Positions 1 through 21,560 of a stretch of DNA of 21,560 bases are shown here, piece after piece. The first letter of the stretch is position 1. Each line of letters opens with the position of its first letter. The notes below the pieces were generated by a model. That model made no database searches and was not told the origin of the DNA. It was given only the letters and a program-made list of their open reading frames with translations. The stretch spans positions 1 to 21,560 of the forward strand of contig JAHLWH010000135.1 of the NCBI GenBank assembly GCA_019058015.1. Reading direction: 5' to 3'. Source of the stretch: Promethearchaeota archaeon. Lineage in GTDB: Archaea; Asgardarchaeota; Lokiarchaeia; Sigyniarchaeales; SOKP01. The translations under genes were made by a program, and so were the position numbers.

Positions 1-349
1 CTATTCCTTTTAATAATATTGCATCATAATAACATTTTTTAATCTCTGGACCGAAAGTGCCCCCTGTATTGTCATCCCCCCATTTTCCCGTTATAGGAGA
101 CTTCCCAGCAACCATATATCTCCCAGAAAATGGTGTGACTGTTCCAGTAACTAACCCGGGAAAAAATCCTAGTATTGAATCAGAACCTAAAGGATCAAAT
201 TTTATTGGAGTATTCTCATAAATTAATTTACAACCCAATCCATAACCGCCAAGATATTGCCGATAAATACTTTCAGATAAGTTTTCTTCCTTAAATGTCT
301 CATCAGAAAGGTCGATCCATAAAATCTTACCAAAAAATCCGTTTCCCAT
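1..349 (-). CDS. aor: Aldehyde:ferredoxin oxidoreductase family (W/Mo-pterin), N-terminal part; runs off the window edge
   Basis: Not in the ORF track. Manual translation from ATG at 349: MGNGFFGKILWIDLSDETFKEENLSESIYRQYLGGYGLGCKLIYENTPIKFDPLG...SGRYMVAGKSPITGKWGDDNTGGTFGPEIKKCYYDAILLKG. This has the AOR N-terminal motifs GKIL.IDLS, YLGG.GLG, DPLG and KSP.TG. Confidence 0.92.
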   Translation of the reverse strand, partial: MGNGFFGKILWIDLSDETFKEENLSESIYRQYLGGYGLGCKLIYENTPIKFDPLGSDSILGFFPGLVTGTVTPFSGRYMVAGKSPITGKWGDDNTGGTFGPEIKKCYYDAILLKGI

Positions 350-502
350 AATTTAAATATTAAAAAATTGAAATTTATTTATATTTTTATAATAAACATA
401 ATGATATATTAGTTTTAAATTGTCTAAAATATAAGATTACTTATATACTCAAATCTATACGAAATTTAGGAAGAATAAAAAATTATTAGAGGTTAATATA
501 AT

Positions 503-721
503 TTGGAATGTATTAATACCCAAGATGAGGAATGGGCTAAAGATTGGAAACTAATTGTTGAAATATTTGATACAATTGATCATTTTGAATCACTTTTAAA
601 GAAATTAGATGTGAATTTCCTAAGAGAAGTCCATCAAAAAGTTTTAACTTTAAATATGAAAAAATACGCGTGGAGTTTGCAAAATTATATAATTGAAAAA
701 TATTCTAATGAAAAAATTTAA
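503..721 (+). CDS. Small, probably helical hypothetical protein (72 aa)
   Basis: TTG start with GAGGT Shine-Dalgarno-like motif at 489-493; protein-like amphipathic composition; fills an otherwise empty gap; no motif recognised. Confidence 0.7.
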   Translation: MECINTQDEEWAKDWKLIVEIFDTIDHFESLLKKLDVNFLREVHQKVLTLNMKKYAWSLQNYIIEKYSNEKI

Positions 722-861
722 TTATATCATTCTCTTAAAAAATTTCTTTTGTTCAAGAAGTATAAATTTGATTTAGGAAAATTTTTTACACCTATTCTTT
801 TTATATAAATTAAAAGAAGATCTTTTCATAATAGCATTAACTCATTTCGAGATAAAATAGA

Positions 862-2196
862 TTGGTACGTCCCCCTCCGACAGAAAAAAATATTTGCATC
901 CGATGCAAAGGAGCAAGACTCTTATGTGGAAAAAAGACTTGTCCGATTTTAAAGAAAACATCTATTTTAAAATCTATTTTACCTTTTGAATTGGGTAAAA
1001 CCTTACATAATATAGATGTATTTGGTCCCAGTCCTCCCGGCTTCTTCGTAGGAAGGTACAATTATCCGAAAGTATTTGTTGGACCTTTAGTCCCGTTTAG
1101 AGAATATGTAGAAAAATTAAATCTTAGTGATTTTCATATTCTTGATGCTCCAGAATTATGGTATGGGAAGCAATCTGACGATGTCATAAGTTATCGAAGT
1201 AGCCTAGTTCGGAGTAATTTTAAGATAAATGTTAATGTGGGGAGTAAAAAAGCCAAAACATCCCCCCCAACTCAAGTTAAAAAATTACTAGAGACTTCAC
1301 AAGAGTTATCAATGGCGGCTAGACCTGTAGATACTGAAACCTACATAGAAAAATTAAATCTTAATCTTATAATGGATAACCATGCCTTGCCGATTGGACC
1401 ATCTGGAACAACTAAGAAAATCAGAATTACTGAGAATGTAAAAGTCCATCCTAAAGTTGAATATTGCGTTTCGGATACGGATTTGAAAGCAAGTGAGGCA
1501 ATAGGGGATTACTTATTCTTAAAGGGACGCGTTCCATTTTCAACGATTCAAAGAATATTTTCAGCTGGATTACTAGGTGAAGAAAAAAAACGTAGGTTAG
1601 TTCCAACAAGATGGTCTATAACAGCGATTGATGATATTGTATCTAAACGATTGATTAAAGAGATTAAAAAATTCCCTGAAATTAATAATTTTCAAATTTT
1701 TGAATCAACTTATCTTGATAATCACTTCAAAATTTTATTATTTCCAGGAAAATTTTTATATGAAATGAATGAAGTTTGGGCTCCAAATTCTCTATGGAAT
1801 ATCTCCCTTTCGGGGAAAAAAATACCTCTACAACCCCAAATTGCAAGTGATATGGAATTTTATCGTGGTAGGAAAAATTATGCAAGTAATATAACTGGTG
1901 CATATTACTCAGCACGTAAATCAATATGCGAATATCTTTATAAAATAAAAAGACAAGCAAGAGTTCTAGTATTTCGCGAAGTTTCAGCAGGATATACTGT
2001 CCCATTGGGTGTCTGGGTAATTAGAGAAACCGTTAAAAATGCAATGGATTTGGAAAAACCATTAATTATAGATAATTTCGATACAGCTCTAAAGAAAATG
2101 TCTGAAGGATTAATAGTTGATTTAAAATATTGGAAAAAATACAGTAAATTAATCAATTTTATTAAAACTCAAAAAACTATTGATAGCTTTTTTTAA
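862..2196 (+). CDS. nreA: Archaeal Nre-family DNA repair protein (PCNA-interacting)
   Basis: N-terminal CIRCKG..LLCG...CPIL Cys cluster; SPP.FFVGRYNYPKV.VGP, RRLVPTRWSITAIDD and Y.VPLGVW.IRE motifs; C-terminal PIP box QKTIDSFF. Confidence 0.93.
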   Translation: MVRPPPTEKNICIRCKGARLLCGKKTCPILKKTSILKSILPFELGKTLHNIDVFGPSPPGFFVGRYNYPKVFVGPLVPFREYVEKLNLSDFHILDAPELWYGKQSDDVISYRSSLVRSNFKINVNVGSKKAKTSPPTQVKKLLETSQELSMAARPVDTETYIEKLNLNLIMDNHALPIGPSGTTKKIRITENVKVHPKVEYCVSDTDLKASEAIGDYLFLKGRVPFSTIQRIFSAGLLGEEKKRRLVPTRWSITAIDDIVSKRLIKEIKKFPEINNFQIFESTYLDNHFKILLFPGKFLYEMNEVWAPNSLWNISLSGKKIPLQPQIASDMEFYRGRKNYASNITGAYYSARKSICEYLYKIKRQARVLVFREVSAGYTVPLGVWVIRETVKNAMDLEKPLIIDNFDTALKKMSEGLIVDLKYWKKYSKLINFIKTQKTIDSFF

Positions 2197-2329
2197 TCAA
2201 ATGTCTCTCTTCTTAGATTCAATATAATATTATCTTCATAACACACTATTTTTTCATTTATTTATTGTCAATTTCCCTTTAGATACCTCTATTAAGCAGG
2301 TTATTTTATTCTAAATTTAAGGAATTAGA

Positions 2330-2608
2330 TTGGCAAGCGAAGCCTTAAAAAAACAAAAAAGAATCCCTCAAGTTGAGATATTTATTTCCGAGCATTGTTA
2401 TTTTTGCGGAAAAATGGAAGAAATTTTATTAGATTTACAAAAATTTTATAATTTCCGTATAAAAAAAGTGGATGTAGATAAAATTCCAACAAAAGATATT
2501 TTAAAATTGCCCACCATAAGAATAAATGGTGGAAAAGATATTATTGGGTTTATGCCTAAGGAGGATCTTAGTGCGATGTTAGTGAGACAACTATATTCTA
2601 AAATTTAA
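2330..2608 (+). CDS. Thioredoxin/glutaredoxin-fold protein
   Basis: Beta-strand followed by CxxC (VEIFISEHCYFC), cis-Pro loop LPTI.ING and IIGFMP..EDL; TTG start with AAGGA upstream. Confidence 0.82.
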   Translation: MASEALKKQKRIPQVEIFISEHCYFCGKMEEILLDLQKFYNFRIKKVDVDKIPTKDILKLPTIRINGGKDIIGFMPKEDLSAMLVRQLYSKI

Positions 2609-2665
2609 AAACACAATTTTAACTTGAATTAATTTCAAAAATTATTATTTCTTAGATTATTTATA

Positions 2666-2686
2666 TATAGAAAATTTTTTTATATT
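2666..2686 (+). promoter_or_regulatory. Probable BRE/TATA promoter of tRNA-Leu
   Basis: Purine-rich AGAAAA followed by TTTTTTTATAT, about 20-35 nt upstream of the tRNA 5' end. The AT-rich background limits certainty. Confidence 0.45.
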
Positions 2687-2703
2687 ATTCAATTTATAAA
2701 ATA

Positions 2704-2788
2704 GCGGGAATCGCCAAGTCTGGTCAAAGGTGCTGGACTCAGAATCCAGTGGCAAAGGCCTTCGAGAGTTCAAATCTCTCTTCCCGCA
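2704..2788 (+). tRNA. tRNA-Leu(CAG), class II, no intron, CCA not encoded
   Basis: Acceptor stem GCGGGAA/TTCCCGC with discriminator A; D arm GCCAAGTCTGGTCAAAGGT; anticodon stem CTGGA/TCCAG with loop CT-CAG-AA (anticodon 2740-2742); variable arm GGC-AAAG-GCC; T arm GAGAG-TTCAAAT-CTCTC. Confidence 0.95.
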
Positions 2789-2998
2789 CTTCTCCTATAA
2801 AATTATAAAAAGAAATTTAAAATAATCCATTATGTCAACTACTGAAATCATTCCAAATATATTGAAAAAATTCGATTTTTTCTTTTTTTTAATATTTTCT
2901 AACATAAATTCATAGTTGAATATGAAATTATTTTATTGACTATATTCTATATAATATTATAATAATTGATTTGAATCATTAATTAAGAGTTAATTTAA

Positions 2999-3754
2999 AT
3001 GTCTGACAAACAACAAAATCCACAGGAAGAAGTTAAAAAAGAGGATAATGGAATCCCTCCTATTATAAAAGAAGAAATAAAAGTATTCCAATTTAATGAT
3101 GAATTAGGGGAATATGAAGAATTAGAAATTGAAGAAGATTTAGAACTGTATGAATTGCTTAATCCAGAGTTTATATTATTATTTATAGACCCAGATCATT
3201 TCCGAGTTTGGATTTGGCAAGGAACTGAAACGACAACCAGAATGAAATTTATTTCAGCAAAAACTGCTCCAAGTTTAAGAGATCAGCATGGATTATCGTA
3301 CAAAATAACATCCGTTGATGAGGGTGATGAAGTTAAAGCCTTTAAAATATTTATTGGTTTAGAAAAGGAGGAGGATTTTGAAGCTGAGGAATTGGGCCCT
3401 GCTTATGAAGGGAAAAAAGAAGATCTTGAATTACTTGAAGAATTATCTAATGAGAAGATAATTTTATTATTAGAAAAATCAGGACTTCCACAGGGCTATG
3501 AAAGAGATTTAGTAATTGTTAAAAATAAGCTTTATGCCTATAGAGAGTATGACAGGGACTATTTAGGTTCTACAATAAAAGAGAAGAAGTTATTTCCTTT
3601 AAAAGAAGCAGTTCCAGATGGTCCTTATTTAGCTGAAGATTATATCCCTCGCTTTTTATTTAGTTTTAATTCTGTTGTGCTGACTGAACTCTTAAAAAAA
3701 AAACCTAATGTTGATAATACTCATATATCAACAATAAATGAAGTAAATCAATAA
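2999..3754 (+). CDS. Asgard gelsolin-like actin regulator: one gelsolin domain, acidic linker and C-terminal domain (1DGelX-type architecture)
   Basis: Gelsolin-domain pattern L.P.FILLFID....VWIWQG..TT.RMKF.SA..A...R......I..VDEG.E...FK (about aa 50-120); Glu-rich linker; C-terminal PQGYERDLVIV...PDG.Y..EDY.PR.L....V..ELL segment resembling the Asgard domain X as recalled. Confidence 0.8.
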   Translation: MSDKQQNPQEEVKKEDNGIPPIIKEEIKVFQFNDELGEYEELEIEEDLELYELLNPEFILLFIDPDHFRVWIWQGTETTTRMKFISAKTAPSLRDQHGLSYKITSVDEGDEVKAFKIFIGLEKEEDFEAEELGPAYEGKKEDLELLEELSNEKIILLLEKSGLPQGYERDLVIVKNKLYAYREYDRDYLGSTIKEKKLFPLKEAVPDGPYLAEDYIPRFLFSFNSVVLTELLKKKPNVDNTHISTINEVNQ

Positions 3755-3777
3755 ATTATAGAGTCTTTAACAGAAAT

Positions 3778-3918
3778 ATGAGCTATAGAAGGCGAAAAGC
3801 AAGAATTATTCGGAAAAGAGAAAAAAAAAGGCAATGGTTAAGTTTTTTCATTATAATGATTTTTTTTATCGCTATTATTGTAGCGATATTTATTGCTGTT
3901 CTTTCAATTCCAAGTTAA
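3778..3918 (+). CDS. Small single-pass membrane protein (46 aa) with a basic N-terminus and C-terminal TM helix
   Basis: Shorter than anything in the ORF track. Manual translation: MSYRRRKARIIRKREKKRQWLSFFIIMIFFIAIIVAIFIAVLSIPS*. It starts 23 bp after the gelsolin stop on the same strand. Confidence 0.7.
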   Translation: MSYRRRKARIIRKREKKRQWLSFFIIMIFFIAIIVAIFIAVLSIPS

Positions 3919-3989
3919 TATTACGTAAATTAACTAACTTTTTCGTGTTGTTGACAATTTTAAGTTAATTTAAAAATTATCTTAACAAA

Positions 3990-4832
3990 CTATAATTTAT
4001 TTAATTTAGATAAATTCTTTTTGATATATTCTGTTAAATTTCGGTTAGAAGCAATAATCGAGCATTTCGATTTAATTTTTAGTGGTAATTCCAGCGGTAA
4101 TCCCTCATTTGAAAAAATTATTCCGCCTGCTTCTTGAACAATTAGAATACCTGCAGCGCAATCTAATATTCTTAGAGTTCCTCTTATATCTATAAATAAA
4201 TCAAGTGCTCCCTCTGCAACTTGGCATAATTCTAAGGCGACAGATCCCATCGTACGAACTTTATACACTTCGTCGATAATGGGTTTATACCTCTGTACAA
4301 CCCTCGAAAATGGCTCGGAGGCATTTAATGCCATTCCAATTACTGCTCTATCTATATCATCAAGTTTAGAAACAGAGATCGGTTTATTATTGAGATAAGC
4401 TCCATTTCCTTTAATCGCCCAGTAGATATCTTTGGTGTATAAATTAAGGATTACTCCTTCGGTTATATTTCGAGAGTTTGGCCCATTTGCATGTGCCACC
4501 GAAATACAACAAAATGGGATACCACGATTTGCATTTAAAGATCCATCAATTGGGTCCATAATAATATAATCCATACACTTATCATAGTTCTTTTTATCTC
4601 CAAGATATTTTTCACCAATTTCTTCACTTACTAAATGAAAATCTATATTTTGTTTTTTAATCATCTCTATTAAGGCTCGCTCTGCAATTGAATCTATCTT
4701 AGTGGTAACATCACCACCCGCCCCCTTTTCATCAGAAATTTCTGCCCCTTCCAGTGTTCCTAAAAAAGGATGTACTTTATCATATGCGACTTTTACTGCT
4801 TTTTTTAGAATATCAATCCATTCAATAGACAT
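3990..4832 (-). CDS. suhB: Bifunctional inositol monophosphatase / fructose-1,6-bisphosphatase (SuhB family)
   Basis: GAGGD.T..ID..AE, SEE.G, DPIDGS.N, R.MGS.ALELC.VA.G.LD and D.AAG..IV.EAGG motifs. The start is more likely ATG 4832 (MSIEW) than 4877. Confidence 0.92.
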   Translation of the reverse strand: MSIEWIDILKKAVKVAYDKVHPFLGTLEGAEISDEKGAGGDVTTKIDSIAERALIEMIKKQNIDFHLVSEEIGEKYLGDKKNYDKCMDYIIMDPIDGSLNANRGIPFCCISVAHANGPNSRNITEGVILNLYTKDIYWAIKGNGAYLNNKPISVSKLDDIDRAVIGMALNASEPFSRVVQRYKPIIDEVYKVRTMGSVALELCQVAEGALDLFIDIRGTLRILDCAAGILIVQEAGGIIFSNEGLPLELPLKIKSKCSIIASNRNLTEYIKKNLSKLNKL

Positions 4833-4960
4833 GATTTTTCTCTCAATTAAATCATTATAATAAAAAAATTTACTCATTTTTCAAAATAAAATTTCAATAA
4901 AAAATTAAAAAATGATTCCCAATATGTCGAAAAATAAATTTCTTATATCCCAATATAATT

Positions 4961-5266
4961 TTACATCAATTCTATTTCCACTAAAACGGTCTCGGGAATC
5001 TGAATCTTCATAATTAAGTGCATTGAACGCTCCCCTGCGATGATATCTATTAATCTCTTATGGAGTCTCATTTCGTATTTCGCCCAAGTACTTGTACCCT
5101 CACCGCAAGGACTCTTCCGAACAGGGACAACGAGTCTTTTAGTAGGTAAAGGAATTGGACCATACTTTTTTATACCAGTTTGCTTACAGACTTCCTCTAT
5201 TTGTCGACAAACATTTTTTATATCATCCAAGTCATTAGAAGATAAACGTATCCTTGCTTTTTGCGA
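4961..5266 (-). CDS. rps10: Small ribosomal subunit protein uS10; start codon non-canonical or uncertain
   Basis: GPIPLPTKRL.VPVRKSPCGEG..TW..YEMR.HKRLIDI. The conserved N-terminus QKARIRLSS lies in frame at 5263-5237, upstream of the TTG (5230) used by the ORF track. Confidence 0.93.
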   Translation of the reverse strand, partial: SQKARIRLSSNDLDDIKNVCRQIEEVCKQTGIKKYGPIPLPTKRLVVPVRKSPCGEGTSTWAKYEMRLHKRLIDIIAGERSMHLIMKIQIPETVLVEIELM

Positions 5267-5564
5267 GTTTTTCTCACCGGTGTTGTATAGACTTTTTTTA
5301 GATTTGTAAATATTTTAATAATTATTTTTAATTAAATTTTATCTTTCTTCATGCATCTTACTTTTACAACATTTAAGAAATTGGAATATTTGATTCATTC
5401 TAACTTAAATTAATTTTGATTTCTCTTCTAAAAACAATTTGAACTTAAATAAATTAAAATTATTAATAAATATAGATAAAGAGAATAAGAAAAACAGAGA
5501 AAATTGCTTTTTTGGCGTAATAAATAGATATTTTCTTGAAGCAATAAAAATATTTCTACAATAC

Positions 5565-5978
5565 TTAAAAAACGTAAGTTTCAAGTTTAAGATTTGGAAG
5601 AATTTCCCTTAATCTTTTTTCAGTTGTGTGGAATATCATCTTTTTATTCAGCGACAAAGCAATAGTATAACAATCATTATAAGATAATTCTGCAGGATAT
5701 TGACATTTTAATAATCCAGCTTTAAAAATAAGTGACTGATTTAAATTCACAATTTTTACAGGATATGTATTAAGAAATGTAGCAATAGTTGTTTCTGCAT
5801 TTGCTTTTCCCTTTAATTTACATATATGATAAAAAGCTTCCACAATTATGGATGAAAGAGCATATGCTTCAATTTTTCCAGTCTTAACAGAATTCATTAA
5901 TTGTAAAATTTTCTTAGGGGGAATTTTAGAATATAGCAGAGTTATGATTCCTGTATCTAAACATACCTTCCCTTTCAT
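5565..5978 (-). CDS. vapC: PIN-domain VapC toxin / ribonuclease
   Basis: VCLDTG.I, conserved Glu in IIVEAF, LSYNDC..IA.S and HTTE; directly abuts the upstream AbrB-type gene. Confidence 0.88.
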   Translation of the reverse strand: MKGKVCLDTGIITLLYSKIPPKKILQLMNSVKTGKIEAYALSSIIVEAFYHICKLKGKANAETTIATFLNTYPVKIVNLNQSLIFKAGLLKCQYPAELSYNDCYTIALSLNKKMIFHTTEKRLREILPNLKLETYVF

Positions 5979-6242
5979 TTATTGTTCCCTTTCCAATTCT
6001 TCCTTTCGAGATTTTTCCATCTCATTTTTCATTTCTTCTTTACTATAAGAATTTTTTCTTATAATCTCAGGATCTTTTATAGGAATAATTTTAAGAGTGC
6101 CCTCGTTTTCAACTATAAGAACTTTATCTCCATCTTTTAAATTATAACTTTTCCTAAATGTTGCTGGAATTGTAATCATACCGCGATTGGTAATTGTAAC
6201 CTCTTTTTCATTAACTAATTTTTCAAACTCCATTTTTTTCAC
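5979..6242 (-). CDS. vapB: AbrB/MazE/SpoVT-family antitoxin (VapB)
   Basis: ITNRGMITIPATFRKSYNLKDGDKV swapped-hairpin signature; the stop is immediately followed by the vapC ATG. The start may be ATG 6233. Confidence 0.88.
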   Translation of the reverse strand: MKKMEFEKLVNEKEVTITNRGMITIPATFRKSYNLKDGDKVLIVENEGTLKIIPIKDPEIIRKNSYSKEEMKNEMEKSRKEELEREQ

Positions 6243-6330
6243 TGATTAATAAAAAGAAATACTAAGTATAAATAAATTTTGCCTAGTAAATATTTAATAT
6301 AACAAGTATGGTATTAGGTAATTGAATTTT

Positions 6331-7467
6331 TTAAAATCTTAAAAGAAATTGATTTCCTAAATGAACATTATTTAAATATTTTTGGGCGATTTCTAAACAT
6401 TCGAATGCTTGCTCTTTTGGGGTTATGGGTAAATCTCTCATCATATAATCCGGATGAAATACTAATAAACTATAGGGAATCTCTTTATTTATCGATGCTA
6501 TAAATTCTGCAATTTTTTCCACTTCCTCGACCGTCGTATAACCTGGTACTAATAATGTGCATCCGCTCATTTCTGGAACATTTAGACGAGTTCCAAAGTA
6601 TTTTTCTGCCAAGAATTTGAAATTTTCATAAGTACGTTTATTTGAAATACCGCATAGAGCAAGATTCAAAATTTCATGGTAACTTTTTAAGTCAAATTTA
6701 ATATTTCCACCACTTTTAAGTGCGATTTGCACGCATTTCTCAACCTGTTTTTTATTTCCACTACCATTCCATTCCCAGCATATACGCATTTTTCTTTTAG
6801 GATCTGTTTGTTGCAATTTTTCTAAAATTTTTTCTGAGGCAGCAATTGTAAATAGAAATTGGCATTCTGGAGTCCCTCCAAAGTAGCATACACATGTAAT
6901 TTTTTTATTTTTAATGAATTCATTCACATAATCATCAATTCTTTTAATGTTGTTTTTAGAAAAGTGTTTATGAGACGCATTTTGACAAAATAAGCAATCG
7001 AAAGAGCATCCATACATAAACGCAGCATAACTATATGTTCCAATCTCTGGACCAGGAAAATTTGAATATTTCGGATAACCATAAGCCGTTCCCGCAGGAC
7101 AAAACCATGCATTACAACAATTGGTTGGATTCATATCTAAATATCCATGCATATATGATAAGGCTCTTGAAGGCATAGGAATCTCTTTAGATTTATCTAT
7201 ATTAATCATTCTTAAACCACAATAACTAATATCTCCTAACTCTAGAGAACATTCATTTATGCATAAATTACAAGAAAATCTTTTTTTTGAATCTTCAATA
7301 TTTGGGGCTATTTCAGGTAAGCCCTCTGTTTTTCTAATTTGTTTATGTATATGTAATACATGCTCCTTTACCTTTTTTCTCTCTTTATTTAAAATACAAT
7401 CTCTGCATATTTGTAATACCTCTGATATCATCGTACCCGTTTTTCCACAAAATTTACATGTTCCCAA
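6331..7467 (-). CDS. Radical SAM enzyme, PFL-activating-enzyme-like / AmmeMemoRadiSam-like, with Cys-rich N-terminus
   Basis: CxxxCxxC motif (GCSFDCLFCQN), YFGG.P, WEWNG, KFDLK, LLVPGY, LL.FHPDY.M.DLP.T and VHLGN; extra N-terminal CxxC pairs and CNLCINEC..YCG. Confidence 0.88.
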   Translation of the reverse strand: MGTCKFCGKTGTMISEVLQICRDCILNKERKKVKEHVLHIHKQIRKTEGLPEIAPNIEDSKKRFSCNLCINECSLELGDISYCGLRMINIDKSKEIPMPSRALSYMHGYLDMNPTNCCNAWFCPAGTAYGYPKYSNFPGPEIGTYSYAAFMYGCSFDCLFCQNASHKHFSKNNIKRIDDYVNEFIKNKKITCVCYFGGTPECQFLFTIAASEKILEKLQQTDPKRKMRICWEWNGSGNKKQVEKCVQIALKSGGNIKFDLKSYHEILNLALCGISNKRTYENFKFLAEKYFGTRLNVPEMSGCTLLVPGYTTVEEVEKIAEFIASINKEIPYSLLVFHPDYMMRDLPITPKEQAFECLEIAQKYLNNVHLGNQFLLRF

Positions 7468-7493
7468 AAGATTCTTACTCCATTTATTATTAA

Positions 7494-8129
7494 TTAATTT
7501 TCCTCTTTTTTTAAAATTAAAAAATTCTGTTCTTTACGTAAACCTGGATTGTCTTGAACTAAAAAGCCATTAAAACCTGCTGATTTGAAATATCTCATAA
7601 GTAATTTAGTATCAACTTCTGTTTCGGGATAAAATTCTAAAATTACTCTTCCATTATTATTTAAAACTTCTTTAAAAATTTTAACAGTTTGCTGTAAAAT
7701 CTTATTTTTTTCATTATTATCTAAAATATCTTCATAAATAAAGTTAAATGAAGAGACAGAAATAATATGGTCAATTTTATTTTCTCTTATCGGTAAATTC
7801 CGAATATCAGCCAAAATCAAATTTGAAGTTTCAATGTTTTTTTTCCGAAATAGATCTATCATATCTGGTAGAATATCAATACTAATAACATTAAATCCCT
7901 CTTCAAGTATGATTTCTGTCGTAAAACCAGTTCCACAGCCTAAATCTAATAATAATAGCTCATCATTATTAAAATCTGAAAAATCACCTAATTTAGAATC
8001 AAATAATAAATCTAAACATCTAGCTGAAGTTGTTTTTTGATTTCGCTCCATCCATTTAGATGAGTTATATTCTATTGCTTGATCTTCGATATATGAGTCT
8101 GGAAATTTAGGGCGCTCTTTTTTTACCAT
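7494..8129 (-). CDS. Class I SAM-dependent methyltransferase, Bud23/WBSCR22-like (candidate SSU rRNA m7G methyltransferase)
   Basis: Motif I LLDLGCGTG, IDI.PDM, AD...LPIR...D..ISVS. Bud23-like N-terminus (P..Y....A..Y.......Q.....R.LDLL) and C-terminus (GRVILEFYP...AGF.G.LV.D.P...K..FLIL). Confidence 0.8.
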   Translation of the reverse strand: MVKKERPKFPDSYIEDQAIEYNSSKWMERNQKTTSARCLDLLFDSKLGDFSDFNNDELLLLDLGCGTGFTTEIILEEGFNVISIDILPDMIDLFRKKNIETSNLILADIRNLPIRENKIDHIISVSSFNFIYEDILDNNEKNKILQQTVKIFKEVLNNNGRVILEFYPETEVDTKLLMRYFKSAGFNGFLVQDNPGLRKEQNFLILKKEEN

Positions 8130-8350
8130 ATGTGTTATCTATATAAAGAAAGCATATAAAAATATTAATTTATTTCTATCTTCTCTTACAATTTATCCAT
8201 TATCTTCTTTTTTTTAATAAATATTATATTTCTTCAAAATTTACCTTTCATCTTTCAATTATTGGAAATAACTAATGATATTAAAAACGGTTTGGGGAAA
8301 ATTTCATCCAATTTTGCACTTATGAATGAAAATCGCTAAAAAAAATTAAA

Positions 8351-8782
8351 TTATCTTCTTTTATACAATCCAATAAGTTCTGCTGACTCAATAGTATGTT
8401 TTTTTACATGTTCTATAAAATGTTTTTTATTATCTCGTTCAAATTTTTCCACGTCAAGAGCATATACTCTGAAAAAATATCTATGTGTTCCGCTTGGAGG
8501 GCAAGGGCCACCATAAGATGTTTTTCTAAAATCATTTGTGACTTCAACTCCTGGAACTGGACCGCCTTGTGGTATTTCATTTACATCAGCAGGAATATTT
8601 TGAATATACCAGTGTATCCAATCTCCTATTGGCGCATCAGGATCATTACAAGAAATTGCAAAACTTTTAGTATCATCAGGAACATCATCCCACTTTAAAT
8701 GGGGTGAAATATCCTCTCCATCACAAGTAAATTTACTATCCATCATTTCATTGTGTTTAAAATCATTACTTATAAGTTTCAT
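8351..8782 (-). CDS. YbhB/YbcL-family (PEBP / Raf kinase inhibitor-like) protein
   Basis: FTCDGEDISP.L.W, DPDAP..W.HW, YGGPCPP.G.HRY.F.VYALD. Confidence 0.95.
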   Translation of the reverse strand: MKLISNDFKHNEMMDSKFTCDGEDISPHLKWDDVPDDTKSFAISCNDPDAPIGDWIHWYIQNIPADVNEIPQGGPVPGVEVTNDFRKTSYGGPCPPSGTHRYFFRVYALDVEKFERDNKKHFIEHVKKHTIESAELIGLYKRR

Positions 8783-8830
8783 AAAATAAATCTAGGTTTA
8801 TTTTGTATTTAATAATTCTTACAGTTCAAT

Positions 8831-8870
8831 GAAAAAAAAGAAACTGAAAAAAAAAAGGGGATCAAAAAAA
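8831..8870 (-). terminator. Oligo-T tracts downstream of the GH172 gene (archaeal-type terminator candidate)
   Basis: The minus strand reads several T runs of 6-10 nt immediately after the stop at 8871. Confidence 0.4.
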
Positions 8871-10067
8871 TTAAAGAAAAGCGATGAAAAGAAACCACCA
8901 AACTAATAAGAACAAAATTAGAAGACAGAGAGTCTTTCTTATCATATGAACAATATGAGTTCGAGGTTTTCGCCCCTCTCGATCTAATAATTTTGGAAAA
9001 AGGCTATGATCGTGAGGTTCTTTTTGATACCAATAAGCGGTAGAGGACCAGTCATCACTACGGTGGTTATCATGCCCATGTTCTATAGTTACCTTAATTT
9101 CCTTGTTGAAATAGACGGGATCTTCTATATGATAACGATAATAAGAGATTTTACCCCACCAATTAAATCCTCCAGGCATAATTGTTCCATGATAGGGAGC
9201 GGATTGTTGCTCTCTGGGGCAGAAAGCTTGGTTTACATAATCCTCTGTTCCGGTTCCATATAGTGTTGGTTTTCCTTTTTTAATATCATCATCTATGAAG
9301 ATCATATCATCTCCTTCACCCGGCCAGTTTATAAAATTTGGCATAAACGTAATGTTATCAATATCTAGATGACAGCCACAATAATGCCCCTTTCCTTTAG
9401 CCTCAAGGATCATATAATTTTCTTTAAGTGGGTTTAGATTTTTTCCACCAAATACATTAAATTTGGTAGGGTTTAAACGTGAATACTTTTCTCCTGTTTC
9501 TCTATCTCTCCATGTCCCATCCGTTGGATTTTGCCGTCTCCATTGAGCATGAAATCGACCATATTCATCTTCATTTTCAAATCCGTTCTCATAAATTTCA
9601 TAATCTATGTAATAATATATTCGAAAAGTTTTAGGATTATCGTTTTCGAGAGTAATTCTAAACCCTTTTGAAAAAGGCATTGGCCACCAGCAATTAAACC
9701 CTTTTCCTCCTTGAGGTGACATTTGAAGTGGTAATGATACAAAATTCTTTTTTTTACCATGACCCAAACCAAAAAAATCACCAATTGGAACTTCTACACT
9801 GGGCTCATCATCTGGTTCTCCATCCCAATACATTCTTACTATTGCATTCCTAAGATAATATTTTACAAACAGACATGCGGTTGTACACCAAATATGCTTA
9901 ATACATCCCGCCCCTTGAAATTCAGCTATAGTATAGATTTCTCCAGGTTTTATATCTACCCAATCTTTATTACCACCAGTTCGATCATAACTAGATATTC
10001 GAGCTCTTTTAATTGAATCTGGTCGGAGTTTTGCAATATCATTTAAACTAGATTTTCCCAAATTCAT
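8871..10067 (-). CDS. DUF2961 / glycoside hydrolase family 172 protein with a C-terminal transmembrane helix
   Basis: SSYDRTGGN.D, G.GCI.HIW.T, YWDGE..PSVEVP.GDFFG, NCWWPMPF, catalytic-Glu motifs W.GEGD and GTGTEDY, YRYHI.DPV.F, IEHGH.N; hydrophobic C-terminus LCLLILFLLVWWFLFIAFL. Confidence 0.9.
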   Translation of the reverse strand: MNLGKSSLNDIAKLRPDSIKRARISSYDRTGGNKDWVDIKPGEIYTIAEFQGAGCIKHIWCTTACLFVKYYLRNAIVRMYWDGEPDDEPSVEVPIGDFFGLGHGKKKNFVSLPLQMSPQGGKGFNCWWPMPFSKGFRITLENDNPKTFRIYYYIDYEIYENGFENEDEYGRFHAQWRRQNPTDGTWRDRETGEKYSRLNPTKFNVFGGKNLNPLKENYMILEAKGKGHYCGCHLDIDNITFMPNFINWPGEGDDMIFIDDDIKKGKPTLYGTGTEDYVNQAFCPREQQSAPYHGTIMPGGFNWWGKISYYRYHIEDPVYFNKEIKVTIEHGHDNHRSDDWSSTAYWYQKEPHDHSLFPKLLDREGRKPRTHIVHMIRKTLCLLILFLLVWWFLFIAFL

Positions 10068-10193
10068 AATTATAAATCAACACTTAATTTTAAAAACATT
10101 TTTTACATTTAAATATTTAATCTCTTGGATTATTGAATATAATTATATATTTCTAAATGTTTAAATAATTTTAGAACATTATCCAATTCAATA

Positions 10194-13100
10194 ATGTCTA
10201 AAAAGCAAACAGTTATTTTGGTTTTTATTGGCATTTTGATACTATTAAATTCATTTCTATTAGCTACAGCTTTTATTCTATTCCCAGAAAACTGGGGTTT
10301 TACTCGCTATATAATTTTTATACATCCAGATGAAGAGGAGAATAATAATGGGTATTTCATAATTATTGATGAACTTATGCCTAAAACCCAATTATTTGAC
10401 ATCGATTGGGTTTTGCACGGGAGAGGTAATCTTACTGTTAGCGAAAATTTTCAAACTCTGAGTTATTCCACTCAAAGTTATATTTCAAATGATATAATCT
10501 CATTAAATGCTTCATTTTTAAGTCCTATTCAGAAACTCACTGATCATGAAGGAATGTTTTTTCCGATTCAAAATTATGAAGGAGAAGATAAGAACCAAAT
10601 ATATATTAAAGCTAAATATTCGGGTATGACTAACCCACTAATGGGAACTGTTTTATATCCTAATAATGAATCAGATTCATCTACTTCTGTTCCGTTTATA
10701 TCTACTGTAGATACTAATACTATTGGCCAAATTGGTTTATCTGATTTGATATACTATCAAGACCAAGGAATTACAAGAACTTTTTCCAATCCTAATGATA
10801 TAAAATCGGATGCTAAAATATTTTTCATTCATAAAAACGAACTTGATCTAATTAACTATTTTTTTGTCCAAGATTCTTCGAAATTGTCATTTGAAAATAA
10901 AAATTATTTTGAAAGCTCTGAACCTGTTATCAATCTTTTGATCAATTATGAGAATTGCCCAAATGAAATTACAGGTATTATCAATATTGATCTTCACCGC
11001 TCATTAATTGAAGAGGAATTGGAAGAACCCGAACAAATTTCAATTTATGTCCCTTTTGAGGTATCAAGCTTAATAATTGATGGAGTTAATACTTCATTTG
11101 TATCAGAAAGTTCATTAATAAAATTTGACCTTAAGGATAGTTGCTCCTTCATAATAAGTAAAGATACATTAAGCGAAGATGTAGAATACATAGAAAAAAA
11201 TCCTCTAAAAATCTCAGAAAGTTATGATTCTTTCCCAGATGATACGATATGGCAATTTAATTCTTCGAAAATAATTGAATTGGAACATTTAGATCATCCC
11301 TATCTTCTATTTAATGCAATAGAATTAGAGAGTCTAAAAGAAAAAATTTTTAATTCTAAAAACCCTTGGAATTCTTCATATTCTTTATACGCATCCGATG
11401 TAGAAACACTAGTCAATACTGATATAAATATATGGGATGAAGATCAAAGAATTGATCCTATAAGAAAACTATCTTTAAAGTTTGCAATTCAGGGTGGTCA
11501 AAATTATTTAAAAAAAATAAAAGAGATTTTATTAGATATGGGTAACATAGAAAACAATTATACAATGGATCTCAAGCGATCATATGCTGTTCAAGCATAT
11601 GCAATAGCTTATGATATTATCTATAAAAATATATCTGCATCTGAGAGAGTTCAAATTGAAGATCTTTTAGAAAATCATGCTCAACCATTATCTAATATGG
11701 ATTTATACCCAGAAAATAATCATTGTGTTGTTAATGCAGGTGGTTTGGGATTAGCGGGGCTAATCTTAAAAAATAATGAATTTATTGATATAGCAACAGA
11801 AGCCATTTTAACATATTTATATGAAAAAAATAGACCGGATGGTGGTTCTTATGAAGGTCAAAGTTATCTCGCATTTGCTTATCTTAACTCAATTGAATTT
11901 ATGTATGCTCTAAATAGATTAAATGCATATAATTTCTTTAATAATTCGCGATTTCAAAACAGCTTGGATTTTATGGCTCATTGCCTAAATCCACTTGCAA
12001 CAACTCCTCTATATGAAGATGCTACTACTTCAGGATATGCCAACGAAGTTTTATTGATTTCAGCATCTCAAATTTCTAATCTACATCGCGCTAAAGAATA
12101 TCAATGGCTATGGGAACATAGAAAAAACAATACTGACTTAGTGGGATTAAATGAATATAATTATTTATTAAGATCTTTTCCAAATTTTCGAAGTATAGTT
12201 TGTTATGATGTTAATGAGAAAATTGAACCAATAAAACCAGAGTATGCAAGTGATGTTTATAAAGATTCTAATATGGCTTTCTTGCGTTCAGGTTATTCAA
12301 CTGATTCCATTTTTTTATCATTTACATGTAAAAATTATATACAAAGTCATCCCCATTATGATGAAAACTCCTTTGAGTTGTGGGCCTATGGCGCATGGTT
12401 AGCAATAAATCCTGGATATCCTGGATGGGGTAATGAAGGTCATGATTATACAATTAGTACTGAGGCATCAAATACCCTAATAATAAATAATAAAGGACAA
12501 TTAAATAGAATGGCCAGTGGGTTTAAATCTGCTATTACTTCCCCATATTTTGATATGATTCAAGCAGATGCAACTCGTGCTTATAATTCCCCTGGTTCAA
12601 TGGCTGAATCAATTCAGGTTTATCTATTAATAATATTAATTTTTTCATTTCTTGGAATTAGTACTATTTTAATTTTAAATGCAAAAATTTCAATTCGAAA
12701 AAGACTTGAAAGAGGTGATGAGCATCCGGAGCTATTTGAATTACAAAATATCTCTATTATTAAAGATAGAGTTTTGAAATCTAATAAATACACTTTAGTA
12801 AATTTTCTTGAGGATATTTTCATGGCTCCAAAGGCTGTCCAAAAAAGAATTTTCTTCAGAGAACAAAAATCTAATCTCAGAATTTTAAATCTGATTATAA
12901 GTGGAGTGATTACTTTTTTTATGTTTTTATATCTTCTCTACATTGCAAGCAAAATTAATTTTCATTTACTTTATTATGAAGAGCAATATGATTTTTTCTT
13001 GAAATTTATTCCACTTGCAGAATTAATTCTTATTCCATTAATTTTAATTTTAACTTTTATTGCATACTATGCATTTATTAGACTTTTCGCTAAAATTTGT

Positions 13101-13571
13101 AATTATATATGCTCTAATTGTGATCCACAATTTCCAGACTATCGAAGACAACTTAAAAATACGATTTCAGTTAGTTTAGCTTGGCAATTATTAATCTTAG
13201 GAGTAGCATCAATTTATATTTGGTTTACTATTATGTGGGGTATTGGATTCTTTATCCATGATTTATTTCAGAGTATTGAAGGAATTAATGAAGTCGTCTA
13301 TCATCTATTTAAATTAATAAGTCAAGCAATATTGGTATTGGGAATAATAGTTGCATTTGAAATGTTATTTTTTACAATAACAGTACAATCGATAGGTTAT
13401 TCCATCTCAATAATGTCTGAGGCTAGAATTAAACAAAGAGATGGAGCAAAAATTACTATAGCAACTATTTTAATTATTCTATGCATAATTTTTATGATCA
13501 TTTTAATTATATTTTTATCATTTACTTATTTTACTTCAATATTAGGTATTGAAGAATTAACCGGAGGCTAA
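10194..13571 (+). CDS. Large membrane-anchored heparinase II/III-like (PL12/15/17-type fold) protein, apparently circularly permuted, with a C-terminal multi-pass membrane region
   Basis: HPYLLF...EL..LKEKI, NNH, DGG.YEG..Y, LRSG, HPHYD.NSF.L...G..L.I.PGY, SNT..IN...Q and DAT.AY motifs; FTRYI.F...YFII.DEL...DW.LH at the N-terminus; one N-terminal TM and about 6 C-terminal hydrophobic segments. Confidence 0.8.
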   Translation: MSKKQTVILVFIGILILLNSFLLATAFILFPENWGFTRYIIFIHPDEEENNNGYFIIIDELMPKTQLFDIDWVLHGRGNLTVSENFQTLSYSTQSYISNDIISLNASFLSPIQKLTDHEGMFFPIQNYEGEDKNQIYIKAKYSGMTNPLMGTVLYPNNESDSSTSVPFISTVDTNTIGQIGLSDLIYYQDQGITRTFSNPNDIKSDAKIFFIHKNELDLINYFFVQDSSKLSFENKNYFESSEPVINLLINYENCPNEITGIINIDLHRSLIEEELEEPEQISIYVPFEVSSLIIDGVNTSFVSESSLIKFDLKDSCSFIISKDTLSEDVEYIEKNPLKISESYDSFPDDTIWQFNSSKIIELEHLDHPYLLFNAIELESLKEKIFNSKNPWNSSYSLYASDVETLVNTDINIWDEDQRIDPIRKLSLKFAIQGGQNYLKKIKEILLDMGNIENNYTMDLKRSYAVQAYAIAYDIIYKNISASERVQIEDLLENHAQPLSNMDLYPENNHCVVNAGGLGLAGLILKNNEFIDIATEAILTYLYEKNRPDGGSYEGQSYLAFAYLNSIEFMYALNRLNAYNFFNNSRFQNSLDFMAHCLNPLATTPLYEDATTSGYANEVLLISASQISNLHRAKEYQWLWEHRKNNTDLVGLNEYNYLLRSFPNFRSIVCYDVNEKIEPIKPEYASDVYKDSNMAFLRSGYSTDSIFLSFTCKNYIQSHPHYDENSFELWAYGAWLAINPGYPGWGNEGHDYTISTEASNTLIINNKGQLNRMASGFKSAITSPYFDMIQADATRAYNSPGSMAESIQVYLLIILIFSFLGISTILILNAKISIRKRLERGDEHPELFELQNISIIKDRVLKSNKYTLVNFLEDIFMAPKAVQKRIFFREQKSNLRILNLIISGVITFFMFLYLLYIASKINFHLLYYEEQYDFFLKFIPLAELILIPLILILTFIAYYAFIRLFAKICNYICSNCDPQFPDYRRQLKNTISVSLAWQLLILGVASIYIWFTIMWGIGFFIHDLFQSIEGINEVVYHLFKLISQAILVLGIIVAFEMLFFTITVQSIGYSISIMSEARIKQRDGAKITIATILIILCIIFMIILIIFLSFTYFTSILGIEELTGG

Positions 13572-13630
13572 AGAAAAAATATTATAATTAAAAGTTTATA
13601 ACTAAAGTTTTAAAGATTTATACTTAATAG

Positions 13631-13885
13631 TCAGAGTATTTTCATATTAGATTTTTCCTGCCTTAGCTTTTCTAAATCGAATTGTATTTTCCTTTTATTC
13701 AAATAAATCTTAATTATAAATATTATAGACAGTATTAAAAAAACACTCCAAAAAATGAACGCTGGAATATATCTTAAAAGCTCCCTATAATCGGTTATTA
13801 TTAATGTATAAATTAAGCTAAATAACGATATTATTGAACAAGTAATACTGCAAATTCCATCAAGTAAATCATCTTTTTCATACAT
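13631..13885 (-). CDS. Small two-TM membrane protein
   Basis: Two hydrophobic segments followed by a basic tail (NKRK); ATG start. Confidence 0.6.
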   Translation of the reverse strand: MYEKDDLLDGICSITCSIISLFSLIYTLIITDYRELLRYIPAFIFWSVFLILSIIFIIKIYLNKRKIQFDLEKLRQEKSNMKIL

Positions 13886-14071
13886 TATTCATCTTACTGT
13901 AATTTAAAAATTTTTTTTAGAAAAAATAAATCAAAAACCATTTAAAATTTTATTTCTTTATTTGAAATCATTTTTAATTAAATAGAAAAAATTTAATTAT
14001 GGTAATTAGATGTTTAATGAAAAATTAATTAATATAGACAGACTACTTAATTTTCCTAAAATGTTTTGTCT

Positions 14072-14269
14072 TTAACGATTATTTTTTTTTTTATAATATA
14101 CAATATATAAAATAATTAGAGAAACTCCAAAAATAATTGAAATTATTACCCAAAAATAAATTTCAATAATATTATCATTCAAAATAGCGTCTATAGTTTT
14201 ATAGATGGGGAATATTAAAAATAAAGTTAATAATAGAATTCTTTTCTCAAACTTACTTCTATAACTCAT
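14072..14269 (-). CDS. Small two-TM membrane protein
   Basis: Basic N-terminus, two hydrophobic segments and a basic tail (KKKNNR). Confidence 0.6.
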   Translation of the reverse strand: MSYRSKFEKRILLLTLFLIFPIYKTIDAILNDNIIEIYFWVIISIIFGVSLIILYIVYYKKKNNR

Positions 14270-14388
14270 TTTATAATATAATAATAACTCTTTAAATTTA
14301 TTATAATTTAATATAAAAATATAAAATTTTAAATAATCAAACTTTATTTAGATTTAATTAAATTTCAGATTAAAAAGTGCAAAATAAT

Positions 14389-15237
14389 ATGTCGGAAGAA
14401 AAAATATTAAGAATCGGAATTTTGAAGAATGGGACGATAGGCTCATCACTTCTTCTTGCATTTTTAATGGACGAAAGAGCTGAAGGTACTAAAATTGATG
14501 TTAGAGAAGTAACATCTGGAGCTAAAATGCATCCCCCTGAACACTGTATAGAAACTATGAAAAAATTGCTTGAATTTGAACCTGAATTAATTATAATGTC
14601 AAGTCCAAATGCTGCTCTCAAGGGCCCACAAGCCGCACGAGAATTAGCAAAGGGAATTCCTACAATTATTATTTCAGATGCCCCGGCAAAGAAAGCAATA
14701 GATGAAATTAAAGAAAAAAATATGGGATATATTTTAATAAATTGTGATAGTATGATTGGAGCCCGCAGGCCATTTTTAGATCCAATCGAAATGAGTGCTT
14801 TTAATGCAGATCTTTTAAAGGTATTAGCTATAACAGGAGTTTTAACAATAATTACAAAAGAACTTAATAAAGTAATCATGGACATGTTAGAGGGAAGGTA
14901 CCCAACATTACCTCAAATGATAATAGATAACGCAATGGCTACAGAGGCAGCCGAGTTTTCAAATCCATATGCTAAAGCAAAAGCTATAGCAGCCTTCGAA
15001 TTAGCAAGTCAAGTTTCTAGATTAACAGGTAGGGCATGTTTTGTATTAAAAGAAAGAACAGAATATATGCCTTTATTAGCTGCCGCCCATGAAATGATGA
15101 GGACTGCTGCACAACTTTGTGATGAAGTGAGAGAAATAGAAAAATCAAATGACTCTGTAGTAAGAATTCCGCATAATGCCAAGCAATACCTGATGAAGAA
15201 GGTTAAATTATTGGAAAAAGAAATCCAACTTGAATAA
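14389..15237 (+). CDS. mtd: F420-dependent methylene-tetrahydromethanopterin dehydrogenase
   Basis: IGILK.G.IG, DERA, SGAKM.P, SPNAAL.GP..AR, D.MIGARR.FLDP.EM..FNAD..KVL, FSNPYAKAKA.AA, AAAHEMMR.AA.L.DE.REIEK.ND.V.R.PH. The start is probably ATG 14389 rather than GTG 14377. Confidence 0.95.
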   Translation: MSEEKILRIGILKNGTIGSSLLLAFLMDERAEGTKIDVREVTSGAKMHPPEHCIETMKKLLEFEPELIIMSSPNAALKGPQAARELAKGIPTIIISDAPAKKAIDEIKEKNMGYILINCDSMIGARRPFLDPIEMSAFNADLLKVLAITGVLTIITKELNKVIMDMLEGRYPTLPQMIIDNAMATEAAEFSNPYAKAKAIAAFELASQVSRLTGRACFVLKERTEYMPLLAAAHEMMRTAAQLCDEVREIEKSNDSVVRIPHNAKQYLMKKVKLLEKEIQLE

Positions 15238-15451
15238 TTCATAACTACATATCTCTCTTCAAAAATCCCCAAAATTTTTGATATAAGATTAAACTAATGC
15301 TTTTTTAAAGTCCAGTAAATAAAGAACTTTTTTTTTACTTTTTTTATTCCATAAACAAAATAAAATAAAAATAAAAATAAAAAATACATAATATTAAGTT
15401 TTTATAACATCTAGTGTTATTATATTATTAATAAAATTATGTCGTTCTTTT

Positions 15452-15667
15452 ATGACTGCGCCCAACAGCCCTATTACTACTAAAAAGAATATATGTTTTT
15501 TATGTAAAAAAAAATTTAGCCTGGATATGCTATATTACTGTTTTTGTGATATTGTTATATGTCAAGATTGTATATCCAAGCATTGCCAAAAAGAAGATTA
15601 TTGGGTTTGTCCAAACTGTCAAATGGAATTAAAAATAGCGGATTCAAAGTTAATTCGTACAGATTGA
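15452..15667 (+). CDS. Stand-alone small RING-finger protein, C4C4 type
   Basis: C-x2-C-x11-C-x-C-x4-C-x2-C-x12-C-x2-C (CFLC...CFC.IVICQDC...WVCPNCQ). Confidence 0.75.
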   Translation: MTAPNSPITTKKNICFLCKKKFSLDMLYYCFCDIVICQDCISKHCQKEDYWVCPNCQMELKIADSKLIRTD

Positions 15668-15790
15668 AATTCAAATTAAAAAAGTTAATATATTTTTTCT
15701 AAAAACACATAAAAGAATAAGGCTATGATGAGATTTAGATAAATAAGACATATTAATTTTGAATGATTGAATCTGAGGAAGTCTGAGCCA

Positions 15791-16342
15791 ATGTCTGAAA
15801 CTTTGAAAAATGATCTTTTTGAAAAAATGGGGAACAAAGTTCCCGGAGCTTTTACAACATTGGCAATGGGCTTTGGAATATACCTTTTAATTTCGATTAC
15901 TCTCTTAATTATTATTTTTTTATTGGTATTTATTGGAAATTTTTTTATTCTTGGATTAAATTTATTAACTTTTAAATTTACTGCAGTTCTTTTAATTTGT
16001 CTGATATTTTCTACTATACCAATCGGGGGGATTTACATTACATTAACTATTTTAATAAAAAATGTTCCAGAATTAATACTTGCTATGTCTATTGAAATAA
16101 ATATTTGGATTTGGATAATATATATTATCTGTTTCATTATTGGTATGGGAGTCTATTTATTCAATACAATCTCTCAATTTTATGTAATTTTTATTGTAGA
16201 TTATCCAACACCTCAATTAAAGAGAAAAAATCAAATATCTTCAATTTTAATATTAATTTCTTCAGCTATAATTGGAGTTATAATAGGAATCAATTTCGAT
16301 ATGATCTTTTTATCCATTGCCACATTTATATTTAACATATAA
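15791..16342 (+). CDS. Multi-pass (about 4-5 TM) hypothetical membrane protein
   Basis: Almost continuously hydrophobic, with short polar loops. ATG 15791 is preferred over TTG 15767. Confidence 0.75.
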   Translation: MSETLKNDLFEKMGNKVPGAFTTLAMGFGIYLLISITLLIIIFLLVFIGNFFILGLNLLTFKFTAVLLICLIFSTIPIGGIYITLTILIKNVPELILAMSIEINIWIWIIYIICFIIGMGVYLFNTISQFYVIFIVDYPTPQLKRKNQISSILILISSAIIGVIIGINFDMIFLSIATFIFNI

Positions 16343-16360
16343 AAAAAATTGGGGAATTAC

Positions 16361-17209
16361 ATGAACGTCTGGATTGTTGACAGTGAATCAGGAGTTACAA
16401 TTTTATATAAAGATTCCCTTGGATTAGAAATTGATGAGGATTTAGTATCAAGCCTTCTAACAGCATTAAATTTATTTTCTAAACACGAGCTTGATCAGTC
16501 TGGGATTGAATCTATTGATATGAGTGGCCTTAAATGGGTATATAGTCATGCTCCAGAATTTACTCTGTTATTTATTGCAGCAGATAAGAAAGAAACTCAT
16601 GCTGAAATTCTTAGATCTCGATTAATTGTAATTAAGAAAGATTTTCTTTCTCATTATGCTAAAACATCATCCGAATGGAAAGAAAAATGGAAAGGTTTAG
16701 TCAAACCATTTAAATCTTATGGAGATCAAATCGATGAGTTTATGGTTCAATGGAAAGAAACCGAAAAAATCGAATCTTATGGAATTTTATTTGACTCACT
16801 GGGAGTATTTCAGCAGATTTTGAATATTTGTGCTACTGTAATTGAGAAATATATCTCTGGATTTAGAAAAGAGCGTATTTATAGAAATATCGAGAATTTC
16901 TATTCTAGATTTATAGAAGCAATTCAATCAGATAAAGATAAGGAACTATCTAAGATCAAGTTTTCAAAAGAGCATGATTGGAATATTTTAAATATTAACG
17001 TGAGTATTGCAGATCCGCAAACAATACCAAGAGTATTTCTTGATATTGTGAAAATGATGAAAAATTTTATATTTTATGAACTCGGAAATGAGAAAGCTTT
17101 AGATGCCTTTAGCGAAGAGCTATATCCTTATCTCTTAAATAATTGGAATCAATTACAGCAATTAAACCTTGAAAAACCTTTATTCAGTATTTTCTTAAAC
17201 TATACTTAA
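16361..17209 (+). CDS. Asgard longin/roadblock-like N-terminal domain protein with a helical C-terminal region
   Basis: VWIVD..SG.TIL......ID.DLVS.LL.AL..FS..EL....IESI.M...K.VY......LLFI.A......I...L..I...F..Y follows the beta-beta-alpha-beta-beta-beta-alpha longin-like pattern. GGGGA lies upstream of ATG 16361; the alternative start is TTG 16349. Confidence 0.7.
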   Translation: MNVWIVDSESGVTILYKDSLGLEIDEDLVSSLLTALNLFSKHELDQSGIESIDMSGLKWVYSHAPEFTLLFIAADKKETHAEILRSRLIVIKKDFLSHYAKTSSEWKEKWKGLVKPFKSYGDQIDEFMVQWKETEKIESYGILFDSLGVFQQILNICATVIEKYISGFRKERIYRNIENFYSRFIEAIQSDKDKELSKIKFSKEHDWNILNINVSIADPQTIPRVFLDIVKMMKNFIFYELGNEKALDAFSEELYPYLLNNWNQLQQLNLEKPLFSIFLNYT

Positions 17210-17249
17210 AAGACAAATATAAAATGTAAAACAAATTAATTAATTTTTA

Positions 17250-19988
17250 CTATATCTTTTCTGTAAGATAACTATCAATCTCAGCTGCAGCTCTCTTTCC
17301 TGCTCCCATTGCTGAAATAACTGTCGCACTACCAGTCACAATATCTCCACCCGCATAAATACCTTCCAGATTTGTCTTTCCATGTTCACCGGTTTCAATA
17401 TACCCCCACTTATTAAGTTTTAACTCAGGGATTGAATTTGTAAGAATAGGATTTGCTTTTGTCCCAATTGCTATAATTATCGTATCTGTATCTATTTTAT
17501 ATTCTGAATCTTCAATTGGAATAGGGCGTCGTCGCCCAGAATCATCAGGTTCTCCTAATCTCATTTTAATAACCTCCATTTGCTTAACCTTTTCATTTTG
17601 ATCTCCAATAAAGCTCACTGGATTGGTTAAAAATTGAAATTCAATTCCTTCTTCAATCGCATGATGATATTCTGCTCTCCTTGCAGGCATTTCTTTTTCA
17701 GATCTCCTATACACAACAATTACTCTTTCAGCACCTAATCTCAATGCAACTCTTGCTGAATCCATAGCTACATTTCCCCCCCCGAGAACTGTTACAATTT
17801 TTCCTATTTTAATAGGTGTATCATATTCTGGAAATTTATAGGCTTTCATTAAATTTGCTCTTGTAAGAAATTCATTTGCCGTTAAAACGCCATTTAAACC
17901 TAAACCGTTTACTTTAATGAATGTAGGTAATCCTGCACCTACTCCAATAAAGAAAGCCTTGAACCCCATAGATTTTAAATCTTCTATAGTTAATATCTTT
18001 CCAACTATCTTATTATATTCAATTTTGCCTCCTAATGTTTTTAATGTTTCGATTTCTTCTCTAACTATTTCTTTTGGTAATCTAAATTCTGGTATACCAT
18101 AAACTAGCACACCTCCTCCCGTATGAAATGCTTCAAAAATTGTTACATCATATCCTCTCATTAAAAGCTCCCCGGCGCAAGTTAAACCTGCAGGACCTGC
18201 GCCAATGATTGCTACTTTAATATTTCTTGGAGCTTGACAATCAGGACATGCTTTAAGTTCATTTGCTCGGTCCCAATCAGCAATAAATCGTTCTAAGTTA
18301 CCAATTGCAATTGGTTTTGAAACAGAACCTAATAAACATGTTTGTTCGCATTGTATTTCTTGAGGACACACTCTCCCACATATTGCCGGTAATAAATTAT
18401 ATGTTTTTACATTATTGATGGCATCAGAAAATTTCTCTTGTCTTAAAAATCTTATAAATTTTGGAATATCAACATTAACGGGACAACCCTCAATACATAA
18501 AGGATTTCCGCATTGTAAACATCTTTGAGTCTCTAATTTTACCATCTCTGGGGTATATCCCTTTGGGACCTCCTGGAAGTTGTTTTTTCTTACATTTGGG
18601 TCTTGTTCAATTATTTTTTGTCTCGGAATTTCTTTATACATTTTTAATTTGGATTTAGCAATTTTACTTAAAGTTATAAAACTTTTACTGTCCTCTTCAA
18701 TTTTTTTCTGTTCGATTAATTTCAGATTAAAAGCTTGCTGAAATAAATCCACTCCTTTACTTGTTCTTGTAATAATTGTAGACCAACCCGGTTCAGATCC
18801 AATTGAGCCAACAGAAAGATCAGAAAGCTCAGAAGTTAAATCATCACATAAAAAACATCCAAATCGACCATATTTTTTTATCTTTTTTATCGGAATATCA
18901 AAGAAATCCTTATTTTTTTTATAAATAATAAACCGTCCTTTGTTGATATCCATTTTTTTAATTTCTTCAGGAATTATTAACCTTCTAGTAAGAAATTCAT
19001 TCTTTAAAATATCAAGTATCTTTTCATAATCAAATGATTCCATACAAAATAATCCTATTTTTAGCGCAATATTATTATAAAAGGGTTCATTAAGTGGATA
19101 AACCGAAACTTTTCTGAGAGCCTCCAAAACACAAGGAGTTCCTACAACTGCAATTTTCTTGAATTTTTTTGAATTTTGTAAAATTTTTAATGCGTGAGCA
19201 TTACTATATCTTGTCCCCGCACTTTTTAATAAATCTTCTTCATTTTCAATCAAAAGGGGTAATGGCTCATGTGGTTTTTCTGACACACCAACTACTAAAG
19301 CGGCATCAATTATTTTCTGTTTAAACGCGGTTTTTAGTAATGTTGTCACAATACCCCCATCTTGTGCAACTCCTTTAATGAGATTATCTTTTGTTTGTGC
19401 TGAATAGATTTCCCTATAGTTATTAAATTCTTTCAAGTATTTTATATCAGTATCGAGTTTTTCTTGATCTGACTTTAATTCTTTGGGAAAAAATGAGCGA
19501 TGGCAACAAGCGTAGCATAAACCACAATTGATGCATAAGTCATCATCAATAATTAAAGTGTCATTTAAGAAATTTATTGCATTAGTCGGACAAATCGAAA
19601 CACATAACCCACAACCACTACAAATTTTTTTATCCCTTATTATTGAAACATTTGGAAATAATCCTTCCTTCTCATTTTTTTCTTCGATACTTTGATAAAA
19701 TTCAGATATCTCTCCAATAAACTCCAATAATCCTAATTCCTTTAAATATTCGATATCATAAATTAATCTTTCTTCGGAAATTTTTAATTCTTCTTTTAAT
19801 TTTTGGATATCAATTCTTCCCAATTCCTTTATTCTTTTCAAAACTTTCTCTCTTTCATTTTCAGCTTGCATCAGAGAATTAATAAATTCTTCAAACTCAA
19901 CCTCATTATATTTCTTAGAATCGAGAATTTTCTGTTTATTATCGATTAAAACTTCAATTAAAGGTGATACTTTTTCCATTTTAACCAT
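17250..19988 (-). CDS. nfnB: Fusion protein: wHTH-like N-terminus + 2x[4Fe-4S] ferredoxin + FrhB-type F420/FAD domain + complete NfnB/SudA (NfnL) large subunit
   Basis: From aa 123: CSGCGLCVSICP and CINCGLCYACC. FrhB motifs AQDGG.VT.LL, AGTRY, VGTPC, IGLFCMESF, GC..C.D...ELSD.SVGSIGS..GWST.I.RT..G. From about aa 455, NfnB motifs R..NF.EV..GY, RCLQC..P.C..GCPV, CGRVCPQE.QCE..C, IG.LERF, GAGPAG, YGIPEFRLPK, GGGNVAMD, YRR and GGDIVTG.ATVI.AMGAG. Confidence 0.93.
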   Translation of the reverse strand: MVKMEKVSPLIEVLIDNKQKILDSKKYNEVEFEEFINSLMQAENEREKVLKRIKELGRIDIQKLKEELKISEERLIYDIEYLKELGLLEFIGEISEFYQSIEEKNEKEGLFPNVSIIRDKKICSGCGLCVSICPTNAINFLNDTLIIDDDLCINCGLCYACCHRSFFPKELKSDQEKLDTDIKYLKEFNNYREIYSAQTKDNLIKGVAQDGGIVTTLLKTAFKQKIIDAALVVGVSEKPHEPLPLLIENEEDLLKSAGTRYSNAHALKILQNSKKFKKIAVVGTPCVLEALRKVSVYPLNEPFYNNIALKIGLFCMESFDYEKILDILKNEFLTRRLIIPEEIKKMDINKGRFIIYKKNKDFFDIPIKKIKKYGRFGCFLCDDLTSELSDLSVGSIGSEPGWSTIITRTSKGVDLFQQAFNLKLIEQKKIEEDSKSFITLSKIAKSKLKMYKEIPRQKIIEQDPNVRKNNFQEVPKGYTPEMVKLETQRCLQCGNPLCIEGCPVNVDIPKFIRFLRQEKFSDAINNVKTYNLLPAICGRVCPQEIQCEQTCLLGSVSKPIAIGNLERFIADWDRANELKACPDCQAPRNIKVAIIGAGPAGLTCAGELLMRGYDVTIFEAFHTGGGVLVYGIPEFRLPKEIVREEIETLKTLGGKIEYNKIVGKILTIEDLKSMGFKAFFIGVGAGLPTFIKVNGLGLNGVLTANEFLTRANLMKAYKFPEYDTPIKIGKIVTVLGGGNVAMDSARVALRLGAERVIVVYRRSEKEMPARRAEYHHAIEEGIEFQFLTNPVSFIGDQNEKVKQMEVIKMRLGEPDDSGRRRPIPIEDSEYKIDTDTIIIAIGTKANPILTNSIPELKLNKWGYIETGEHGKTNLEGIYAGGDIVTGSATVISAMGAGKRAAAEIDSYLTEKI

Positions 19989-20865
19989 TCTCCTTAAAAA
20001 ATTTTTTTAATGCTTTACATTCACGATCATATAATTCTAGTGATTCTTTTTCTTGCTTTTCAAATCTTTTTGCACGCTTTAAAAGATTATCAAAATCTAC
20101 AATATGTCCATCAACATCAGGTCCATCAACACATGCAAATCCTATTTTTCCATCAATTGTTGGAAAACGACAACCGCCGCACATTCCAGTACCGTCAATC
20201 ATGATTGTATTTAAGGATACAATTGTTTTAACTTTAGGTAATCCATCAAAACCATTAGTTGTAAGAGCCACGTATTTCATCATAATTAATGGTCCTATGG
20301 CAATTACAATACTCAATTTTTCTCTTTTTAATAAATCCTTTAATGGTTCTGTTACAACACCTTTTATACCCTCTGACCCATCATCTGTACAAATAATTAA
20401 TTCATCACTTACAGATCCCATTTTATCTCTCCAAAATAACAACTCCTTATTTCTAGCGCCTAATATTGAAATAATTTTATTTCCTACTTCTTTTAATTCC
20501 TTTGCCTGCGGGTAACAAGGCGCTATTCCCACTCCACCTCCAATAATCACAACGGAATATTCATATTTTTTAATGTGAATTTTATTTCCTAAGGGACCAA
20601 CAACATCAAGAATCGAATCTCCAACATTTTGATGGAAAAGTAATTTTGTACTTTTTCCAGCAATTTGAACTACTGTTGTTATTGTTCCCTTTTCTCTATC
20701 ATAATCAGCTATTGTTAAAGGAATCCGTTCTCCTGTTTCATTAATTCGAACTAAAACAAAATTCCCAGCATAGGCTTTTTTGGCAATTAAGGGAGTTTCT
20801 AGCACCATTTCAAATACGATACCGCTCCCTCCCAATTCTCTTTTTTCTAAAATTTTATATGGCAT
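19981..20865 (-). CDS. nfnA: NfnA/SudB (NfnS) small subunit, FAD/NAD-binding with [2Fe-2S]
   Basis: GERIPLTIAD, GPLG, GGGVG.AP, TDDGS.G.KG.VT, GPL.MMK, IM.DGTGMCGGCR and FACVDGP..DGH.VDFD.L..R. Overlaps the downstream fusion gene by 8 bp. The start is more likely ATG 20865 than TTG 20901. Confidence 0.94.
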   Translation of the reverse strand: MPYKILEKRELGGSGIVFEMVLETPLIAKKAYAGNFVLVRINETGERIPLTIADYDREKGTITTVVQIAGKSTKLLFHQNVGDSILDVVGPLGNKIHIKKYEYSVVIIGGGVGIAPCYPQAKELKEVGNKIISILGARNKELLFWRDKMGSVSDELIICTDDGSEGIKGVVTEPLKDLLKREKLSIVIAIGPLIMMKYVALTTNGFDGLPKVKTIVSLNTIMIDGTGMCGGCRFPTIDGKIGFACVDGPDVDGHIVDFDNLLKRAKRFEKQEKESLELYDRECKALKKFFKENG

Positions 20866-21151
20866 TCTTATATACCAATTTCTATTTCTCTTAAGTTTCA
20901 ATAATATTAAATTAAATTTAACCTTTCTATTTTATTTTAAAAATTGAAATCCAATATTTAAAAAAAATGAAAAATTCAATTTTAACTTAAAAAAATAAAA
21001 ATTGTCAATTTTTTTTTATTTAACACTATAGAAAATATTTTTTTATATGATTTCTATAGCAATTCAAGAAATTTCAAGCACGTATATGCCTATTCAAAAT
21101 TAAATTTAGAAAAAGTATCAACAATAATTAGAGATAAAATTTAATATTATA

Positions 21152-21560
21152 TTAAATCCAACCTCTTAGTTTCATAGCATCGACAACTCTCTCAACGGAT
21201 ATCATGTAAGCACCCATTCTATTATTAGTCTCATTCAGATTGGCTCTTAATATGGTATCTTTATATGCTTTTGTCATTATTCTATTTAATAGATTATCAA
21301 CCTCTCGTGCAGTCCAACGATGTAAATAAAATCCCTGAATCATCTCAAAATAACTGACAGTTACCCCTCCTGCATTACATAGAAAATCTGGAATAACAAT
21401 AATATCCTTCTCAAATAATATCTCATCTGCAGCAGGAGTTGTTGGTCCATTTGCAAGTTCCACTATAATTTTTGCCTTAATATTCGTTGCATTTCTTTTT
21501 ATTATTGCATTTTCTAATGCTGCAGGAATCAGTATATCACAATTTAATTCAAATAAATCC
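21152..21560 (-). CDS. gdhA: Glutamate dehydrogenase (Glu/Leu/Phe/Val family), C-terminal part; begins beyond the window
   Basis: The frame is open to the window edge: ...[12 protein letters not shown]...[23 protein letters not shown]...[18 protein letters not shown]...AM.LRGW. Confidence 0.95.

Follow-up and report, generated by a model that had tools for sequence, protein, structure and literature searches.

This locus raises the question of whether an archaeon carries a true member of the Bud23 family of rRNA methyltransferases and, if so, whether the modification made by Bud23 is older than the eukaryotes. Bud23 of Saccharomyces cerevisiae and BUD23/WBSCR22 of human, acting with Trm112 and TRMT112, respectively, are the 18S rRNA (guanine1575/1639-N7)-methyltransferase (KEGG K19306). 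An earlier note on the DNA analysed here (21,560 nucleotides, hereafter the window) had proposed that the gene at 7494..8129 is an archaeal Bud23 orthologue, which would place the modification before eukaryogenesis.

The published record on this point is divided. Passages of two specialist papers state that no Bud23 orthologue was found in archaea (Bourgeois 2017; van Tran 2018; PMC5372719, PMC6144793) and that the archaeal 16S rRNAs analysed so far have no m7G at the P-site guanine (PMC5372719, PMC6144793). The review "Ribosome Biogenesis in Archaea" does not mention Bud23, and our literature search found no paper that names Bud23 together with Asgard, or WBSCR22 together with Lokiarchaeota. 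A preprint of 2026 puts forward a Trm112 cluster of Heimdall and eukaryotic sequences, and contains neither "WBSCR" nor "m7G" (PMC13734099). The main text of Birikmen 2021 never names Bud23 and reports no ribosome biogenesis factor exclusive to Asgard; its Supplementary Table S10 lists BUD23 in Asgard, Eury and TACK in the unfiltered data and in Asgard alone after abundance filtering. The JGI automatic annotation names several such archaeal proteins "18S rRNA (guanine1575-N7)-methyltransferase". The 2021 table thus already lists BUD23 for Asgard archaea, contrary to the specialist reviews.

The gene (7494..8129, minus strand, ATG start) encodes a class I S-adenosylmethionine (SAM) methyltransferase of 211 amino acid residues; it and its close relatives are referred to as type A. 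Motif I reads LDLGCGTG (residues 61-68), and the acidic SAM-binding residues D85 and D108 (type A numbering) are kept in all groups compared. The protein ends where the catalytic domain of Bud23 ends and has no basic C-terminal extension, as the earlier note had remarked: the Pfam scan gave no match to the PF12589 WBS_methylT tail, which is also missing from the archaeal relatives compared. A putative TATA-like stretch, rich in A and T, can be read some 27 nt before the ATG. The domain databases point to the superfamily, Pfam giving generic class I methyltransferase domains alone (Methyltransf_11, 7.7e-14) and NCBIfam no model above its cut-off, with BioC as the top row, far under its own threshold. 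These generic assignments are what would be expected of a UbiE/BioC-like methyltransferase that resembles Bud23 by chance or composition, and this explanation had to be weighed against the remaining evidence.

A phmmer search of the type A protein against 177,635 distinct PDB sequences ranked yeast Bud23 first (4qtt_B, 7.6e-17; 7wtn, 1.9e-16), human BUD23/WBSCR22 next (7wtw, 1.2e-15; 6g4w, 3e-15) and, in fifth place, a 282-residue chain labelled by its depositors merely as "Methyltransferase-like protein" (9xab, 7.9e-14); the sixth match, MccD (2.2e-6), lies about 8 orders of magnitude below 9xab and about 10 below yeast Bud23. A profile built from the alignment of 19 relatives of the type A protein (A1) recovered Bud23 at 1.5e-25, the next family being represented by PH0226 (5.7e-13), so that the closest competing family in the PDB is some 8-12 orders of magnitude weaker than Bud23. 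The likeness of both protein ends to yeast Bud23, which the earlier note had emphasised, holds for the C-terminus, where the phmmer alignment pairs ISVSSF with ISISAIQW, EFYP with QFYP and AGFNGFLVQDNP with AGFSGGLVVDDP (window and Bud23, respectively). At the N-terminus it is weaker in single-sequence alignments, which begin at residue 59 against the yeast protein and at residue 34 against the human one; the profile alignment spans end to end, with profile positions 14-212 matched to chain residues 14-198. The fold search concurs: with the AlphaFold model of the protein (mean pLDDT 78.3) as query, the first 8 chains returned by Foldseek are all Bud23/WBSCR22 (E-values of 3.5e-15 to 8.5e-13, TM-scores of 0.68-0.83), and the best chain of another kind has an E-value of 3.1e-9.

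Searches in the reverse direction lead back to the same family. Against 1.84 billion representatives, profile A1 gave 23 matches at E-values of 1e-30 or below and 426 at 1e-10 or below, the first proteins with a WBS_methylT tail appearing at about rank 30 (2.8e-27); among the matches listed, 32 of the 62 scanned that had at least 240 residues carried this eukaryote-type tail (E-value of 1e-9 or below). A second profile, made from other archaeal members of the family (A5), retrieved proteins named by their sources as BUD23, WBSCR22 or 18S rRNA (guanine-N7)-methyltransferase at 1e-45 to 1e-40, from spiders, fungi, ciliates, microsporidia and Anaeramoeba. Within the window's own genome the family profile scored 18 of 4300 open reading frames at E-values of 1e-3 or below, with type A first (6.9e-95), a second Bud23-like gene following (type B, 3e-30) and the next methyltransferase far behind (3.2e-12); the three outgroup methyltransferases of this genome that were kept in the mixture-model tree described below fall outside the Bud23-like family (SH-aLRT 89). 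Clustering with UbiE/BioC-like enzymes and a failure to recover Bud23, the outcome named beforehand as contrary to the Bud23 assignment, is not what we found, because the reverse searches do return Bud23, in matches that bear the Bud23-only tail domain or Bud23 names. By sequence and predicted fold, the type A gene is a genuine member of the Bud23 family, and we rejected a generic UbiE/BioC identity as extremely improbable, given the gap that separates Bud23 from other families in the PDB, fold and reverse searches.

Whether it is also the orthologue of Bud23 is a different matter, and the genome holds the second copy. The type B gene (G000:C125:1584-2216, minus strand, where G000 is the window's own genome) starts with GTG, encodes 209 residues in the database call and is divergent to the gene for ribosomal protein eS25 (G000:C125:2333-2650, plus strand, locus L012; Pfam 1.3e-8). 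The match of type B to yeast Bud23 has an E-value of 1.9e-25, spans residues 13-207 and takes in the RPEE start as well as ISISALQW and QFYPK. Against human BUD23, type A (1.2e-15) scores slightly better than type B (6.2e-14), so that the statement that type B is the closer copy is limited to the yeast protein and to the pocket residues discussed below. We collected 80 related loci from named records (type B relatives being L035-L097) and found eS25 divergently upstream of the Bud23-like gene in 55 of them: in all 48 Asgard-named loci, in 7 of the 11 labelled "archaeon" only and in none of the 21 DPANN-named ones. Two order-level relatives carry types B and A in tandem on one strand (L013, G162:C36, 2594-4644; L017, G094:C296), the order in L013 being B, A and then eS25, and this arrangement suggests that type A emerged through a local duplication. 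Among genomes of the window's family, type A has left the vicinity of type B.

The two copies differ at positions that are otherwise nearly invariant. In an alignment of eukaryotic, Asgard type B, DPANN-type and type A rows (18, 7, 9 and 22, respectively), a glutamine and a tryptophan after strand 4, those of ISISAxQW, and a further glutamine before the FYP motif, that of xQFYP, are present in every eukaryotic (18/18), Asgard type B (7/7) and DPANN-type (9/9) row. At the same sites all 22 type A rows have asparagine, phenylalanine and glutamate (N129, F130 and E165 in the window protein); together with W26, which is constant in type A rows at a site where eukaryotes mostly have arginine, these residues constitute a signature of the type A clade. 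The pattern held in a wider set of 145 rows, in which type A rows were labelled by a WMxRxQ motif. There all 39 rows that are clearly eukaryotic read Q-W-Q, as do 10 of 12 additional long ones, the exceptions being QWH and GWQ; N-F-E occurs in 26 of the 27 labelled type A rows (the other being gapped) and in four rows in or beside that clade, to which it is confined over the 145 rows; the sister sequences P0143 and P0155 have an intermediate N-F-Q. In chemical terms, the three replacements (Q by N, W by F and Q by E) are mild. From the comparison of Bud23 with xanthosine methyltransferase, we presume that the Q-W pair and the second Q, placed beside the SAM methyl group in eukaryotic Bud23, hold or line the purine pocket. 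Judged by these residues, the window gene is the more altered of the two Bud23-like copies in its genome. The proposal of an archaeal Bud23 orthologue thus survives as regards family membership, but the window copy appears to be a diverged paralogue, and it is type B that keeps the Q-W...Q residues and the eS25 neighbour.

Phylogenetic trees agree on the groups themselves. A FastTree analysis of 138 rows, which left out fragments shorter than 180 residues, proteins longer than 400 residues and eight two-stretch matches (double-domain or interrupted), recovered a eukaryotic clade (99), a type A clade (91) and a group in which the eukaryotes join type B and further short archaeal proteins (81). 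An IQ-TREE analysis under a site-mixture model, run as a short search on 79 hand-chosen rows with one misplaced outgroup dropped, again supported the eukaryotes (SH-aLRT 98), type A (95) and type A with P0142, P0143 and P0155 (99), and joined the eukaryotes to type A and a Hel/Odin-type group (SH-aLRT 94), apart from type B. The eukaryotic clade is therefore monophyletic in both trees and its archaeal sister differs between methods. Constraining the 7 Asgard type B rows to group with the eukaryotes gave a tree 7.96 log units above the free tree (p-AU 0.672), which implies that the short search had missed a better tree; with type A constrained to the eukaryotes instead, the tree lay 5.53 log units below the free one (p-AU 0.398). 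Neither grouping is rejected by the AU test, the best tree found places the eukaryotes with type B, and the position of the root is unsure because the outgroup branches are very long.

Bud23 depends on its partner, and the earlier note had observed that no trm112 gene lies in the window, which is correct: the sole Trm112 match of the genome is on another contig (G000:C129:60540-61187, equivalent to L001:1042-1692, plus strand) and encodes 216 residues. In this protein some 140 inserted residues separate the two halves of the zinc knuckle, at the site of the central domain of eukaryotic Trm112, and the gene is conserved in 40 of the 41 genomes of the family. Foldseek with the Trm112 model returned nothing at an E-value of 0.001 or below, the 17 best rows, all weaker than this value, being eukaryotic Trm112/TRMT112. 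Co-folding of the type A protein with the genome's Trm112, a check suggested by the earlier note, gave a score of 0.93 against 0.00 for the best control, at a mark that is reached by 116 of 157 solved complexes and by 2 of 215 mismatched pairs; the three runs share 100% of contacts, and the pLDDT of the partner is at least 93. In the predicted interface, strand residues 103-108 of the methyltransferase are paired with residues 174-181 of Trm112, and a beta-zipper between strands is described for Bud23-Trm112 in a passage of PMC5372719. The model passed its controls, but because the Bud23-Trm112 complex is already solved, a pass shows likeness to that complex, not binding.

Directly after the type A gene in the window comes a gene for a radical-SAM enzyme (6331..7467, minus strand, 378 residues, TTG start), which starts 26 nt downstream of the type A stop codon on the same strand and is likely co-transcribed with it. 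The protein has an N-terminal cysteine-rich stretch, a CX3CX2C motif and a Pfam Radical_SAM match (8.6e-12); every NCBIfam model is below its cut-off, the best being of AmmeMemoRadiSam type (45.6 bits against a cut-off of 220 bits), and its best PDB match is PflA (4.5e-5). The pairing recurs. In three other genera, all 10 loci compared have a radical-SAM gene immediately behind type A (two of these loci being truncated at the locus end), and the arrangement is repeated, with spacings of 5-12 nt, in 3 of 5 additional carriers. Overall, 14 of the 16 genomes with type A show it, and the spacing is 5-26 nt where it was measured, in four loci. No radical-SAM match was obtained in two carriers of type A (G019 and G083), the gene was not found in 5 genomes of the family that have no type A, and in the order-level relatives type A stands beside type B and eS25 with no radical-SAM gene. 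The other neighbours in the window are Nre, an inositol-phosphatase-type gene, a PIN protein, PEBP, DUF2961, a heparinase-like gene, Mtd and an FrhB fusion; the search of the window for RNA genes gave a single one, for tRNA-Leu (CAG) (2704-2789, plus strand), and beyond this type A has no ribosomal or translation gene in its vicinity there.

The distribution of the family bears on the claim of an origin before eukaryogenesis. With the type B profile at E-values of 1e-25 or below, Bud23-like matches were found in 48 of 201 genomes of the phylum and in 4 of 27 families (f1, 40/40; f2, 3/3; f3, with genomes of about 1.4 Mb, 3/4; f18, 1/1), and the 153 genomes of the 23 other families gave none. 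Among the 41 genomes of the window's own family, G000 included, type A (E < 1e-78) is present in 36 and type B (E < 1e-50) in 33; eight genomes showed type A only and five type B only, which may mean that the two types can replace each other. One genome of the family (G153) carries two full-length type A copies on separate contigs (C149:4692-5342 and C143:1781-2431). Submitters' names on the relatives include Loki-, Hel-, Hermod-, Hod-, Heimdall-, Thor- and Odinarchaeota as well as Micrarchaeota. These labels could not be matched to our coded families, and four of them ("Hod", "Heimdall", "Thor" and "Odin"), carried by type B proteins that are almost the same in sequence, clash with the restricted distribution; we therefore did not rely on the Asgard-group names. 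DPANN-named records account for 21 of the 80 related loci. From a presence that is patchy among the sampled families and extends to DPANN records, a pre-eukaryotic origin does not follow, and the corresponding part of the earlier note is not established. The same pattern cautions against simple vertical inheritance into eukaryotes.

What, then, does the type A protein do? We consider it somewhat more probable than all other readings taken together that type A is a Trm112-activated, SAM-dependent methyltransferase of a diverged archaeal subfamily of Bud23, with a target other than that of type B. Type A would descend from a Bud23-like gene that was duplicated in archaea of the Loki type, would still bind Trm112 via the usual strand-to-strand zipper, and may methylate a nucleobase of rRNA or tRNA at a site or an atom that the type B enzyme does not use. 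Methylation of N7 of the P-site guanine of 16S rRNA, the task expected of a Bud23, would more likely fall to type B. Several observations sit less comfortably with this proposal: the p-AU of 0.398 for eukaryotes with type A, the score against human BUD23, which favours type A, the mixture-model tree that joins the eukaryotes to type A and a Hel/Odin-type group, the genomes with one of the two types only, the mildness of the three replacements and the two carriers that gave no radical-SAM match.

One alternative is that type A is the archaeal Bud23 orthologue and, together with Trm112, makes m7G at the 16S equivalent of G1575. This possibility, to which we give a minor share of the probability, draws on the first rank of Bud23 by sequence and fold, on the AU test, which does not reject eukaryotes with type A (p-AU 0.398), on a Trm112 in the genome whose predicted complex passes the controls, on the quick mixture tree, where the eukaryotes are nearer to type A than to type B, and on the eight of 41 family genomes that have type A only. 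The 16S gene of the genome holds the conserved GGAAT...TAGTAATCG stretch, in which one guanine is, we take it, the equivalent of yeast G1575; its presence agrees with such a role but is uninformative, because this guanine is universally conserved. This 16S gene is split over two contig ends (G000:C111:40453-41294 and G000:C75:22513-23228) at model position 828/829, with short extra fragments on C111 and C75 that match neighbouring model positions, which could be due to a broken assembly, to an insertion or to the presence of two copies of the gene. The orthologue interpretation is disfavoured by the three residues that are invariant across all 39 clearly eukaryotic rows and altered in every type A row with letters at these sites, by the retention of Q-W-Q, the RPEE start and the eS25 neighbour in type B, and by the log-likelihoods relative to the free tree (+7.96 for eukaryotes with type B against -5.53 for eukaryotes with type A).

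The radical-SAM neighbour invites another proposal, in which type A has left RNA altogether and, in a two-step pathway with the radical-SAM enzyme, methylates a small molecule, a cofactor or a protein. The tightness and recurrence of the gene pair, and its absence from the searches of the five non-carriers, would be explained in this way; the radical-SAM protein resembles glycyl-radical activases and AmmeMemoRadiSam-type proteins, not known RNA modifiers, and the window has no ribosomal or translation gene near type A. A passage of PMC5372719, moreover, describes the active sites of Bud23 and of xanthosine methyltransferase, an enzyme of a small molecule, as strikingly alike. However, all characterised relatives work on rRNA, and the predicted dependence on Trm112 is kept, the known partners of Trm112 being described as modifiers of translation components in passages of PMC6144793 and PMC5372719. 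The order-level relatives that place type A by type B and eS25, with the radical-SAM gene missing, and the two carriers with no radical-SAM match also count against it, and we regard a role away from RNA as rather unlikely. A further proposal, which we offer as a speculation of low probability, joins the pair to the translation apparatus: type A and the radical-SAM enzyme may form a two-enzyme module, derived from the duplicated Bud23 gene, that installs a new ribosome or tRNA modification (for example a methylated and radical-modified purine) in Loki-type Asgard archaea, with type B making the eukaryote-like m7G.

Under the preferred reading, that of a diverged, Trm112-activated subfamily, the window gene would be a neofunctionalised copy, and the origin of m7G1575 is better approached through the type B copy; the pair of type A and the radical-SAM gene then poses a question of its own. 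The presence of two Bud23-like genes and Trm112 in these genomes leads us to predict at least one unmapped RNA mark in Asgard archaea, and since the window gene is the more altered copy, the predicted rRNA mark fits type B better. The question of Bud23 in Asgard archaea thereby becomes testable in cultured strains.

Compared with known systems, type A shares its class I fold and a predicted Trm112 partner with the archaeal Trm112-dependent methyltransferases, H. volcanii Hvo_0019-Trm112 (6F5Z) and A. fulgidus Trm11-Trm112 (6ZXW), which are separate families and have none of the Bud23-type N- and C-terminal elements; in the Foldseek search they follow the Bud23 chains (6F5Z, 3.5e-9; 6ZXW, 1.7e-8), with E-values at least 3,500-fold weaker than that of the weakest Bud23 match (3.1e-9 against 8.5e-13). 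The resemblance to Bud23/WBSCR22 (reference structures PDB 4QTT, 4QTU, 6G4W and 7WTS-7WTW) is more extensive, comprising the class I fold with helices at the N-terminus and strands at the C-terminus of the Bud23 type, an identity of 25-28% across roughly 190-210 columns of alignment, motif I, D85, D108, the S-x-S and FYP motifs, the G-F-x-G...D-x-P end and a predicted beta-zipper to Trm112. Type A differs from these eukaryotic enzymes in its lack of the basic C-terminal WBS_methylT extension, in N129-F130 and E165 in place of the constant Q-W and Q, in W26 where eukaryotes mostly have arginine, and in its predicted partner, a Trm112 of 216 residues with a far larger central insert. Type B is similar to type A in length (about 210 residues), in the absence of the tail and in fold family, with about 30-35% identity between them; unlike type A, it has no radical-SAM neighbour in the loci examined and keeps RPEE, ISISALQW and QFYP as in eukaryotic Bud23.

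Follow-up and report, generated by a model that had tools for sequence, protein, structure and literature searches.

Can the low-potential branch of an Nfn-type electron-bifurcating enzyme be wired to coenzyme F420? This question is raised by a locus in the window (the whole stretch of DNA that was analysed, 21,560 nucleotides long), which comes from an uncultured archaeon of the Lokiarchaeia, a group that is cultivable and related to the eukaryotic host lineage. To our knowledge, the low-potential partner of all characterised Nfn members is ferredoxin or flavodoxin. PMC5861303 counts Nfn among just four families of flavin-based bifurcating enzymes known so far. The locus carries nfnA next to a gene in which an FrhB module is fused to NfnB. 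No description of this fusion came to light in full-text literature searches, in agreement with an earlier, sequence-only reading of the same DNA, which knew of no characterised enzyme with this architecture. NfnAB itself is a known enzyme that splits electrons between NADPH and NADH, and the function of the fused form is putative. The features are as follows:

17250 to 19988, minus strand: fused large subunit, 912 aa (open reading frame, Pfam, NCBIfam, structure-sequence matches)
19653 to 19988, minus strand: N-terminal domain, aa 1–112 (no Pfam family; predicted model)
19464 to 19652, minus strand: ferredoxin-type domain, about aa 113–175 (Fer4_9 and Fer4_7, Pfam)
18624 to 19430, minus strand: FrhB-type flavin/F420 domain, about aa 187–455 (Pfam, alignment, residue mapping)
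17250 to 18623, minus strand: NfnB (NfnL) part, aa 456–912 (Pfam, TIGR01316, matches to 4ylf_B and 5jca_L)
19981 to 20865, minus strand: nfnA, NfnS-type small subunit with FAD/NAD-binding fold and [2Fe-2S] motif (open reading frame, Pfam, NCBIfam, 5jca_S)
21152 to 21559, minus strand: glutamate dehydrogenase (GDH), C-terminal 135 aa, cut by the contig end (ELFV_dehydrog, 3.2e-44, Pfam)
14377 to 15237, plus strand: mtd, F420-dependent methylene-H4MPT dehydrogenase (PF01993, 2.2e-107; NF002162, 350.4 bits against a cut-off of 297)

The 912-aa frame is uninterrupted in the open reading frame listing and encodes, in this order, a winged-helix-like domain (~112 aa), a 2x[4Fe-4S] ferredoxin domain, a complete FrhB and a full NfnB. 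Pfam placed a Fer4 dicluster at residues 116–165, FrhB_FdhB_N at 194–270 (8.7e-19), FrhB_FdhB_C at 277–432 (6.6e-40), Fer4_20 at 467–577 (1.6e-39) and Pyr_redox_2 at 591–897 (1.9e-33). The sequence-only reading had claimed one such frame joining ferredoxin motifs, an FrhB domain and a full NfnB, overlapped by nfnA over 8 bp; the frame and Pfam confirmed the former, and the overlap lies at 19981–19988, with nfnA upstream of the fusion gene. The AF2 model of the whole chain had a mean pLDDT of 84.2 and a pTM of 0.82, a value which would be hard to reach unless the modules had a defined mutual arrangement. The nfnA frame is open over 19981..20901 (minus strand), up to a TTG at 20901, and its start is likely the ATG at 20865, because the NfnA of relatives (~294 aa) starts at the residue equivalent to MPYKIL.

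Residues 459–909 of the fused protein aligned with residues 8–460 of T. maritima NfnB (4ylf_B, E 2.7e-165), and the NfnB half matched 4ylf_B (E 2.4e-166), 5jca_L (E 1.1e-147) and P. furiosus NfnII/Xfn (5vj7, E 2.8e-137). In Foldseek alignments, identity to NfnAB large subunits was 55% (4ylf_B) and 52%, the TM-score normalised to 4ylf_B was 0.91 and TIGR01316 scored 563.5 bits (cut-off 471.75). This part comprises Fer4_20 with two [4Fe-4S] clusters, the bifurcating-FAD domain and the NADPH domain, and so combines Fer4_20 with the FAD/NADPH pyridine-nucleotide-disulfide-oxidoreductase fold, as NfnAB large subunits do. Beside it is encoded NfnA, a small subunit with a PyrK-like FAD/NAD fold and a [2Fe-2S] motif, again as in NfnAB (DHODB_Fe-S_bind at 231–268 by Pfam; NF004862, 366 bits against a cut-off of 220; 5jca_S, E 7.8e-85). 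The cofactor motifs of NfnA are all intact by Pfam and the 5jca_S match, and the DGTGMCGGC motif picked out earlier is present. The other Nfn motifs named in the sequence-only reading, IGNLERF (E566, R567), YGIPEFRLPK (630–639) and YRR (760–762), are also there and are invariant in 87 aligned fused proteins, as are C490/493/498/502, C541/547/551 and E566. This locus holds the only nfnA and the only close NfnB of the source genome. The public annotation as a glutamate synthase (GOGAT) small subunit was rejected, as Pfam found no GltB-type amidotransferase/FMN partner among the neighbours; the public name "NADPH-dependent glutamate synthase" is due to TIGR01316.

Residues 1–112 make up another conserved domain, which consists of helices throughout and has a core that may be of HTH/winged-helix-like type. 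Modelled alone it had a pLDDT of 87.9 and DSSP assigned no strand. VIA-align matched it to Lrp/AsnC HTH domains (Z 7.0, rmsd 1.6 Å, 50 residues aligned, 42–92), while Foldseek gave no match at E ≤ 0.001 (best E 1.2) and the NCBIfam matches were sub-threshold only. An alignment showed the domain to be common to three stand-alone FrhB paralogues of the source genome. Docking or oligomerisation is a more probable role for it than DNA binding. The sequence-only reading mentioned neither this domain nor the adjoining GDH.

The ferredoxin domain contains two CxxCxxCxxxCP motifs (C123/126/129/133 and C152/155/158/162), all eight cysteines of which are invariant in the 87 aligned fused proteins, and aligns with the N-terminal ferredoxin domains of 8riu_B, 8rja_E and Fsr 7np8. 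Matches to ferredoxin+FrhB F420-reductase subunits begin at residue 116–119 (8riu_B, E 2.5e-45; 8rja_E, E 1.3e-44), the Fsr 7np8 match starts at residue 117 and covers 117–432 (E ~1e-40), and the FrhB half matches 3zfs_C (E 1.1e-49). FrhB_FdhB_N and FrhB_FdhB_C occur together with four cluster cysteines, as in the FrhB/FpoF/Fsr-N family. These cysteines (C286, C315, C378 and C381) are invariant in the same 87 proteins, align with Cys104/134/192/195 of M. marburgensis FrhB as given in PMC3591093 and reproduce the PC..C..CxxC pattern given for Fsr cluster 1 in PMC10229431, here as P285-C286..C315..C378xxC381. Relative to the M. marburgensis motifs named in PMC3591093, those of the FAD/F420 site are kept by conservative substitution, not identity: the GIVTG helix reads GIVTT, K75-Y76 is R260-Y261, the IGKGK turn is INKGR and S209-V210 is S395-I396.

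None of the NCBIfam equivalog cut-offs was passed by the FrhB part (FrhB: NF006807, 253.1 against 269, and TIGR03289, 221.8 against 331.5; FpoF: NF040616, 152.3 against 475), and by these scores it is a separate subfamily, no orthologue of FrhB or FpoF. Some FrhB relatives, the chlorophyll-pathway reductases, do not use F420. The module might act on another substrate or acceptor, or be a structural relic on an ordinary ferredoxin-dependent Nfn, and the sub-cut-off scores speak for this, as do ten further FrhB paralogues in the source genome whose partners are unassigned. We consider this reading very unlikely, given that the FeS ligands and FAD/F420-site motifs are conserved in the window copy and the 87 aligned fused proteins, and that the FrhB part is 93–96% identical within the genus, just as the NfnB part is.

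The sequence-only reading had allowed that the junction might be an assembly chimera or occur nowhere else. This is ruled out: 90 protein clusters span 94–100% of the fusion protein, contigs from two other studies bridge the NfnB/FrhB junction and the fusion is present in 36 of the 69 sampled genomes of one Lokiarchaeial family (0 of the 232 other Asgard genomes sampled). In 36/38 fused loci the gene directly upstream is nfnA; in the remaining 2 it encodes an NfnA-like fusion protein. GDH lies upstream of nfnA on the same strand and flanks at least 10 of the 38 fused loci as well as nfnAB loci of relatives that lack the fusion (at least 9); two further neighbouring genes have no Pfam family. 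The NfnB tree does not unite the fused proteins in a single clade (at least 6 changes; AU p 0.000136). Five unfused NfnBs are nested inside a fused clade, and three of these five keep a vestige of ~30 residues of the FrhB C-terminus. A same-genus species has an FrhB deletion of 55 residues which includes the INKGR turn, and its FAD-helix GG is altered. As judged from the tree and the alignments, the F420 module has been lost secondarily in relatives, is decaying in this sister species and is dispensable; such repeated loss and decay also favours a module without F420 use.

The core works without the module, since lineages that have lost it retain nfnAB with its neighbours unchanged. This fits a ferredoxin-dependent Nfn acting as a four-way hub, in which free ferredoxin docks at the fused clusters, FrhB is an optional second port and low-potential electrons pass to or from either ferredoxin or F420. 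The canonical, highly conserved NfnAB core is in keeping with such a hub, as are the N-terminal polyferredoxin extensions found on other NfnBs (P0140, P0170, P0248 and P0135). Furthermore, this is the sole Nfn of the genome, and the general Asgard literature leads one to expect that a ferredoxin-dependent amino-acid fermenter needs Fd:NADP exchange; NfnAB is listed in the Imachi preprint (10.1101/726976). However, the solved F420-reductase fusions described in PMC10229431 and PMC11493965 use their ferredoxin domain as an internal relay, not a port, and we regard the hub as unlikely.

We also searched for genes of F420 metabolism. In the source genome, CofD (315.9 bits) and CofE (268.7 bits) were both over cut-off, FrhA and Mer were below theirs, and CofG and CofH were not found (the genome is 94.4% complete). 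CofH was over cut-off in 4/5 relatives, with 453 bits in both complete same-genus genomes. It should be noted that mtd lies 2 kb from the fusion locus on the opposite strand, as context outside the operon. The failure to find CofG and CofH is a further point for a module without F420 use, against which stand the F420 biosynthesis genes and the F420-dependent Mtd that are present.

Fno was over cut-off in 0 of the 69 genomes of the fusion-bearing family, and the Fno and FrhA searches revealed no alternative F420–NADP or F420–H2 link. Fno is likewise absent from families with unfused Nfn (f9, 0/76; f7, 0/28), and its absence is not specific to fusion-bearing genomes. The complex could accordingly be imagined as a non-bifurcating F420H2:NADP+ oxidoreductase which replaces the missing Fno, with NfnA minor or regulatory; F420 and NADP have similar potentials. 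Such behaviour is reported for P. furiosus NfnII/Xfn (5vj7) in PMC5861303, but the same source describes a bifurcating FAD with an unstable semiquinone as hard to reduce from a single branch. The window protein is moreover closer to T. maritima NfnAB and the bifurcating NfnI (2.4e-166, 1.1e-147) than to Xfn (2.8e-137), and nfnA is strictly retained and translationally coupled with its cofactor motifs intact, which makes this explanation quite improbable.

We lean slightly towards F420 wiring of the low-potential branch in an Nfn-type complex. Together, NfnA and the 912-aa protein would make up a flavin-based electron-bifurcating or confurcating complex. By homology, the FAD of the NfnB part would be where NADPH reacts, one branch would run through the [2Fe-2S] cluster and FAD of NfnA to NAD+ and the other through the two NfnB [4Fe-4S] clusters. 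This second branch may continue into the attached 2x[4Fe-4S] ferredoxin domain, not free ferredoxin, and then via the FrhB [4Fe-4S] cluster to the FrhB FAD, which would exchange hydride with F420. The fused module would thus probably let F420 take or share the place of ferredoxin, with the net reaction 2 NADPH + NAD+ + F420 <-> 2 NADP+ + NADH + F420H2. With F420-dependent Mtd present and Fno and an F420-reducing hydrogenase absent, the complex would link the F420 pool to NADPH, here from the adjoining GDH.

The wiring, which the sequence-only reading had already put forward, is partly supported: by the completeness of both parents, which retain every cofactor ligand, by the nfnA-type gene beside all 38 fused loci, by the F420-metabolism genes together with the lack of other F420 links in our searches and, by analogy, by the precedent of FrhB modules that stand in for ferredoxin or polyferredoxin in CODH and Fwd. 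It is weakened by the secondary loss in relatives and the decay in the sister species, and by the sub-cut-off NCBIfam scores and the CofG and CofH genes not found. Bifurcation to F420 is also energetically odd: F420 has an E0' of ~ -340 mV, close to NAD(P)H, so that most of the energy of bifurcation is lost when the low-potential electron goes to it. That this might be the first flavin-based bifurcating enzyme with F420, not ferredoxin, as its low-potential acceptor is a tentative and somewhat doubtful proposal.

If true, a natural F420-wired Nfn would widen bifurcation chemistry. The exergonic step from NADPH to NAD+ would enable reduction of the cellular F420 pool to below the NADPH potential, electrons from amino-acid oxidation by the adjoining GDH would supply those steps of the H4MPT Wood-Ljungdahl branch that depend on F420, and F420 reduction in these Asgard archaea without Frh or Fno would be explained. 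The question of how the NAD(P)H, ferredoxin and F420 pools of Lokiarchaeia are joined would then have an answer that can be tested, with close relatives lacking the module and the sister species with a damaged one as natural controls. Should one of the other explanations be right, the locus is still a clear case of modular FrhB recruitment, of modest interest.

Compared with known systems, the locus shares with NfnAB (NfnSL) the two adjacent genes, a small subunit with FAD, NAD site and [2Fe-2S] cluster and a large subunit with two [4Fe-4S] clusters, FAD, NADPH site and the Glu, Arg and YRR motifs. It differs in 455 extra N-terminal residues (winged-helix-like, ferredoxin and FrhB domains), which add a predicted three [4Fe-4S] clusters, third FAD and F420-type site at the NfnB end where, according to PMC5861303, free ferredoxin is thought to dock. 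Judging by the architecture, the fused module probably takes up this end. In PMC3448663 an FrhB/Fsr-N-type unit has been proposed to serve a glutamate-synthase-related enzyme as its F420H2 input; the partner described there is a "glutamate synthase subunit" (glutamine + 2-oxoglutarate -> glutamate) and not an NfnB/NfnA pair, whereas no such catalytic subunit adjoins the window gene by Pfam. NfnB-type modules also occur within larger redox assemblies in the ANME-1 HdrA-NfnB insertions (HdrA9-11; PMC9012536) and the NfnABC/StnABC complexes (9BOV, 9N5U, 8OH5), but these have no FrhB domain and their partners are HdrA or molybdopterin/NuoF-type subunits. CODH zeta and FwdI of Ca. Ethanoperedens thermophilum (8RIU_B, 8RJA_E) have ferredoxin and FrhB domains as the window protein does, and according to PMC11493965 they divert the electrons of normally ferredoxin-coupled CODH/Fwd to F420. 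They are separate subunits, whereas the window module has an extra N-terminal domain and is fused to a bifurcating-type flavoprotein. Fsr (7NP8/7NPA), as described in PMC10229431, has the same order of ferredoxin domain, FrhB-type F420H2-oxidase domain and C-terminal catalytic module, with a relay that crosses to the other protomer; it ends in a sirohaem sulfite reductase, whereas the window protein ends in NfnB and needs NfnA as a second subunit.

The fusion protein is encoded by one uninterrupted ORF directly downstream of nfnA, which bears out the single 912-aa frame and the overlap with nfnA described in the sequence-only reading; all of the motifs which that reading quoted were also found. 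On the minus strand, gdh, which the contig end interrupts, is followed by nfnA and then by the fusion gene, with these features:

17250..19988, minus strand: fusion gene, single ORF, 912 aa
19981..20901, minus strand: nfnA ORF, overlapping the fusion gene by 8 bp
aa 116-165 of the fusion protein: 4Fe-4S dicluster (Pfam)
aa 194-270 of the fusion protein: FrhB_FdhB_N (Pfam)
aa 277-432 of the fusion protein: FrhB_FdhB_C (Pfam)
aa 467-577 of the fusion protein: Fer4_20 (Pfam)
aa 591-897 of the fusion protein: Pyr_redox_2 (Pfam)

The start codon of nfnA is likely the ATG at 20865, as the NfnA proteins of relatives (~294 aa) start at the equivalent residue. Residues 459-909 of the fusion protein match Thermotoga maritima NfnB end to end (4ylf_B, E 2.7e-165) and also align end to end with the large subunit of Pyrococcus furiosus NfnI (5jca_L). 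Foldseek gave identities of 55% to 4ylf_B and 52% to 5jca_L, at a TM-score of ~0.9 when normalised to the solved chain, and NfnA matched the P. furiosus small subunit (5jca_S) with an E value of 7.8e-85. By the features tested, the fusion protein and NfnA belong to the NfnAB family, with an added module like that of FpoF or the N-terminal half of Fsr. Residues 1-112, which the sequence-only reading did not mention, have no Pfam family.

We compared the fusion protein to a collection of 5.8 billion proteins and found 90 clusters (P0001-P0090) which match it over 94-100% of its length with identities of 59-96%, every one of them containing both FrhB and NfnB Pfam domains. Where their sources give names, these are Lokiarchaeota or Promethearchaeota "NADPH-dependent glutamate synthase". 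Despite this public name, a true glutamate synthase was ruled out because no GltB-type gene adjoins at the locus. We also sampled 301 genomes of the phylum, 69 from the window's own family and 232 from other families. A full or near-full fused match was present in 36 of the 69 (among them a deletion variant, a copy truncated by a contig end and a copy whose two parts lie at separate contig ends) and in none of the 232, where NfnB is unfused and 55-63% identical. Contigs from sequencing runs of other studies bridge both the junction and the nfnA overlap: a 3101-nt contig from run X5 over 17335-20435 (~98% identity) and a 787-nt contig from run X10 over 18181-18967. Together with the 90 clusters and the 36 family genomes, these rule out an assembly chimera. 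A 571-nt contig from an RNA library (X20) matches 18051-18621 with ~95% identity; it was not counted as expression, since the sequence belongs to a relative and may stem from DNA carried over.

Among 1.84 billion representatives clustered at 50% identity, full-length coverage came from one representative, P0085, accompanied by two N-terminal fragments. We scanned 19 multi-domain matches from this list with Pfam. In two metagenome proteins among these, P0180 and P0240 (38% identity), FrhB domains and a GltD/NfnB-like flavoprotein are joined in a different order from that of the fusion protein: in P0180 (821 aa) the flavoprotein is flanked by FrhB_N and FrhB_C, and in P0240 (855 aa, a cluster of 13 members) it is at the front. 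A sample of 151 Asgard genomes yielded no protein of the P0240 type. Several more of the 19 carry polyferredoxin, NfnA-like, CCG, MvhD or molybdopterin modules.

We aligned 87 full-length fused proteins, leaving out the 855-aa deletion variant P0002 and partial sequences. Invariant across this alignment were all eight Cys of the ferredoxin domain, C286, C315, C378 and C381 of FrhB, C490/493/498/502, C541/547/551 and E566-R567 of NfnB, and the YGIPEFRLPK and YRR motifs. Residues of the FrhB module were mapped by alignment to Methanothermobacter marburgensis FrhB, with roles taken from the available part of Mills et al. 2013 (PMC3591093).

Table. Correspondence between M. marburgensis FrhB and the fusion protein, with roles from PMC3591093.
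M. marburgensis Cys104/134/192/195; fusion protein C286/C315/C378/C381; [4Fe-4S] ligands
M. marburgensis GIVTG helix; fusion protein GIVTT; buried helix, N-terminus at the FAD pyrophosphate
M. marburgensis K75-Y76; fusion protein R260-Y261; conserved loop near FAD
M. marburgensis IGKGK; fusion protein INKGR; turn at the F420 site
M. marburgensis S209-V210; fusion protein S395-I396; loop beside the F420 ring

The FrhB part scored under the NCBIfam cut-offs for both FrhB and FpoF, which sets it apart as a separate subfamily; set beside the correspondences in the table, an FrhB module that makes no use of F420 seems very unlikely. The earlier proposal of an F420-coupled Nfn stands as regards Nfn membership, the FrhB module and its conserved ligands, while for the coupling of the low-potential branch to F420, which was read from sequence, we lean somewhat in favour.

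By homology, the complex retains the core sites of NfnAB, namely the NADPH site, the bifurcating FAD, two [4Fe-4S] clusters, the [2Fe-2S] cluster, the second FAD and the NAD site. With the fused module included, the 1,206 residues of NfnA and the fusion protein would be expected to bind three FAD, one [2Fe-2S] and five [4Fe-4S] clusters. For T. maritima NfnAB, PMC5861303 puts the presumed docking site of ferredoxin close to the NfnB distal cluster. In the fusion protein the fused ferredoxin domain may take this docking place and pass electrons to the FrhB cluster, then to the FrhB FAD and finally to F420, for a predicted overall reaction of 2 NADPH + NAD+ + F420 <-> 2 NADP+ + NADH + F420H2. 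A hub which still uses free ferredoxin we regard as unlikely. The whole-chain AF2 model of the fusion protein was confident (pLDDT 84.2, pTM 0.82), which suggests that the modules are held in a defined mutual arrangement. A complex prediction which paired alignments of aa 113-455 and aa 456-912 scored 0.00 and was counted neither for nor against contact, and a Foldseek search with the whole model returned only NfnB-type chains, which is uninformative on domain packing.

The history of the fusion is one of repeated change. We built a quick IQ-TREE phylogeny of NfnB domains from 38 fused and 30 unfused rows, rooted on five sequences from other families. The fused state required at least six changes on this tree, three of them forced by starred branches, and holding the fused rows together cost 139 log-likelihood units (AU p 0.000136, in a test chosen after the tree had been seen). 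Five unfused NfnBs formed one clade with three fused ones at 100% support, and three of these five (L106-L108) have kept at the N-terminus ~30 residues which correspond by homology to the final helix of the FrhB module. Secondary loss of the module has therefore happened on two or more occasions, and a single gain without loss is ruled out by the tree, the AU test and these vestiges. In G040, a genome of the same genus, the gene at L161:1451-4036 has an in-frame deletion of 55 FrhB residues (aa 317-371 of the window's fusion protein), by which the INKGR turn is lost, and carries substitutions at the otherwise invariant GG of the FAD helix; its NfnB half is still 93% identical. Cluster P0002, with 7 member sequences, has the same 855-aa form. 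Duplications were also found, with a tandem of nfnA, a fused gene and a second fused paralogue (L014 / L020:5121-11493) and with two fused copies at separate loci in four genomes (G273, G138, G077 and G213). F420 has a potential near that of NAD(P)H. These energetics and the evolutionary dispensability of the module are the weak points of the F420-coupled reading.

Of the 38 fused loci, 36 have an nfnA gene of ~290 aa immediately upstream. In L153 and L155, the remaining two, the upstream gene encodes a molybdopterin oxidoreductase fused to an NfnA-like part, and such NfnA-like parts are 40-46% identical to NfnA. Six unfused loci (L123-L127 and L130) share this long upstream protein with its NfnA-like C-terminal part. 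This points to a formate-dehydrogenase-like variant of Nfn, which two loci combine with the FrhB fusion.

Within the ~1.5 kb of flank covered per locus, GDH was present at 10 or more of the 38 fused loci and at 9 or more loci with unfused nfnAB; the short flank makes both counts lower bounds. The F420-dependent mtd lies 2 kb from the fusion gene on the opposite strand, past two genes without Pfam families (15767-16342 and 16349-17209, both plus strand). One of the two encodes a predicted multi-pass hydrophobic protein, and a 286-aa protein from this interval has homologues (40-42% identity) near unfused nfnAB-gdh clusters (L028, L029 and L032). Elsewhere in the window are an Nre-type gene (862-2196) and, at 8871-13571, a DUF2961 protein (398 aa) adjoining one of 1125 aa that carries a heparinase II/III-like domain, a pair which hints at polysaccharide use.

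The window's genome (G000) contains one nfnA, one close NfnB and ten further FrhB paralogues. These paralogues are on contigs C125, C237, C216, C209, C136, C10 and C68, several beside HdrA-like, HdrD/CCG-like and polyferredoxin genes. A second FrhB fusion is a 467-aa ORF at a contig end (C68:21283-22686, minus strand; L100:3456-4859) whose domains are FrhB_FdhB_C (47-199) and, at 421-456, a [2Fe-2S] domain of the PyrK/NfnA type; it may provide a further connection between F420 and NAD(P). A further two proteins, of 921 and 927 aa (L002:967-3732, plus strand, on C98; L003:478-3261, minus strand, on C125), enclose an NfnB/GltD-like flavoprotein (45% identical), with HdrC-like Fe-S motifs on one side and an HdrB-like CCG domain on the other, and one of them adjoins a stand-alone winged-helix-ferredoxin-FrhB paralogue. 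As for F420 synthesis, CofD and CofE were above cut-offs in G000, and searches for CofG and CofH gave no match in this assembly (94.4% complete) or in G177, another sampled genome. This is probably an assembly gap in G000, because CofH was above cut-off in four of five genomes tested, comprising both complete genomes of the same genus and two family members. FrhA and Mer were below cut-offs, and Fno was above cut-off in none of the 69 family genomes. Fno absence was ruled out as a correlate specific to the fusion, as it extends to the whole family and to families with unfused Nfn; that the complex is a non-bifurcating substitute for Fno we consider quite improbable.

The N-terminal domain has a helical, confidently predicted fold (pLDDT 87.9). 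Residues 42-92 superpose on Lrp/AsnC-type HTH domains with an only middling Z of 7.0 (rmsd 1.6 A over 50 residues), and Foldseek found no match for the domain at E <= 0.001. The same domain stands at the front of three stand-alone ferredoxin-FrhB paralogues in G000, which adjoin Hdr-like genes, and because of these neighbours a docking role fits better than DNA binding.

We found no description of an FrhB-NfnB fusion in the full-text literature, a scope outside which subscription journals and supplements lay; one could be listed in the frhB surveys that supplement PMC9012536 and PMC11493965. In the portions available, the Imachi preprint (10.1101/726976) and an Asgard survey list "NfnAB" or "nfn" and nothing more. 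The nearest systems in the excerpts available are the HdrA-NfnB insertions of ANME-1 (PMC9012536) and the putative FGltS of methanogens (PMC3448663). The F420-coupled reading has a precedent in an ethane oxidiser, where, according to PMC11493965, an F420-reductase subunit takes the place of ferredoxin or polyferredoxin on CODH and Fwd. In its module order the fusion protein resembles Fsr, with a ferredoxin domain followed by an F420H2-oxidase domain and a catalytic module; in Fsr, as outlined in PMC10229431, FAD passes electrons to cluster 1 (motif PC..C..CxxC), from which they reach the pair of N-terminal ferredoxin clusters and finally the next module.
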